A DNA stretch of 63,035 bases, filler included. It is 5 parts of 5 records of this genome, joined end to end, with 100 filler letters (N's around TTAATTAATTAA, not from the genome) between each part and the next. Parts side by side here need not be neighbours in the genome. Positions count along the whole stretch, not along the records: positions 57,257 to 63,035 come from DRR723986_7018; 4 more parts are not named here. One strand, given 5' to 3'. A model generated the notes under the pieces. That model was not told the origin of the DNA and did not search any database. It was given only the letters and a program-made list of their open reading frames with translations. This document shows positions 1 to 63,035 of the stretch, one piece after another (the first letter of the stretch is position 1; the number at the start of each line of letters is the position of its first letter). The position numbers were made by a program, and so were the translations under genes.

Positions 1-66
1 ACCGGCAGAGTGGAGAATGGGGGTGTGGGAAAGATCGTCGCCCACAAGGGCATCCATTTTTGTCAT
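1..66 (-). CDS. 5' fragment of an unidentified gene divergent from the LysR regulator (MTKMDALVGDDLSHTPILHSAG...), truncated by the window edge
   Basis: ATG at 66 preceded by GGA; frame open to position 1; divergent layout typical of a LysR target. Confidence 0.35.
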   Translation of the reverse strand, partial: MTKMDALVGDDLSHTPILHSAG

Positions 67-143
67 GCGTTGTCCTATCAAAAGCACCAAGCCACAAAGC
101 AAAGTGATGCCTTGCTGGCTATTATTCAGTTCCAACGCATATT

Positions 144-162
144 TTCACTGTTTCTGAGTGAA
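144..162. promoter_or_regulatory. Dyad TTCACT-N7-AGTGAA in the divergent intergenic region, candidate LysR binding site
   Basis: Perfect 6-bp inverted repeat with 7-nt spacer, about 40 nt upstream of the LysR start. Confidence 0.4.
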
Positions 163-203
163 TGATATTGAAACAAAATCCCAAATGTATGAGATAAACT
201 TGT

Positions 204-1085
204 ATGTTAGTTTCCCGCCGCTTTTTGCCCACCATCCCATCCCTGCTTGCGCTTGAAGCCGTTGATCGCCTTGGCAGCGCGTCGGCGGCGGCGGATGACC
301 TTGCCTTGACGCAAAGTGCTGTCAGCCACCAATTGAAACAGTTGGAGGCCCAAATGGGTGTTGATCTGATCTCGCGGGATCAGATGCGGCTGCAGCTGAC
401 TCCAGCCGGTGCGGAATTCGCCCAAGAGGCGCGGTATTTGCTCGAACGTTTGGGGCGCGCATCCGTCAAGTTGCGCGCCAATCCAACGGGTGGCTCGCTG
501 AATTTGTCGATTTTGCCGTCGTTTGGGTTGAACTGGCTCGCGCCCCGGCTCAAGGACTTTGTCCGTGCGCATCCCGAAATTACGGTGAACTTGCAAACGC
601 ACAACCTGCCCTTCAACTTTGAGGCCAGCCAAGCCCAAGCGGCGATCCACTACGGGACGCGGGATTGGCCCGATGTGAATTACCTGCCGCTGATGCCCAA
701 GCATGTGCTGCCAGTTTGCGCGCCATCCTTGATCGACACCCCCGCCCGTCATGCCAAGGATCTGTTGCAGCATCCGCTTTTGCATTTGGAAACGCACCCG
801 GATTCCTGGGAACAGTGGTTTGGTTTGCACGGGGTCGCGACGTCAAAACTGGAAGGGATGTTGTTTGATCAATCATCGACCATGACACAGGCGGCGCTGC
901 ATGGTTTGGGCATTGCCCTGCTGCCCACCTTTCTTGCCGAAGATGAGATCGCCCAAGGGCGTCTGTGTCTGGCCATTCCGGGCGCCGCCGTGTCGCTGGG
1001 CGAGTATTTTCTGGTGTGGCCCGAGAAACAGGCCACGAACTATCCGCGGATCAAATTTCACGAATGGCTCATGACCCAAACCTGA
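204..1085 (+). CDS. LysR-family transcriptional regulator, GcvA-like
   Basis: N-terminal HTH (LALTQSAVSHQLKQLE), WLAPRL and GLGIALLP effector-domain motifs, 293 aa. Confidence 0.92.
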   Translation: MLVSRRFLPTIPSLLALEAVDRLGSASAAADDLALTQSAVSHQLKQLEAQMGVDLISRDQMRLQLTPAGAEFAQEARYLLERLGRASVKLRANPTGGSLNLSILPSFGLNWLAPRLKDFVRAHPEITVNLQTHNLPFNFEASQAQAAIHYGTRDWPDVNYLPLMPKHVLPVCAPSLIDTPARHAKDLLQHPLLHLETHPDSWEQWFGLHGVATSKLEGMLFDQSSTMTQAALHGLGIALLPTFLAEDEIAQGRLCLAIPGAAVSLGEYFLVWPEKQATNYPRIKFHEWLMTQT

Positions 1086-1097
1086 AGGGCTAAAGCC

Positions 1098-2027
1098 CTA
1101 TCGTAACCCTTGCGTTGCCTTTTGCATCGCGGTGATCAGCGCGTCACGTTTGGCTGAGAGTTCTGCTGGTGTTTGACCGCGTGCCTCGGATTGAACGCCC
1201 TGAATGAGGGTTTGCGCCACTTCGTCATTCAAATGGATCTGGCCCAGATCATCCCACCATCCATTGAACGTATCACTGAAATGATCGCAGAATGCGGCGA
1301 GACCACCGTCCCCGGCCCCAAGGTTGAACAACATCGTCGGCCCCATGGCCGCCCAGCGCAACCCCGGCCCTGCCCACATGGCTTTGTCTACGTCTTCGAC
1401 GCTGGCAACGCCCGAGGTTACAAGGCTGATCGCTTCGCGCCAGACGGCGGCCTGCAAACGATTGGCCACATGGCCGGGTACCTCTTTGTTGACCCGGATC
1501 GTTGTTTTGCCCACGCTTTTGTAGAACCGCTCTGCGGCTTCGACAACGCCTGCGGCGGTTTTGTCATTTCCCATCACCTCAACCAAGGGGATCAGGTGTG
1601 GAGGATTAAAGGGATGGCCCAAGATCATACCCGAGGGGTCAGCCCATCCGCCCTGCATTTGCCCAAGGGTCAAGCCCGACGCCGAGCTTGCCAGAACCGC
1701 ATCCTTGGACAAGGTCGGCTCGATCTCGGCATACAGCGCGTGTTTGATCGGGAGCCGCTCCGGCACGCTTTCTTGAATAAAGTCCGCGCCATCTACCGCT
1801 TCGGGGGCGGATTTGTGAAAGGTGAGCGCATCAGGCGTACCGTATTCCGTCAACCCCAGATCGGTCATCGTGGGCCACGCCATTTCCACGTAATCGCGCA
1901 CCTGTTTTTCTGCCGTCGAGGCCGGGTCAAACACCGCAACCGACCGTCCGGATGCAAGAAACAAGGCCGTCCAGCTGGCCCCGATAACACCGCCGCCCAA
2001 TGATGCGGTATGTGCAAATTCAGTCAT
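1098..2027 (-). CDS. 3-hydroxyacyl-CoA dehydrogenase family protein, carnitine 3-dehydrogenase-like
   Basis: GGGVIG Rossmann motif, QESVPE, GHPFNPPHLIPLVEV, GPGLRWA. Confidence 0.8.
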   Translation of the reverse strand: MTEFAHTASLGGGVIGASWTALFLASGRSVAVFDPASTAEKQVRDYVEMAWPTMTDLGLTEYGTPDALTFHKSAPEAVDGADFIQESVPERLPIKHALYAEIEPTLSKDAVLASSASGLTLGQMQGGWADPSGMILGHPFNPPHLIPLVEVMGNDKTAAGVVEAAERFYKSVGKTTIRVNKEVPGHVANRLQAAVWREAISLVTSGVASVEDVDKAMWAGPGLRWAAMGPTMLFNLGAGDGGLAAFCDHFSDTFNGWWDDLGQIHLNDEVAQTLIQGVQSEARGQTPAELSAKRDALITAMQKATQGLR

Positions 2028-2776
2028 TAAAACAGTCCCGGATTTAAGGGTGAAGCGGCCGTCATGCCCCCATCAACAGTGAAACATTCGCCCGACACAT
2101 AGGTTGATTGATCTGAGGCAAGCCACGCCACCATATTGGCGATATCTTTGGGGTCACCGAACCGGCCCACTGGATGGCGCGCCAAGGCATCGGCCATGGC
2201 TCGATCGGGATTATTGGCCAATGCAAACCCGTCTTCGGCCATTTCAGTCATGATCCAACCCGGACGGATTGCGTTGCACCGCACCTTGGGCCCATGGTCC
2301 ACCGCGATTGAGCGGGTCAGCCCATGCACAAAGGCCTTGGACGCATTATAAAGCGCCATGGATGGGTCCGCGACCACGCCTGAAATCGAGCCGATATTGA
2401 TGATATTGCCGCCCTGTTCGGCCATATCCACCAACGCCGCCCGGCACATGTTGAACACGCCTTTGCAATTGACGTTCATCACTAGATCCCAATCGTCATC
2501 ATCACTGTCGGCAACCGTCTTTTCGACCTGAACCCCTGCGTTGTTGACCAGCAGGGTGACCCGACCAAAGGTGGTGTTTGCCGTCTTGATCAGCGCTGCG
2601 GCGTCATCGGTTTTTGACACATCCGCCTGAGCCCAAATCACGGCCTCTGGCAGATCCTCGGGCCGCCCCCCGCGCCCACATGTGACCACGTTATGACCGT
2701 CGGCCAGCAAGCGCTCGACAATCGCGCGGCCAATGCCGCGGCTCCCGCCCGTTACAATTGCAGTGTGTTTATCCAT
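2027..2776 (-). CDS. Short-chain dehydrogenase/reductase
   Basis: TGGSRGIG, NNAG, YNASK catalytic motif. Confidence 0.93.
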   Translation of the reverse strand: MDKHTAIVTGGSRGIGRAIVERLLADGHNVVTCGRGGRPEDLPEAVIWAQADVSKTDDAAALIKTANTTFGRVTLLVNNAGVQVEKTVADSDDDDWDLVMNVNCKGVFNMCRAALVDMAEQGGNIINIGSISGVVADPSMALYNASKAFVHGLTRSIAVDHGPKVRCNAIRPGWIMTEMAEDGFALANNPDRAMADALARHPVGRFGDPKDIANMVAWLASDQSTYVSGECFTVDGGMTAASPLNPGLF

Positions 2777-2816
2777 GAGCCACCTTTGTTTGCAGTATCA
2801 TAGCGCCCTCTCTTGC

Positions 2817-3611
2817 TCAGAGTTTCATCTGCTGGACTTGGGCGGACAGACCACCATCAAGAACCCACAATTGACCGCTGGCATATCGGGCCTCGTCCGA
2901 GGCGAGCCAATTGACCAAGTTTGCGATATCTTCGGGCGTGCCATAGGTGCGCATCGGATGCACGTCGCGCACGGCCTGCTGCAAGGTGTCAATATTGCCC
3001 CCGTCCCCGCCTGATCCGTCGCCGGTGAAGAAGCTCTGCAACATGGGGGTGTCGATGTAACCCGGACAAATGGCGTTGACGCGGATGCCTTCGGGGCCAT
3101 GATCACAGGCCATCGCGCGCGTCAACGCATGCACGGCGCCTTTGGTTGCGCAATAGGCGGCCAGGCCGGGGTCCGCAATGAACCCGTCATAGCTGCCAAA
3201 GTTGATCAAGCTGGCTGATGTGCCGGATTTGGCCGCGGCCCGCATCAACGGCAGTGCATATTTCGAGGTCAAAAATGTTCCGGTGCAATTCACGGCAAAG
3301 GAGCGGTTCCATTCCTCGAGAGAGGTCTCTTCGATGGTTTTTTCGATTTCGATTCCGGCGGCGTTCACCAGAATATCCAGCCTGCCAAATTCGGCCTGCA
3401 CTTGGGACATTGCGGCCTGTACTGCGCCCTCGTCCGCCACATCCATTTCAACAAACCGACTGCCATCAGCGTCGTGTTGGGCAAGCGATCCCTCAGGGCT
3501 TAGGTCAGCGGCATACACAGTTGCGCCTTCGCGCAGAAACCGGGCGACGATTGCGCGGCCAATGCCGCCCCGCCCGCCTGTGACAAGTGCTATTTTTCCC
3601 TCAAGTTTCAT
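2817..3611 (-). CDS. Short-chain dehydrogenase/reductase (start revised to MKLEGK)
   Basis: TGGRGGIG, NAAG, YCATK; ATG at 3611 overlaps the sulfatase stop (ATGA). Confidence 0.92.
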   Translation of the reverse strand: MKLEGKIALVTGGRGGIGRAIVARFLREGATVYAADLSPEGSLAQHDADGSRFVEMDVADEGAVQAAMSQVQAEFGRLDILVNAAGIEIEKTIEETSLEEWNRSFAVNCTGTFLTSKYALPLMRAAAKSGTSASLINFGSYDGFIADPGLAAYCATKGAVHALTRAMACDHGPEGIRVNAICPGYIDTPMLQSFFTGDGSGGDGGNIDTLQQAVRDVHPMRTYGTPEDIANLVNWLASDEARYASGQLWVLDGGLSAQVQQMKL

Positions 3612-5149
3612 TCTGACTGACCTTCTTTCAGAGGTGGAAATCGATAGCGTCCTGCCGCCACCGTCCAATCCATGTGATTGCGTACATATTGCTGGCTGGC
3701 ATCGCTTGGCGGGTTGTAATCCCAAGGCTCGCCGGCGCCGGTTTCCATCGCAGCATGCAGCGCACGACGGGATTTTTGCGTTGTGATGATATCCGCGCGC
3801 AATTGGTTGCTGTTCCACCGCGCATCGACCTCTGTTGCGAAGGCCTTGGCCTCGGCTGCGTAGGTGGGATCGGATGCGACATTCACCCGTTCCTGAGGAT
3901 CCGCGGCCAGATCATAGAGTTGTGGGGGATCGACGTCACAATGGATGTATTTCAGTGCCCCGCGCCGGATCATGAACACCGGATAGGGGGTCATTTCTGC
4001 GCAATACTCGCCGATGGCTTCGTCCTTGGGGTCCGCTTCGCCCCGCGCCAAAGGCATCAGGCTGCGCCCATCCACGGGTTCCCCCAGCACGGTTTCATCA
4101 CCCCCGGCAATATCAACAAGCGTCGGCAGGACATCGACCAAAGAGCAGGCGTTTGAGGCGGTGCCTGACACCACGTCTGGCCCCGCTATGATCAACGGAA
4201 CCCGCGCAGAGTTTTCAAAGAAGTTCATCTTGTACCACAAGCCGCGTTCGCCGAGCATGTCGCCATGGTCAGCCGTCACAATCACGATGGTGTTGTCCAA
4301 TTCACCGAAATCATTGAGCGTTTGCACCATCTCGCCAACTTTGCTGTCGAAATAACTGACGTTGGCCAAATAGGCATGGCGCGCGCGCCGCACCTCTTCG
4401 TTGCTCAGCGGGACATAGCTGGCTTCGATCCCATCCATCAAGCGTCGCGAGAACGGATCTTGTTCTGAAGCCGCGAGTGTGAATTCGGGCAGGTCAATGT
4501 CGTCTTCGCAATAGAGATCCCACCATTCCGGTTTTGCCACATAGGGATCATGCGGGTGAATAAAGCTGGCCGCTATCGCAAATGGCGCGTCCGAGCCGTG
4601 TGCTTTGTCCCGCCCCCGACCAATCAACCAGCGTCGGGCGGCAAATCCAACTTCGTCGTCATAGTCGGTCTGAAACGTAGCAACCGCGACCCCGCTTTCC
4701 TTGACCGTCTGCATGTTGTGATACCACTTGTCGATCCGCTCGTCGTGGGCCTCCCAATCTGGAGTCCAGGCGAAATCAGAAGGGTAGATATCTGTGGTCA
4801 CGCGATCCTGAAAACCGTGTTTTTGGTCCGGACCAACGAAATGCATTTTGCCCGACAGGCACGTGCGATAGCCCAGCGCCTGAAGATAGTGCGCGAATGT
4901 TGGAATCGTGGCGCGGAATTCACTGGCGTTGTCATAGGCAGCAATGCGGCTGATCAGCTGACCAGACATAAAGGCAAACCGCGACGGGGCGCATAGCGGT
5001 GAATTGCAATAGGCCGCATCAAAGCGCATGCCACGTGCTGCCAGCGCATCCATATGGGGCGTCTTGGCGATGGGATGGCCATAGGCCCCACAAAACTGCG
5101 GGGCCAACTGATCAGCCATGATGATGACGATATTCGGGCGTTTCGGCAT
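3608..5149 (-). CDS. betC: Choline sulfatase
   Basis: PNIVIIMADQ, LCAPSR formylglycine motif, GKMHF, and BetC-typical WYHNM and YVRNHMD; GAGGG RBS before MPKRPN. Confidence 0.85.
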   Translation of the reverse strand: MPKRPNIVIIMADQLAPQFCGAYGHPIAKTPHMDALAARGMRFDAAYCNSPLCAPSRFAFMSGQLISRIAAYDNASEFRATIPTFAHYLQALGYRTCLSGKMHFVGPDQKHGFQDRVTTDIYPSDFAWTPDWEAHDERIDKWYHNMQTVKESGVAVATFQTDYDDEVGFAARRWLIGRGRDKAHGSDAPFAIAASFIHPHDPYVAKPEWWDLYCEDDIDLPEFTLAASEQDPFSRRLMDGIEASYVPLSNEEVRRARHAYLANVSYFDSKVGEMVQTLNDFGELDNTIVIVTADHGDMLGERGLWYKMNFFENSARVPLIIAGPDVVSGTASNACSLVDVLPTLVDIAGGDETVLGEPVDGRSLMPLARGEADPKDEAIGEYCAEMTPYPVFMIRRGALKYIHCDVDPPQLYDLAADPQERVNVASDPTYAAEAKAFATEVDARWNSNQLRADIITTQKSRRALHAAMETGAGEPWDYNPPSDASQQYVRNHMDWTVAAGRYRFPPLKEGQSE

Positions 5150-5252
5150 TGTTCCCTCCCTTAGTGACCGAAATGACAACGTTAGCCGCCACAGGGCGGT
5201 GGCTGATACGTCATCGGCTTGGTCCTAAACGCCCAAGGGAAACATGTGGCTT

Positions 5253-6392
5253 TCATCCGGCGGCCCGTTTGTAAGCCTCCAACACAAGCCCGTGGAAATG
5301 GTGCACTGCGTGTTCCGATTTACCGGACCCTTCGGGGTCATTTACAATGCGACCCTGCTGGAACGCCGGGGTGTTCATGCCGCGCTGGACACTTTCGACA
5401 AGGTTGATGTCTTCGACCTGCAGCACCTCATCGAGGTAGCGGATGGTATCAAGCTCGGCCTCGTTCGCGGTCTTTTCTTCAAGAAAGAAGTCATAAGTTT
5501 CGAGCGTGCGATCCGGTCCAACCGGGATGATGTTCAGAATGATCATCGACGACCGCCCCGGATACCGCATGATGCAGGTGTTCGGCCACAACCACCACAC
5601 CGCATGGGTTTTCACAGTGGCGTTTGACACGTCATAGGCACTGTTGGTGGAGTTGCCCGCATCGGCCATATGACTGGAATAGATCCCGTGGGTGGTCACC
5701 TTGTAGGTGTCCATGTCCACCAGATCACAGAAATCTTTGTGGGCCGTTGGGCAATGGTAGCATTCCAAGAAATTGTCGACGACGTTTTTCCAGTTGGACT
5801 TGATGTCATAGGTCAACCGATGAGCAAAGGTCAGATTCTCGATATCAGGGGCCCAATGCTGGATCTCGGTCGCAAGATCGCCTGTGATCTCGGACAAGGG
5901 CGCGGCCTGTGGGTCAAGGTTCACATAGACAAAGCCGCAGAACTCTTCGACCTGCACCTCGTCCAAACAGATATCACCGGTATCGAAATCCTGGAGGGTC
6001 TCTGTATGCGGGGCACGCACCAATTGCCCGTCCAGCTTATACACCCATGCGTGATAGGGGCACATGATGCGCGAGGTTTCCCCCTCACCTGACAACAGCT
6101 CGTGCGCGCGATGTTTGCAGACGTTGTAGAAGGCGCGCAAAACACCGTCGCGGTCCCGGACCAAGGCAATCGGGGACCCGGCAATTTCGATCGTTGTATA
6201 ACTGCCGGGATTGCGCAGCTTTTCAACGTGGCACACCCACTGCCATGTTTTGGCGATGATCTGTTTCAGGTCAGCCTGATGCCACAGCGGGTCCACATAG
6301 GCATCCGCCTTGAGCGACAGGGATTTTGACGCCTCAACGTCATACCCCGACGCGATGTCGTGAATTTGCTGTGAGCTGGGCAATACAGTCAT
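5253..6392 (-). CDS. Rieske non-heme iron oxygenase alpha subunit, CntA/YeaW/choline monooxygenase group
   Basis: Rieske ligands CKH...CPYH; mononuclear Fe site NFLECYHCPTAH; EDINLVESVQRG and SEHAVHHFH. Confidence 0.88.
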   Translation of the reverse strand: MTVLPSSQQIHDIASGYDVEASKSLSLKADAYVDPLWHQADLKQIIAKTWQWVCHVEKLRNPGSYTTIEIAGSPIALVRDRDGVLRAFYNVCKHRAHELLSGEGETSRIMCPYHAWVYKLDGQLVRAPHTETLQDFDTGDICLDEVQVEEFCGFVYVNLDPQAAPLSEITGDLATEIQHWAPDIENLTFAHRLTYDIKSNWKNVVDNFLECYHCPTAHKDFCDLVDMDTYKVTTHGIYSSHMADAGNSTNSAYDVSNATVKTHAVWWLWPNTCIMRYPGRSSMIILNIIPVGPDRTLETYDFFLEEKTANEAELDTIRYLDEVLQVEDINLVESVQRGMNTPAFQQGRIVNDPEGSGKSEHAVHHFHGLVLEAYKRAAG

Positions 6393-6534
6393 GGTGACTC
6401 GTGTCCTCTGGCAGGTGTGGCGGAGGCTGCAAGGCGTCCCGTTTTGCAAGAATTATGGATTTCCGTTGGATTTTCTGCGCCTAAATGGACATTTATTTAT
6501 CTTTTTTCGCCACTATCATCACTCTCAGCACGGA

Positions 6535-7548
6535 TCACTCTGCTTTGCGATGCATTGGCCAGGCCCTGAATTCAAAGGGCACGCGCCCCTCGGTGCGATC
6601 ACTGCGCGGCGGCAATCCAAAGCGATCCCGATAAGCGCGGCTAAAATGCACTTGGCTGGAAAAGCCCGAGGCCACCGCGACCTCTGCCAGTGGCAGCTCT
6701 GTCTGGGTTACCAATCCACGGGCCCGATCCAGTCGGATATCACGATAATAAAGCACCGGCGTTTTGTTCACGTAGCGGGTGAACAGACGGTTCAGTTGTC
6801 GTTGCGACAATCCGATGGCATCGCAAATCGTAGGGATCGCAAGCGGCACCTCTAGGTGTGCCTCCATCAAAGCGATGGCTTGTTTCACAACATCCGGGGC
6901 ACGTTGGCCGACGGGCTCAACCAACTGCGGGTTTTGACGTGCCCCAACAGGTCGCACATAGTCATGAAAGATATACCGCGCCGCCGCGTTGGCCAGACCA
7001 TCGCCATGGGTGCCCCGAATGATGTGCAGTGCAAAATCGGCAACTGCAGCGCCGCCGCAACAGGTCATTCGATTGCCATCAAACACACACAGCTCTTCGG
7101 TTGTTTCGACTTGGGGATAGAGTTCCTGCATCGCGTCTATGTGTTCATAGTGGACGGTCGCCCTGCGCCCGTTGAGCATCCCCGCCTCTGCGAGAATGAA
7201 CGCCCCGGTGTCTAATGCCCCGACCGTGCTGCCTTGGCGTGCCCATTTCCACAGCGCGGCATGCAGGGGGGTCGTATTGTGGGCCTCGGGCGTCCAACTG
7301 GCCGACAGGACCACAAAATCTGCCGCAGTGTCTGCAACATCCGCAAGGGCCACAGTTGCAAGGCTCAGCCCGTTGCTGGCCCTGCATTGCCCCCCCGATT
7401 GCGAGGTGATTTCCCACTGAAAATGGGCGCGCCCGTCCAAATAGTTGGCTGCCCGAAGCGGGTCCAAAAACCCAACTGTAGCGGCCATATTGAAATTCGG
7501 CGTGACCAAGAGCAGCAGCCGGATTGTTTTCTGATCGTCGCGCGTCAT
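6535..7548 (-). CDS. GlxA-family AraC regulator (GbdR/CdhR-like)
   Basis: DJ-1/amidotransferase-like N-domain (LDTGAFILAEAG) plus C-terminal double HTH (GFSSQVHFSRAY). Confidence 0.92.
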   Translation of the reverse strand: MTRDDQKTIRLLLLVTPNFNMAATVGFLDPLRAANYLDGRAHFQWEITSQSGGQCRASNGLSLATVALADVADTAADFVVLSASWTPEAHNTTPLHAALWKWARQGSTVGALDTGAFILAEAGMLNGRRATVHYEHIDAMQELYPQVETTEELCVFDGNRMTCCGGAAVADFALHIIRGTHGDGLANAAARYIFHDYVRPVGARQNPQLVEPVGQRAPDVVKQAIALMEAHLEVPLAIPTICDAIGLSQRQLNRLFTRYVNKTPVLYYRDIRLDRARGLVTQTELPLAEVAVASGFSSQVHFSRAYRDRFGLPPRSDRTEGRVPFEFRAWPMHRKAE

Positions 7549-7752
7549 GCGTTCATTTCTATAAGCCTGAGATCCTGCGTTGCATGGTATTCAGGCGCCA
7601 ATGGGCGATGGGTTTTGCCATGATTACAGCCCCTCGGATCAAGAGCAAGCGAGGGGGAGAAATCAGGCCTTGATCGTCGAGGGGCTAACAGGTCTATACG
7701 GGGGATAGGTCAACGTGACCGGCCCCGAAACAGCGGCCTGTTTGTTTGCCCC

Positions 7753-7821
7753 TTTTCAACACCCGACAAATGGTCTATGTGCGCGGCTTCACGCGGGGAT
7801 ACAGCCTTGGAGGATCCCTGC
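7753..7821 (+). promoter_or_regulatory. rplY promoter (TTTTCA-N17-TATGTG) and 5' leader hairpin GCGGGGAU...AUCCCUGC
   Basis: Stem 7793-7800/7814-7821; homologous copy at 8010-8078 on the minus strand of the next contig. Confidence 0.65.
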
Positions 7822-7841
7822 CCTAACTTTGGAGAATTATC

Positions 7842-7909
7842 ATGGCTGGAGAGATTCCTGATCTCGTAGCAATGGAACGGACGGGGACAGGCAAGGGCGC
7901 CGCTCGTCA
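7842..7909 (+). CDS. rplY: 50S ribosomal protein L25/Ctc, 5' fragment
   Basis: GGAG RBS, MAGEIPDLVAMERTGTGKGAAR matches the alphaproteobacterial L25 N-terminus; not in the ORF track. Confidence 0.9.
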
Positions 7910-8009
7910 NNNNNNNNNNNNNNNNNNNNNNNNNNNNNNNNNNNNNNNNNNNNTTAATTAATTAANNNNNNNNNNNNNNNNNNNNNNNNNNNNNNNNNNN
8001 NNNNNNNNN
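7910..8009. other. Artificial contig spacer
   Basis: N runs flanking TTAATTAATTAA (stops in all six frames), 100 nt. Confidence 0.99.
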
Positions 8010-8078
8010 TGCCTCCAAGGCTGTCACCCCGCGTGAAGCCGCGCGTATAGACTGGTTTGGCCTAATTGGAAAGGGGGA
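8010..8078 (-). promoter_or_regulatory. Second copy of the rplY-type promoter/leader, truncated at the contig end
   Basis: Reverse complement of 8010-8052 matches 7773-7815 at 37/43 nt; same -35/-10 spacing (TTTCCA-N17-TATACG). Confidence 0.7.
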
Positions 8079-8102
8079 AAACGCATGGCCCGCGGGCCAA
8101 GA

Positions 8103-9551
8103 TCAATCTTGTTTCAGCGCCCCGTTTTCCCATGTGCCACTGGTTTCCTGCCCGTCAGAATAGCGCATGGTGCCGGCGCCCTGGCGCTTGCCGGCGCGGA
8201 AACTGCCCTCGTAGACATCGCCATTGGCATAGGTGGCCACGCCTTGGCCAGAAATCTCGCCCTGTTGCCATTGGCCCACATAGCGAAAACCATCGGCCAT
8301 GATAATTTCGCCGTTTCCATGGCGCTGGCCATTTTCGAACTGGCCTTTGTATACTGTGCCATCGGGGTAGGTGGCGGTGCCCTGGCCATGGCGCTGGCCG
8401 GCAAGCCATTCGCCCTCGTAGCGGTAGCCATCGGGGTAGGTCATGATGCCAAAGCCGTGGTTTTTGGCATCCAGATAGCCACCTTCGTAGATCAGCCCAT
8501 TGGCGTAAACCGCCCGGCCCTGCCCCTCGATCACGCCGGCGCGCCATTCGCCCTCGTAGACCGAGCCATCCGGATAGGTGATTTTGCCGATGCCATCGGC
8601 CAGATCATTGCGAAATTGCCCCTCGTAGACCGACCCATCGGGGTATAGCACGCGGCCCTGCCCCTCGATCTGGCCAGCCAGCCAGGCGCCTTCGTAGCGG
8701 TAGCCATCGGCGCCGGTAAACACGCCCTGCCCCTCGCGGCGATCATCGACGAAATCGCCCTGGTAGACATCGCCATTGGCATAGCTTAGCCGCCCCTGGC
8801 CAACGCGGCGGCCGTTATCGAAACCGCCTTCATAGACATCGCCATTGGATTGGGTCAGCTTGCCCTGCCCCGACATTTGGCCCGCCTGCCATTCGCCCTC
8901 GTAGATCATACCATCAGGCAGGCGCAGCGTGCCTGTGCCATCGCGCATGCCGGCGCGCATTTGGCCCTCGTAGACCGAGCCATCGGGATAGGTGATCTGG
9001 CCCTGCCCCTCTTTCACGCCATCCACCCAATCGCCATCGTAGACATAGCCGCCCGCCGCCTCTAGCAGGCCGCGGCCGTGGTGTTTGGTGTCGCGAAACT
9101 GGCCCTCGTAGCGCACGCCATTGGCATAAACCGCCACGCCACGCCCGGTAATGCGGCCATCGGCCCATTCCCCCTCGTAGGTGCCACCATCGGCAAAAAC
9201 GATTTTGCCCAAGCCCTCGGGCTTGCCCTTTTGGAATTCGCCCTCGTAGACCGAGCCATTGGGAAAGCGCGCCACACCCCGGCCGCGAATTTCGCCTGCC
9301 ACCCATTCGCCCGTGTATTCGTAACCGCTGGGCAGGCGATAGGTGCCTTGCCCGTGCTGCAGACCGTCTTTGAACGCCCCTTCATAGACACCGCCATCGT
9401 CATATTGCTTGCTGGCGCGGGCGCTGTCTTGGGCGGTGGCGGGCAGGCCCAGGGCCAGCGCCATCAGCGCCACCCCAAGGGGGGCTGCGCGAAACAGTGC
9501 CATTTTACCTGCCTGCATGTTACCTGCCTGCATGCCGCTGCGCTTGCTCAT
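8103..9551 (-). CDS. Exported MORN-repeat protein
   Basis: Signal-peptide-like segment (ALMALALGLPATA), then 18 tandem 23-aa YxGx[FW]xxGxxxGxG repeats; exact start uncertain. Confidence 0.9.
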   Translation of the reverse strand: MSKRSGMQAGNMQAGKMALFRAAPLGVALMALALGLPATAQDSARASKQYDDGGVYEGAFKDGLQHGQGTYRLPSGYEYTGEWVAGEIRGRGVARFPNGSVYEGEFQKGKPEGLGKIVFADGGTYEGEWADGRITGRGVAVYANGVRYEGQFRDTKHHGRGLLEAAGGYVYDGDWVDGVKEGQGQITYPDGSVYEGQMRAGMRDGTGTLRLPDGMIYEGEWQAGQMSGQGKLTQSNGDVYEGGFDNGRRVGQGRLSYANGDVYQGDFVDDRREGQGVFTGADGYRYEGAWLAGQIEGQGRVLYPDGSVYEGQFRNDLADGIGKITYPDGSVYEGEWRAGVIEGQGRAVYANGLIYEGGYLDAKNHGFGIMTYPDGYRYEGEWLAGQRHGQGTATYPDGTVYKGQFENGQRHGNGEIIMADGFRYVGQWQQGEISGQGVATYANGDVYEGSFRAGKRQGAGTMRYSDGQETSGTWENGALKQD

Positions 9552-9719
9552 CGTGCTGGTCCTGCCTTGCCGTTATATCGCGTGGCGCCCGGGCGGGCCC
9601 CTTGGGGCAAAAACTACAGGCCCTATGGCGGACTGACAACGCCTTTCGCGGCCAAATGGCTTTTCCTCGGCTCTGGTTCTGCTACATCGGGAGCAAGACA
9701 TGACCGCGAAAGAGATAGC

Positions 9720-11378
9720 ATGACCGACCGGTTCCGCCTGACCCTGGCCCAGCTTAACCCTGTTTTGGGCGATATCGACGGCAATATCGCCAAGGCCCGC
9801 GCCGCATGGGACAGCGCGCGCGCTGAGGGGGCCGATATGGTGGCCTTTCCTGAAATGTTTGTGACGGGCTACAACACCCAAGACCTGGTGCTGAAACCCG
9901 CCTTTCACCAGGCAGCCATCGCCGCCATTCAGGCGCTGGCCACCCAGTGCGCCGAAGGCCCGGCCATCGGTATTGGGGGGCCCGCGCTGGAGGCGGGCAA
10001 ATTGCACAACGCCTATTACATCTTGCAAGGCGGCCAGATCAGCGCGCAGGTGCATAAGCACCACCTGCCCAACTACCATGTCTTTGACGAAGAGCGCCTG
10101 TTCCAGCCCGGCGATGTCACCGGGCCCTATGTGGTGGCGGGCGTGCGCATTGGCAGCCCCATTTGCGAGGATGCCTGGTTCGAGGATGTGGCAGAAACCC
10201 TGGCCGAAACGGGGGCCGAATTTTTGCTGGTGCCCAATGGCTCGCCCTATTTCCGCCAAAAGCTGGGGGTGCGCCACCAGATGATGGTATCGCGGGTGGT
10301 GGAAACCGGCTTGCCGCTGATTTATCTGAATATGGTTGGCGGCCAGGATGACCAGGTGTTTGATGGCGGCTCTTTCGCGCTGAACCGCGGGGGCGCGCTG
10401 GCGGTGCAGATGCCACTGTTTGACGAGGCCCTGCAAACCATCGATCTCACCCGCACCGCCGATGGCTGGCAGGTGGCCCAAGGCCCGCGCGCGCCCATCC
10501 CCGATGTATGCGAGCAAGATTACCGTGCCATGGTCGAGGGCTTGCGCGATTACATGGCCAAAACCGGGTTTACCCAGGCGCTTTTGGGCCTGTCAGGCGG
10601 CATCGATAGCGCCCTTGTGGCGCTGATTGCCGCCGATGCGCTGGGCGCTGAAAACCTGCGCTGCGTGATGCTGCCTTCGGAATATACCAGTGCTGATAGC
10701 CTGCAAGATGCGCAGGATCTGGCCAAAAACCTGGGCTGTGTATACGATTTCGTGCCCATCACCCAAGGGCGCGATGCCATCACCCAAACGCTGGCCCCGC
10801 TGTTTGCGGGCAAAGCCCCTGATTTGACAGAAGAAAACATCCAATCGCGCCTGCGGGGGCTGTTGCTGATGGCGCTGTCAAACAAATTTGGCCAGATGCT
10901 GCTGACCACCGGCAATAAATCCGAGGTGGCGGTGGGCTATGCCACGATTTATGGCGATATGAACGGCGGCTATAACCCGATCAAAGACCTGTATAAAACC
11001 CGCGTTTTCGAAATGTGCCGCTGGCGCAATGCCAATCACCGCCCGTGGATGCAGGGGCCAGATGGCGCGCCCATTCCCGAACGTATCATCACCAAACCCC
11101 CCAGCGCCGAATTGCGCCCCGACCAAAAAGACGAAGACAGCCTGCCCCCCTACGAGGTGCTAGACGCTATTTTAGAGCTGCTGGTGGATGGCGATGCCAG
11201 CGTCGCCGATTGCGTGGCCGCAGGGTTTGACCGCGACACCGTGAAACGCGTGGAACATCTGCTTTATATCAGCGAATACAAGCGCTTTCAGTCTGCCCCG
11301 GGCACACGGCTTAGCCAGCGCGCCTTTTGGCTGGATCGGCGCTATCCCATTGCCAACCGCTGGCGCGATCAGGGCTAG
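9720..11378 (+). CDS. nadE: Glutamine-dependent NAD+ synthetase
   Basis: Nitrilase-fold domain (FPE, K, ICED) plus SGGIDS, TGNKSE, PSAEL; start MTDRF at 9720. Confidence 0.96.
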   Translation: MTDRFRLTLAQLNPVLGDIDGNIAKARAAWDSARAEGADMVAFPEMFVTGYNTQDLVLKPAFHQAAIAAIQALATQCAEGPAIGIGGPALEAGKLHNAYYILQGGQISAQVHKHHLPNYHVFDEERLFQPGDVTGPYVVAGVRIGSPICEDAWFEDVAETLAETGAEFLLVPNGSPYFRQKLGVRHQMMVSRVVETGLPLIYLNMVGGQDDQVFDGGSFALNRGGALAVQMPLFDEALQTIDLTRTADGWQVAQGPRAPIPDVCEQDYRAMVEGLRDYMAKTGFTQALLGLSGGIDSALVALIAADALGAENLRCVMLPSEYTSADSLQDAQDLAKNLGCVYDFVPITQGRDAITQTLAPLFAGKAPDLTEENIQSRLRGLLLMALSNKFGQMLLTTGNKSEVAVGYATIYGDMNGGYNPIKDLYKTRVFEMCRWRNANHRPWMQGPDGAPIPERIITKPPSAELRPDQKDEDSLPPYEVLDAILELLVDGDASVADCVAAGFDRDTVKRVEHLLYISEYKRFQSAPGTRLSQRAFWLDRRYPIANRWRDQG

Positions 11379-11405
11379 GGCCGAGGCCGCGCAAAACCGG
11401 GCCGC

Positions 11406-11978
11406 CTAGGCAATGCCCTTGATGCCAGCGATCACAAAATCGCCCGCCAACTGGGCATAGTCATCGCGGCTTAGCCCCTTGCCGGGGCGGTGCCACATGT
11501 AAAACCAGTTCAAAATGCCAAATACCGTCATCGTGGCGGCGCGCAGCCTGTCGGGTGGCAGGCTGGGCGCCAGCTGGGCCACAGCGCCCGACATCAGCGC
11601 CACCAGCTGGCGTTGATGGGCAATCAGCGGCGCTTGGCGATCGGGGGGTAAAACGCCCAGCGCATCCAGCTGCAATTTATGTTCGGCATCAGCATCGGCA
11701 TAGGCCGCCAAAAGCGCGGCAATCAGGGCGCGCATGCCCCCCGTTTGTGCGCCTTGCACCACATCCAGCAACGCGCCCAGGTGATCATCCAAGATGTCAA
11801 ACAGCAGCTCTTCTTTCGAGGGCCAGTAGTGATAGATCAGCGCCTTTGACACGCCACAGGATTTGGCCACGCCCGTCATGCTGGCCCGGTCAAACCCATG
11901 CGCTGCGAAATAGCGCGCAGCCCCTTTGCGCAGGGCTGCGCGTTTTTCATCGTGGTCGCGCGCCAGCCCGCGGCCCAT
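11406..11978 (-). CDS. TetR-family regulator of phenylacetate genes (PaaR-like)
   Basis: TetR HTH (GVSKALIYHYW); last gene of the paa operon. Confidence 0.85.
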   Translation of the reverse strand: MGRGLARDHDEKRAALRKGAARYFAAHGFDRASMTGVAKSCGVSKALIYHYWPSKEELLFDILDDHLGALLDVVQGAQTGGMRALIAALLAAYADADAEHKLQLDALGVLPPDRQAPLIAHQRQLVALMSGAVAQLAPSLPPDRLRAATMTVFGILNWFYMWHRPGKGLSRDDYAQLAGDFVIAGIKGIA

Positions 11979-13288
11979 CAGCCGCCTTTCGGGCGGTTAT
12001 CTATCAGGCGCACGGCCTTGCCCTCGCTGCGGGCCACCTTGCCACGTGGGGCCAAATGCACCTTGGCCGTGACACCGACGTTCGATTTGATCTTGGCGGC
12101 CAATTCGCGCACCGCCCCCTCGGCTGCGGCATCGGGCGTGCCTTCGGCCAGTTCCACATGCACGCCCATTTCATCCATGCGGTCGGGGCGTGTCAGCTCG
12201 ATCTGGAAATGCGGGGCCAGGGCCGGCACGGTCATCAGCTGCTCTTCGATCTGGGTGGGGAACACATTGACCCCGCGCAAAATGATCATATCGTCCGAAC
12301 GGCCGGTGATTTTTTCCATCCGCCGCATGCTGCGGGCCGTGCCCGGCAAAAGCCGCGTCAAATCGCGGGTGCGGTAGCGGATGATGGGAAAGCCCTCTTT
12401 TGTCAGCGAGGTAAAGACCAGCTCGCCCAATTCCCCATCGGGCAGCACCTCGCCGGTATCGGGGTTGATCACCTCGGGGTAGAAATGATCTTCCCAGATG
12501 TGCAGCCCGTCCTTGGTTTCCACGCATTCATTGGCCACGCCCGGCCCGATCACCTCGGACAGGCCGTAGATATCGACCGCGTGCATATCAAAGGCCTCTT
12601 CGATCTCGCGGCGCATGGCGTTTGTCCATGGCTCGGCCCCGAAGATGCCCACCTTCAGCGGGCTTTTGCGCGGGTCGCGGCCTTGGGCTGCGTATTCATC
12701 CAAAATCGACAGCGCATACGAGGGCGTAACCGTAATGCCAGCGGCGCCGAAATCTTCGATCAGGCGCACTTGGCGCTGGGTCATGCCGCCCGATACAGGC
12801 ACCACCGTCAGCCCCAGTTTTTCGGCCCCGCCATGCACACCCAGACCGCCGGTAAACAGCCCATAACCATAGGCGTTATGCAGCACATCCCCCCGCCGCA
12901 ACCCCGAGGCGCGCATGCAGCGCGCCACCACATCGGCCCACATATCAAGATCGTTTTTGGTATAGCCCACCACCGTGGGCTGGCCCGTTGTGCCCGACGA
13001 GGCATGCACCCGCGCAATCTGTTCGCGCGGCACGGCAAACATGCCAAAGGGGTAATTATCGCGCAGGTCTTGCTTTACCGTGAAGGGAAATTTAGCCAGA
13101 TCGGACAGGCTGTGCAGGTCATCGGGGTGCACCCCGGCCGCATCGAATTTTGCCCGATAAAACGGCACGTTGTCATAGGCATGGCGCAAAGACCAGCGCA
13201 TGCGCTGCAGCTGCAATGCGCCAATTTCATCGCGGCTGGCGGTTTCAATCGGGTCCAGATCACCGGGTTTTGGCGCAAGATCTTCCAT
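11978..13288 (-). CDS. paaK: Phenylacetate-CoA ligase
   Basis: ASSGTTG, YGYGLFTGGLG, GAEPW, YGLSE, RYRTRD; start MEDLAP coupled to the thiolase stop. Confidence 0.96.
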   Translation of the reverse strand: MEDLAPKPGDLDPIETASRDEIGALQLQRMRWSLRHAYDNVPFYRAKFDAAGVHPDDLHSLSDLAKFPFTVKQDLRDNYPFGMFAVPREQIARVHASSGTTGQPTVVGYTKNDLDMWADVVARCMRASGLRRGDVLHNAYGYGLFTGGLGVHGGAEKLGLTVVPVSGGMTQRQVRLIEDFGAAGITVTPSYALSILDEYAAQGRDPRKSPLKVGIFGAEPWTNAMRREIEEAFDMHAVDIYGLSEVIGPGVANECVETKDGLHIWEDHFYPEVINPDTGEVLPDGELGELVFTSLTKEGFPIIRYRTRDLTRLLPGTARSMRRMEKITGRSDDMIILRGVNVFPTQIEEQLMTVPALAPHFQIELTRPDRMDEMGVHVELAEGTPDAAAEGAVRELAAKIKSNVGVTAKVHLAPRGKVARSEGKAVRLIDNRPKGG

Positions 13289-14481
13289 CACACGGCCTCC
13301 ATCATCAGGGCAATGCCCTGGCCCACGCCGATGCACATGGTGCAAATGGCGCGGCCCTTGCCGGCATCAGCCAGGTTCAGCGAGGCGCTGATCGCCAGCC
13401 GCGCCCCCGACATGCCCAAAGGATGGCCCAGCGCAATGGCCCCGCCGTGGGGGTTTACGTGATCGGCATCATCAGGCAGGCCCAATTGCCGCATCGAGGC
13501 CAGCCCTTGGGCGGCAAATGCCTCGTTCAATTCGATGAAATCGATATCGGAAATTTTCAGCCCGTGGCGATCAAGCAGCGCCTGGGTGGCGGGCGCCGGG
13601 CCAATGCCCATGATCCGTGGCGGCACACCGACCGTGGCCATCGACACCACCCGCGCCCGCGGCACCAGCCCGTATTTTTCCACCGCTTGCGCGCTGGCCA
13701 CAATCAGCGCCGCTGCGCCATCATTCACCCCCGAGGCATTGCCCGCCGTTACGCTGCCGCCCTCGCGAAAGGGGGTGGGCAGGCTGGCCAGTTTTTCCAA
13801 ACTGGTCATGCGCGGGTGCTCGTCTGTGTCCACGATCACAGGGTCGCCCTTGCGTTGGGCGATTTTCACCGGGGTGATTTCGCGCGCCAAACGGCCACTT
13901 GCGATGGCGGCGGCAGCGCGGGTTTGGCTGGCCAACGCAAAGCGGTCTTGCGCCTGGCGGTCGATGCCAAAATCGGCCGCCACGTTTTCGGCGGTTTCGG
14001 GCATCGAATCGGTGCCGAAATGCTTGTGCATGGCGCGGTTCACAAAGCGCCAGCCGATGGTGGTATCGTAGATCTCGGCACGCCGGGAAAAGGCGCTATC
14101 GGCCTTGGGCATGACCAGCGGCGCGCGGCTCATCGATTCAACGCCGCCGGCGATAACCACCTCGGCCTCGCCGGTGCGAATGGCGCGCGCGGCACTGCCC
14201 ACCGCATCCAGCCCCGATCCGCACAGCCGGTTGATCGTAACACCCGGCACCGCCTCGCCCAGGCCCGCCAGCAGCACCGCCATACGCGCCACATTGCGAT
14301 TGTCTTCGCCCGCCTGGTTGGCGCAGCCGATCATGCATTCATCCACCTGCAGCCCGGCAATGGGCGCGGTCAGGTCGCGGATCACACCTGCCAGCATATC
14401 GTCGGGGCGCAGCTGTGCCAGTGCCCCGCCATAGCGCCCAATGGGCGTGCGCAGCCCCTCGCAGATATAGGCCTCTCTCAT
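13288..14481 (-). CDS. paaJ: 3-oxoadipyl-CoA thiolase (PaaJ/PcaF)
   Basis: GCANQAGEDNRNVAR, NRLCGSG, NEAF, GHPLG, CIGVGQG. Confidence 0.9.
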   Translation of the reverse strand: MREAYICEGLRTPIGRYGGALAQLRPDDMLAGVIRDLTAPIAGLQVDECMIGCANQAGEDNRNVARMAVLLAGLGEAVPGVTINRLCGSGLDAVGSAARAIRTGEAEVVIAGGVESMSRAPLVMPKADSAFSRRAEIYDTTIGWRFVNRAMHKHFGTDSMPETAENVAADFGIDRQAQDRFALASQTRAAAAIASGRLAREITPVKIAQRKGDPVIVDTDEHPRMTSLEKLASLPTPFREGGSVTAGNASGVNDGAAALIVASAQAVEKYGLVPRARVVSMATVGVPPRIMGIGPAPATQALLDRHGLKISDIDFIELNEAFAAQGLASMRQLGLPDDADHVNPHGGAIALGHPLGMSGARLAISASLNLADAGKGRAICTMCIGVGQGIALMMEAV

Positions 14482-14915
14482 TCTGTCTCCTCCTCGAAAT
14501 GCTGTCCGGAAATCTGCCGCGACAAACCGCGAAACAAGGCCACCTTACGCCCTTGGGCGCCCGTGACCACCACATCATAAACGCCCGACCGCCCGGTCAG
14601 GCTGGCCTCATTGGCCCGCGCCAGCAGCCGCTCGCCGGGCTGGCCCGGGCTGAGATAGCTGATCGTGTTTTGCTGCGCCACCACCAGGCGGTTGTAACTG
14701 TTGCAGGCAAAGGCAAAGGCGCTATCGGCCAGGGTAAAGATAAACCCGCCATGGCAAATGCCATGCCCGTTCAGGTGGTGGGGCGCCACCGTCATGGCCA
14801 ACTCGGCCCAACCTGGCCCGATATCTTGCAATTCAGCCCCCAGCCATTGGGTGGCCTGATCTTTGGCCCACATCGCCTGGGCCGAGCGGCGCGCGCGCTC
14901 AACGGGTGAGATCAC
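14478..14915 (-). CDS. paaI: Hydroxyphenylacetyl-CoA thioesterase
   Basis: NGHGICHGGFIFTLADSAFAFACNS; GTG start at 14915 after AAGGA (alternative ATG at 14942). Confidence 0.92.
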   Translation of the reverse strand: MISPVERARRSAQAMWAKDQATQWLGAELQDIGPGWAELAMTVAPHHLNGHGICHGGFIFTLADSAFAFACNSYNRLVVAQQNTISYLSPGQPGERLLARANEASLTGRSGVYDVVVTGAQGRKVALFRGLSRQISGQHFEEETE

Positions 14916-14966
14916 AGGCTTATCCTTTGCAATTGCACTCATCAGCTTTGCCGTGACCCTGCACAA

Positions 14967-14985
14967 AACCGACCATGCGGTCAAT
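14967..14985. promoter_or_regulatory. Palindromic TetR/PaaR-type operator AACCGACC-ATGC-GGTCAAT between divergent paaI and paaZ
   Basis: GACC-N4-GGTC dyad overlapping a minus-strand TTGACC -35. Confidence 0.6.
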
Positions 14986-15074
14986 AGTGTTGCAAGCGCG
15001 CCTGGCTTGCGCCATGCTGGCGGCAAATGCCCCCCCCCCGCGCCCCATGCGTGGGCGCCGCGAAAGGACATACC

Positions 15075-16541
15075 ATGCTAACACCCCAAAGCTATGCCGC
15101 TGGTCGCTGGATCGGCCCCGGCCCGCAGGCGCAAACCATCATCGGCCCGGTGACAGGCCAGCCCATTGCCCAGGCCGGTGGCAGCGATCTGGATTTTGCC
15201 GCCATGCTGGATTGGGCCAAAACCACAGGCGGCCCCGCCCTGCGCGCCATGGGGTTTCACCAGCGCGCCAAGCTGCTGAAACAGCTGGCCAGCTATCTAG
15301 ACAGCCGCAAAGACGCGCTTTACGCCCTGAACCCCTTAACAGGTGCAACGCGCAAAGATGGCTGGGTTGATATCGAGGGGGGCATCGGCACCATGTTCCT
15401 GATCGCCTCTAAGGGGCGGCGCGAAATGCCCGATGGGCAGGTATATATCGATGGCCAGATCGAACAGCTTGACCGCCGCGGCAGCTTTATGGGCCAGCAT
15501 ATCGCGGTGCCGCTGCAGGGTGTGGCGGTGCATATCAACGCGTTCAACTTTCCCGTTTGGGGCATGCTGGAAAAACTGGCGCCTGCGCTTTTGGCGGGCG
15601 TTCCCTGCATCGTCAAACCCGCCACACAAACCTGCTATCTGACCGAACAGTGCTTTCGCATGATCATCGAGGCGGGCATTTTGCCGCCGGGGGCTGTGCA
15701 GCTGGTGGTGGGGCGCACAGGCGCGCTGCTGGGGCTGCTGGGCGCACAAGATGTGGTGGCCTTCACCGGCTCGGCCGATACGGCCATTGCGCTGCGCCAA
15801 ACGCCCAATTTGCTGCAAAATTCGGTGCGCTTTGCCTCGGAACAAGACAGCCTGAATGCCGCCATTCTGGGCCCCGATGCAGGCGTGGATAGCCCCGAAT
15901 TTGCGCAATTCATCGCCGAGGCGCATAGCGAGATGACCGTGAAAGCGGGGCAAAAATGCACCGCCATGCGCAGGCTGATCGTGCCCGATCATCTGGCCGA
16001 TCAGGTGGCGCAGGCCCTGGGGGCGCAATTGGCCAGCACGATCATCGGCGATCCGGGGCAAAAGGGCACGCAGATGGGCGCTTTGGCCAGCCACGGCCAG
16101 CGCGCCGATGTGCTGGAAAAACTGGCGCAACTGCGGGCCGAGGCGCAGCTGGTGCAGGGCGATCCGGCCGCGCCCGCAGGCCTGCCCGGTGGTGCCTTTC
16201 TGGCGCCTTGCCTGCTTTATTGCCCCGATCCAGATGCCGCCACAGCCGTGCACAGCATCGAGGCATTTGGCCCGGTGGCCACGATTTTGCCCTATCGCGA
16301 TGGCGCCCATGCCGCGCAGCTGGCCAATGCCGGGGGCGGCTCGCTTGTGGCGTCGCTTTTCACCAATGACACGGCGGTGGCCCAGCAGCTGGTGCATCAC
16401 AGCGCCGCCCATCACGGGCGCCTTTATATCATGGGCCGCGACAGCGCCGCCTCGGCCACAGGCCACGGCAGCCCCTTGCCACATCTGGTGCATGGCGGCC
16501 CGGGCCGCGCAGGCGGCGGCGAGGAATTGGGCGGCATTCGC
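15075..16541 (+). CDS. paaZ: Phenylacetate ring-opening aldehyde dehydrogenase (PaaZ/PaaN), 3' truncated
   Basis: HINAFNFPVWGMLEK, FTGS, EQDSLN, GQKCTA, HGGPGRAGGGEELGG; AAGGA RBS. Confidence 0.92.
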
Positions 16542-16641
16542 NNNNNNNNNNNNNNNNNNNNNNNNNNNNNNNNNNNNNNNNNNNNTTAATTAATTAANNN
16601 NNNNNNNNNNNNNNNNNNNNNNNNNNNNNNNNNNNNNNNNN
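16542..16641. other. Artificial contig spacer
   Basis: N runs flanking TTAATTAATTAA. Confidence 0.99.
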
Positions 16642-17038
16642 CCCCGCCGTTGTTGACGGTCAGGCTGTCGAGGCCGTGGATGGGCGTCAGCATGGCGCCC
16701 AGAAGGTGGTCCGCCACGGCCCCCGCCACGGCGGCCATGGGGGTGACGAAGGCGGGCGCGAAGGGCGCGGTGGCGCGGGTCATGTGCTGCGCGACCACAC
16801 CCTGCGGCACCGGGCCGGAAGGAGAGCGCAGGCGCGGCAGCTCTGCCACGAGGTCGCTCAACAGGGGGCGGAACGCCTCTGCCGCGCGGTGGAAGGCCGT
16901 TCGAACGGCCTTCGCGTCCCCCTCCGCCGTCACGATCACGTCGATGGGGCCATGGGTCAGCCGCAGCCGCCCGTCTGGGGTCAGATGCGCCTGGGGTTCC
17001 TCGGGGGGAAGGCCGGTCGACCGGCCTTGGCCCCTCAC
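16642..17038 (-). CDS. UPF0280 (ApbE-superfamily) protein, 3' truncated
   Basis: HGPIDV, TPMAAVAGAVAD, VNNGG motifs; GTG overlaps the upstream stop. Confidence 0.85.
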
Positions 17039-18549
17039 GACGCCCCCCGCTTGCCGGGCCACGGCAGGCCGGGGCGCGGCGTCTCGCTGCGCTGGCCGGA
17101 TAGGCGGTGGTCGTTCTGCCGCCCCTTGGCGCCCTTCAGCGCCTCGCTCAGCGGCATGACGTAGTCCATGTGGCCGCCCAGCGCCGCGTAATCCTCGGCG
17201 GGCATGGTGAACTCGATCGGCGCCACCAGCGCGGGCGTGGGCACGTAGCCGAAGGCGTTCTTCGGCATCTGCGTCACATCCGCCATGAAGGTAATCCCGC
17301 CGCCCGGCCACATGAAGACCGGCGCGCCGCCGCAGGTCACGCGGGTCAGCCGCGACTGCACCGAGCGGGTCAGCGAGACCGGGTTCTCGGTCACGCCGGA
17401 GCGCAGGGACCCGCCCGCGCCGGCCATGAACAGCACCGACGTCAGCGAGGGCTCGCAGTTCTCCTCGATCCGGCGGACCGAGGGGAGCAGGCGCTCGGGC
17501 ATCTCGTGCTGCACCGGGCGCAGCGCCTCGTCGAGTTCGAAATAGGCGGCGTGTTCCCCCGTGGTCGAGACCATGAGCAGCGACAGCCCGGGCCGCGCGC
17601 CCTTCTTCTCCTGCCAGTCGTCGAGGATGGCCAGCGGGTCGGTCAGGTCGGTGCCGCCCCAGCCGGTGCCGGGCTCGGCGACCTGAAAGTAGCGCCCGGG
17701 GGTGGACCGTCGGCCCTTGATGCGGATGCCCGAGGGCGCCCAGCCGATGACCTTGCCGGCCTGATGCTCGGACATGACGCCGGTGATGTGGTCGTCGACC
17801 ACAACGACTTCGTCCACCAGCCCCTGCCATTGCGCCGCGAACATGCCCACGGTGGCCGATCCGCAGCCCACGCGCATCCGTTCCTCGCGCTGGCCGTTCA
17901 CCACCGGGGCCTGTCCGGCGGCGATCTGCAACTCGGCGCCGCCGTCGATGGTCAGCGCGACCTCTTCCCCGTTGCAGAGCGCCAGCAGCGCCGAGCAGGT
18001 CTCGCGCCCCTCCTTCTTCGATCCGCCGGTCAGGTGATGCACGCCGCCCAACGACAGCATCTGAGAGCCGTATTCCGAGGTGGTGACATGGCCGATGACC
18101 TCTCCGGCGCTGCGCACGGGCGCGCATTCGCTGCCGAGGTGGCGGTCGGTGTCGATCTTCACCTTGGCGCCGCAGTAGCTGAAGATGCCCTCGGTCACGA
18201 CGGTGATCATGTCGGCATCCGCCACGCGGGCCGAGACGATGAAGGGCGCGGGCTTGTAGTCGGGATAGGTGGTGCCCGATCCGATGGCGGTGATGAAGGT
18301 GTCCTCGCCCGAGACGATCTCTCCGTCCCATTCGCGGTCGAGGAAGGGCACCAGCGGCGCATCCGCCCGGTTCTCGAGGATGGTCAGCGGGTCGAGGCGG
18401 ACCAGCTCTCCGCCCTCGTTGGCGTAGCGGTCGCAGGCCCCGGCGCGGCCCGGGGCGATGTAGCACATGACCGGGCAGGCATCGCAGCGGATCTTTTCGG
18501 ACGGCGGCGTCCGGTCGGCTGCGGGGCGGGCGGTGGTGGTATCGCTCAA
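17035..18549 (-). CDS. 6-hydroxynicotinate reductase-like Fe-S flavoprotein
   Basis: N-terminal CDACPVMC...GAC Fe-S motif, GSGTTYPDYKPAP, MRVGCGSAT, WPGGGIT; TTG start after GGAG. Confidence 0.8.
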   Translation of the reverse strand: MSDTTTARPAADRTPPSEKIRCDACPVMCYIAPGRAGACDRYANEGGELVRLDPLTILENRADAPLVPFLDREWDGEIVSGEDTFITAIGSGTTYPDYKPAPFIVSARVADADMITVVTEGIFSYCGAKVKIDTDRHLGSECAPVRSAGEVIGHVTTSEYGSQMLSLGGVHHLTGGSKKEGRETCSALLALCNGEEVALTIDGGAELQIAAGQAPVVNGQREERMRVGCGSATVGMFAAQWQGLVDEVVVVDDHITGVMSEHQAGKVIGWAPSGIRIKGRRSTPGRYFQVAEPGTGWGGTDLTDPLAILDDWQEKKGARPGLSLLMVSTTGEHAAYFELDEALRPVQHEMPERLLPSVRRIEENCEPSLTSVLFMAGAGGSLRSGVTENPVSLTRSVQSRLTRVTCGGAPVFMWPGGGITFMADVTQMPKNAFGYVPTPALVAPIEFTMPAEDYAALGGHMDYVMPLSEALKGAKGRQNDHRLSGQRSETPRPGLPWPGKRGAS

Positions 18550-18589
18550 GGACCTGGCTCCGGTGAGGGATGGCGGGGCGCGTGGGATA

Positions 18590-18630
18590 TTCGTTTGTAT
18601 ACGAACGCACGGGCGGGCTTTGCGAGTCAA
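18590..18630 (-). promoter_or_regulatory. Candidate promoter (-35 TTGACT) with GntR-type palindrome TTCGTATACAAA upstream of the hnr-like gene
   Basis: AT-rich near-palindrome with GTATAC core in very GC-rich DNA, about 45 nt upstream of the start. Confidence 0.45.
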
Positions 18631-19005
18631 CAGCTTTGCAGCTTGGGGGCCGGTGCGCGCAGCTGCCGTCGGTGAAAGTTTCGGCACTTCCCGCGCGGGC
18701 GGCGCCTGCGGTCTGCCGAGGCCGGGGCCAAGGGCGGTGCCGGGGCCTTTCCGGCCGTCACGGGCGGGCCGCGCCGGGCGTTTCCGCGGCGCGACGGCGG
18801 TCCCTTGCGGGCGGCCCTCGTCCCGATTCGCGCAATTGCACCGGCTTTCCTGTCGGCGGGCGAACGGGCCGCCTCTGCCCCGGCGAAGGGTCCGCAAGCT
18901 GCTGCTTTGCAAGGGCTTTGCCCAGCGCCGTGGCCGATCGCTGCGGCGGTGCGGGCGGCCGTGGCCCGGGCCGTGCGCCGGGCCGGCGCGCGATCCACGG
19001 ATTTC

Positions 19006-19020
19006 GGAACCGTTTGTTAA
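19006..19020 (+). promoter_or_regulatory. Degenerate CtrA box GGAA-CCGTTTG-TTAA upstream of the che operon
   Basis: One perfect TTAA half-site with N7 spacing, 80 nt before the first che gene. Confidence 0.5.
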
Positions 19021-19099
19021 GACAGCGTCCCTATTCCTGCTGACCGTCCGTCATGCCGAGTTCAGACGCAACCAGCGCCACGAGGGGTCCGACCTTACG

Positions 19100-19384
19100 A
19101 TGCAAGATGTCAATTTTCACGCCTTGGGGTCTGTCCGGGCCCGGTCCGGGGAAGATCCGCTCGTGTCCTTCCTGCTCAACGCCCGCAAGGCTCCGGTCAC
19201 GATCTCGGCCCGCGAGGTCGCGCGCCTCGATTCGCACCGGCTGCAGCTTTTGCTCGTGGCGCAGAAACAATGGGCCCGGGACGCGGTGCCCTTCGAGGTC
19301 ATCGACATGGCGCCGGGCTTTCGCGCGGGGCTCGAACGGCTTGGCCTGCCCCAGGAACATTTCGACAAGGAGATGCCGCAATGA
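19100..19384 (+). CDS. STAS-domain protein heading the chemotaxis operon
   Basis: VARLDSHRLQLLL STAS-like motif, 94 aa, stop overlaps the cheY start. Confidence 0.75.
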   Translation: MQDVNFHALGSVRARSGEDPLVSFLLNARKAPVTISAREVARLDSHRLQLLLVAQKQWARDAVPFEVIDMAPGFRAGLERLGLPQEHFDKEMPQ

Positions 19385-19755
19385 CCACGAAGGTGCTGGC
19401 CATCGACGATTCACGCACCATCCGCAACCTCCTGCGTGTGTCGCTCGAGGGGGCGGGGTTCGAATTCCACTCTGCCTGTGACGGGGTCGAGGGGGTCGAG
19501 ATATTCCCCGAGGTCGATCCGGACGTGGTGATCACGGATATCAACATGCCGAAGATGGACGGCTTCGGGGTCATCGATTCCCTCAGAAGCGGCCCGAACA
19601 GGACGAATGTCCCCATCCTCGTCCTGACCACCGAAAGCTCGAACGACCTGAAGGCGCGGGCGCGGCAGGCCGGGGCAACGGGCTGGATCGTGAAGCCATT
19701 CGACGACGCATCGCTGGTTTCGGTGCTGCGCAGACTGACGGGGCACGTGGGCTGA
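19381..19755 (+). CDS. cheY: Chemotaxis response regulator
   Basis: VLAIDD, ITDINMP, LTTE, GWIVKPF. Confidence 0.93.
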   Translation: MTTKVLAIDDSRTIRNLLRVSLEGAGFEFHSACDGVEGVEIFPEVDPDVVITDINMPKMDGFGVIDSLRSGPNRTNVPILVLTTESSNDLKARARQAGATGWIVKPFDDASLVSVLRRLTGHVG

Positions 19756-21884
19756 TGTCTGGAAATTCGATCAGGGATACCTTCTTCGAGGAATGCGAGG
19801 AATTGCTGGAGGCCCTCGTGGAGGGGCTCTCGCAGATGGAAGAGTCGCCCGAGGACATGGAGGTCGTGAATGCGGTCTTCCGCGCCGTGCACTCCATCAA
19901 GGGCGGCGCGGGGGCCTTTGCGCTCGACCGGCTGGTGGCCTTCGCGCATACCTTCGAGACCGTCATGGACATGGTCCGCGACCGCAAGCTGACCGTCGAT
20001 GAAAAGCTGATGTCGCTGTTCCACCGGTCCGGCGACCAGCTGTCCGATCTGGTGGCCTCGGCCCGGGACGAGTCCGAGCTTGAACCGGCGGCCGAATCCG
20101 GCCTCATCAAGGAACTCGAGGGATACCTCGGAGACAGCGGCGCGGAAGAGGAGTTCAGCTTCGAGGCCCTGACGCTCGACTTCGACGGTCCGGCTGTCGA
20201 GATCCCGCTCGAGGCCGAGGCGGCGCCGGGTGCGCGCACCTTCACGATCCGGTTCCGGCCGGGCAGGGCGCTCTACGAGAACGGGCACGAACCGCTGCTG
20301 ATCTTCGACGCCCTCGCGGAACTGGGTGAGCTGAAGGTCGAGGCGGATCTGTCCGCCGTGCCGGATTTCGATGCCTTCGATCCGTCGGACGCGGTCCTGT
20401 CGTGGACGCTGTGGCTGACATCCGCCGAGTCGGAGACGACCCTGCACGAGGTCTTCGAGTTCGTCGAAGGGCTCTGCGAGCTCGACGTCTCCTTGGACGA
20501 GAGCGGGGCTGCGGAGCCCGGTCCGCCCCCGGTCGCGGCGCCCGCCTTCGAGGCTCCGGCCCCCATCGCGCCGCCCGCCGACCCGGAACTGGCGGAGCCC
20601 GCCCCCGGGATCGCTGCCGCCAAGGCCCCGCCTGCCCAATCCGCGGCGGCGAAGGAGGCGAGGGGGCCGAAGCCGACCCTGCGCGTCGATCTGGACCGGG
20701 TGGACCGTCTCATCAACACCGTGGGCGAGTTGATCATCAACCAGGCGATGATCTCCCAGAGGATCGAGGAACTCGACCTGCCCACCGTGGCGCATCTCAC
20801 CAACGAACTGGAGGCCTACAAGCTGCTGGCCCGCGACATTCAGGAAGGGGTGATGGCGATCCGCGCGCAGCCGGTCAAACCGCTGTTCCAACGCATGTCG
20901 CGCATCGTGCGCGAGGCGTCCGATGCCACCGGGAAGAAGGCGAAGCTGGTCACGGTGGGCGACTCGACCGAAGTCGACAAGACCGTGATCGAACGGCTGG
21001 CCGATCCCCTGACCCACATGATCCGCAATGCCGTCGACCACGGGTTGGAAAAGCCCGAAATCCGCGGGGCGGCGGGCAAGGATGCGATCGGCACGATCCG
21101 CCTTTCCGCGGCGCATCGCTCCGGCAGCGTGTTCATCGAGATCTCGGACGACGGTGCCGGCCTGAACCGAGAGCGGATCCTGGCCAAGGCGATCGAGAAG
21201 AACCTCGTGGCGCCCGAAGCGGAACTCTCGGACCCCGAGATCGACAACCTGCTGTTCCTGCCGGGCTTTTCGACCGCCAGCCAGGTGTCCAACCTGTCCG
21301 GGCGCGGCGTCGGCATGGACGTCGTGAAGAATGCGGTTCAGGCGCTGGGCGGCCGGGTTTCGATCAATTCGACCCCGGGCAAGGGGACGACCTTCTCCAT
21401 CATCCTGCCGCTGACCCTCGCGGTTCTGGACGGTTTCGTGATCTCCGTCGCGAAGGAGACGATGGTCATTCCCATCGCCTCGATCCTCGAGACGATCCGG
21501 CCCAATCCGCGCGACATCCATATCGTCGGCACCGACAGCGAGGTCGTCAGCGTTCGGGGGGCCTATGTTCCGATCGTGGACGTGGCCGACAGTCTGGGCC
21601 TCGAAGGCGCGGATCGGCGGGGCGCGGGGATCCTTTTGCTGGTGAGCACCGAAATCCAGGGCCTGACCGCGCTGCGGGTGTCGGCCATCCACGATCAGCG
21701 ACAGGTCGTCATCAAGAGCCTCGAAAGCAATTATGCCGCCATCCCCGGTGTCTCTGCGGCGACCATTCTCGGCGACGGCAAGATCGCCCTGATCCTCGAC
21801 CCCGAAGAACTCATCAAGCTGGGCCACACCACGGGCCCCGACCTCTTCGCACAGCATGCCAGAATGGAGCTTCGTCATGCCTGA
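19755..21884 (+). CDS. cheA: Chemotaxis histidine kinase
   Basis: Hpt FRAVHSIKG, HMIRNAVDHG, DDGAG, GRGVGMDVV, C-terminal CheW domain. Confidence 0.98.
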   Translation: MSGNSIRDTFFEECEELLEALVEGLSQMEESPEDMEVVNAVFRAVHSIKGGAGAFALDRLVAFAHTFETVMDMVRDRKLTVDEKLMSLFHRSGDQLSDLVASARDESELEPAAESGLIKELEGYLGDSGAEEEFSFEALTLDFDGPAVEIPLEAEAAPGARTFTIRFRPGRALYENGHEPLLIFDALAELGELKVEADLSAVPDFDAFDPSDAVLSWTLWLTSAESETTLHEVFEFVEGLCELDVSLDESGAAEPGPPPVAAPAFEAPAPIAPPADPELAEPAPGIAAAKAPPAQSAAAKEARGPKPTLRVDLDRVDRLINTVGELIINQAMISQRIEELDLPTVAHLTNELEAYKLLARDIQEGVMAIRAQPVKPLFQRMSRIVREASDATGKKAKLVTVGDSTEVDKTVIERLADPLTHMIRNAVDHGLEKPEIRGAAGKDAIGTIRLSAAHRSGSVFIEISDDGAGLNRERILAKAIEKNLVAPEAELSDPEIDNLLFLPGFSTASQVSNLSGRGVGMDVVKNAVQALGGRVSINSTPGKGTTFSIILPLTLAVLDGFVISVAKETMVIPIASILETIRPNPRDIHIVGTDSEVVSVRGAYVPIVDVADSLGLEGADRRGAGILLLVSTEIQGLTALRVSAIHDQRQVVIKSLESNYAAIPGVSAATILGDGKIALILDPEELIKLGHTTGPDLFAQHARMELRHA

Positions 21885-22344
21885 GACAGCTGAAGTCCGC
21901 GCCGACTCCCAGTTCGAATTCATCACCTTCTCGGCGGGCGGGCAGAGTTTCTGCCTCGAGATCACGCAGATCCGCGAAATCCGCCGGTGGACGCCGGTCA
22001 CCGCCCTGCCGCATACGCCACGGGATGTGCTGGGGGTGATGAACCTGCGCGGTGCGGTGATCCCGATCTTCGACCTCGCGGCCCGTTTCGGCCTTGGCGC
22101 GACCCCCGCCAACGAACGCAACGTAGTGATCGTGGCAGCCGTCGGCGGCACCACCATCGGCCTTCTGGTGGAATCGGTCTCCGAAATCCTTTCCGTCGAG
22201 AAGAGTGCGATCCAGGAAACCCCGGACATCAAGTCGGAGGCGACGCGGCACAGCATCTTGGGAATGATCTCGGTCGACGAGACGATGGTGCGCGTCGTCA
22301 ACCTCGAGTCCGTCCTCGAAGCCGGGAGGGGCATGTCCCTATGA
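21877..22344 (+). CDS. cheW: Chemotaxis coupling protein
   Basis: LGVMNLRGAVIPIFDL; GGAG RBS before MPETAE. Confidence 0.96.
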   Translation: MPETAEVRADSQFEFITFSAGGQSFCLEITQIREIRRWTPVTALPHTPRDVLGVMNLRGAVIPIFDLAARFGLGATPANERNVVIVAAVGGTTIGLLVESVSEILSVEKSAIQETPDIKSEATRHSILGMISVDETMVRVVNLESVLEAGRGMSL

Positions 22345-23219
22345 GTGCGCCCTCGATGGGTGGCGGCGCGGCCGAGATCGTCTTCAGCGATGCAGATTTC
22401 CGTGCCATCGCGGCGATTGCTCAGGACCAGTTCGGCCTGAACCTCGCCGACAGCAAGAAGCCCCTTGTCTATTCCCGGCTGTCGAAACGGCTCAAGGCCC
22501 GGAGGCTGGGCAGTTTCCCCGAGTACCTCTCGCTGCTGGACCGGAGCGACGAGACGGCGGAACGGCTGGAGCTGATTTCGGCGCTGACCACCAACGTCAC
22601 CAGCTTCTTCCGCGAGAACCATCATTTCGAGACGCTGCGGGCGGAGTGTCTGCCGGCGCTCGTCTCCAAGGCACAGGCGCATCAGCGCGTGCGGTTCTGG
22701 TCGGCCGGATGTTCCTCGGGCCAAGAGGCTTATTCGATTGCCATGACCGTGCTCGACCACTTCCAGGAGGCCGCCGGCCACGACCTGCGGATCCTCGCGA
22801 CGGATATCGACCCGCAGATCGTCGCGAAGGCGCGGGCGGGCACATATTCCGCCGAGGAATCGACCGGGATTCCGGGAGGGTTCCGAAGCCGGTGGACCAC
22901 CGCGCCCGATGCCAGGGGCCGCATCGGGATGGCCGATCCGCTGCGCCAGTTGATCACCTTCGGCGAGTTGAACCTGATGGAACCCTGGCCCTTCAAGGGA
23001 CCGTTCGACGTCATCTTCTGCCGCAACGTGGCGATCTATTTCAACCAGCAGACCCAGCAGCGGCTGTGGCAGCGGTTCTGCCAGATGCTGACGCCGGGGG
23101 GATATCTGTTCATCGGACATTCCGAACGGATCACCGGCCCCGCGACACAGGACCTCTCCGGTGTCGGAATCACGAGTTACCGAAAGACGCTCGACCCCTC
23201 TCGAACGTCGGCACAGTAG
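22341..23219 (+). CDS. cheR: Chemotaxis methyltransferase
   Basis: TTNVTSFFRE, WSAGCSSGQEAYS, FCRNVAIYF, GHSE. Confidence 0.97.
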   Translation: MSAPSMGGGAAEIVFSDADFRAIAAIAQDQFGLNLADSKKPLVYSRLSKRLKARRLGSFPEYLSLLDRSDETAERLELISALTTNVTSFFRENHHFETLRAECLPALVSKAQAHQRVRFWSAGCSSGQEAYSIAMTVLDHFQEAAGHDLRILATDIDPQIVAKARAGTYSAEESTGIPGGFRSRWTTAPDARGRIGMADPLRQLITFGELNLMEPWPFKGPFDVIFCRNVAIYFNQQTQQRLWQRFCQMLTPGGYLFIGHSERITGPATQDLSGVGITSYRKTLDPSRTSAQ

Positions 23220-23228
23220 GAGAAGGCA

Positions 23229-23615
23229 ATGAGCTTGAAAGACTCTCTGAGAATCATGGTGGTCGATGACATGGCGACCAGCCGTGGCCTGATCACGCAG
23301 GCTCTGGATGAAATCGGCATCAAGAATTACCAGACGGAGAACGACGGCCGGCGGGCCTTCGAACGGATGGCGTCCAGCCCGGTGCACCTTGTCCTGTCGG
23401 ACTACAACATGCCGGGTCTCGATGGCCTTGGCCTGCTCAAGGCGGTGCGGTCCCAACCGGCGACGCAGAAGGTCGGGTTCATCCTCGTGACCGGGAAGCC
23501 GACCCCGGAAATCGTGGCCCAGGCCAAACAGCTGGGCCTGAACAACATGATCAAGAAGCCCTTTACCTCGGCCTCGATGAAACAATGCATCGAAAGCGTG
23601 GTCGGCCGCCTATGA
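23229..23615 (+). CDS. cheY: Second CheY-type response regulator
   Basis: VVDD, SDYNMP, KKPF. Confidence 0.88.
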   Translation: MSLKDSLRIMVVDDMATSRGLITQALDEIGIKNYQTENDGRRAFERMASSPVHLVLSDYNMPGLDGLGLLKAVRSQPATQKVGFILVTGKPTPEIVAQAKQLGLNNMIKKPFTSASMKQCIESVVGRL

Positions 23616-23971
23616 CGGTTCATGTGCCGCAACGCCTGCCGCTGAAGGTCGCGGCGACGCGCGTCGCCTCGGAACTCGAGGCGCTGCACGCGCGGCTCGA
23701 ACGGCTGGAGGTCGGGTTGGAGGCTGTCTTCGAGCATTCGACCGCCGGGCTGGAGGGGCAGACGATCGGCATGATCCAGGAGATGGACATGCTGCGGCAG
23801 TCCCTCGGGGCTCTGGCCGATTACATTGACCATGTGGCCGCGACGACGGACGTGGCGGGGCTAGTCGATGCGACCGCTGCCATCAACGCCGTGCCGCTCA
23901 GGGACATGGCAGACCGTCTGGCGGGCCGCGACAGCGCCGAGGCGGTTACGGGATACGCCGAGCTCTTCTAG
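23612..23971 (+). CDS. Small helical hypothetical protein inside the che operon
   Basis: ATGA coupling to cheY; QEMDMLRQ segment; C-terminal ELF. Confidence 0.7.
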   Translation: MTVHVPQRLPLKVAATRVASELEALHARLERLEVGLEAVFEHSTAGLEGQTIGMIQEMDMLRQSLGALADYIDHVAATTDVAGLVDATAAINAVPLRDMADRLAGRDSAEAVTGYAELF

Positions 23972-24025
23972 GGCGCGGCGCAGAGGCAAGAGGGGCCGCA
24001 TCAGGCGGACCGACGGAGAAGCGCG

Positions 24026-25144
24026 ATGCAGATAAAGAGCGTGGTGGTGGCGACTCCCGACGTCAGAGAGCGCGCCCGCTTGACCCGGCTGGTCGACCGG
24101 ATGCCGGAGTTCAGCGTCATCGCCAGCACCGGCGATCTGATGAACACCTACAACGCGGTCGAGGAGAAGCTGCCGAAGGCGGTTCTGATCGCGGATAGCC
24201 TAGCCGAGTTGCCGGAGTTCGAGGTCATGCGCGGGCTGTTCTCGACCCTGGATATCCGCTGGCTCGTGGTGACGACGCCCAACCGCAGGGCGCATAGGGC
24301 AGATGCTTTCAGCCGCGGGTCGGATCTGTTCGCCGTGCCCGCGGATGCCGCCGAGGAGGATATCGCCCGGCAGTTGCTGAGCCTGACGCGCACGGCGCTT
24401 TCGCCGCAGCCGCCCGCCAAGACGCCGCCCGCTGCGCTCGGTTCGCCCCCGCGGCCGGTATCTCGCGACCCGACCGCGGGCGTGCGCCCGGCCGGAACCC
24501 CGGCGCGCGCGGCCCCGGTGCTGTCCCCCGGGCGCGTGGCCGGGATACGCGACCGCATCATCCTCATCGGCAGCAGCACCGGGGGGGTCGACGCCTTGCT
24601 GACCGTGCTGTCGGTCTTTCCGCCGGACTGCCCTCCGACGCTGATCGTGCAGCACACCGGCCAAGGCTTCGGCGAGAGCCTTGCCGGCCTGCTGGACAGA
24701 CAGTGTCAGGCACGGGTCCAACTGGCGACCGGCCCCACGCGGCTGGCGCCGGGGGTGGTCACGCTCGGCGCGGGGTTGCGGGCGCATCTCGTGCTGGAGG
24801 GGGGCGGGGGACAGGCCTACACGCTGGAGCACAGCGATCCGGTATGCGGCCATATCCCCTCCGTCGACGTGCTCTTTCGATCCGCCGTGCCCTTGGGCAA
24901 CAGGGTCTCGGCGGCCTTGCTGACCGGCATGGGGCGCGACGGCGCGATGGGGCTGCGCGCGCTGCGCGACGCCGGGGCCGCGACACTGGCGCAGGACGAG
25001 GCGACCTCGGTGGTCTACGGCATGCCGCGCGCGGCGGCGGAACTGGGTGCCGCGCAGGAGATCCTGCCACTGGCCCGCATCGGACCGGCCCTGCTGCGTC
25101 CGGCCATGGGCGCGGCCGCGCCCGCACAGGAGGTGACCCGATGA
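24026..25144 (+). CDS. cheB: Chemotaxis methylesterase with a degenerate receiver domain
   Basis: IGSSTGG, IVQH, PSVDVLF, LTGMGRDG, VYGMP. Confidence 0.93.
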   Translation: MQIKSVVVATPDVRERARLTRLVDRMPEFSVIASTGDLMNTYNAVEEKLPKAVLIADSLAELPEFEVMRGLFSTLDIRWLVVTTPNRRAHRADAFSRGSDLFAVPADAAEEDIARQLLSLTRTALSPQPPAKTPPAALGSPPRPVSRDPTAGVRPAGTPARAAPVLSPGRVAGIRDRIILIGSSTGGVDALLTVLSVFPPDCPPTLIVQHTGQGFGESLAGLLDRQCQARVQLATGPTRLAPGVVTLGAGLRAHLVLEGGGGQAYTLEHSDPVCGHIPSVDVLFRSAVPLGNRVSAALLTGMGRDGAMGLRALRDAGAATLAQDEATSVVYGMPRAAAELGAAQEILPLARIGPALLRPAMGAAAPAQEVTR

Positions 25145-25668
25145 TCCCAGGCACGGAAAAGCTGATCAACGTGATTCAGGGCGATTACGTGATCTCGCGA
25201 GACCCCGACGCGGTTTTGTCGACGGTTCTGGGGTCCTGCATCGCGGTCTGCATGTACGATTCCGAGGTCGGCATCGGTGGCATGAACCATTTCCTGCTGC
25301 CCAGTCGCGCGGGCGCCGAGGGCGAGAACGTCCGATACGGCGCCTACGCGATGGAGTTGCTGATCAACGGCCTGCTGAAGCAGGGTGCGGACCGCTACTC
25401 GCTGCGCGCGAAGATGTTCGGCGGTGCGAGCATGATGGGAAACCTGCGCGATATCGGTGGGTCGAACGCAGCCTTCGCGCGCCAGTTCCTTCGGGACGAG
25501 GGCATCGCCTGCATGGCGGAAAGCGTCGGGGGCCATTCCGCGCGCCGGGTGAAGTTCTGGCCGGTGACCGGGCGCGTGCGCCAGTTGCTCGTCGCGCCGG
25601 ATGCCGCGCCGGCCGAACGTCCGGTGCCTGCCCCGAAACCCGCCGCGCCGGAGATCACGCTGTTCTGA
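25141..25668 (+). CDS. cheD: Chemoreceptor glutamine deamidase
   Basis: TVLGSCIAVC, GGMNHFLLP, AKMFGG. Confidence 0.96.
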   Translation: MIPGTEKLINVIQGDYVISRDPDAVLSTVLGSCIAVCMYDSEVGIGGMNHFLLPSRAGAEGENVRYGAYAMELLINGLLKQGADRYSLRAKMFGGASMMGNLRDIGGSNAAFARQFLRDEGIACMAESVGGHSARRVKFWPVTGRVRQLLVAPDAAPAERPVPAPKPAAPEITLF

Positions 25669-25740
25669 GCGCGCCCCGGCAGAGATGGGCTTTCGCGCCG
25701 CCCCGTGCTAGCCGGGGGGCGAACATGCGAGGGCCACCCG

Positions 25741-27882
25741 ATGGAGAAGAGCCAGCTTCCCGCCACGCGCGATCTCGTCCTGATCGGGGGCGGGCACAGC
25801 CACGCGCTCGTCCTGCGCCGTTGGGGCATGAAACCGCTTGCGGGCGCGCGGCTGACCCTCATCAGCCCCGATCCGGTCGCGCCCTATTCCGGGATGCTCC
25901 CAGGGGTGCTGGCGGGGCACTACCCGCGGGCGGCGCTGGACATCGACCTCGTGCGGCTGGCGCGCTTTGCCGGGGCCCGGATGATCCTCGGCCACGCAGA
26001 GGGGATCGACCTTGCCGCGGGGCAGGTTCGGGTGCCCGGGCGGCCCGCCGTCGCCTTCGATCTGCTCTCGGTCGACATCGGTGTGACCAGCGATCTGCCG
26101 GAGCTTCCGGGCTTTGCCGAACACGCGGTGCCGGCCAAGCCGCTCGGGCCCTTCGCGCAGGCCTGGAGCGCGGCGCTGGAGGGGCGTGGCCCGGCCTCGG
26201 TCGCGGTGCTGGGCGGCGGCGTGGCAGGGGCCGAGATCGCGCTGGCCTTGCGCCACGCTCTGCTCCGGCGGGGCAACGGGGCGGCGGTCCACCTTCTGGA
26301 CCGGGGCCGGATCCTGTCGGCGCTGCGCAAGGGAACGGCGGCCCGTTTGCGCACGGCCCTGACCGAGGCGGGTGTCACGATCCACGAGGACACGACACCC
26401 CTGCGCATCGACGCCGAAGGGCTCGACACGACCGGCGGGCGGATCGACGCGGAGTTCGTCGTCGCCGCCGCCGGGGCGCGGGCGCAGCCTTGGCTCGCCG
26501 AAACCGGGCTTGCGACCCGGGACGGCTTCCTCGACGTCTCCCCGACCTTGCAATGCTCCGATCCGCGCGTCTTCGCGGTTGGCGACTGCGCCCACATGCG
26601 CGCCTCTCCGCGTCCCAAGGCCGGGGTCTACGCGGTGCGGCAAGCCCCGGTGCTGTTCGACAACCTGCGCGCCAGCCTGACCGGCCGGGGAGCTTTGCGC
26701 GACTACAAACCTCAAGACGATTACCTCAAGCTGATCTCGCTTGGAGAGAAGCGGGCGCTGGGCGATCGCTTCGGGTTGACCGTCTCGGGGCGCTGGGCGT
26801 GGCGCTGGAAGGATCGCATCGACCGGCGCTTCATGGACAGGTTCCGCGAGCTGCCGGCCATGTCCGCGCCGGACCTGCCGACCCATCACACCGCCGGACT
26901 GGTCGAGGCGCTGGGCGACAAGCCCCTCTGCGGCGGCTGCGGCGCCAAGCTGGGGCAGGCCGCGCTGTCCCATGCCCTCGCCGCCGGAAGCCTGCCGGGC
27001 GACGATGCGGCGGTGCTGACGATCGGCGGGGAAACCACGGTCATGAGCACCGACCACGTGCGCGAGATGGTGCGCGACCCGGTCACGATGGCGCGGATCG
27101 CGGCGCATCACGCGCTGGGGGATATCCTCGCCATGGGCGCCACGCCCACCGCCGCCACCGCGACGATCATCCTGCCGCGCCTGTCGCCGGATCTGGCCGC
27201 CCGCACCCTCGCCGAGATCATGCAGGCCGCGCGCGCGGTTCTGTCCGAGGCCGGGGCGGAGATCGTCGGCGGCCACAGTTCTCAGGGCAGCGAACTGACC
27301 GTGGGGTTCACCCTGCTCGGGCGCTGCGCGCGGGCGCCGATCACCTTGGCGGGCGCACGGCCGGGGGACCGGCTGGTGCTGACGAAACCCCTGGGCAGCG
27401 GCGTCATCATGGCCGCCGAGATGGCCGGGCAGGCAGAGGGCGCGCATGTGGCCGGGGCGCTGGCCCTGATGACGCAGGCGCAAACCGTGGCGGCGGGCCT
27501 TCTGTCCCACGCCCATGCGATGACCGATGTGACCGGCTTCGGGCTCTTGGGGCACCTGCGCAACATCTGCCTGAACTCGGGCACCGGGGCGCGGCTGCGA
27601 CTGGCGGAGGTGCCGCTCATGCCCGGCGCGCTGGATCTGGCCGCGCGTGGGCAAGGGTCCAGCCTGCTGCCCGAGAACCGTCGAGCCTTCCCGGATTTGC
27701 CCCGGGACCCGGCGCATGACCTGCTGCTCGATCCGCAGACCGCCGGGGGGCTGCTTGCCGCCGTGCCGGGAGAGACCGGCCCCCTGATCGCGGCCCTGCG
27801 CGCGGCGGGCTATCAGGCGGCGGAGATCGGCGAGATCACCGACGCGCCCGGTCAGATCCCCGGTCAGATCTCGGTGGTCTGA
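25741..27882 (+). CDS. selD: Selenophosphate synthetase fused to an N-terminal FAD-dependent oxidoreductase domain
   Basis: GGGHSH, YSGMLPG, GDCA, PKAGV, then CGGCGAK, GDDAA, TDVTGFGLLGH, DPQTAGGLL. Confidence 0.93.
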   Translation: MEKSQLPATRDLVLIGGGHSHALVLRRWGMKPLAGARLTLISPDPVAPYSGMLPGVLAGHYPRAALDIDLVRLARFAGARMILGHAEGIDLAAGQVRVPGRPAVAFDLLSVDIGVTSDLPELPGFAEHAVPAKPLGPFAQAWSAALEGRGPASVAVLGGGVAGAEIALALRHALLRRGNGAAVHLLDRGRILSALRKGTAARLRTALTEAGVTIHEDTTPLRIDAEGLDTTGGRIDAEFVVAAAGARAQPWLAETGLATRDGFLDVSPTLQCSDPRVFAVGDCAHMRASPRPKAGVYAVRQAPVLFDNLRASLTGRGALRDYKPQDDYLKLISLGEKRALGDRFGLTVSGRWAWRWKDRIDRRFMDRFRELPAMSAPDLPTHHTAGLVEALGDKPLCGGCGAKLGQAALSHALAAGSLPGDDAAVLTIGGETTVMSTDHVREMVRDPVTMARIAAHHALGDILAMGATPTAATATIILPRLSPDLAARTLAEIMQAARAVLSEAGAEIVGGHSSQGSELTVGFTLLGRCARAPITLAGARPGDRLVLTKPLGSGVIMAAEMAGQAEGAHVAGALALMTQAQTVAAGLLSHAHAMTDVTGFGLLGHLRNICLNSGTGARLRLAEVPLMPGALDLAARGQGSSLLPENRRAFPDLPRDPAHDLLLDPQTAGGLLAAVPGETGPLIAALRAAGYQAAEIGEITDAPGQIPGQISVV

Positions 27883-28533
27883 ACGAAGGCCGCGACCCGG
27901 TCGGCCAGCGCGTCGAGCGCGGGGTCGTCCAGCCGCTCTGCCGCGAAACGCGCCAGCACCTGCGGAGAGACCGCGCGGCAGGACTTGTCATAGGCCGGGT
28001 CGTAGTGATCCTCGGCCAGCGACCGGCAGAGGGCGAGGCGCTCTCCCGCGTCGATCAGCGCGCCCCAGCGATCCACGAGGGCATGGCCGCGGTGGAACCG
28101 CAGCGGGTCGAGCAGCGCCTTCAGCCGAGGCCCGTCCGACAGCACGTCGTCATAGGCCGCATCGAGATAGCGCGCGCGCGCCTCGATGGGGGCCGAGACC
28201 TCGACCCAGGGCGCGACCTTCATGGCCTCCCACAGCGCGGGGGGCAGGTTGATGTCGCCGATCTTGCTGCTTTCGGCCTCGACCACCACCGGCCGCCCGG
28301 GGTCCAGCGCATGCAGCGCCGCGGCCAGCGCCGTTTCGAACCCCTTCTGCGCGGGTTGCCCGCCGGGCCTCTGCCCCAGAAGGGAGCCCCGGTGCCGCGC
28401 CAACCCCTCGAGGTCGAGCACCTGCACGCCGCGCGCCGCGAGACGCGGCAGCAGATCGGTCTTGGCGGTCCCGGTATAGCCGCCGAGCTGGATCAACCTG
28501 TGGGGCAGGGGGCTGTCATAAAGCGCCGCCGAC
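27864..28533 (-). CDS. selU: tRNA 2-selenouridine synthase, C-terminal part (5' truncated)
   Basis: GYTGTAKT P-loop, DLEGLARHRGS, EAESSKIG, HYDPAY; convergent with selD. Confidence 0.92.
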
Positions 28534-28633
28534 NNNNNNNNNNNNNNNNNNNNNNNNNNNNNNNNNNNNNNNNNNNNTTAATTAATTAANNNNNNNNNNN
28601 NNNNNNNNNNNNNNNNNNNNNNNNNNNNNNNNN
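28534..28633. other. Artificial contig spacer
   Basis: N runs flanking TTAATTAATTAA. Confidence 0.99.
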
Positions 28634-28727
28634 CAACTTCGAAGGCCGTCAGGGCCGCGGTGGCCGCACCCATCTGATGAGCCCGGCACTCGCCGCGAAA
28701 GCCGCGATCACCGGCGTGATCGGCTAA
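28634..28727 (+). CDS. leuC: 3-isopropylmalate dehydratase large subunit, 3' end
   Basis: Reads [30 protein letters not shown]; not in the ORF track. Confidence 0.93.
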
Positions 28728-28795
28728 ACCGAGCTTTCAGTTGCTTCTGTGAGGCGGTGGGCGGATAGTCCCGCAGAACCCTTATGGAGGAAGTG

Positions 28796-29782
28796 ATGGC
28801 TGGAACTGTGAAACTGCCCGGCGGGGTAACGCTGGATGCCCCGCGCGGGCGCACTTACGCGTCCATTCTGGAGACGGTCGGCTCGACACCGCTGGTCGCT
28901 GCGCCGAAATTTGCGGCTGACGCGGGCATCAAGTCGAACCTCCTCTTCAAGTGCGAGTTCTTCAATCCGCTCGCAAGCGTGAAGGACCGGATCGGCCTCA
29001 ACATGATCCTGGAACTTGAAGCCGCCGGAAAGATCACGCCCGGAAAAACCGTTCTGGTGGAGCCGACCTCCGGCAATACCGGAATCGGCCTCGCCTTCGT
29101 CGCAGCCAATCGCGGTTACCGTCTGATCCTCACCATGCCGGAATCCATGTCGATCGAGCGCCGGCGCATGCTGGCCTTCCTCGGCGCGGAACTGGACCTG
29201 ACGCCGAAGGAGAAAGGCGTGAACGGCGCCATCGCCAGGGCGGCGGAACTGGTCGCGTCCATTCCGGATGCCGTCATGCCCAGCCAGTTCGACAATCCGA
29301 CCAACCCGGCGATCCATGAGAAAACAACCGCCGAGGAAATCTGGGTGGATACCGATGGCGCGGTCGATGCGGTGATTTCCGGCATCGGCACCGGCGGCAC
29401 GATGACGGGCTGTGCCCGCGCCCTGAAGGCAAGGAAGCCGGGCCTCAAAATGTTCGCGGTGGAGCCGGAAGACAGCCCGGTTCTCTCTGGCGGCGAGCCT
29501 GGCCCGCACATGATCCAGGGCATCGGCGCCGGGTTCATTCCCGGTAATGCCGACACGAGCATGATCGATGAAGTGGTGCAGGTTTCGAATGCCGATGCGA
29601 TGGCGAATGCGCGGAAGCTTGCCAAACTCGAAGGCATTCCGGGCGGCATCTCCTCCGGCGCGGCGGCGACGGCGGCCATCAAGGTCGGCAGCCGGGATGA
29701 CATGGTCGGCAAGACGCTGGTCGTGATCCTGCCGAGCTTTGCGGAGCGTTACGTCTCGACGGCCCTGTTCGAAGGGCTGTAA
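28796..29782 (+). CDS. cysK: Cysteine synthase A
   Basis: SVKDR PLP lysine, TSGNTG, GTGGT, HMIQGIG, ERY. Confidence 0.96.
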   Translation: MAGTVKLPGGVTLDAPRGRTYASILETVGSTPLVAAPKFAADAGIKSNLLFKCEFFNPLASVKDRIGLNMILELEAAGKITPGKTVLVEPTSGNTGIGLAFVAANRGYRLILTMPESMSIERRRMLAFLGAELDLTPKEKGVNGAIARAAELVASIPDAVMPSQFDNPTNPAIHEKTTAEEIWVDTDGAVDAVISGIGTGGTMTGCARALKARKPGLKMFAVEPEDSPVLSGGEPGPHMIQGIGAGFIPGNADTSMIDEVVQVSNADAMANARKLAKLEGIPGGISSGAAATAAIKVGSRDDMVGKTLVVILPSFAERYVSTALFEGL

Positions 29783-29795
29783 ACCTCACCGCGTG

Positions 29796-30275
29796 ATGGC
29801 GCTTCATACCATAGCTCTCTTCGTCCTAGGCCTCGTCATGCTGGCGATGGCCGCAGGACTGGACGCGATGATCCGGCTGGACGTTTCCGGCTGGGTGCAG
29901 CTGCTGCTGGCCGGGTTCGGCATCTATCTCATGGTCATGTCCTGGTTCTCGCTGCGGTTCGACCGGCGCCGGGCGCATGTTCTGGAGACCGGGACGCCCC
30001 AAACCGTGCAGTTCGAGATCAACCGGACATCCGACGGAGAGTCGGCGGCGTTCCTGGCGGAAGTGAAAATCGGCGAAGACGTCTGGATCACGCCGCTGCG
30101 CATTTCGCGCCGGGTACGGAAGCTGCGCAAGCAGGGCGAACTGGAAGGCCAAGCCTGGCTTGACGGGGAAGGGCGGCTTGTGGCGCTCGCCCATGAGGGC
30201 GAACAGCTCCGTGTCATGCCGTTTCCGCGCCGCAAGCGCTTTGGAAGAAAAGACAGAAAGAAGAAAAAGACATGA
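29796..30275 (+). CDS. Hypothetical membrane protein (two N-terminal TM helices, basic tail)
   Basis: Two hydrophobic segments; fills the gap and couples to the next gene. Confidence 0.7.
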   Translation: MALHTIALFVLGLVMLAMAAGLDAMIRLDVSGWVQLLLAGFGIYLMVMSWFSLRFDRRRAHVLETGTPQTVQFEINRTSDGESAAFLAEVKIGEDVWITPLRISRRVRKLRKQGELEGQAWLDGEGRLVALAHEGEQLRVMPFPRRKRFGRKDRKKKKT

Positions 30276-31126
30276 GCCAGCTCGTCACCGGTCTCGACCA
30301 TATCGTCCTCGTCGTGCCCGAGATCGACTCCGGCGCGGCGGTTTATGAAAGCCTGCTCGGCCGTCCGCCGGTCTGGCGCGCTGAGGGAGACGGCGGCGCC
30401 GCGACCGCGATTTTCAAGGAGGCGAACACCAGTCTCGAGCTGATGGCGCCTGCCGGGGAAGGACCGGTGGCGGACCGGTTGCGGGAGATCATCGAGGCCG
30501 AGGGCCCCGGCCTGAAAACGCTGGCCTTCGGCACGGCTGACATTGCGACCACGCATCACAAGCTGACCCGCCGGGGCATGCTGCCAAGCGAGATTGCGCC
30601 GGGCGAGAGCACAAATACGCTGGATGGGGCCACCCGCCGATGGAAACGCTTCCGCTGCGCGGACGATCAGACCGCCGGGGTGAAGACCTTCCTGATCCAG
30701 CCGGAAACGCCATTGCCTCCGCAAACCGATCCGGAAGGCGCGGTGGTCTCGCTCGATCACATCGTCATCGACACGCCGAACCCGGACCGGGCGCTCGGTC
30801 TTTACGGCGCGCGCCTCGGCCTCGATCTCGCACTCGACCGCAACGCCCCGCAATGGAAGACGCGCTTCCTGTTCTTCCGCACCGGCGGGCTGACCTTCGA
30901 AGTGATCCACCGCCTTGGCGAGACGCACGATCCGGCCGGGCCGGACAGGATCTGGGGCCTGACCTGGGAAGTAGCCGATCTTGCCGCCGCGCATGCGCGT
31001 CTTGCGGCGGCTGGATTCAACGTTTCGGAAATGCGCAAGGGCCGCAAACCGGGCTCAAGCGTCTTTACCGTACGCGATGGGACAATGGGCGTTCCGACGC
31101 TTTTCATTGCGCATGAGCCGAAGTAA
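30272..31126 (+). CDS. Two-domain VOC/glyoxalase-family protein
   Basis: Two LDHIV repeats, each followed by a [LF]E[LV] metal-ligand strand. Confidence 0.85.
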   Translation: MSQLVTGLDHIVLVVPEIDSGAAVYESLLGRPPVWRAEGDGGAATAIFKEANTSLELMAPAGEGPVADRLREIIEAEGPGLKTLAFGTADIATTHHKLTRRGMLPSEIAPGESTNTLDGATRRWKRFRCADDQTAGVKTFLIQPETPLPPQTDPEGAVVSLDHIVIDTPNPDRALGLYGARLGLDLALDRNAPQWKTRFLFFRTGGLTFEVIHRLGETHDPAGPDRIWGLTWEVADLAAAHARLAAAGFNVSEMRKGRKPGSSVFTVRDGTMGVPTLFIAHEPK

Positions 31127-31136
31127 GAACGCTGCC

Positions 31137-31766
31137 ATGACACCGTTTACTGAAATCACCGGAACCGCCGCGCCGCTGCTCGAAAAGGGCAAGCCCATGT
31201 CCAATGTCGACACGGACATGATCATCCCGAAACAGTTCCTGAAAACGACCGAGCGCACCGGCCTGTCGAAAGGCCTGTTCTACGAGCTGAAAACGCTGGC
31301 TGACGGTTCGCCAAACCCGGATTTCGTGCTCAACAAGCCGGAATTTTCGAAAGCAGGCATCCTGATCGCCGGCGAGAATTTTGGTTGTGGGTCTTCCCGC
31401 GAGCATGCGCCATGGGCGCTGGCAGACCAGGGCATCTCGGTCATCATCGCGCCGAGCTTCGCCGATATCTTCCACAATAACTGCTACAAGAACGGCATAC
31501 TGCCTGTCCGCCTTCCGGTGGATGTGTGTGAGAAACTCGCGCAACAGGCTGGCGGGTCCAACCACATCTTCTCGGTGGACCTGGAAACGCAGACGGTCAC
31601 GGCGCCTGACGGCGAGACCTACAATTTCGATGTCGATCCGGGCCGCAAGTCCAACCTGCTGCAGGGTCTCGACGAGATCGGCGCCTCGCTGAAGGCCGAA
31701 AACGACATCAACAGCTACGAGGCGACCCGCAAGGTTTCCACCCCGTGGCTTGAGCCGGCGGGCTGA
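31137..31766 (+). CDS. leuD: 3-isopropylmalate dehydratase small subunit
   Basis: NVDTDMIIPKQFL, NFGCGSSREHAPWAL. Confidence 0.97.
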   Translation: MTPFTEITGTAAPLLEKGKPMSNVDTDMIIPKQFLKTTERTGLSKGLFYELKTLADGSPNPDFVLNKPEFSKAGILIAGENFGCGSSREHAPWALADQGISVIIAPSFADIFHNNCYKNGILPVRLPVDVCEKLAQQAGGSNHIFSVDLETQTVTAPDGETYNFDVDPGRKSNLLQGLDEIGASLKAENDINSYEATRKVSTPWLEPAG

Positions 31767-31797
31767 GGCCCGGCCGGCATTCGAGAAGGGACACCCG

Positions 31798-31983
31798 ATG
31801 CCGGACAGACTGAAACCGATCTTCCTCGTGCTGGGCCTGGCCGGTCTCGGCGCCTGCCACAATGATCCGTTCTCGTTAAAGCCGGAAGTGAACGTGACCC
31901 TGCCGGACAAGCCGCCGGCAGATGCCGCGGCGCCTGAAGACAACGATGCTTCAGCCCCCGAAGAAAGCGAACCGGAAGCATGA
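31798..31983 (+). CDS. Small lipoprotein with acidic tail
   Basis: Lipobox LGAC after a hydrophobic stretch; AAGGGA RBS; stop overlaps the next start. Confidence 0.65.
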   Translation: MPDRLKPIFLVLGLAGLGACHNDPFSLKPEVNVTLPDKPPADAAAPEDNDASAPEESEPEA

Positions 31984-32276
31984 TCATCATCGAAGGCACT
32001 GTGAGAGTCCCGCCGGAGCGGGTCGAAGCCACCCGCCCGGCCATGGAAACCATGATCCGCGCCAGTCGTGCGGAAGCTGGCTGTATCGACTATGCCTACA
32101 GTCTCGATGTGCTGGATCCGGGTCTCGTCCGGGTGACGGAGCGCTGGGAAAGCCGGGACGCATTGAGGGCGCATTTCGACACGCCGCACATGGCCTCGTG
32201 GCGTGCTGAAATTGCCGGCCTTGGCATCACGGACCGGTCCTTACGCCTTTACGAGGCAGATCCGGAACCCATTTGA
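31980..32276 (+). CDS. Antibiotic biosynthesis monooxygenase (ABM) family protein
   Basis: SRAEAGCIDY, ERW, AHFDTPHM. Confidence 0.88.
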   Translation: MIIIEGTVRVPPERVEATRPAMETMIRASRAEAGCIDYAYSLDVLDPGLVRVTERWESRDALRAHFDTPHMASWRAEIAGLGITDRSLRLYEADPEPI

Positions 32277-32373
32277 TGCTTCCCGTTTCGGTTGTAAGAA
32301 AATGTGACCAGACTGCCATTGCGCCGGGCGCAACCAGCGGCTACGCATATCGTCCAACAATAAGGATTTGTGC

Positions 32374-32658
32374 ATGAAACGCATTCTCTGTCTCTCCGCG
32401 CTTGGTCTGGCTGCACTCGCGACAGCCTGCGCAACGCCGCCAGCCGGCACCCAAACGGCCGCTGCGAATGTCGGTCCCGATGGCGAACCGCTCGTCTGCC
32501 GCAACATGGAGGTCACCGGTACCCGCTTCCCGCAAAAGGAATGCAAGACCGCTGAGGCCTGGGAGCAGTATGACGAATACACCAAAGGCAATGCGAAAGA
32601 ATCCACGGACAAGTACCAGCGCATTCAGTCCGGCGCCGCGACCAATGCCGGCGGCTGA
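32374..32658 (+). CDS. Small Cys-motif lipoprotein, paralog 1
   Basis: Lipobox ATAC; CRNMEVTGTRFPQKECKTAEAW; TAAGGA RBS. Confidence 0.82.
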   Translation: MKRILCLSALGLAALATACATPPAGTQTAAANVGPDGEPLVCRNMEVTGTRFPQKECKTAEAWEQYDEYTKGNAKESTDKYQRIQSGAATNAGG

Positions 32659-32679
32659 TAGCTGAAGAGGGGGCAAGCG

Positions 32680-32988
32680 ATGAAACTCCGTTCAACCGGG
32701 CTATCGTCACTTGCCCTGTTCTTCTCGATGGCGGGATGCATGACACCCGTTTCCGGGAACTCGTCTGATGAGGCTTCCGCGGCCAAAATCGTGACGGCGG
32801 AAGGCGAAGACGTCATCTGCCGCAGCATTCCGGTAACCGGCACACGTTTCCCGCAGAAGATCTGCAAGACGCAGGCAGCCTGGGACGCCTTCGACGATTA
32901 CACCAATGACAACGCCAAGGAGCAGACGGACAAGTTCCAGCGTCTGAACTCGGGCTGCTCAACACAGGCACAGGGAAGCTGCTCCTGA
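32680..32988 (+). CDS. Small Cys-motif lipoprotein, paralog 2
   Basis: Lipobox MAGC; CRSIPVTGTRFPQKICKTQAAW. Confidence 0.82.
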   Translation: MKLRSTGLSSLALFFSMAGCMTPVSGNSSDEASAAKIVTAEGEDVICRSIPVTGTRFPQKICKTQAAWDAFDDYTNDNAKEQTDKFQRLNSGCSTQAQGSCS

Positions 32989-33032
32989 CGTCTCTGTTAG
33001 ATCAGCAATCCATTTCATATTCAGAGAACTAC

Positions 33033-33305
33033 ATGATGAAAAAACTTATTTTCCTCGCGACAGCCGGGCTGGTCCTGACCGCCTGCGCTAGCGGCGCCAA
33101 TGAAAAAATGACTGTCGCGGAGGGGGCTCAGATGGAATGCCGCTCGATCACCGAGTCCGGAACGATCCTGCCCAAGCGCATCTGCAACAACAAGGCGACC
33201 TGGGCCGAGATTGATGAGCGGGACAAGGAAGCGGCCAAGAATGCGATCAATGGTGTGATGTCCCAGCGAGGACAGATGCCGAAGAAAGAAGGTTTCGGCG
33301 GCTGA
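33033..33305 (+). CDS. Small Cys-motif lipoprotein, paralog 3
   Basis: Lipobox LTAC; CRSITESGTILPKRICNNKATW. Confidence 0.82.
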   Translation: MMKKLIFLATAGLVLTACASGANEKMTVAEGAQMECRSITESGTILPKRICNNKATWAEIDERDKEAAKNAINGVMSQRGQMPKKEGFGG

Positions 33306-33311
33306 TCCGAA

Positions 33312-33395
33312 GCCTGTCTGCGTCAAAAACCATGGGTGACAGGGCAGCCCTGCGGGGGTAGAGCCGCACCCATTGGTTTTGCGCAATCTACAGGC
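33312..33395. other. Branched inverted-repeat element directly upstream of leuB
   Basis: GCCTGT/ACAGGC, TGCG/CGCA, AAAACC/GGTTTT, ATGGGTG/CACCCAT enclosing two small hairpins. Confidence 0.55.
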
Positions 33396-33401
33396 CTGAA
33401 C

Positions 33402-34454
33402 ATGCACCAGACACTCCTCCTGCTCCCGGGTGACGGGATTGGTCCAGAAGTCATCGCCGAAGTCCGCCGGGTGGCAGAAGTCGTCGCGCCTGATCTGAAG
33501 CTGGAAGAAGGCCTGGTCGGCGGCGCCTCCATCGATGCGCATGGCGACCCGCTGACGGAAGACACGCTGGCGCATGCACGCCATGCCAGTGCGGTCCTGC
33601 TGGGCGCCGTTGGTGGTCCGAAATGGGTCGGCGCTGCGCGGGACAAGCGCCCGGAAGCGGGCCTGCTGGCATTGCGCAAAGGCCTCGACGTGTTCGCGAA
33701 TTTGCGTCCGGCCTTTTGCTTCCCGGCGCTGGTAGAAGCCTCCAGCCTGAAGCGGGAGATCGTCGAAGGCCTCGACCTGATGATCGTCCGCGAGCTGACG
33801 GGCGGGGTCTATTTCGGTCAGCCACGCGGCATTGACGAGACCAGCGGCATCCGCCGCGGTTATGACACGGCCGTTTACACGCATCCGGAAATAGAGCGCG
33901 TGGCGCACGTGGCCTTCGAGATCGCGCGCGGGCGCCAGGGCAAGGTCTGCTCCGTCGAGAAATCGAATGTCATGGAATCCGGCCTGTTCTGGCGTCAGGA
34001 AGTCACGCTCGCCCATGCCGAAATGGGCGCCGGCGTGGACCTCAGCCACATGTATGCAGATGCCTGCGCGATGGAACTCGTGCGGGCTCCGAAACAGTTC
34101 GACGTGATCCTCGCGGACAATCTCTTCGGCGACATCCTGTCGGACGAAGCTGCCATGCTGACTGGCTCGATCGGCATGCTGCCGTCCGCGTCGCTTGGTG
34201 CACCGGGCACGCCGGGGCTTTACGAGCCGGTCCATGGCTCTGCGCCGGACATTGCCGGGCAAGGGATTGCCAATCCGTGCGCGGCCATCCTGTCGCTTGA
34301 AATGGCGCTGCGCTGGTCGCTTGGCCGGGAGAAGGCCGCCGACATGCTGTTCGCGGCTGTCGGCAAGGCGCTCGATCAGGGCGCCCGCACAAAAGACCTC
34401 GGCGGTAGCCTCAAGACCCGCGAAATGGCGGACGCTATCATCGCTGCGCTCTGA
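33402..34454 (+). CDS. leuB: 3-isopropylmalate dehydrogenase
   Basis: [44 protein letters not shown]. Confidence 0.97.
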
Positions 34455-34532
34455 CGGACTGACCTAAGGGAAAGATTGCCCGTCTTCTTTCTGCGTGAGA
34501 GCATTCCCCTAAAAACATGAGGGAGGAATGCC

Positions 34533-35729
34533 ATGTCATACGCCGATGGACGTCTGATCCACGATGCCGACAGCCATTTGATGGAGCCGGCCGATTGTCT
34601 TGATCCGTATTTCGAGAAGCGTTTGCTGGACCGGTTCCTGGCGCTGCCGCGGGTGAAGGAATTGCGCACAGGCGCCAAGGCTGAGCATGTCGGGGAACGC
34701 CTGGCGCTGCAACAGGATGCGGCATTCCGGGCCGAAGCGGACGACAACATCCTCTTGCGGAAGAATTACGATGCGCATGGTGCCTGGCTCCGGCAGGATA
34801 GGCCGCACACGCTGGACAAGCTCGGCTTTGCCAGCCAGCTGGTTTTCACGACGCATTGCCTTGGAAATTTCGGCCTCGATCAGTCGGGCGACATGGAGCT
34901 CTGTTATGCTGTAGCCGATGCGCATAACCGGATGATGACGGACTTTTGCAGCATCGACCGCCGCCTTCTGGCCGTCGCCTATGTGCCGCTGGAAGATTTC
35001 GACCGCTCGCTCGCCACGGCAAAGCTCGCCATTGAGCTTGGCGCAAAGGCGCTGATGGTGCCGAGCCTGTGCCCGCAACACCACTCGCCGAGCCATGTCG
35101 CGCTCGATCCGGTCTGGGCGCTGGCGCAGGAGGCGGGTCTTCCGGTCGTGCTCCATGTCGGCGGGGAGCGGAAGCTCAATCCGATGTACAAGGAAAACGG
35201 CCTGCCGCCGGTACCGGATTTCCATGGCGGCGACGACAATTTCACCTCTGTCTCCTACATGCCGATCCCCGAAGCGGCGATGCAGACGCTGGCGACGCTG
35301 ATCTTCGACGGTGTGTTCGACCGGTTCCCGGACCTGAAATGGGGCGCCATCGAACTTGGCGCGAACTGGGTGCCGGGCTGGATGCGGGCCATGGATTCGG
35401 CGGCTCATGCCTTCATGCGCAATGAGGAGCGCCTGCAGAAACTTTCCGCGAAGCCGTCAGAGATCGTCCGCCGCCAGTTCCGCGCTGCGCCCTATCCGCA
35501 TGAGGACGCCGGCTGGATCGTCCGGGAAGCGGGTGAGGAGATTGCCATGTTCTCCTCCGACTTCCCACATGTCGAAGGCGGACGTAATCCACTGAAGCGG
35601 TTCGATCAGACGCTTGAAGGCCTGCCGGAGAGCGCGGTGAAGGCGTTCTATTCCGGCAATTTCATCGACATGATGGGGGAGGGGCTCGCCCCGGACCTGC
35701 GTGTGCCGGAGCTGCAGCAATCGGCCTGA
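34533..35729 (+). CDS. Amidohydrolase-2 family protein
   Basis: DADSH, VLHVG, IELG, FSSDFPH. Confidence 0.88.
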   Translation: MSYADGRLIHDADSHLMEPADCLDPYFEKRLLDRFLALPRVKELRTGAKAEHVGERLALQQDAAFRAEADDNILLRKNYDAHGAWLRQDRPHTLDKLGFASQLVFTTHCLGNFGLDQSGDMELCYAVADAHNRMMTDFCSIDRRLLAVAYVPLEDFDRSLATAKLAIELGAKALMVPSLCPQHHSPSHVALDPVWALAQEAGLPVVLHVGGERKLNPMYKENGLPPVPDFHGGDDNFTSVSYMPIPEAAMQTLATLIFDGVFDRFPDLKWGAIELGANWVPGWMRAMDSAAHAFMRNEERLQKLSAKPSEIVRRQFRAAPYPHEDAGWIVREAGEEIAMFSSDFPHVEGGRNPLKRFDQTLEGLPESAVKAFYSGNFIDMMGEGLAPDLRVPELQQSA

Positions 35730-35848
35730 TAAGAGGCCGGGTTTGGAAAGGCGCGCGCCGCATTCGTATTGCGGTTGCCTGCGCCTGATCGGACTGGTAG
35801 CTGCCAGAGGGTTCTCCCCGCCGGGGGCCTGCCAGCGAAAGCCTGAAA

Positions 35849-36727
35849 ATGATCCGATCCAGTTCCTCCCTGCCGGCCCGGTGGCTGGTCTGCGCCTGCC
35901 TGTTCCTCGTCGCCTGCGCGAGCGCGCCGGAACCTTCCGACGGGCGGACAGATTTTGAGTTCACGGACTGGGCCGGTCCGGCATTGACCGTCTTTGCGGT
36001 GGAGCCGGAAGGCCTCGCGCTGGATGCGCCGGTCGTGATCGTCATGCACGGCGTGAAACGCAATGCCGACGACTACCGGGACAATTGGGTGGACCTCGCC
36101 AACACCTACGGCTTCCGCATCTACGCCCCCATGTTTGACCAGGCATCCTTTCCGGGGGCTGACTACTACAATCTCGGCGGCGTCGGCACCGATGCATTCA
36201 GCGCTTACGATGCGATCGAGCCGATGTTCGATTTCGTGAGCGCACACCGCGGCGTCACCGCCGGGCACTACACGATCTTCGGCCATTCTGCCGGGTCGCA
36301 ATTCGTGCATCGCTTTGTCTGCTTCGCCGATCCGGCGCGTATGGATCTCGCCATCACGGCAAATGCCGGCTGGTATACGATGCCGACCGACGAAGCCGTA
36401 TGGCCCTACGGGCTTGGCGGGATCGATACGGCTGATTGCAATGTCTCGAGCTGGCTGGTCCGGCCGATGCTTGTCCTGCTGGGCGACCGGGATGTCGACC
36501 CGATGGACCCGAACCTGCGCCGCACACCCGAAGCGCTCGCCCAAGGCCAGACCCGGTTCGAACGCGGTCATAGCTTCTACGACATGGCATCCCGGGTGGC
36601 CGAAGCGCTCGATGTGGAGTTCGGCTGGACGAAACAGGTCGTGCCGGGTGTCGCGCATGACAATCGGGGCATGGCGCTCGCCGCAGCGGATGTCATTGCC
36701 GCCCGCGAAGCGGCGAATGCGCCTTAG
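35849..36727 (+). CDS. Alpha/beta-hydrolase lipoprotein (esterase-like)
   Basis: Lipobox LVAC, MHG, GHSAG nucleophile elbow, VAHD. Confidence 0.82.
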   Translation: MIRSSSSLPARWLVCACLFLVACASAPEPSDGRTDFEFTDWAGPALTVFAVEPEGLALDAPVVIVMHGVKRNADDYRDNWVDLANTYGFRIYAPMFDQASFPGADYYNLGGVGTDAFSAYDAIEPMFDFVSAHRGVTAGHYTIFGHSAGSQFVHRFVCFADPARMDLAITANAGWYTMPTDEAVWPYGLGGIDTADCNVSSWLVRPMLVLLGDRDVDPMDPNLRRTPEALAQGQTRFERGHSFYDMASRVAEALDVEFGWTKQVVPGVAHDNRGMALAAADVIAAREAANAP

Positions 36728-37095
36728 CTGTAATCGGCGATCCGGCAGAGCAAATTGCCGCGGAATTCGAAGAAGCTCGCGCCGCGGACCTTCACGGTTT
36801 CGCCGGCCTTGATGCCGTTCGGCAGGTCGACTGCAGCCTTGCCTTCGAATTCGATTTCGGCGGCGGCCTTGCCGGCACCGGACACGACATTGATCAGCCG
36901 CTGCCGCCGGTAGGAAAAGGCATTTCCGGACAATTCGGCCACCTGGCGCATCATGTCCTTGCCGTCGAGGCGCATGGATCCTCCGGCATTGGAGATGTTT
37001 TCGAACACGACATCGTCGGTCACACAGTCGAGCATGCCGTCAATGTCACGGGCATTATAGCTTTGAATATAGCGGGCAATTACGTCGTCGAGCAT
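36724..37095 (-). CDS. SnoaL/NTF2-like protein
   Basis: YIQSYNARDIDGM...DDVVFE; RIADYS end; GGAGG RBS. Confidence 0.85.
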   Translation of the reverse strand: MLDDVIARYIQSYNARDIDGMLDCVTDDVVFENISNAGGSMRLDGKDMMRQVAELSGNAFSYRRQRLINVVSGAGKAAAEIEFEGKAAVDLPNGIKAGETVKVRGASFFEFRGNLLCRIADYS

Positions 37096-37229
37096 GGGGC
37101 TGGGGCCTCCATATGTGTCTCCGGGAGCCCCTTCGGTCTGCCTGACAGGGGCCGGGATGGCAACAGGCTTTGCGCATCGATCAGAAATGCGCCATAAGCC
37201 CGCCTCGAATTACGAGGAGCGAGAAAGCC

Positions 37230-38273
37230 ATGGGCACACGGATTGCAATTGTCGGCGCGACAGGAAATGTCGGGCGTGAATTGCTGGCCATTCTGGACGA
37301 GCGCATGTTCCCGGCGGACGAAGTTTATGCCGTGGCCTCGCGCCGGTCGCTCGGCAAGGAAGTCTCCTATGGCGACCGCACGCTGAAATGCCAGGACATA
37401 GAAAGCTTCGACTTTTCCAAGGTCGATCTCGTCCTGATGTCGGCGGGCGGATCCACCGCGAAACAATGGTGCCCGAAGATCGCCAAGGCCGGGGCCATCA
37501 CCATCGACAATTCCTCCGCCTGGCGGATGGACCCGGACGTGCCGCTGGTCGTGCCGGAGTGCAATGGCGAAGCGGTGATGGACTACAAGAAGAAGATGAT
37601 CATCGCGAACCCGAACTGCTCGACCGCGCAGCTCGTGGTGGCGCTGAAGCCGCTGCATGACGCCGTGGGCGTCAAGCGCGTCGTCGTCTCAACCTACCAG
37701 TCCGTCTCCGGCGCCGGCAAGGATGCCATGGACGAGCTGTGGAACCAGACGCGCGGTATTTATGTGAATGACGAGCCGACACCGGAGATCTTCCAGAAGG
37801 AAATCGCCTTCAACGTAATCCCGCAGATCGACGTCTTCATGGAAGACGGCTTCACCAAGGAAGAATGGAAGATGCGCGTCGAGACGAAGAAGATCGTCGA
37901 CGAGAGTATCGAGCTTGTCGCCACTTGCGTGCGGGTACCAGTCTTTGTCGGCCACTCCGAAGCGGTCAGCGTGGAACTGAATGCACCGATGAGCGCGAAG
38001 GAAGCGCAGGACCTGCTGCGCGAGAGCCCCGGCATCATGCTGGTCGATGATCCGGAAGAAGACCTCTACATCACGCCGAAAGAATGCGTCGGCGACTGGG
38101 CGACCTTCATCAGCCGCGTGCGCAAGGACCCGACCGTCGAGAACGGCCTGATGTTCTGGTGCGTCTCCGACAATCTGCGCAAGGGCGCAGCGCTGAACGC
38201 GATCCAGATCGCCGAGGAGCTCCTGAACCGCGGCGTCATCAAGCCGGAGAAACAGCCGGCTGTGACGGACTAG
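37230..38273 (+). CDS. asd: Aspartate-semialdehyde dehydrogenase
   Basis: GATGNVG, DNSSAWRM, ANPNCST, QSVSGAG, DNLRKGAALN. Confidence 0.98.
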   Translation: MGTRIAIVGATGNVGRELLAILDERMFPADEVYAVASRRSLGKEVSYGDRTLKCQDIESFDFSKVDLVLMSAGGSTAKQWCPKIAKAGAITIDNSSAWRMDPDVPLVVPECNGEAVMDYKKKMIIANPNCSTAQLVVALKPLHDAVGVKRVVVSTYQSVSGAGKDAMDELWNQTRGIYVNDEPTPEIFQKEIAFNVIPQIDVFMEDGFTKEEWKMRVETKKIVDESIELVATCVRVPVFVGHSEAVSVELNAPMSAKEAQDLLRESPGIMLVDDPEEDLYITPKECVGDWATFISRVRKDPTVENGLMFWCVSDNLRKGAALNAIQIAEELLNRGVIKPEKQPAVTD

Positions 38274-39649
38274 TCCGTCTCCGAATCAAACTTTGCTTTG
38301 CGGGTCTCAACGGTGACGTTGAGGCCCGTTGCGCTTTTGAGATGAAGGTCGCGCTGCGGGAAGGGGATCTCGAGTTCGTATTTCTCCAGCGCCGTGTGCA
38401 GCGCCCAGTTATAGTCGGCGACGACGCGGGCTGGGCGGCTGACGGCGGCATCGGTCAACCAGACGACGAGCTCAAATTCCAGTGCGCTGTCGCCGAACTT
38501 GGTCAGCCAGACCTGCGGGGTGCGGCCCGGCATTCCTTTCAGCGTCCACTCAACTTCCTCGGCAGCCTCGAGGCCCGCCTTGCGGACGAGTTCCTTGTCT
38601 GAACCGTAAGCTACACCGAACGGCACACGTACGCGGCGGCGCGCTTCGCGCAGCGTCCAGTTGATGACCTGCGCCTTGATGAACTCCTCGTTCGGCACGA
38701 GGATGTCGACATTGTCGTTGGTGGTGACGAGGGTGGAGCGGATATTGATCTCGCGCACGAGGCCCGTGACGCCGGACTGAAGTTCAATGAAGTCGCCGAC
38801 CTTTACGGACTTTTCGATCAGGATGATCAGGCCCGACACGAAGTTCGAGAAGATCGCCTGCAGGCCGAAGCCGATACCGATGCCCAGTGTACCGGAGAGG
38901 ATGGTCAGGGCCGTCAGGTTCACGCCCACCACCTGAAGCGCGATCAGGATGGCGATGATGATGAAGGCAATCTTCAGCACCTGGCCGAGCAGCCCGGCCA
39001 TGGACGGCGTCAGCTTTTTTGAACTGCGTAGCTGGGCCTGCGCAGCGTCCCCCGCAATCCGGCCGAGCCAGAGGGCGAAGGCGGCGACCGCGAGGCTGGT
39101 CAGCAGGCGCAGGATGGAGAATTTCACCCCGCCAAACTCGATAATCGTTGAATCGAGCGACTGCGTCACCGGCTGCAGCAGGCGCAGGATGTAGAGTGCC
39201 GCGATCAGCCAGGCGAGCAGGGCCAGCGTATTGGCCACCATCCCGTCACGGATGTTCGACGTGATCAGGCGCACGATGATCCAGGCATTGAGCAGGCTGG
39301 CCGCGACGCGCAGGATCTCGTTGCGCAGGCCGAACTGGTCAAAGGCCGGGATCGTGACCCAGAGCAGGAGCGCGGTCACGACCGGCCAGACAATCCGGGC
39401 AGAGGAAACGGCCGCGTGGAACAACACGTCAGGCCGCTCGCGGCTGGCGGCCAGTTTCTTCAGCCTTGTGACAGGCACGCGGGACAGGAAAAAGCCGGCG
39501 ATCCCTGCAATGACGATCGAGAGGAATTGCCAGAGCGACGCATAGGAAACGAACTCGGCGGCCAGCTTGACCACATCATCCTGGATGGAATGAAGCACAT
39601 CCTGGAACTTCAGCGAGTTCAGCAGGGACGGGGATGTTTCTTCTTCCAT
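38270..39649 (-). CDS. MscS-family mechanosensitive channel
   Basis: GIGFGLQ, SNFVSGLIIL, VKVGD, VPNE, GVAYGSD, IPFPQRDL. Confidence 0.95.
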   Translation of the reverse strand: MEEETSPSLLNSLKFQDVLHSIQDDVVKLAAEFVSYASLWQFLSIVIAGIAGFFLSRVPVTRLKKLAASRERPDVLFHAAVSSARIVWPVVTALLLWVTIPAFDQFGLRNEILRVAASLLNAWIIVRLITSNIRDGMVANTLALLAWLIAALYILRLLQPVTQSLDSTIIEFGGVKFSILRLLTSLAVAAFALWLGRIAGDAAQAQLRSSKKLTPSMAGLLGQVLKIAFIIIAILIALQVVGVNLTALTILSGTLGIGIGFGLQAIFSNFVSGLIILIEKSVKVGDFIELQSGVTGLVREINIRSTLVTTNDNVDILVPNEEFIKAQVINWTLREARRRVRVPFGVAYGSDKELVRKAGLEAAEEVEWTLKGMPGRTPQVWLTKFGDSALEFELVVWLTDAAVSRPARVVADYNWALHTALEKYELEIPFPQRDLHLKSATGLNVTVETRKAKFDSETD

Positions 39650-39777
39650 CTGGCGGGCATGTCTCCGTGCGTTAAGTGACTGTTTCTTCTTGAAATCTAG
39701 ACGATGCGCGGCTCAAGGCAACCGAAGCCGGATTTCGTAACTATCCAAGGGGCAGCCGTGTTGATACAGCGCGGCGC

Positions 39778-40686
39778 ATGTCTTCGAGCCAGCGTTTCGG
39801 TTTCCTTGTCGGCCTGACGGCCTATTTCATCTGGGGCAGCCTGCCGCTGTACATCCGGGCGATGCGTCATGTCCTGCCGCAGGAATTGCTGGCGCACCGG
39901 GTCATCTGGTCCGTGCCGACTGCGGTGGTGCTGATCGCGCTGGCCGGGAACTGGCGCGATATCTGCGTCGCTTTCCAGCGGCATACGGCCAAATGGCTGC
40001 TGCTTTCCGGCCTGATCATCGGGCTGAACTGGGGCGTCTATATCTCGGCTGTGAATGCCGACCGGACGATCGAGGCCTCGCTTGGCTATTTCATCAATCC
40101 GCTGGTGAGCGTGCTGTTCGGCATGGTGTTTTTTGCCGAGAAGCTGCGCCCGGCCCAATGGGCGTCGGTCGGAATTGCGGCGGTGGGCGTTGGCGTTGTG
40201 ACGTTCGCTTACGGGCATGTGCCGTGGATTGCCCTGTTCCTCTGCATGAGTTTTGCGTCCTATGGCGTTATCCGGAAGAAGGTCGCGGTCGACAGCCGGG
40301 CAGGGTTCCTGATGGAAGTCGTCGTGCTTGTCCCTCTGGCGGTCGGCTGGCTCGCCTGGTTCGTGCAGCAGCCGGACGGCCGGCCGATGGGACTGGGCGG
40401 TTGGGACATTCCGCTGCTGATGGCGGCGGGTCCGATCACGGCCTTCCCGCTGATCCTGTTCGCCCTGGCGGCCAAGCGCCTCAAACTGTCGACCATCGGC
40501 ATGATGCAATATATCGGGCCGAGCATTCAATTCCTGATCGCGGTGTTCATTTTCCGGGAGCCGTTCGGCATGACGCTGGCCATCGCATTCGGCTTTATCT
40601 GGCTGGCGCTGGCCGTGTTCACCGTCGATTCCATGGTGGGCGAGGCAAAGGCCCGGCGGCTTGCCCGCGCGGCGCGGCCTGTCTGA
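39778..40686 (+). CDS. rarD: RarD EamA-family permease
   Basis: HRVIWS, EASLGYFINPL, YGVIRK, QYIGP. Confidence 0.92.
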   Translation: MSSSQRFGFLVGLTAYFIWGSLPLYIRAMRHVLPQELLAHRVIWSVPTAVVLIALAGNWRDICVAFQRHTAKWLLLSGLIIGLNWGVYISAVNADRTIEASLGYFINPLVSVLFGMVFFAEKLRPAQWASVGIAAVGVGVVTFAYGHVPWIALFLCMSFASYGVIRKKVAVDSRAGFLMEVVVLVPLAVGWLAWFVQQPDGRPMGLGGWDIPLLMAAGPITAFPLILFALAAKRLKLSTIGMMQYIGPSIQFLIAVFIFREPFGMTLAIAFGFIWLALAVFTVDSMVGEAKARRLARAARPV

Positions 40687-40694
40687 TTTCCGGA

Positions 40695-40797
40695 GAAAAA
40701 TGCCCCGGCGCCAAGGGGAGTGGCACCGGGGCGTGTCAGTTTCTGACAGATAGAGATGGGAGTCCTATCTGAGGCCGTATTCTGCAATAAATACGCC
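40695..40797 (-). ncRNA. Candidate small RNA with two C-rich anti-SD loops, ending in an intrinsic terminator
   Basis: Minus-strand hairpins with loops CUCCCA (40747-40771) and CUCCCCU (40702-40732), followed by a U5 tract. Confidence 0.55.
40696..40732 (-). terminator. Rho-independent terminator
   Basis: 12-bp GC-rich stem (one G-U on the minus strand) followed by UUUUU. Confidence 0.8.
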
Positions 40798-40819
40798 AGA
40801 TCTCGAGACACAGGACGGT

Positions 40820-41437
40820 TCAGGCACGTGAGGTGGACATCGCGATCCAGAGCGCCACGATAGCGAGCGCGAGGCCAAAACAAATCCGCGCAGCGAACGA
40901 GGTCCGCCACTTTTCCAGAATCCCGCCGAGATGGTCCGCGACCAGAACGATGGTCACATGGACAATCAGCGAGAGGAGGATGTGCAGGCTGCCGAGCGTG
41001 AGGATCTGCAGCCAGAGATGCCCGAGCCGTGGATCGGCGAACTGGCCAACGACCAGAAGGTAGAAGACCAGCGCCTTGGGGTTCAGCAAATTGGCGATCA
41101 GGCCGCGCCGGAATCCGGCCAGCTTGTTTGCCATGGCGGGCGGCGCCGAGCCGTCATCGCTGAACGCTTCCCAGGCGAGGTAGAGCATGAAGGCCACGCC
41201 GCCCCAGCGCAGCGCCTCGTAAAGTGTAATCGAACCGGCGAGCAGGGCGGATAGGCCCGTCGCCGCGGCCAGCAGCTGGATGGCAAGCCCGAGCGTAATC
41301 CCCGCCACCGCCTTCATGCCATGCTCGCGGCCTGCGCGCGCCGACAGGGTGGCGAGCCAGCCCATGTTCGGGCCGGGCGTCAGTTCCACCGCCAGCATGG
41401 CAACGATGAAGGCAGGCCAGTCGAGCGAGACGAACAT
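40820..41437 (-). CDS. LysE/RhtB-family translocator
   Basis: TPGPN, YLAW, NLLNPKA. Confidence 0.93.
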   Translation of the reverse strand: MFVSLDWPAFIVAMLAVELTPGPNMGWLATLSARAGREHGMKAVAGITLGLAIQLLAAATGLSALLAGSITLYEALRWGGVAFMLYLAWEAFSDDGSAPPAMANKLAGFRRGLIANLLNPKALVFYLLVVGQFADPRLGHLWLQILTLGSLHILLSLIVHVTIVLVADHLGGILEKWRTSFAARICFGLALAIVALWIAMSTSRA

Positions 41438-41438
41438 G

Positions 41439-42542
41439 TCAGAGGGCGGCGTAGACGGCTTCGACCAGGCGGACGGCGCGCGGATCCCCGACCAGCACGT
41501 TCGACTGCCGGTTCATGACATAGGCGCAGGTCAGTTCCGCATCCGGATCGGACACGGCCATCGACCCGCCCCAGCCGGAATGGCCGAGCGTCGCCGGGTT
41601 CGGGCCGAACAGGCCGTGCGTGTTCAGCATGATGCCGGCGCCGAAGCTGGTCTCCAGCGGCAGCACCAGATCGGGCCCGTGGGTGCGCGGGCGGATCAGG
41701 TCCTCGAATATACCGGCGCGCAGCTTGCCGCCGCCGTTGCGGGCATAGTGATGGTAAATCGCGCCGACGCTTTCGGCGGTGCCATGACCGTTGGCAGACG
41801 GAATTTCGATCTCGCGCCAGTTGGCGCCGCCCCGGTTGGGTGCGGACCATTTGTAGACGAAGGCCGCCTTCCGGTAGTCGTTCAGCTCACCAAGGTCTGC
41901 AAGGGCGCTCGGACGTTTGATGTCGGCGCAGCGGCCATGTTCGCTGGCGGGCAGGCCGATATGAAAATCCACATCCCCGAACATCGACTTCAGTGTCGTG
42001 CCGAGTGTTTCCCCGCTGATGCGGCGAGCGATCTCCCCGGCGATATAGCCCCAGGTCAGCGGGTGGTAGCCATGCGCCGTGCCCGGCGGCCACATCGGGG
42101 CGAGCTCTGCGATGGCGGCCGCGCAGGCGGGGGGGTCCAGCCAGAGTTCGGGGTCGATTTCTTCCGGGAAGCCAGGCAGGCCTGCCTGATGGCTGAGGGC
42201 CTGTCCGATCGTGACAGCCTCTTTTCCATTGGCGGCAAATTCCGGCCAGATGGACGCGACCGGGGTTTCGTAGCCGTCCGGCAGCGTGTCGACGAGGGAG
42301 GCGAGGACGAAGGCGGCGATGCCCTTTGTGGTCGAATAGACCGGCACCAGCGTCTCGGCGCCCCACGGCACAGATTTCTGCCGGTCGGCCCAACCGCCCA
42401 GCAGCGAGGCGACCAGCTCGCCCCGGTGATAGACGGCGAAGCCGGCGCCCAGTTCGTCCATGTCTGTGAAGTTCGCTTCGAACACGTCACGGACGTTTTC
42501 AAGGCCAGCGGCGGTGAAGCCGGAAATCGGGAAGTCAGTCAT
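41439..42542 (-). CDS. Beta-lactamase-fold serine hydrolase (esterase)
   Basis: STTK SxxK, LSHQAG, GYH, GHSGWGG. Confidence 0.92.
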   Translation of the reverse strand: MTDFPISGFTAAGLENVRDVFEANFTDMDELGAGFAVYHRGELVASLLGGWADRQKSVPWGAETLVPVYSTTKGIAAFVLASLVDTLPDGYETPVASIWPEFAANGKEAVTIGQALSHQAGLPGFPEEIDPELWLDPPACAAAIAELAPMWPPGTAHGYHPLTWGYIAGEIARRISGETLGTTLKSMFGDVDFHIGLPASEHGRCADIKRPSALADLGELNDYRKAAFVYKWSAPNRGGANWREIEIPSANGHGTAESVGAIYHHYARNGGGKLRAGIFEDLIRPRTHGPDLVLPLETSFGAGIMLNTHGLFGPNPATLGHSGWGGSMAVSDPDAELTCAYVMNRQSNVLVGDPRAVRLVEAVYAAL

Positions 42543-42558
42543 GCCTCGGCCATACGGC

Positions 42559-43080
42559 TTATTCTGCGCCGTTGTCGAGAACGTTTACTGCCAGTCTGTC
42601 CGATTGGGCGTCGTCCATTTCCTGGAGGAAGTCTTCCAGCTCGATCTGCCACTCGAATATCTGGCTTAGGCCGAATTTCATTTCATCGCGGAATTCCTGT
42701 TGCAGGCGTATGCAAACCACCTGGCCGAACCATTTCTCTTCGGCATAGGCCGTTGCTTTCTTGTGTCCGGCATTATGCGCATTTGCGACCTCAAGGGCCT
42801 CGATCCGGGAAAAGCCCGGCATTTCCCGGCAGGAGACATAGCGGATCGCTTCGCAGGCCTTTTGCGGGCCTTCGCAATCGCGCAGGATTGCATCGAAGCT
42901 CTGGCCAAGCATTTCCCCTGTCATGACCGGGTGCCCGTCGAGATAGGCGATATCCAGCGCCTCGGCATCACGTTTGGCGAATTCGTCACGCAACTGAACG
43001 ATGGTGATCGGCTCAGCAAATGCGTGCAGCAGTGGCGCGGCAACCATAAGCAGCAAGGAGAGTGTCGTACGCCCGAACAT
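42559..43080 (-). CDS. Exported hypothetical protein, possibly YbjN-like fold
   Basis: Signal peptide, paired Cys; family call tentative. Confidence 0.55.
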   Translation of the reverse strand: MFGRTTLSLLLMVAAPLLHAFAEPITIVQLRDEFAKRDAEALDIAYLDGHPVMTGEMLGQSFDAILRDCEGPQKACEAIRYVSCREMPGFSRIEALEVANAHNAGHKKATAYAEEKWFGQVVCIRLQQEFRDEMKFGLSQIFEWQIELEDFLQEMDDAQSDRLAVNVLDNGAE

Positions 43081-43209
43081 TTAAACTTACCGGAATATTT
43101 GAATAGAAATCTGAGCTAAACGGTTTTCCGGTTCTGAAGCAATTGCCGCAGTTGCACCCGCAGCAGTGCGAGGCGATAGTTCGCGCGCTTGAAAAGGGAT
43201 TGAACGACC

Positions 43210-44097
43210 ATGCCTTCACAGACGCACCGCCCGCGCCGCTCCTGTCTCTACATGCCCGGCGCCAATGAACGGGCCCTGGAAAAGGCCCGCGGCCTGCCGG
43301 CTGACACATTGCTGCTGGATCTGGAGGACGCTGTTGCGCCGGACGCGAAGCTTGGTGCGCGCGAAGCCATCCTCAGCGCTGTGAAACAGGGCGGGTATGG
43401 TTACCGCGAGATTGTCGTCCGCATGAACGGACTCGCCACCGAATGGGGCGCCGATGACCTGAAAATGGCTGTTTCCAGCGGCGCAAAGGCCGTTTTGGCG
43501 CCGAAAGTCGAATCCGCCGCCGACATTCACGCCCTCGACACGGCGCTGACCGAGGCTGGCGCGCCTGCCGATTTCGGCCTCTGGGTCATGATCGAAATGC
43601 CGAAAGCGATCCTGCATATCGAGGAAATCGCCGCCACCGCCGCCGAGACGCGTCTCACCACATTCGTGATGGGCACCAATGACCTGGCCAAGGAATACCG
43701 GGCCCGGATGACGCGCGACCGGATCGCCTTCCAGACGGCGCTGCAGCTGACCATCGCCGCGGCCCGTGCCTATGGCGTCACCGCTATCGACGGCGTCTTC
43801 AACGACATCAAGGACGAGGACGGCCTGATCTTCGAATGCGAACAGGGCCGCGACCTCGGTTTTGACGGCAAGACGCTGATCCACCCCTCGCAGCTGGACA
43901 CCGCCAACCGCGTCTTCGCGCCGAGCCATAATGACGTCGAGCAGGCGAAAGCCGTGATCGAGGCCTTCGCCGACCCGGCCAATGCCGGCAAGGGCGTACT
44001 GAAGGTGAACGGCAAGATGACCGAGCTGCTCCACCTCGACGAAGCCCGCCGCACCGTCGCCATGGATGAGGCCATCCGCGCCTTCGAAACGGCCTGA
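43210..44097 (+). CDS. CitE-family CoA-ester lyase (malyl-CoA thioesterase/lyase-like)
   Basis: RSCLYMPG, DLEDAV, MIE, GTNDL, GKTLIHP. Confidence 0.88.
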   Translation: MPSQTHRPRRSCLYMPGANERALEKARGLPADTLLLDLEDAVAPDAKLGAREAILSAVKQGGYGYREIVVRMNGLATEWGADDLKMAVSSGAKAVLAPKVESAADIHALDTALTEAGAPADFGLWVMIEMPKAILHIEEIAATAAETRLTTFVMGTNDLAKEYRARMTRDRIAFQTALQLTIAAARAYGVTAIDGVFNDIKDEDGLIFECEQGRDLGFDGKTLIHPSQLDTANRVFAPSHNDVEQAKAVIEAFADPANAGKGVLKVNGKMTELLHLDEARRTVAMDEAIRAFETA

Positions 44098-44117
44098 GCC
44101 GGCAAGGGGAGAACCTG

Positions 44118-44465
44118 ATGAGCTACACCATCCTGCACAATCCGAACTGCTCGACTTCCCGAAAGGGGCTGGACCTGCTCAAGGAAGCGGGCGTCGAGCC
44201 TGAGGTGCGCAAATACATGAATGCCACCGAGCGGCTTTCGGTCGAGGAATTGAAAGACATCGCGAAAAAGATGGGCGGAGTCTCCCCGCGGGCGTTCATG
44301 CGCGCCAAGGATGCGCCCGCCGCCGGAATCGATTCGGATTCCAGCGATGAGACGATTTTCGAGGCCATGGCGGAGAACCCGAAGCTGATCCAGCGCCCGA
44401 TCGGCATCAAGGGCAAGAAGGCCGTCCTTGGCCGGCCGCCGGAAGACCTGCTGAAAGTCGTCTGA
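44118..44465 (+). CDS. arsC: ArsC-family (glutaredoxin-type) arsenate reductase
   Basis: HNPNCSTSR, QRPI, GRPPE. Confidence 0.82.
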   Translation: MSYTILHNPNCSTSRKGLDLLKEAGVEPEVRKYMNATERLSVEELKDIAKKMGGVSPRAFMRAKDAPAAGIDSDSSDETIFEAMAENPKLIQRPIGIKGKKAVLGRPPEDLLKVV

Positions 44466-44557
44466 GATCTGCGAAATCGGGCTAAATCGGCCCGATTCGA
44501 TAAAATTTCATCGATTTCCGTCGCCAGATATAAGCCATTCGGCGCGAGACTGGCGTC

Positions 44558-44824
44558 ATGATGACGATGACCCTTCTCGCCGTGGCGGCCACGTGTCTCG
44601 CCTTCGCCGGCTTCTGCTGGTTTGGCCTGCCTTACATGATTGCGGGGCCGCGCGTGCTGGACCAGCTGCGCGGGCGCTTGACGGACAAGGCGCTGCTGGG
44701 GGGCCTGGTGACTGCGGCGATTTCGCTGGTTTGGGTGCTTCAGGCGTCTCCGGCCTTGATTTCACATGGGCCGAGCGTGCAGGTAGTCGCCGATCAGATG
44801 ACGGGCGGCAGCTGGCAGGTCTAA
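44558..44824 (+). CDS. Small hypothetical membrane protein
   Basis: Two hydrophobic helices; fills the gap co-directionally. Confidence 0.55.
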   Translation: MMTMTLLAVAATCLAFAGFCWFGLPYMIAGPRVLDQLRGRLTDKALLGGLVTAAISLVWVLQASPALISHGPSVQVVADQMTGGSWQV

Positions 44825-44854
44825 GCCGGACGCAGCCCCGCAAGCGAGGCTGCC

Positions 44855-45913
44855 ATGACCGCACAGACCAAATCCAATCCCGGCAATTACTTCGAAGATT
44901 TCTCGATCGGCATGGAGCTTGTCCATGCGACGCCCCAAACGGTGACGGAAGGCGATATCGCGCTCTACCGGGCGCTGACCGGGAACCGCTACGCCCAGTA
45001 TTCCTCGGCTGAGTTCGCAAAGGCTGCCGGCCTGCCGGGCCTCGCCATCGACCCGGTCCATGCCTTCCACGTCGTGTTCGGCAAATCCGTGCCGGATATC
45101 TCGCTCAACGCCGTGGCGAACCTTGGCTATGCCGACGGCCGCATCCGCCGTCCGATCATGCCGGGCGACACGCTGAATACGGTGTCCGAAGTCATCGGCA
45201 TGAAGGAAAACTCCAACAAGCGCACCGGTGTCGTCTGGGTGCGCACGCGCGGATTCAACCAGAATGGCATCGAGGTGATGTCCTTCGTGCGCTGGGTGAT
45301 GGTGAACAAGTGGGAGGAGGACGCCGCCGTGCCGCCCGCCCATATTCCGGACCTGCCGGACGCCGTACCGGGCAGCGAGCTGGAAGGCTTCGCCCCGATG
45401 GAAGACTGGGACTTCTCGCTCGCAGGCTCGCCCTACGGCTATGAAGACTATGAGATCGGCGAGAAGATCAATCACGTCGACGGCATGACGGTGGAAGAGG
45501 CCGAGCACCAGATCGCGACGCGCCTGTACCAGAACACCGCGAAGGTCCATTTCGACGCCCATGGCCAGAAATCGAGCCGCTTCGGCAAGCGCCTCATTTA
45601 TGGCGGCGTGGTGATCTCCATCGCCCGATCGCTCGCCTTCAATGGCCTTGCCAATGCGGGCCAGGTGCTGGCCATCAATGCCGGCACGCATGCCAGCCCG
45701 CTCTTCGCCGGTGACACGATCTATGCGTGGAGCGAAGTGCTGGACAAGGCAGAGCTGTCGGACAAGGCAGGGGCGCTGCGTCTCCGCCTCGTCGCTGTGA
45801 AGGACCAGGATCCCGGCGCGTTCGCCTACAAGACCGGCGACGGCAAGTATGCCGACGGCGTGCTGCTCGACTTCGACTATTGGGCGGCCATTCCAAAGCG
45901 CAGCGGTCGTTGA
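44855..45913 (+). CDS. mch: Mesaconyl-CoA hydratase (double MaoC)
   Basis: GNYFEDF, FGKSVPDISLNAVANLGY, YQNTAKVHF, LIYGG. Confidence 0.88.
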   Translation: MTAQTKSNPGNYFEDFSIGMELVHATPQTVTEGDIALYRALTGNRYAQYSSAEFAKAAGLPGLAIDPVHAFHVVFGKSVPDISLNAVANLGYADGRIRRPIMPGDTLNTVSEVIGMKENSNKRTGVVWVRTRGFNQNGIEVMSFVRWVMVNKWEEDAAVPPAHIPDLPDAVPGSELEGFAPMEDWDFSLAGSPYGYEDYEIGEKINHVDGMTVEEAEHQIATRLYQNTAKVHFDAHGQKSSRFGKRLIYGGVVISIARSLAFNGLANAGQVLAINAGTHASPLFAGDTIYAWSEVLDKAELSDKAGALRLRLVAVKDQDPGAFAYKTGDGKYADGVLLDFDYWAAIPKRSGR

Positions 45914-45950
45914 TCTTCCGGAAGGGCGGCCCCGGGCCTATATGCACGCC

Positions 45951-46367
45951 ATGAGCGGGTATGGCCCTTTTGACGGATTTACACTGGTGGCCATCGCGCT
46001 TGCGGTGATCCTGTCGGCCTTGGTGAGCCTGATCGGCACATCGGGCCGCAAACGGAACATCGTGCTCGGCGAGGCGCAGGTCGGTGATCTGGCCGAGATG
46101 ACCGGTATCCGGGATCCAAAACGCCTGCAGGAAGTCTTCGGCCCGCCGGATATGGGCCGCGTCTGGCGCAGCGTGACCTTGCTGGACGTCCGCCGCGCCC
46201 GCACGCCGGAAGGCTGGCTGATGTCATCAGACCTTGTCGACTATGCCTGTATCGCCGCGGCCGTGACGGCGATGATGGTGCCTTTCCGGCTGATGCCGGC
46301 AATTCTCCTGCTGGCGCTTGGCATTCAGGTGGCAGGCTGGATCGTCTCGACGCGGCTGCCGCGATAG
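45951..46367 (+). CDS. Hypothetical membrane protein
   Basis: Three hydrophobic segments; start uncertain. Confidence 0.6.
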   Translation: MSGYGPFDGFTLVAIALAVILSALVSLIGTSGRKRNIVLGEAQVGDLAEMTGIRDPKRLQEVFGPPDMGRVWRSVTLLDVRRARTPEGWLMSSDLVDYACIAAAVTAMMVPFRLMPAILLLALGIQVAGWIVSTRLPR

Positions 46368-46418
46368 GGCAATAGATCCCGCTACGAAGAGTCCTGAAAA
46401 CCGGAGCCGGACGCGCAC

Positions 46419-47228
46419 ATGAAGATCTGGAAGATGAACGGGGCGGGCAATGCATTTGCCATTTTTGACGCCCGGTCTGTGCCGTTCTCCCCGACGGAGG
46501 ACCAGGTGCGCCAGCTGGCCGAGGAAATGAAAGCCGACCAGGTGATCGCGTTGGAGCGTGACGCTGCCCGCGACGTGTTCATGCGCATCTGGAACCGGGA
46601 TGGCAGCGAAGTCACGGCTTGCGGCAATGCCAGCCGCTGTGTCGGCCGCCTGCTGCTGGACGAGACCGGCAAGGAAAGGATCACGATCCAGACCGAGGCC
46701 GACATGCTGCGCGCCTTCCGCGCCGAAGACGGCCTGATCACGGTTGACATGGGCTCGCCCCTGATGGGCTGGGAAGACATTCCGCTGGCGGAAAAGATGG
46801 ATGTGCGAGGCGTCGACGTGAAAATCGGCCCGATGGACAACCCCATCCTGTCGCGCCCGGCGGTTGTTTCGATGGGCAATCCGCACGCGGTGTTCTTCGT
46901 TTCCGATGTGGACGCCTATGACATTCCGGCGCTCGGGCCGTTGGTGGAATGGCACCCGTTGTTTCCGGAAGGCACCAATGTCGGCTTTGCACAGGTGATT
47001 GACCGGAACACGATCCGCCTGCGCGTCTGGGAACGCGGGGCAGGGCTGACCAAGGCCTGCGGTACCGGTGCCTGCGCGGCGCTTGTCTGCGCGGCACGTG
47101 CAAAGCTCACCGAACGCAAGGCGAAGCTGATCCTCGATGGCGGGGAATTGCTGATCGAATGGCGCGAAAGCGACGACCGCGTCTACATGACCGGCCCCGT
47201 CGAACTGGAATTCGAAACCGAGATCTGA
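46419..47228 (+). CDS. dapF: Diaminopimelate epimerase
   Basis: KMNGAGN, CGNASRC, GNPH, WERGAG, ACGTG. Confidence 0.97.
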   Translation: MKIWKMNGAGNAFAIFDARSVPFSPTEDQVRQLAEEMKADQVIALERDAARDVFMRIWNRDGSEVTACGNASRCVGRLLLDETGKERITIQTEADMLRAFRAEDGLITVDMGSPLMGWEDIPLAEKMDVRGVDVKIGPMDNPILSRPAVVSMGNPHAVFFVSDVDAYDIPALGPLVEWHPLFPEGTNVGFAQVIDRNTIRLRVWERGAGLTKACGTGACAALVCAARAKLTERKAKLILDGGELLIEWRESDDRVYMTGPVELEFETEI

Positions 47229-47233
47229 GCTAA

Positions 47234-47674
47234 TCAGGTCCGGCGCCAGACCATCCGCACATCAGGCGTTTTCTCTTCATTCCGGTGGCCATCCGTGAAT
47301 TCGACTTCCTCGAAGCGGAACCGCGCATAAAACGTGCGTGCCATGTTATTGCGCTGGAATGTCCAGAGCTGCAGGGTGCTGGAAGCTGCTTGGACCCGGC
47401 GCAGCAATTGCGAGCCGATACCGTCTCGCCAGGCATTTGGTGCCACATAAAGGTGATTCAGCCAGCCATCTGCATACGCGATGAATCCGGCCAAATGGCC
47501 CAGCTTGTCAGCGACAACTACGGTCTGGCTGGGTAAAACCTGATCGCGGAAGAATTCGAGGATTTCGTGTGGTGAATGGATGACGGGCAGCCAAGGCGTC
47601 GCTGCTGCACGCGAAGCCCTGTGAAGCCTTGCAATGGCCGGCGCATCCGAAACGGACGCTTGTCTGAACAGCAA
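47234..47674 (-). CDS. GNAT acetyltransferase
   Basis: HLYV...GIGSQLL, LWTFQRN..ARTFY, NEE..PD. Confidence 0.88.
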   Translation of the reverse strand: MLFRQASVSDAPAIARLHRASRAAATPWLPVIHSPHEILEFFRDQVLPSQTVVVADKLGHLAGFIAYADGWLNHLYVAPNAWRDGIGSQLLRRVQAASSTLQLWTFQRNNMARTFYARFRFEEVEFTDGHRNEEKTPDVRMVWRRT

Positions 47675-47796
47675 CGGATTTGCCTCGCCTGAACTGGCGA
47701 TGCTGTAGTCTCTTTTTGTGCCTCCTTGAGCCCCTAACTGGTCGAATACCTTGATTCCCGGCTCATCCGGCGCGATGTGCGCTGGACGAGAACGCC

Positions 47797-49074
47797 ATGA
47801 CGAACCCGAAAGCCCCCCCCAGCCCGACGCTGATTACGCTCGGATGCCGCCTCAACTCCTATGAGTCCGAGGTGATGCGCGGCCATGCGGCAGACGCAGG
47901 GCTGTCCGATGCGGTGATCGTCAACACCTGCGCGGTGACGGGGGAGGCGGTACGCTCGGCGCGCCAGGCCATCCGCCGCGCGGCGAAGGATCATCCGGGC
48001 GCGCCCATTCTGGTGACCGGTTGTGCGGCCCAGATCGACCCGGACATGTTCGCGAAGATGCCGGAAGTCACCTGCGTCATTGGCAACCATGAGAAGATGA
48101 AGGCCGAGACCTGGCGACCAGCGGACCTGCTGGGCGGGCACGAGAAAGTGCGTGTCAATGACATCATGTCGGTCAAGGAAACCGCCGCCCATCTGATCGA
48201 CGGCATGGACGGCCGCGCGCGAGCCTATGTTCAGGTCCAGAATGGCTGTGACCACCGCTGCACGTTCTGCATCATCCCTTACGGACGCGGCAATTCCCGC
48301 TCCGTCCCGGCGGGCGAAGTGGTGGAACAGGTGCGCCGCCTTGTGGAGACCGGGCATTATGAGGTCGTGCTGACCGGCGTGGACCTGACCAGCTGGGGCG
48401 CAGACCTTCCGGGCACGCCGCAGCTCGGCAATCTCGTCCAACGCATTCTGAAACTGGTGCCGCAGCTGAAACAGCTGCGCATTTCCTCCATCGACGCCAT
48501 TGAGATTGATGGCGCCCTGTTTGAGGCGATGGGCGAGCCGCGCCTTGCGCCCTTCATGCACCTCTCGCTGCAGCATGGGGACAATCTCATCCTGAAGCGG
48601 ATGAAGCGCCGCCATTCGCGCGATGATGCGATTGCGCTGGCCGACCGGCTGCGTTCCTTGCGTCCGGATATCGCACTCGGCGCGGACATCATTGCTGGAT
48701 TTCCAACGGAGACAGAGCTCCATTTCGAGAACTCAGTCCGCCTTGTGGATGATTGCGGGCTCGCCTTCCTGCACGTCTTTCCCTACAGCCCGCGCCCCGG
48801 CACGCCCGCCGCCCGGATGCCGCAGCTGGAGAAGGCCGTGATCAAGGAACGCGCGGCGCGCTTGCGGGAAACGGGCGAAAATGCCCTCAAAACCCACTTT
48901 TCGCGCCATATTGGGGAAAAGCGGGAAGTCCTGGTCGAGCGTGGGACCGCGGCCCGCTTGCCGGACTTCACCCCGGTAAAACTGTCGCGCGACCCCGGCC
49001 AAGCTGGACGGCCCGTGCGGGCCCATATAACCGGGCATGACGGCAGGCAGCTGATCGGAGAAATAGACGCATGA
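47797..49074 (+). CDS. mtaB: tRNA t6A37 methylthiotransferase
   Basis: TLGCRLN, NTCAVT, TGCAAQ, CDHRCTFC radical-SAM motif. Confidence 0.95.
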   Translation: MTNPKAPPSPTLITLGCRLNSYESEVMRGHAADAGLSDAVIVNTCAVTGEAVRSARQAIRRAAKDHPGAPILVTGCAAQIDPDMFAKMPEVTCVIGNHEKMKAETWRPADLLGGHEKVRVNDIMSVKETAAHLIDGMDGRARAYVQVQNGCDHRCTFCIIPYGRGNSRSVPAGEVVEQVRRLVETGHYEVVLTGVDLTSWGADLPGTPQLGNLVQRILKLVPQLKQLRISSIDAIEIDGALFEAMGEPRLAPFMHLSLQHGDNLILKRMKRRHSRDDAIALADRLRSLRPDIALGADIIAGFPTETELHFENSVRLVDDCGLAFLHVFPYSPRPGTPAARMPQLEKAVIKERAARLRETGENALKTHFSRHIGEKREVLVERGTAARLPDFTPVKLSRDPGQAGRPVRAHITGHDGRQLIGEIDA

Positions 49075-50465
49075 TCCTCTGGTTCGGGAAGAAAAAGAAA
49101 AAAGAGGAGATGCAGGCGGCCGGTGCAGAGATGGCGTCGCCGGAGCTGTCAGCGGAAGAGATCGCCGCGAAAGAGGCCTCGGAAGCCGAGGCGGCCAAGA
49201 CGGCTGCCGAAAAGGAAGAAATCGAGCGCATCGTTGCCGAGGCCAACAAAGCCTGGGAAGAGCGTCAGGCCCGCGAAGCCGCTGAGGCCGCTGCCGAAGC
49301 GAAGCGTCTGGAAGAAGAAGCCCGCCGGGCAGAGGAGGCTGCGGCTGCGGCAGATGCCGAAGAAGCCGCCCGTCTGGCTGAAGAGGTCGAGAAAGCCCGC
49401 AAGGCGCGGGAAGAACGCGCCGCGCAGCAGGCCAAGGCCGAAGCCGAACTCAAACTGCTGGCCGACCGGCGCGAGGCCGAACGCCTTCGCGCCGAAGCCG
49501 AGGCCGCCGCCCGCGCGGCCATGGAGGCGGAGGCCAACAATCCGGGCTTCGTTGCCAAACTGGGGCAGGGCCTGTCGCGCTCCTCCTCTCGCCTGACGGA
49601 AGGCCTCGCGGCCCTCGGACGCCGCAAGCTCGACGATGATACAATCGAGGAACTCGAAGACCTTCTGATCACGTCGGACCTTGGCTCGAAAGTTGCGGCC
49701 CGCGTGACGAAAAACCTCTCAAAAGAGCGGTTTGACCGCGAAATCAGCCCCGAAGAGATCAAACTCGCGCTCGCCAGCGAGATTTCGGACGTGCTGAAGC
49801 CGCGTGAAAAGATTGTCGATTTCTCCGAAGGCTCCAGCCCGCGCATCGTGCTGTTCGTGGGCGTCAACGGCTCCGGCAAGACGACGACGATTGGCAAGAT
49901 TGCGTCGAAACTGAAAGATCAGGGGGCCAAAGCCCTGCTGGTGGCGGGCGACACGTTCCGCGCCGCGGCGATCGAACAGCTGACCGTCTGGGGCGACCGG
50001 GCCGGGATCCCGGTCATGTCAAAGCCGACCGGCGCCGATGCGGCGGGCCTTGTCTATGAGGCCATCGAAAAGGCGAAGGCGGACGATCTGGATCTCGTCC
50101 TGATCGACACGGCCGGGCGTCTGCAGAACAAGACCGAGCTTATGTCGGAGCTTGAGAAGGTCGTCCGTGTCATCAAGAAGCTGGACCCGACGGCGCCGCA
50201 CGACGTGATCCTCGTCCTCGACGCAACGGTCGGCCAGAATGCGCTGAGCCAGGTCGAGGCCTTCCGCAATACGGCCGGCGTGACGGGGCTCGTGATGACG
50301 AAGCTCGACGGAACGGCGAAAGGCGGCGTTCTGGTTGCGATCGCCGAGGCGTATGACCTGCCGATCCACTTCATCGGCATCGGCGAAAAGGCAGAAGACC
50401 TCCGCCCGTTCAGTGCGGAGGCCTTCTCGAAAGCCCTGGTGGGCGTCGGCGCCGAGGCGATTTAG
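49071..50465 (+). CDS. ftsY: SRP receptor with Ala/Glu-rich N-terminal extension
   Basis: GVNGSGKTTT, DTFRAAA, DTAGR, TKLDGTAKGG. Confidence 0.97.
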   Translation: MILWFGKKKKKEEMQAAGAEMASPELSAEEIAAKEASEAEAAKTAAEKEEIERIVAEANKAWEERQAREAAEAAAEAKRLEEEARRAEEAAAAADAEEAARLAEEVEKARKAREERAAQQAKAEAELKLLADRREAERLRAEAEAAARAAMEAEANNPGFVAKLGQGLSRSSSRLTEGLAALGRRKLDDDTIEELEDLLITSDLGSKVAARVTKNLSKERFDREISPEEIKLALASEISDVLKPREKIVDFSEGSSPRIVLFVGVNGSGKTTTIGKIASKLKDQGAKALLVAGDTFRAAAIEQLTVWGDRAGIPVMSKPTGADAAGLVYEAIEKAKADDLDLVLIDTAGRLQNKTELMSELEKVVRVIKKLDPTAPHDVILVLDATVGQNALSQVEAFRNTAGVTGLVMTKLDGTAKGGVLVAIAEAYDLPIHFIGIGEKAEDLRPFSAEAFSKALVGVGAEAI

Positions 50466-50677
50466 TCGGCTGCTTCGGCGGATTCAGCCTCATCATCGAA
50501 GATTTCCTCGATACTGCGCCCGAACAGGCGGGCGATGGCGAAAGCCAGCGGCAGGGACGGGTCGTACTTCCCGGTTTCGATGGCGTTCACGGATTGGCGG
50601 GATACGTCGAGCCGGTCGGCCAGCTCGGCCTGGCTCCATCCCTTTTCCGTACGCAGGATGCGGAGAGTGTTCTTCAT
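50462..50677 (-). CDS. XRE/Cro-type HTH regulator (71 aa)
   Basis: MKNTLR...WSQAELA...VSRQSVNAIETGKYDPSLPLAF. Confidence 0.93.
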   Translation of the reverse strand: MKNTLRILRTEKGWSQAELADRLDVSRQSVNAIETGKYDPSLPLAFAIARLFGRSIEEIFDDEAESAEAAD

Positions 50678-50684
50678 CTGCGGA

Positions 50685-51092
50685 TCAGACCGTCCGGCTG
50701 ATGCGGTGAACCAAGCTCGAAAGCCCGAATGCAAAGAAGAACAGCGCCCCGAACCAGAAGGTGTCGATGGGTCCGACAACATCGAAAATCTGGAGAAATC
50801 CAATCAGGAAAGTGACGCCCGCCGTGATCAGGCCACCATCGCGCAGGGCCATCAGCTGTCGCATTCGGGTGTATTCGTCGGTCTCGTCACTTTGCCGGCG
50901 GATCGCGTAGAGCGTACCGATGATCGGCAGGGTCACCCCAACGGCGCCGACGGCATTGAGCCAGGCGGGCGCGGAGTTTTCGTCGATGAAAAACTTCGCG
51001 CCCAGAATAAGCGCCACATATAGCGCCATCATAGGCCAGAAGAGAAATCTGTAGCGCCTGTTCGCCGTGCGGAAACCACGTGTCTGGGCCAT
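50685..51092 (-). CDS. Four-TM membrane protein co-transcribed with the XRE regulator
   Basis: Four hydrophobic helices with central DE; AAGGAG RBS. Confidence 0.82.
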   Translation of the reverse strand: MAQTRGFRTANRRYRFLFWPMMALYVALILGAKFFIDENSAPAWLNAVGAVGVTLPIIGTLYAIRRQSDETDEYTRMRQLMALRDGGLITAGVTFLIGFLQIFDVVGPIDTFWFGALFFFAFGLSSLVHRISRTV

Positions 51093-51106
51093 AAGCCAGC
51101 TCCTTT

Positions 51107-51164
51107 TGTCAAGTTACCCAGACAAAATGACAAGCAAGCTTTACTTTGTCAAGCGACCTTTACA
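51107..51164 (-). promoter_or_regulatory. Sigma70 promoter (TTGACA-N17-CATTTT) covered by three 18-bp imperfect palindromes
   Basis: Boxes at 51107-51124, 51128-51145 and 51147-51164, consensus TGTCAAG-N4-CTTTACA. Confidence 0.8.
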
Positions 51165-51170
51165 GGGCGG

Positions 51171-52910
51171 CTATTCCGCCGCGATGGCAGCGGCCTGAAG
51201 GCTCTGCGCGCCGCGCACCATCCGGCCAGGCTTCGCGCCGGTCGGGTCGCCATCCCGGTGCGTGATCTCGCCCTTGAGGATCGTTGCGGTGTAGCCGGAC
51301 GCGCGCTGCATCAGGCGGCGTCCGCCGGCAGGCAGGTCATACTGCACTTCCGGCAGGTGGAGCTTCAGGTTGGCGAGGTCGATCACGTTTAGATCCGCCC
51401 GGTAACCGGGTGCGATCACACCGCGGTCGTGCAGTCCCATCCATTGGGCGGTGTCCTGCGTCTGGCGTTTCACGAGGTATTCGATTGGCAGTTTCGGGCC
51501 GCGCTGGCGGTCCCGCGCCCAATGGGTCAGCATCGTCGTCGTAAACGAGCCGTCGCAGATCATGCCGACATGCGCGCCGCCATCGGAGAGGCCGGGCAGG
51601 GTGGCGCGGCTCTCCATCATGGCGCGGATCGGTTCGAGTGATCCTTGCGAGTAATTTAGGAAAGGCAAGTAGAGCACGCCGTGCCCGTCGCGCTCCAGCA
51701 TAAGGTCGAGCGCTATTTCCTCCGGGCTGATCCCGCGTTCCCTGGCCATGTATTCCAGCGTGCTTTCGGGGCCGGGCTCGTAATTCACGGGGTCCCGCAG
51801 CTGGAACATCTTGCCGAAGCTGCGCAGCATGACTTTCAGGAACGGATTGTCCGATGCCGGTTCCTCCGACAGCAGCTTTTCCCGGAAGGCCGGGTCGCGC
51901 AGGGCGGCGACACGTTCGGCCAGCGGCTGTTTGGCAATCGCCGCATAGGACGGATGCGCGCTGAACGGGTTCATCGTCAGTTCAAGACCGAGCAGCACGC
52001 CCACCGGGCGCGGCGCTACCTGGGCCCGCATCGGCAGACCTTCATTCATCGCGGTCTCGATCGCACCCAGCAGGGCGCGCCAGCCTTCCGGCGCCACATC
52101 GGCCTGCGCCAGCGAAACAGATAGTGGCCGGCCGGAGGCCTCGACGATCCGGCGCAGCATGGCGGCCTCTTTCTGCGGATCGTTGAAGTCCGACACGAAC
52201 TGCAGCACGCCGCGGTTCGCCTCCTTCAGGCCCTCGGCAATGCCGACCAGTTCGGTCTCGCTGGCCGTCAGCGTTGGCGTCGGCTGGCCGTCGGACGTGC
52301 GGTGGTTCAGCGTCCGCGACGTGGAAAAGCCGAGCGCGCCGGCCATGACGGCCTCTTTCGCGAGCTGTTTCATGGCGGCGATGTCTTCAGCGCTTGCCGC
52401 TTCGCGGTTCGCGCCGCGCTCGCCCATCACAAAGACGCGCAGGGCGGCGTGCGGCAGCTGGGCGCCGATGTCGGTGTCGAACTGGCGCGAAGAAAGAAAG
52501 TCCAGATAGTCCGGGAAACTCTCCCAGCTCCACGGCAGGCCTTCGGAGAGCACGGGGAAGGGGATGTCCTCCACCCCCTCCATCAGGCGGATCAGACGGT
52601 CATGGTCTTCCGGGCGGCAGGGTGCAAAGCCGACGCCGCAATTGCCCATGATCACCGTGGTGCAGCCATGCAGGGAAGACGGGCTGATCGCCTCGCCCCA
52701 GGTCGCCTGGCCGTCATAATGGGTGTGAATGTCGACAAAGCCGGGCGTCACGACCTGTCCGCGCGCATCGATCTCCTCGATGCCTTTGCCGGAAACCTTG
52801 CCGATTGCGGAAATGTGACCGCCGGAGACTGCCACGTCGCCTTCGAACGGTTCGGCTCCCGTACCGTCCACGATTGTCCCGCCGCGGATAATCAGGTCAT
52901 GCGTCGCCAT
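51171..52910 (-). CDS. N-acyl-D-amino-acid deacylase family amidohydrolase
   Basis: [35 protein letters not shown] before MATHD. Confidence 0.92.
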
Positions 52911-53044
52911 GGTTTTCTCCCTTGTCTTTCCCGGCAGGATGCCAGAGCTGACGTCCCCGAGAAAGCCTGACCACACGTCAGCAGTTTAAAGGGTTCGGAA
53001 ACTCAGGCATGAGACGGGCCGTCTTGCCGCCTCCCGGGAACCCC

Positions 53045-53911
53045 ATGACTGCCTCTGAAATTCTCCCCATCAGTCTTTGTCTCCTTTCGGCGATTTCCCT
53101 GGCGACGACCAATGTTCTGGTAAAAGGGGGCGGGGACATTCTGACGGGCCGGATGATTGTTCAGGTTACGGCAGCCCTGATTGTTCTGCCGTTCGCGTTC
53201 TTCTTCCCGCTGCCGCCTTTGAGCACCTTGCCGCTTCTGGCGATCTCCATGGTGTCTCACTGGTTTTACCAGGGGTGCCTGATCCGGGCGATGCACCGGG
53301 GCGACCTGTCGCTGGTCTACCCGGTGATGCGCGGGCTGGGGCCGCTGGCAACGGCGGTTTTTGCGACATTCCTGCTGCAGGAACACCTCGCTCCGATGCA
53401 GCAGGTCGGCCTGTTCTGCGCGTCCTTTGCCATCCTCTTCTTTGCCCTGCCGACGGCAGCGACCCGTGAAGGGCGGAGCCTCGACCGGCGGGCCCTGTTC
53501 TGGGCGGTGCTGACCGCAGTCGGGATCGGGCTTTATGCCGTGAGCGACACACGCGCCGCTCGGGCGATGCCGCATCCGATGACATTCGTGATCATCCTGT
53601 TCCTTTTCGACTGGGTCGGCGTGACGGCGGTCTTCCTGTGGCAACGGCGCGGAAGGTACATGAAAACGATCCGCCCGCAGTTCCGTTCCGGCGTCATCGG
53701 CGGGATTGTCGGATGCCTGTCCTACGGCATGGCGATTTTTGCCTATACAATGACGGATGCAGCCATGGTGACGGCCTTGCGGGAAACCTCCGTCGTCTTC
53801 GCGGCGGTGATGGCCGCCTTTTTCCTGAAAGAGAGTTTCGGTGCCCGGCGCATCGTTGCCGCCTCCGTTCTGGCCACTGGGCTCGTCCTGATGCAGACCG
53901 GTGCAGCGTGA
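53045..53911 (+). CDS. DMT/EamA-family transporter
   Basis: GDLSLVYPVMRG, ALRETSV, about 10 TM segments. Confidence 0.9.
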   Translation: MTASEILPISLCLLSAISLATTNVLVKGGGDILTGRMIVQVTAALIVLPFAFFFPLPPLSTLPLLAISMVSHWFYQGCLIRAMHRGDLSLVYPVMRGLGPLATAVFATFLLQEHLAPMQQVGLFCASFAILFFALPTAATREGRSLDRRALFWAVLTAVGIGLYAVSDTRAARAMPHPMTFVIILFLFDWVGVTAVFLWQRRGRYMKTIRPQFRSGVIGGIVGCLSYGMAIFAYTMTDAAMVTALRETSVVFAAVMAAFFLKESFGARRIVAASVLATGLVLMQTGAA

Positions 53912-53986
53912 GACTCGCCGTATGCGACATTTCGTGCGACAGCGGCTTTAACAAAACCGCAAGCACGCTTGGTGCGTAGGAAGTTC

Positions 53987-54646
53987 ATGACCGAGTTCGA
54001 ACCGAAGACCGCGACCAATCCGGAAACCACTGGCGAGCAGGCGAACGTCAAGGATGCCGCCGCGCGTGCCGGGGGTATCTGGACAGAGCTCGGCCCGACG
54101 CTGGCCTTTATTGTCATCTACAATGTCATGCTGCGCTTTCCGGAAGAGGGGCTGTTTTCGAAGGAAAACGCGCTCTTTTGGGCCACGGGCGTGCTCATTG
54201 TGGCCACGGCCGCGGTGATCATCATGAAGGTGATCCGTAAACAGAGAATCCCGCCATTCCTGCTCGTTTCATCAAGCCTAATCGGTGTTTTCGGCGTTCT
54301 GGGCATCGCGTTTCATTCAAAGCTCCTGCTTTTCCTGAAGCCCACAATTATCAATCTGATGTTTGCGGGCGCCATTTTCGGCGGTCTCGCCGTGGGCCGC
54401 AATATCTGGAAAATGCTGTTCAACGAACTTTTTCACCTGCCGGACTATGCCTGGCGTGTGCTGGCGATCCGCTGGGGCCTATATTTTATCGCAATGGCGA
54501 TATGGAACATCGTGGTCTGGCAGGCCTTCGGTGAGGCTGCCTGGGCGAACTGGAAGATGGGCAACATCGTCATCGGCTTCGTCTTCGCCCTCGCGAACAC
54601 GCCCTATACTCTGAAGCATATGAAAACCCAGCCGGTTGAGCGCTGA
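53987..54646 (+). CDS. ispZ: Inner-membrane protein YciB/IspZ
   Basis: ELGP, KPTII, W...RW..YF, WANWK. Confidence 0.88.
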   Translation: MTEFEPKTATNPETTGEQANVKDAAARAGGIWTELGPTLAFIVIYNVMLRFPEEGLFSKENALFWATGVLIVATAAVIIMKVIRKQRIPPFLLVSSSLIGVFGVLGIAFHSKLLLFLKPTIINLMFAGAIFGGLAVGRNIWKMLFNELFHLPDYAWRVLAIRWGLYFIAMAIWNIVVWQAFGEAAWANWKMGNIVIGFVFALANTPYTLKHMKTQPVER

Positions 54647-54651
54647 CTCGC

Positions 54652-55203
54652 CTAATGGGTGAGCCTTTCAGTTCCCGGAGGGTTGGCGAACGGCGGGAAA
54701 GCGGGCAGGTGCCGGGTTTCGGCATAATGCGTCAGCGCCCAGATCACGGTCGGAAAGGCGAGTTCTGACCAGGGGATGTCCTTCCAGTCGAACAAACCGA
54801 CTTCCTCGCTCTCCGGACCTGCGGAAATGTCAGACACGAGTTCCGCCCGGAACATGACCTGAACCTGCGCAATTCGGGGAACAGAGTAAACGGCGAGTAA
54901 CTGCTGGATCCGGATGTCCGCGCACGCTTCTTCCTGCGCCTCCCTCCGTGCACCTTCCTCGACCGTTTCGCCTTCTTCCATGAACCCGGCCGGGAGAGTC
55001 CAGTAACCTTTTCGGGGCTCGATTGCGCGCCGGCAGAGCAAAATCTTCCCGTTTTTGGTCACAACGGACCCCGCAACGATTTTCGGGTTCACATAGTCGA
55101 TAAATCGGCAATGGGCGCAAACCCGGCGCAATTTATCGTCTCCTTCGGGCGTTTCCATGTGAAAAAGGGGCGAAATGAAAGGATTCGATAATTGATCCGT
55201 CAT
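54652..55203 (-). CDS. NUDIX hydrolase with N-terminal zinc-ribbon-like segment
   Basis: CAHC, YVNPK, GFMEEGETVEEGARREAQEE. Confidence 0.92.
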   Translation of the reverse strand: MTDQLSNPFISPLFHMETPEGDDKLRRVCAHCRFIDYVNPKIVAGSVVTKNGKILLCRRAIEPRKGYWTLPAGFMEEGETVEEGARREAQEEACADIRIQQLLAVYSVPRIAQVQVMFRAELVSDISAGPESEEVGLFDWKDIPWSELAFPTVIWALTHYAETRHLPAFPPFANPPGTERLTH

Positions 55204-55327
55204 CTGTTGTTATCCAATCGCGTTCTAAGAGAGGGGTATTGATCCGCACACGGGCCTCTGCTTTAGGGGGCTTGTGGGTGGGTCGGCCGCCGAACTAGTT
55301 AAGTCATCCCTCGAAAGGTAAACCAAT

Positions 55328-56053
55328 ATGTCATTCAATCTCAACGCTTCGCCCAGCCATCTGCTGCATCGTGCTCAGCAGGCTGCTGCAAACCACAGCG
55401 CCAAAGCGCTCCGCTCCGCCGGCATCACGCTGCGCCAGTTCTCGCTGCTCGCAGCCCTGGACGGCAATGAAGGCGCCAGCCAGTCCGATCTCGTCAATGC
55501 CACCGGCATCGACCGTTCGACCCTGGCCGATATGGTCGCCCGTATGGAAACCGGTGGCCTGATCAAGCGCGCCGCTTCGAAAACCGACGCCCGCGCCAAA
55601 TCCGTCTCCCTGACGGCAAAAGGCAAAAAAGCCCTCGATAAGGCCCTTCCGGCTGTTCAGGCTGCTGACGCTGCCCTGTTCTCCGGCCTCGCCAAAGTGA
55701 AGCAGGACGCCCTGATGTCCGGCCTCGTCGGCCTGACCGAAGAAGAAGCCAAGCCAGCTCCGGCACCGAAAGCTGCTCCGAAGGCCGCTGCACCGAAAAA
55801 AGCCCCGGCGAAGAAGGCTCCTGCCAAGAAAGCTCCGGCTGCCAAGAAGGCCCCGGCCAAGAAGCCGGCTGCCAAGAAAGCCGCTGCGCCGAAGAAAGCA
55901 GCTGCTGCAAAGCCGGCCGCCAAGAAGGCCGCTCCGAAAAAAGCCGCTCCTAAAAAGGCAGCCCCGAAGAAAGCCGCTGCTGCTGCAAAGGCACCGGCCG
56001 TGAAAAAAGCACCGGCCAAGAAGCCGGCCGCTCGTAAAGCCAAGAAGAAGTAA
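55328..56053 (+). CDS. MarR-family protein fused to a histone-H1-like Lys/Ala/Pro tail
   Basis: HLLHRAQQ, SQSDLV..TGIDRSTL, DARAK.V.LT, then about 100 aa of PAKK/AAKK repeats. Confidence 0.92.
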   Translation: MSFNLNASPSHLLHRAQQAAANHSAKALRSAGITLRQFSLLAALDGNEGASQSDLVNATGIDRSTLADMVARMETGGLIKRAASKTDARAKSVSLTAKGKKALDKALPAVQAADAALFSGLAKVKQDALMSGLVGLTEEEAKPAPAPKAAPKAAAPKKAPAKKAPAKKAPAAKKAPAKKPAAKKAAAPKKAAAAKPAAKKAAPKKAAPKKAAPKKAAAAAKAPAVKKAPAKKPAARKAKKK

Positions 56054-56068
56054 TCTGGCTTAAAGGGG

Positions 56069-56590
56069 TCAGGGGCGGGGCGCGCTGAGCGCCTCGCCCA
56101 CCCGTTTTACCGAGTCAGCGTCAAGCGGCCCGGAAATGTGCTCCAGAATCTCGCCATCGGCTGAGATCACAAAGGTTTCCGGCACACCTGTCAGGCCGAA
56201 GTCCAGTCCGCCCTGACCATCCGGATCCATCACGATATCGGCGTACGGATTGCCAAGCTCCTCAAGAAACTTGCGTCCATTGGCCGGTGTATCCTTGTAC
56301 AACACCCCATAAACCTGCCCCGGATGGGCCTCGGCCAGCGCCGTCAGGCGCGGATGTTCCGCCTCGCACGGGGCGCACCAGCTGGCGAACAGGTTCACCG
56401 CGATTGTTTCCCCGGTGGGTGTGGGCGCAAAACTCAGCGTACCGCCCTCAAGCCGCTCGAAGCTGCGGTCCGGCGCAGTGCGGGAGATACGTTCGAAGTC
56501 GCCTTTCTCCGGATGGGTGAGTTCCCAGCCCGCAAGGCCCGCAAAAAGGACAAGTGCCGTGACCGGAATGGCGGCAAGCCAGCGTTTCAT
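56069..56590 (-). CDS. ccmG: Cytochrome c maturation thiol:disulfide oxidoreductase (DsbE)
   Basis: FASWCAPC..EHP, GVPETF. Confidence 0.92.
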   Translation of the reverse strand: MKRWLAAIPVTALVLFAGLAGWELTHPEKGDFERISRTAPDRSFERLEGGTLSFAPTPTGETIAVNLFASWCAPCEAEHPRLTALAEAHPGQVYGVLYKDTPANGRKFLEELGNPYADIVMDPDGQGGLDFGLTGVPETFVISADGEILEHISGPLDADSVKRVGEALSAPRP

Positions 56591-56751
56591 GCTGCGTCAT
56601 CTCCGCGCAGGCGCGCTTCGGCCCGCTGCATTTTTGCCTGCGAGGCTTTCGCCCGTAGGGTGACGATCAGGATGGTCAGGCCCAGGCTGATCGCCCCGAT
56701 GCCGTAGCAGGCCCAGATGAAGACGGCATTCTTGTCGAAATCCGGCAGCAT
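56587..56751 (-). CDS. ccmD: Heme exporter protein D
   Basis: MLPDFDKNAVFIWACYG plus one TM and basic tail, between ccmC and ccmG; not in the ORF track. Confidence 0.82.
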   Translation of the reverse strand: MLPDFDKNAVFIWACYGIGAISLGLTILIVTLRAKASQAKMQRAEARLRGDDAA

Positions 56752-56757
56752 GATCCC

Positions 56758-57156
56758 TCAGCCCTCCGCCATCAGTTTCGCATTGGCCTGCGCTGTGCGC
56801 CGGTCCCAGATCTCGGCGCGCATCAGCGTCTGCGTCAGGCCTGCGAAGAGCAGCGTGTGGCCAAGGCCGCTCGCCAGCAGGGGCCAGAGATAGACTGCGG
56901 CCATTTTCGGTCCGTCTGCGGTGAGAACACTCGAATCCTGGTGCAGCGAGGTGAAGAGGTCCACGGAGAATTTGATCAGAGGCACATTGATTGCCCCCAC
57001 CATGGCGAGAATGGCGCCGGCACGGGCGGCTTTCTGGCGCGTGTCCATGGAGGCGCGCAGCGCCATGTAGCCGAGGAACAGGAAGAACATGAAGAGGACC
57101 GACATCATCCGTGCATCGTCCCATTGCCACCAGGTGCCCCAGGTCGGCTTGCCCCA
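56758..57156 (-). CDS. ccmC: Heme exporter protein C, 3' part
   Basis: WGKPTWGTWWQWDDAR tryptophan-rich motif, SLHQ. Confidence 0.95.
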   Translation of the reverse strand, partial: WGKPTWGTWWQWDDARMMSVLFMFFLFLGYMALRASMDTRQKAARAGAILAMVGAINVPLIKFSVDLFTSLHQDSSVLTADGPKMAAVYLWPLLASGLGHTLLFAGLTQTLMRAEIWDRRTAQANAKLMAEG

Positions 57157-57256
57157 NNNNNNNNNNNNNNNNNNNNNNNNNNNNNNNNNNNNNNNNNNNN
57201 TTAATTAATTAANNNNNNNNNNNNNNNNNNNNNNNNNNNNNNNNNNNNNNNNNNNN
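57157..57256. other. Artificial contig spacer
   Basis: N runs flanking TTAATTAATTAA. Confidence 0.99.
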
Positions 57257-57261
57257 TTACG

Positions 57262-57286
57262 GCTCACAGCCCTAAGGGCTGTGAGC
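57262..57286. repeat. Perfect 11-bp inverted repeat GCTCACAGCCC-TAA-GGGCTGTGAGC (REP-like)
   Basis: Read directly; sits at the contig edge. Confidence 0.75.
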
Positions 57287-57329
57287 TTGGAATCAACGGG
57301 TCTTTGAGAATTCAGCCTTCAGAATTTCA

Positions 57330-57665
57330 GTTTCACCGTGAGCAATTTCAGGTTTTTGGGCCTCAAATTCTGAGAATCTTGGGCTGCCAGTCTCGACTGC
57401 AATCGTCGGATTTGCGGCTGAAAGTCTCACCGGGTTTGCACAAACCGGCGGCTGGCAGGATCTCTGGATTCAGAGCTGTCTAGAGGCCTAAAGATTCAAG
57501 GCAGTTCGCGTGAAGTCACTCCGGATGTTGTTTAGTGGGCGGTATTGGGTGTTGAATGCCTGGAAATTGAGACGCTGAGTTTTCAACACTAGCTGTTAGC
57601 CACAAGCTAACAGCTCACCAGATTTTCAGTCTTTCAACCCGCCTTCCAACCCCAATTCACCGCTC
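57330..57665 (+). ncRNA. Candidate structured non-coding RNA: two long rod-like stems, one capped by a four-way junction
   Basis: Nested helices traced by hand with many G-U pairs on the + strand; no ORF of 60 aa or more. Confidence 0.5.
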
Positions 57666-57927
57666 CCCCCCCCAGCCAAATTCCCCCAAGTCTCCAACCA
57701 CCACGTGACCAATCCAGCGCTCAGTGCTTATACTCATCAGGCCTGCAACCTTTCTCAACGTCTATGGCCGCCAGTTTTTGCCAAAATCGTGAAACCTCGC
57801 AGCCAACAGCCGTGTTTGACTCTAATAATTGGCGCTCCCGCCGCACAATGTGTTGCGCCTGCCCACGTTGTCCAGAAGAGGCCGCAGTGATTCTTTTACT
57901 CAATTATTTGCAGACGCGGAGCCAAGC

Positions 57928-59670
57928 GTGACCGAACATCGCAAAACCGCCTTTCACATTCAACCATACATCCTCGGATCCCTGAGTGTAATCCTGCTCG
58001 CTTTTGCCGGCATCGCCAATGCGCATGCCGATGAAAGCCGAGATTCGCTCTACTACGAAGTCAACAAATCCCTGATGGTCTTCGGCGACCTCTTCCGTCA
58101 GGTAAACAGCAACTACGTTGATGACGTCGAAACCGAAGAAATGCTGCGGCATGGCCTCGACGGCATGCTCAACTACCTCGATCCCTATACCAACTACATC
58201 ACAAATGATGAAAGTGATCAGGTTGACATGCTGACAAAAGGTTTCTACGGCGGCCTGGGAGTCACAATCTCGGACGTTGATGGCGAAACTACCGTCGTGG
58301 ACCTGGCACAGGGATTTGCGGCCGACAAAGCGGGAATTCGCATCGGCGATAAGATTTACAAAATCGACTCCACCGTAGTTCTGAACGCCGATCACAAAGA
58401 GTTACGCCAGTACACGCGCGGCAAAGCCGGAAGTAAACTGACGGCCTGGATCATTCGCGAAGGCCGCCAGGACACGCTTCGCTTCGATCTCAAACGCCAA
58501 AAAATTACCATGCGCATGGTCTCACATGCGGGATTTGTGCGTGGCGAAGATGGATCGCCGCAGAGCAGCGACATCGCCTATATCAAGCTCGATCGTTTTG
58601 CGCGCGGTGCCAACAACCAGTTTCGCCGGGCCCTTGATGACCTCAAGCGCGAAAAACCGCTTAAAGGTTTGATCATCGACCTGCGTGGCAACCCCGGCGG
58701 TCTGCTTGACGCCGCCGTTTCAATCAGCGAAATATTTGTGCCTACCGGCAGCCCCGTCGTTTCTACACGCGGACGCTCGCCGCTGGCCGGCAAGGAATAC
58801 ATCGCCCGCGGAATTCCCAAAGCGCCCAACGTGCCCATCGTGGTGCTGATTAATAACGGCAGCGCCAGCGCCAGCGAAATTCTCGCAGCGGCTATCCAAG
58901 ACCTGGACCGTGGTGTCCTCGTCGGCGAACGGTCTTTTGGTAAAGGCCTCGTGCAGACCATTTCTTCATTGCCATTCGAAGCCACGCTCAAAATGACAAC
59001 CGCGCGTTACTACACGCCTTCCGGTCGTTGCATTCAGCGCATCAAGTACGAAGAACGCCGCGAGCATGCCGCCGATGATGAGTATTGGGATGAATCACAT
59101 GTGGACAGCAGCAAAGTTTTCTATACCTCAGGGCGTCGCCCGGTCTATGAAGCTAATGGCATTCATCCCGACGTAACTGTTAGTAGCACGCCCGTCTCCG
59201 ACTATGTTCAGAGCCTCCTTGACCAGAACATGCTCTTCCGCTTCGGTACCCGCTACAGCTCCAAGTTCGAAGACCTTCCCGAGGACTTCAAGATCGATAA
59301 ATCGGTACTGCAAGACTTTGGCAAATTCCTCGAAGACCAGGAGTTTGTCCACGATCAAAAAGTCGTTGACGCTCTCGAAACTCTGCAGCAACGCTTCGCT
59401 TCCAATCAAGATTTCAGCGCCTTTGCACCGCGTATGCAGACGCTCCGTCAGGATCTTACAGCCATGCGTGCCTCACTCCTCGAACGTCATGCCGACGAAG
59501 TCCTTCAGGAACTCGAACGCGAGATTGTGGCCCGTTTTATGCCGCGTTCCGAGCGAATTGCTTCTGGCCTCGATACTGACCGTCAGGTACAGACCGCAGT
59601 TGAAATCCTGCGCGATCAATCGCGCTACAGTAAAATTCTCAACCTGAGCGTTGCCGACGGGGATCAGTAA
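57928..59670 (+). CDS. S41 C-terminal processing protease (CtpA/Prc-like) with PDZ domain
   Basis: Signal peptide, LDPYT, GGLG, DLRGNPGG, SASASEI, GKGLVQ; GTG start after GGAG. Confidence 0.94.
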   Translation: MTEHRKTAFHIQPYILGSLSVILLAFAGIANAHADESRDSLYYEVNKSLMVFGDLFRQVNSNYVDDVETEEMLRHGLDGMLNYLDPYTNYITNDESDQVDMLTKGFYGGLGVTISDVDGETTVVDLAQGFAADKAGIRIGDKIYKIDSTVVLNADHKELRQYTRGKAGSKLTAWIIREGRQDTLRFDLKRQKITMRMVSHAGFVRGEDGSPQSSDIAYIKLDRFARGANNQFRRALDDLKREKPLKGLIIDLRGNPGGLLDAAVSISEIFVPTGSPVVSTRGRSPLAGKEYIARGIPKAPNVPIVVLINNGSASASEILAAAIQDLDRGVLVGERSFGKGLVQTISSLPFEATLKMTTARYYTPSGRCIQRIKYEERREHAADDEYWDESHVDSSKVFYTSGRRPVYEANGIHPDVTVSSTPVSDYVQSLLDQNMLFRFGTRYSSKFEDLPEDFKIDKSVLQDFGKFLEDQEFVHDQKVVDALETLQQRFASNQDFSAFAPRMQTLRQDLTAMRASLLERHADEVLQELEREIVARFMPRSERIASGLDTDRQVQTAVEILRDQSRYSKILNLSVADGDQ

Positions 59671-59676
59671 AGCTGC

Positions 59677-61056
59677 ATGCAATTTGAGCTGATGATGCTG
59701 GGTGGCGCCGAAGAAATTGGCGCCAACTCATGCTTCCTGAGTTTTAACGGTGTTGGCGTAATAGTCGACGCCGGGCTGCACCCCAAGCTGCGCGACGCCC
59801 GGGCTTTACCTGCCTACGGCGCAATTTCCGAGCGTAAAGTATCTGCAATTCTGATAACGCATGCGCACACCGATCACCTTGGCGCGCTGCCCTTTGCAAT
59901 GCATCACCAACCGCAGATGGCCGTGTTTATGACGCGTGCTACGCGCGACCTAAGCGAAATAATGCTGCGCAATTCCTCACGCCTCCTGCGCACCGAAGTC
60001 GCCGACGAATTTCCCAAAGAAGCGCTCGCCCTCTATAAACCCGAAATTGTTCGCAACCTGAGTGTCCTGATTCAGGGCATGCGTTTTGATGAAGAATTCA
60101 CACTTGCCGGCAAAACAGGCGAGGGTGGTGGCCACGATATCCGCGTTCGTTTTTGCCATGCCGGTCACATTCTGGGGGCCGCTGCAATCTCCTTTGAAGT
60201 CGCCGGTCGCCGGATTGTCTACAGCGGCGATGTCCACTTTCAGTCGCAGGAACTGGTTGCCGGTGCCAACCTGCCACGCGGTCATGCCGATGTGCTCGTA
60301 CTCGAATCTACTAACGGTGCCCAAACCGAACCTAACGATCCCCAGGCCGAAAAACGGCGCCTTGCGGAGATAATCAACACTGCCAGCAACAACAACGGCT
60401 CCGTCCTGATTCCCGCCTTTGCTTTGGGCAAAACCCAGGAAATGCTCAAGCGCCTGCACGAGATGATGCACGCCGGTATGATTCCCCGTCTGCCGATTTA
60501 TTCAGGCGGTCTTAGCAGCAAAATCAACATCGTCTATGATCGCCATTGTTACTCTGTGCCACGCGTTGACCCAGGTTTTGAGATGACGGATATCGAGCAT
60601 TATCCCATCGACTACAAATCGCTCATGAACGGTCCCTACTTTAAGCATCCTTCGATTGTTGTGGCCACCAGTGGAATGCTGAACCCCGGCACCACGGCCT
60701 ATAAACTGTCGCAGTCCTGGATGCAGAAACCCAATTACGCGATAGCCTTTGCGGGTTATCTGGACCCTGACTCTGCGGGATATGCGCTTGCCAACTCAGA
60801 GCCGGGCAAGGATTTTATGCTCGCCGGACATAAAACCAGACGCGTCTGCCGTGTGGAGCAGCTGCGTTTTTCGGCACATGCCAATCGCGAGGATTTGATC
60901 GATTACGTCTGGGATGTGCGTCCCAAACATCTCTTTCTGATGCATGGTGACGTGGAGGCCTGCGAATCGATGGGTGCCGCTGTCAAAGCGCGTCTGCCCG
61001 ACTGCCGTATTCGAATTCCGTCACTGACTCGCCCATATTCGCTCGATCTTTCGTAA
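59677..61056 (+). CDS. Metallo-beta-lactamase/beta-CASP ribonuclease
   Basis: THAHTDH, AGHILG, SGD, EST, FSAH, HGD. Confidence 0.92.
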   Translation: MQFELMMLGGAEEIGANSCFLSFNGVGVIVDAGLHPKLRDARALPAYGAISERKVSAILITHAHTDHLGALPFAMHHQPQMAVFMTRATRDLSEIMLRNSSRLLRTEVADEFPKEALALYKPEIVRNLSVLIQGMRFDEEFTLAGKTGEGGGHDIRVRFCHAGHILGAAAISFEVAGRRIVYSGDVHFQSQELVAGANLPRGHADVLVLESTNGAQTEPNDPQAEKRRLAEIINTASNNNGSVLIPAFALGKTQEMLKRLHEMMHAGMIPRLPIYSGGLSSKINIVYDRHCYSVPRVDPGFEMTDIEHYPIDYKSLMNGPYFKHPSIVVATSGMLNPGTTAYKLSQSWMQKPNYAIAFAGYLDPDSAGYALANSEPGKDFMLAGHKTRRVCRVEQLRFSAHANREDLIDYVWDVRPKHLFLMHGDVEACESMGAAVKARLPDCRIRIPSLTRPYSLDLS

Positions 61057-61143
61057 GTTTGGCATGGCACAACTCTCCGTGCCACTCGCAATGCCGGGAT
61101 TCATTTCTGTTTAACAGACCTCACGTTAACCTCCTTAACGCTT

Positions 61144-61884
61144 ATGAGCCGCGACACAAATTACCGCACAGTTTTATACGCCAACTACACCGAAGCCTGG
61201 GCCAAGTGGGACTCTCCGGACGATCTCTATGACTGGCTCGAACAGAGTTCCAAAGCACTTGCCAATGAATTTGTTCCGATGTTGCCGGCTGATAAAAACT
61301 GTAGTATCCTCGATGTAGGCTGCGGTTATGGTCCGCTGCTTTACGCACTTAAACAACGCGGTTACGAAAATTTCACCGGAATCGATGGTAGTGCCGTCCA
61401 GGTCGAACTGGCGCACAAAATTGGTCTGCCAAGTGTTAAACATGTTGACGCGCTCGAATTTATCAATTCGTCCAAACAGCACTACGACGTAATCTTCGGC
61501 GTTGATCTCATCGAACACTTCGATAGAAATGAATTGATCGAACTTCTGCAGGCCATGCGTAGTATTCTACGTCCTGGTGGTAAGTTAATTCTGCGTACAC
61601 CCAACGTTGATGCGCCCATGGGCAAAGTTCACTCCTTTGGCGATTTAACACATGAGCTTCACTTAAACAAACTCTCCGCTCTGGAGTTGTTTAAATGCCT
61701 GCATTTTAATGAAGTTGAGGTCTTACCGTCTCCAGTGCATGCTCATAGTCCTGGACGCGAGCTTTTGCGCTCTGTAATTTGGGGGCTTTTGCAGCCGGTT
61801 CTTAAGGCAATGGTATTCACCAGTGGTATCCGTCAACGCGATGTGATTTTAACTCCGAACATGGTCATTCGCGCCGGACGTTAA
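61144..61884 (+). CDS. Class I SAM-dependent methyltransferase
   Basis: ILDVGCGYG, LIEH, LRPGG..ILRTPN. Confidence 0.92.
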   Translation: MSRDTNYRTVLYANYTEAWAKWDSPDDLYDWLEQSSKALANEFVPMLPADKNCSILDVGCGYGPLLYALKQRGYENFTGIDGSAVQVELAHKIGLPSVKHVDALEFINSSKQHYDVIFGVDLIEHFDRNELIELLQAMRSILRPGGKLILRTPNVDAPMGKVHSFGDLTHELHLNKLSALELFKCLHFNEVEVLPSPVHAHSPGRELLRSVIWGLLQPVLKAMVFTSGIRQRDVILTPNMVIRAGR

Positions 61885-62418
61885 CTTCTTGTTTTACGGT
61901 TCTTGCACTCTCCAATGTTTTGTGCTTGCCAGTCTGGACTCACAGTATTTAGGCTTTTAACTTTTCCGATTCTGAACAAGAGCGCTCGCGCCCCCTGCAT
62001 TGGCATTTGGTGGCTAGCTTTTTTTCTTTTTGTTAGTTTGTGTTGCACTCACCACGAGACGTCGAAATAACTCAAGGGCATTGATTCAGGTGGCTTAAAA
62101 TAGAGTTGTTTGCGAACAGCAAAACTGGCATAAAACCTAAGTAATTCAGAGATCAACTGTGACTGGAAATCTAACCATGCTGCATACGCGCACCAGGCAC
62201 AAATAGCCGAAATTACCGCCAAATCAGCATTTTGCTCGTCTGTGCAGCTATGTGAATTGCGCATCTGAAATGTCAACCCGCCGCTTATCGTAGCTTTATC
62301 AACAAAGTAGCTGAACGTAAATTTGTCTCCATAGCGAACTGCTGACAGTTGATGTTTTAGAACAACTGTTAACACCGAGTAAAACACTTGGCAACATTCA
62401 TTTTGGAGGGTAAATCTC

Positions 62419-62805
62419 ATGCAAGAAACACAACACACCTGGACATTCGAGGAATTTGTAGAGGAGCAAACAACAGAAGTTATGGCGAAAATCCGGGAGT
62501 ACATGAATGAAAAATTGTCAGCCGGACAGCGGCAGACGGCAAAAGTTGCTTTGAGTGATATTAAAGGCAGACCGGCACGTGGAGTCCTGTTCTATCAGAC
62601 GAATGTGAATGTGATATATGGGGGAAGGGCACAAGGCCTCGTATTCGTTGAGAAGTTCGAATCCATGGAATATGGTGTGATTTTTCCCCAAGTCCGGAGT
62701 TATTTAAACGGACTGGATATATGCCTGGCTCAAAATTCGCAGGTTGTACTTGCAGACAGACGCGATGGTGAAATCTCGTGTTTTGTGCTTCATCCTGCCG
62801 GCTGA
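62419..62805 (+). CDS. Hypothetical protein (ORFan)
   Basis: GGAGG RBS, 128 aa, followed by a hairpin. Confidence 0.65.
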   Translation: MQETQHTWTFEEFVEEQTTEVMAKIREYMNEKLSAGQRQTAKVALSDIKGRPARGVLFYQTNVNVIYGGRAQGLVFVEKFESMEYGVIFPQVRSYLNGLDICLAQNSQVVLADRRDGEISCFVLHPAG

Positions 62806-62812
62806 TTAGCCC

Positions 62813-62850
62813 AACGCTCGGGCAGCGGCAAGTCTAGCTGCCGGGGCGTT
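62813..62850 (+). terminator. Hairpin after the ORFan, possible terminator
   Basis: AACGCTCGGGCAGC/GCTGCCGGGGCGTT stem; weak U tract. Confidence 0.4.
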
Positions 62851-63005
62851 CTGTGCTGCGGGTTAGCTTACTGGTAGGGCTTTGCAAATATCACAATTGT
62901 AAAGAGAGTGTAATACCAGCGCGCGAATCGGTGGCAGGTTGTCGGAGTCTCCATACTTCGATTCATAAGCACGATCTGCTACCAGTCAGCTCTACACTTT
63001 TTAGG

Positions 63006-63035
63006 CTAGGGCGTGTTAACACAAGTCAGCCTTCG
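63006..63035. mobile_element. Possible IS5-family/MITE terminus (CTAG GGCGTGTTAACAC) at the window end
   Basis: Resembles IS5-type ends with CTAG/TA target; no transposase or partner end visible. Confidence 0.25.

What the first reader, a model, noticed from the sequence alone, without database searches (positions are those of the whole stretch)
57262..57665. ~410-nt ORF-free, densely base-paired region: candidate large structured ncRNA
Seen (hand-folded): a perfect 11-bp hairpin at 57262-57286. Rod 1 (57330-57516) has stacked helices 57330-343/57504-516, 57351-364/57483-496 (14 bp, 4 G-U), 57368-379/57466-475 and 57384-392/57450-458, capped by three small hairpins (57393-409, 57413-429, 57430-448) forming a cloverleaf-like four-way junction. 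Rod 2 (57537-57665) has 57537-543/57659-665, 57544-549/57651-656, 57567-579/57625-637 and a perfect 10-bp apical stem 57591-600/57606-615. GTGTTGAA (57549-556)/TTCAACAC (57582-589) is a mutually exclusive alternative pairing. Most non-Watson-Crick pairs are G-U on the + strand, arguing for selection on single-stranded + structure. I see no tRNA, tmRNA, RNase P or SRP signature; rod 1 is 6S-sized but lacks an obvious large central bubble. Inference: an undescribed ncRNA, an rRNA-operon trailer, or a folded ssDNA/MITE element. The contig break beside it suggests a repeat.
Basis: partly seen in the sequence, partly recalled or inferred. Interest (0 to 1): 0.75.

Follow-up and report, generated by a model that had tools for sequence, protein, structure and literature searches.

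The report
Palindromic repeats in an intergenic spacer
The supposed large structured RNA is better read as a non-coding spacer at a contig end that holds two hairpins of a lineage-specific repeat family, one long imperfect palindrome, and one weaker RNA-only fold of ordinary strength for this window, so it is fairly ordinary.

Summary
The region splits into three unlike parts.

1. The hairpin at 57262-57286 lies 5 nt from a real contig start. It shares its core with a palindrome found at 105 sites in one related genome and 37 in another, and in 0 of the 59 other relatives searched. Contigs of that relative also end at this palindrome.

2. Rod 2 (57537-57665) is a DNA-level imperfect palindrome that folds on both strands, as RNA or as DNA. 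Its apex is a compensated variant of the same repeat.

3. Rod 1 (57330-57516) folds only as plus-strand RNA, with 15 G-U among 67 pairs. Its z of about -3.6 to -3.8 ranks only 66th of 599 local folds in the window.

No Rfam family matches. BLAST and covariance-model searches found no homolog in the two closest genomes. BLAST found none in 61 relatives, plasmids or phages, and an exact 23-nt pattern from rod 2 found none in viral contigs. The equivalent spacer in the closest relatives is shorter and unstructured. No promoter or terminator frames the rods.

Best reading: a mosaic of palindromic repeats upstream of a conserved S41-protease promoter. A lineage-specific RNA is not excluded.

The parts
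57157..57256 (.). Artificial joiner (N-run, TTAATTAATTAA, N-run) between two unrelated contigs. The finding's contig starts at 57257.
   Evidence: five segments with GC 0.57, 0.63, 0.69, 0.62 and 0.515..
57262..57286 (.). Perfect 11-bp palindromic hairpin (GCTCACAGCCC-TAA-GGGCTGTGAGC), 5 nt from the contig start. It is a variant of a repeated palindrome family of the nearest genomes.
   Evidence: -22.3 kcal/mol duplex. z -6.4 / -6.2 on the two strands. 22-nt matches of 91-95% at 3 sites in G001. Family counts. This exact arm order was found in 0 of 61 relatives.
57330..57516 (+). Rod 1: a G/U-rich fold that is stable only as plus-strand RNA. The outer stems are well defined; the interior is ambiguous.
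   Evidence: RNA z -3.57 (+) and -1.06 (-). As DNA, z -1.10 and -1.25. Outer-arm duplex z -5.48 (+) and -2.25 (-). 15 G-U of 67 pairs. Ensemble diversity 36. Rank 66 of 599.
57537..57665 (.). Rod 2: a 129-nt imperfect inverted repeat at DNA level, forming a well-defined rod on both strands.
   Evidence: RNA z -6.45 / -3.90. DNA z -4.56 / -4.21. Arms without the apex: z -3.50 (+) and -1.65 (-). Ensemble diversity 9.4. The rod-2 model also hits the minus strand at E 7.8e-4. Ranks 7 (+) and 27 (-) of 599.
57591..57615 (.). Apex of rod 2: a perfect 10-bp hairpin. Its arm with flank, TAGCTGTTAGCC, differs at 1 of 12 positions from TAGCTGTGAGCC of the repeat family, and the change is compensated in the other arm.
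   Evidence: 3 of the 6 window matches to GCTGTGAGCC (1 mismatch allowed) lie in this finding. The comparison was made by eye. This exact variant is not in G001 or G002.
57618..57641 (+). A 24-mer (CCAGATTTTCAGTCTTTCAACCCG) that is 92% identical to a single-copy site beside a family-like motif in G001, with an orthologous copy in G002. Meaning unknown.
57616..57700 (+). G-poor, C-rich tract that includes a run of 9 C (57665-57673). It is partly the 3' arm of rod 2.
   Evidence: Sequence. GC skew -0.36 for 57600-57999. k-mer list.
57705..57734 (+). Sigma-70-type promoter-like site of the S41 protease operon (GTGACC, 18 nt, TATACT), conserved in the two closest relatives.
   Evidence: 1 site found, 0.4 expected. 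Alignment.
57829..59670 (+). S41 peptidase gene with a PDZ domain. The likely real start is the GTG at 57928, preceded by GGAG. It is followed by a beta-CASP metallo-hydrolase gene (59677-61056) and a methyltransferase gene (61144-61884).
   Evidence: The same gene order is seen in L001 and L002. The start is inferred from the conserved block and from matches that begin at residues 23-30.

Best explanation
The region is a non-coding spacer between an unknown upstream neighbour, lost at the contig break, and the conserved promoter and leader of an S41-protease operon. It is a mosaic of palindromic DNA, not one RNA gene.

- Hairpin 57262-57286 and the apex of rod 2 (57591-57615) are variants of a short repeated palindrome. 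That palindrome is abundant only in the clade closest to this contig.
- Rod 2 as a whole is a 129-nt DNA-level inverted repeat built around such a hairpin, comparable to a small non-autonomous element or a BIME-like cluster.
- Rod 1 is G/U-rich spacer whose RNA fold is no stronger than many other places in the window.

Shown: the palindromes, their kinship with the repeat family, the assembly break at the repeat, and the absence of this spacer content at the orthologous site in relatives.

Inferred: the palindromes arrived by insertion or duplication. If transcribed from upstream, they fold into hairpins that stop or insulate read-through before the protease promoter. The C-rich, G-poor tract that follows may act as a Rho loading site.
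For: - Contig end. The region starts 5 nt inside a real contig. In G001 the family palindrome lies 35 nt from both ends of contig C2, 35 nt from the start of C3 and 53 nt from the start of C1 (contig length).
- Family. The 25-nt palindrome GCTGTGAGCCC-TNA-GGGCTCACAGC (2 mismatches allowed) is at 105 sites in G001 and 37 in G002. It is in 0 of the other 59 relatives, and the reversed-pattern control gives 0. G001 and G002 are also the closest genomes by the S41 protein, at 70-71% identity, with the next at 56% among 201 genomes of the order.
- Kinship of hp1. 22-nt matches of 91-95% at three G001 sites, best E 0.029.
- Clustering. 3 of the 6 window matches to the 10-mer arm fall inside this finding. 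By my arithmetic's chance mean of 6.99 for 63 kb, about 0.05 would be expected in 450 nt.
- Compensated variants. Copies with both arms changed are common in G002, for example GTTGTG...CACAAC and GCTGCG...CGCAGC. The rod-2 apex shows the same pattern.
- Rod 2 folds equally well on both strands and with DNA parameters.
- Repeat pairs 95-134 nt apart occur in relatives.
- In the orthologous spacer of L001 and L002, about 280 nt separate the upstream gene's terminator from the S41 ORF. That spacer shows no similarity to the rods and no unusual fold, with z -0.85 and -0.80. From about 57700 onward the promoter and leader do align.
- No Rfam family matches, and no promoter or terminator frames the rods.
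Against: - The copy number of hp1, rod 1 and rod 2 in the organism's own genome is unknown, because no genome is held.
- The exact hp1 arm order was found in 0 of 61 relatives, and the exact apex variant in 0 of 2.
- Rods 1 and 2 have no copy anywhere that I could search, so their status as repeats is inferred from form alone.
- I saw no target-site duplication beside either rod, reading by eye.
- No Y1 (RAYT-type) transposase was found in G001 or G002.
- Rod 1 is clearly strand-specific and RNA-specific. A decaying DNA palindrome does not predict that.
- The hairpins are not followed by a T-run, so a terminator role is unproven.
Confidence: 0.5

Rival explanations
1. Rod 1, alone or together with rod 2, is a lineage-specific structured non-coding RNA transcribed from the plus strand. 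It could be an independent small RNA or a structured 3' trailer of the upstream gene.
For: - Rod 1 folds well only as plus-strand RNA: z -3.57 against -1.06. Its outer arms give z -5.48, with 0 of 500 shuffles as good, against -2.25 on the minus strand. As DNA it is not significant.
- It has 15 G-U pairs, against 3 A-C oppositions in symmetric loops.
- There is no ORF of 60 aa or more, and the short ORFs have no Pfam match.
- The rod-2 arms without the apex also pair better on + (z -3.50 against -1.65).
Against: - No Rfam match, even at E<=10.
- No promoter-like or terminator-like site around the rods.
- Single-sequence covariance models of both rods find nothing at E<=1 in G001 or G002. The same models recover their own sequence in the window.
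- The same spacer in relatives is unstructured.
- The interior of rod 1 is ill-defined.
- 65 other local folds in the window score at least as well, and 1.5% of random windows reach z <= -3.5.
- 22% G-U pairs is what a G/U-rich stretch gives cheaply.
Confidence: 0.2
2. The hairpins work together as a transcription barrier. They terminate or insulate read-through from the upstream gene, through hairpins followed by a C-rich, G-poor Rho-loading tract, and so protect the S41 operon promoter. On this reading the structure is selected at RNA level but is not a free-standing RNA gene.
For: - The position is immediately upstream of a conserved promoter.
- In relatives the same position holds a canonical terminator of the upstream gene.
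- In about half of the 17 oriented G001 copies, the family hairpin is followed by a T-rich stretch. This is my by-eye reading.
- The tract from about 57616 onward is strongly C over G, with GC skew -0.36 for 57600-57999.
Against: - No canonical intrinsic terminator was found in 57257-58000.
- Part of the C-rich tract is paired within rod 2.
- The orientation and identity of the upstream gene are unknown.
- No expression data could be obtained.
Confidence: 0.2
3. The region is a single-stranded-DNA-active site: an end of an IS200/IS605-type element, an integron attC-like site, or a single-strand origin of a mobile replicon.
For: - Hairpins at DNA level (hp1 and rod 2) fold with DNA parameters.
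- The location at a contig break and the absence from the orthologous locus in relatives.
Against: - No Y1 transposase in the related genomes.
- No similarity to plasmids or phages, and an exact 23-nt pattern from rod 2 has no match in viral contigs.
- The flanking genes are housekeeping-type and syntenic with relatives.
- I saw no attC R'/R'' core sites, reading by eye against a recalled consensus.
- Rod 1 is not significant as ssDNA.
Confidence: 0.05

Closest known systems
REP / BIME elements of enterobacteria and pseudomonads (repetitive extragenic palindromes and their mosaic clusters)
   Same: Short, GC-rich, near-perfect palindromes in intergenic DNA. They occur at about a hundred copies per genome in the related genomes, and some lie in pairs 95-134 nt apart. 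Copies with compensated arm changes are seen. They sit downstream of genes, and several occur within one spacer, as here.
   Different: No RAYT / Y1 transposase was found in the two related genomes. The window's copies lack an adjacent GTAG (the GTAG rule is recalled). Copy number in the window's own genome is unknown. The family has its own 19-nt flank, TACGTAAAACTACGTAGGA, in G001, and that flank is not present in the window.
REPINs (two inverted REPs with a spacer, mobilised by RAYTs; abstracts of PMC3337134 and PMC3116915 seen in the listing)
   Same: Rod 2 is a hairpin-forming inverted repeat of about 130 nt, of a size typical for such non-autonomous elements.
   Different: Rod 2 is not built from two REP copies. 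It carries one REP-like hairpin at its apex. No RAYT was found, and no second copy of rod 2 was found anywhere searched.
Bacterial MITEs that fold into rods when transcribed (Correia/NEMIS, ERIC, RUP, BOX; recalled, not read here)
   Same: An imperfect inverted repeat of 100-200 nt in an intergenic spacer, absent from the orthologous site of relatives, and folding on both strands.
   Different: No target-site duplication was seen, no copies were found, and no parent IS is known.
6S RNA (Rfam RF00013)
   Same: Rod 1 is about 185 nt long and largely rod-like.
   Different: No match to the family, even at E<=10. There is no large central bubble; instead there is a branched, ill-defined interior. 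No promoter or terminator was found.

Membership tests
REP (repetitive extragenic palindrome) | Short (about 20-40 nt) imperfect palindrome in extragenic DNA | tested here: met
   hp1 is a 25-nt palindrome with 11 Watson-Crick pairs. The rod-2 apex is a 25-nt palindrome with 10 pairs. Both lie outside ORFs of 60 aa or more.
REP (repetitive extragenic palindrome) | Many copies in the same genome | tested here: inconclusive
   The own genome is not held, and no further copy lies in the 5.8-kb contig. The related palindrome has 105 sites in G001 and 37 in G002, and none in the 59 other relatives. The window's exact arm order was found in 0 of 61 relatives.
REP (repetitive extragenic palindrome) | Conserved GTAG-type tetranucleotide next to the palindrome (feature recalled from the REP/RAYT literature, not read here) | tested here: not met
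   The G001 copies carry ...ACGTAGGA or ...GTA directly before the hairpin. The window's hp1 is preceded by TTACG and the apex by CACT.
REP/REPIN-RAYT system | A RAYT (Y1 transposase, Pfam PF01797) in the genome | tested here: not met
   0 of 2 related genomes (G001, G002) have a match, while the control rings in 6 of 14 known genomes. The own genome is not testable.
REPIN | [quoted passage not shown] | tested here: not met
   Rod 2 has one REP-like hairpin at its apex, and its arms are unrelated to the REP. hp1 and the apex lie 329 nt apart and do not pair with each other in the MFE.
MITE | Terminal inverted repeats, flanking target-site duplication, multiple copies | tested here: inconclusive
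   Inverted arms are present for rod 2. No direct repeat flanks either rod (by eye). Copy number is not testable, and no copies were found in any collection searched.
Any Rfam 15 family (6S, tmRNA, RNase P, SRP, introns, riboswitches, large ncRNAs) | Covariance-model score at or near the family's gathering threshold | tested here: not met
   0 matches at gathering score in the whole window. At E<=10 over 57258-57950, only two eukaryotic lncRNA models matched, at 16.5 and 11.9 bits against thresholds of 80 and 70. No tRNA or tmRNA was found.
Intrinsic terminator | GC-rich hairpin followed directly by a T-run | tested here: not met
   0 terminator-like sites in 57257-58000 on either strand. hp1 is followed by TTGGAATC and the apex by CACCAGATTTTC.
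Conserved structured ncRNA (general criterion) | Homologs with covarying base pairs | not testable with these tools
   No homolog could be found to align.

The most novel reading that the evidence does not exclude
Rod 1 (57330-57516, plus strand) is a genuine, so far undescribed, G-U-rich structured RNA of an uncultured lineage. It would be transcribed next to hairpins of the repeat family, which serve as its processing or termination signals. The shared 24-mer beside a family-like motif in G001 and G002 would mark a conserved functional module rather than a chance match.
Probability: 0.15. Interest if true: 0.55.

Novelty: new member of a known kind. Interest (0 to 1): 0.25.

Why it matters
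For the scan, the lesson is practical. A dense hand-fold at a contig end can be made of repeat hairpins plus a G/U-rich stretch, and a z-score near -3.6 is not rare in 63 kb.

For biology, the modest gain is a previously unreported, clade-restricted family of extragenic palindromes in an uncultured lineage. It has about 100 copies in one genome, copies with compensated arm changes, and no RAYT detected. It breaks assemblies and may mark gene boundaries.

If rod 1 were a real RNA it would be a new orphan family. Nothing here makes that testable without new data.

Tried and rejected
- Own-genome copy count: no genome is held.
- Public sequencing runs: none was listed and no RNA holder was listed, so no reads could be laid.
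- Earlier findings of this scan: nothing on record.
- Metagenome scan with the S41 protein: 7 loci, best 38% identity, so no close relative.
- Genome scan with the S41 protein: 6 loci, two at 69-70%. A search of 201 genomes of the order found none closer than 71%.
- BLAST of the region against L001-L006: only short hits with E>=12. Against G001 and G002: only the hairpin and the 24-mer. Against 61 relatives: one 24-nt hit at E 0.009, taken as chance. Against plasmids and phages: no match. A viral-contig scan with a 23-nt pattern: 0.
- Covariance models built from the single window sequence, entered twice in the alignment: rod 2 (R1) and rod 1 (R2) found nothing at E<=1 in G001 or G002. Single-sequence models are weak, so this is only mild evidence.
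- Internal motif arrays or iterons: only TTTCAG, TCACCG and AGTCTC occur 3 times each, and there are no long internal repeats beyond the hairpins. Rejected as an iteron array.
- Protein coding: the two short ORFs have no Pfam match.
- rRNA trailer, tRNA and tmRNA: rejected.
- A sigma-54-like TGGCACG seen by eye near several G001 and G002 repeat copies lacks a -12 GC at the right spacing in the copies I read. Not pursued.
- Literature: the 11-mers of the palindrome occur only in unrelated eukaryote papers, 23 papers of which 8 were listed. Supplements are closed and were not seen.

Full report
**Setting.** The 63,035-nt window is not one molecule. It is five contigs joined by runs of N around TTAATTAATTAA, with GC contents of 0.57, 0.63, 0.69, 0.62 and 0.515. 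The finding lies at the very start of the last contig (57257-63035). No whole genome is held for the window. Downstream on the plus strand lie three genes: an S41 peptidase with a PDZ domain (ORF 57829-59670), a beta-CASP metallo-hydrolase (59677-61056) and a class I methyltransferase (61144-61884). The same three genes in the same order occur in two metagenome-assembled genomes, G001 (locus L001) and G002 (L002), at 69-71% protein identity. These are the closest genomes I could reach. The next best of 201 genomes sampled from their order is at 56%, and the metagenome collection gave nothing above 38%.

**Check of the observation.** The minimum-free-energy fold reproduces the first hairpin, the outer stems of rod 1 and the whole of rod 2. 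The interior of rod 1 is different. The region has no ORF of 60 aa or more. Two short ORFs (59 and 45 aa) have no Pfam match.

**Is the fold more than chance?**
- The 423-nt stretch folds at -157.6 kcal/mol on the plus strand (z -4.71) and -152.8 on the minus strand (z -3.32).
- Split up, with 200 shuffles each: first hairpin z -6.4 / -6.2; rod 1 z -3.57 / -1.06; rod 2 z -6.45 / -3.90; the region without the first hairpin only -2.58 / -2.09; the linker and the downstream 160 nt about 0.
- Pairing of the arms alone: z -5.48 (+) and -2.25 (-) for the outer stems of rod 1; z -3.50 (+) and -1.65 (-) for rod 2 without its apex.
- With DNA parameters, rod 1 is not significant on either strand (z -1.10 and -1.25), while rod 2 is significant on both (z -4.56 and -4.21).
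- Control 1: of 454 strand-windows of 190 nt sampled across the window, 7 (1.5%) reach z <= -3.5 (mean -0.26, sd 1.19).
- Control 2: an RNALfold scan with SVM z-scores over all five contigs and both strands gives 599 non-overlapping local folds with z <= -2. Rod 2 ranks 7th (27th on the minus strand) and rod 1 ranks 66th. The top-ranked fold lies between the two longest convergent ORFs there, which I read as an ordinary terminator site.

So the first hairpin and rod 2 are real palindromes. Rod 1 is a strand-specific, RNA-only fold of ordinary strength for a region picked out of 63 kb.

**The first hairpin belongs to a repeat family.**
- BLAST of the region against G001 gave 22-nt matches of 91-95% to the first hairpin at three sites. 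This led to a palindrome, GCTGTGAGCCC-TNA-GGGCTCACAGC.
- With up to two mismatches, that palindrome occurs at 105 sites in G001 and 37 in G002. It occurs in none of the 59 other relatives searched, and the reversed pattern gives 0 (a 16-nt version gave 119+117 and 36+39 strand matches).
- In 20 G001 copies read with flanks, the core is constant. 17 of them carry a conserved 19-nt flank, TACGTAAAACTACGTAGGA, on one side or both.
- A second flank type (GTTATGTTACGAAA..GTA) occurs in the copies of loci L007, L009, L013 and L026.
- Many G002 copies differ from the consensus in both arms at mirrored positions, so the hairpin is kept.
- The family sits 35 nt from both ends of G001 contig C2, 35 nt from the start of C3 and 53 nt from the start of C1 (contig length). 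Assemblies therefore break at it, as the window's contig does.

The window's hairpin keeps the family's centre (AGCCC-TNA-GGGCT) and outer GC, but has the three middle pairs flipped. That exact form was found in 0 of 61 relatives. A 22-nt half-match including the flanking CGT occurs at 3 G001 sites.

The apex of rod 2, with its flank (TAGCTGTTAGCC...), differs at one of twelve positions from the family's TAGCTGTGAGCC, and the change is compensated in the other arm. This comparison was made by eye. Three of the six window matches to the 10-mer arm lie in this finding. The exact apex variant is not in G001 or G002. No Y1/RAYT transposase was detected in G001 or G002, while the control search rang in 6 of 14 known genomes.

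**The rest has no relatives.**
- Rfam gives nothing at gathering score in the whole window. At E<=10 it gives only two eukaryotic lncRNA models far below threshold. There are no tRNA or tmRNA genes.
- The rods have no similarity in L001-L006, G001 and G002, 61 relatives, plasmids and phages or viral contigs (one 23-nt pattern).
- Covariance models built from the single sequence of each rod recover themselves in the window but find nothing at E<=1 in G001 or G002.
- One short exception: the 24-mer at 57618-57641 is 92% identical to a single-copy site in G001, with an orthologous, slightly different copy in G002. In both genomes it lies a few tens of nt from a family-like motif. I cannot explain it.

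**The locus in relatives.** In L001 and L002 the gene upstream of the S41 gene is a 477-aa plus-strand ORF that ends in a canonical hairpin-plus-T-run terminator. About 280 nt separate it from the S41 ORF. From window position about 57700 onward the three sequences align. The alignment covers a sigma-70-type promoter-like site (57705-57734), several leader blocks, and a GGAG-N7-GTG that is probably the true start (57928). Upstream of 57700 there is no similarity, and the relatives' spacers fold no better than shuffles (z -0.85 and -0.80). The structured stretch therefore lies upstream of the operon's promoter, is not its 5' leader, and is not a conserved feature of this locus.

**Interpretation.** The best-supported reading (confidence about 0.5) is a mosaic of palindromic DNA in a spacer. 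It has two hairpins of a clade-restricted extragenic palindrome family, one of them at the tip of a 129-nt DNA-level inverted repeat, plus a G/U-rich stretch whose RNA fold is not exceptional.
- How it works is inferred, not shown. The palindromes probably arrived by insertion or duplication. If transcribed from upstream, they would fold into hairpins that hinder read-through toward the protease promoter, and the C-rich, G-poor tract from about 57616 onward (GC skew -0.36 for 57600-57999) could load Rho.
- Against this reading, the rods have no second copy anywhere searched, there is no target-site duplication, no transposase partner is known, and rod 1's plus-strand, RNA-only stability is not what a decaying DNA palindrome predicts.
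- The main rival (about 0.2) is a lineage-specific plus-strand RNA comprising rod 1. It rests on that asymmetry and on 15 G-U pairs against 3 A-C oppositions. It lacks a promoter, a terminator, homologs and a well-defined fold.
- A functional barrier without a free RNA (about 0.2) and an ssDNA-active site (about 0.05) remain possible.

**Comparison with known kinds.** The hairpins work like REP elements and the cluster like a BIME. Rod 2 resembles a small MITE or REPIN in form. Membership in the REP/REPIN-RAYT system is not established. The palindrome criterion is met, copy number is untestable for this genome, and the GTAG rule (recalled) and the RAYT criterion are not met where tested. 6S RNA is a size resemblance only. 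I found no paper that mentions the palindrome: the two 11-mers occur only in unrelated eukaryote papers. The REP/REPIN features come from the abstracts shown in the listing, and paper supplements could not be seen.

**Verdict.** It is a new member of a known kind, extragenic palindromic repeats, with low to moderate interest (0.25). The most novel reading still open is that rod 1 is a real orphan RNA (probability about 0.15).

Noticed in passing
G001 and G002 genome-wide; e.g. L025-L044, L045-L048: A clade-restricted palindrome family, GCTGTGAGCCC-TNA-GGGCTCACAGC. It has 105 sites in G001 and 37 in G002, and none in 59 other relatives. In G001 it usually carries a 19-nt flank, TACGTAAAACTACGTAGGA. 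Some copies lie in direct pairs 95-134 nt apart, many G002 copies have mirrored (compensated) arm changes, and it lies at contig ends. No Y1 transposase was found.
   Followed up: partly
window 61975-62045; L001 about 7005-7050; L002 about 6990-7035; also L007, L009, L029, L033, L035, L043, L044: A second shared motif family, (GAGCGCTTCGCC)...GGCTTGCTTTTTTCTTTTGTTCGTC. It lies downstream of the methyltransferase gene in the window and at the orthologous place in L001 and L002, and recurs near other gene ends in G001: 11 distinct copies among the loci fetched. Individual copies fold as a hairpin that ends in the T-run, so it looks like a terminator with an unusually conserved 3' half.
   Followed up: partly
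window 57618-57641; L013 1496-1524; L016 about 1496-1520: A 24-mer, CCAnATTTTCAnTCTTTCAACCCG, is shared between the window and a single-copy intergenic site in G001 and G002. In each case it lies a few tens of nt from a palindrome-family motif, but in a different gene context. Unexplained.
   Followed up: partly
window 57700-57930: The S41 operon has a conserved promoter-like site and a leader of about 190 nt with conserved blocks (CGYGAAACC, CCGTGTT, CACAATG, CGTTGTC). The likely start is the GTG at 57928 after GGAG, not the TTG at 57829 that opens the ORF.
   Followed up: partly
window 57665-57673: A run of 9 C inside a strongly C-over-G tract just upstream of the promoter. Such a tract is prone to slippage.
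   Followed up: no
window 1-63035: The window is a chain of five contigs with GC from 0.515 to 0.689, joined by N/TTAATTAATTAA spacers at 7910-8009, 16542-16641, 28534-28633 and 57157-57256. The contigs probably come from different organisms, so neighbours across a spacer are not linked.
   Followed up: yes
window 40674-40828: The strongest local fold of the whole window (z -6.68, minus strand) lies between the two longest ORFs there, which converge (39778-40686 on +, 40820-41437 on -). It looks like an ordinary bidirectional terminator.
   Followed up: partly
window 61885-62805: A low-GC stretch (0.42-0.47) follows the methyltransferase gene. Its two overlapping ORFs on opposite strands (151 aa and 128 aa) have no Pfam match. 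It may be foreign DNA.
   Followed up: no
L027, L039, L043, L044, L045, L047, L048 (G001 and G002): By eye, many palindrome copies have TGGCA(C/T)G about 12-15 nt from the hairpin (seen as CGTGCCAAAAA on the other strand). This resembles a sigma-54 -24 box, but has no clear -12 GC.
   Followed up: no
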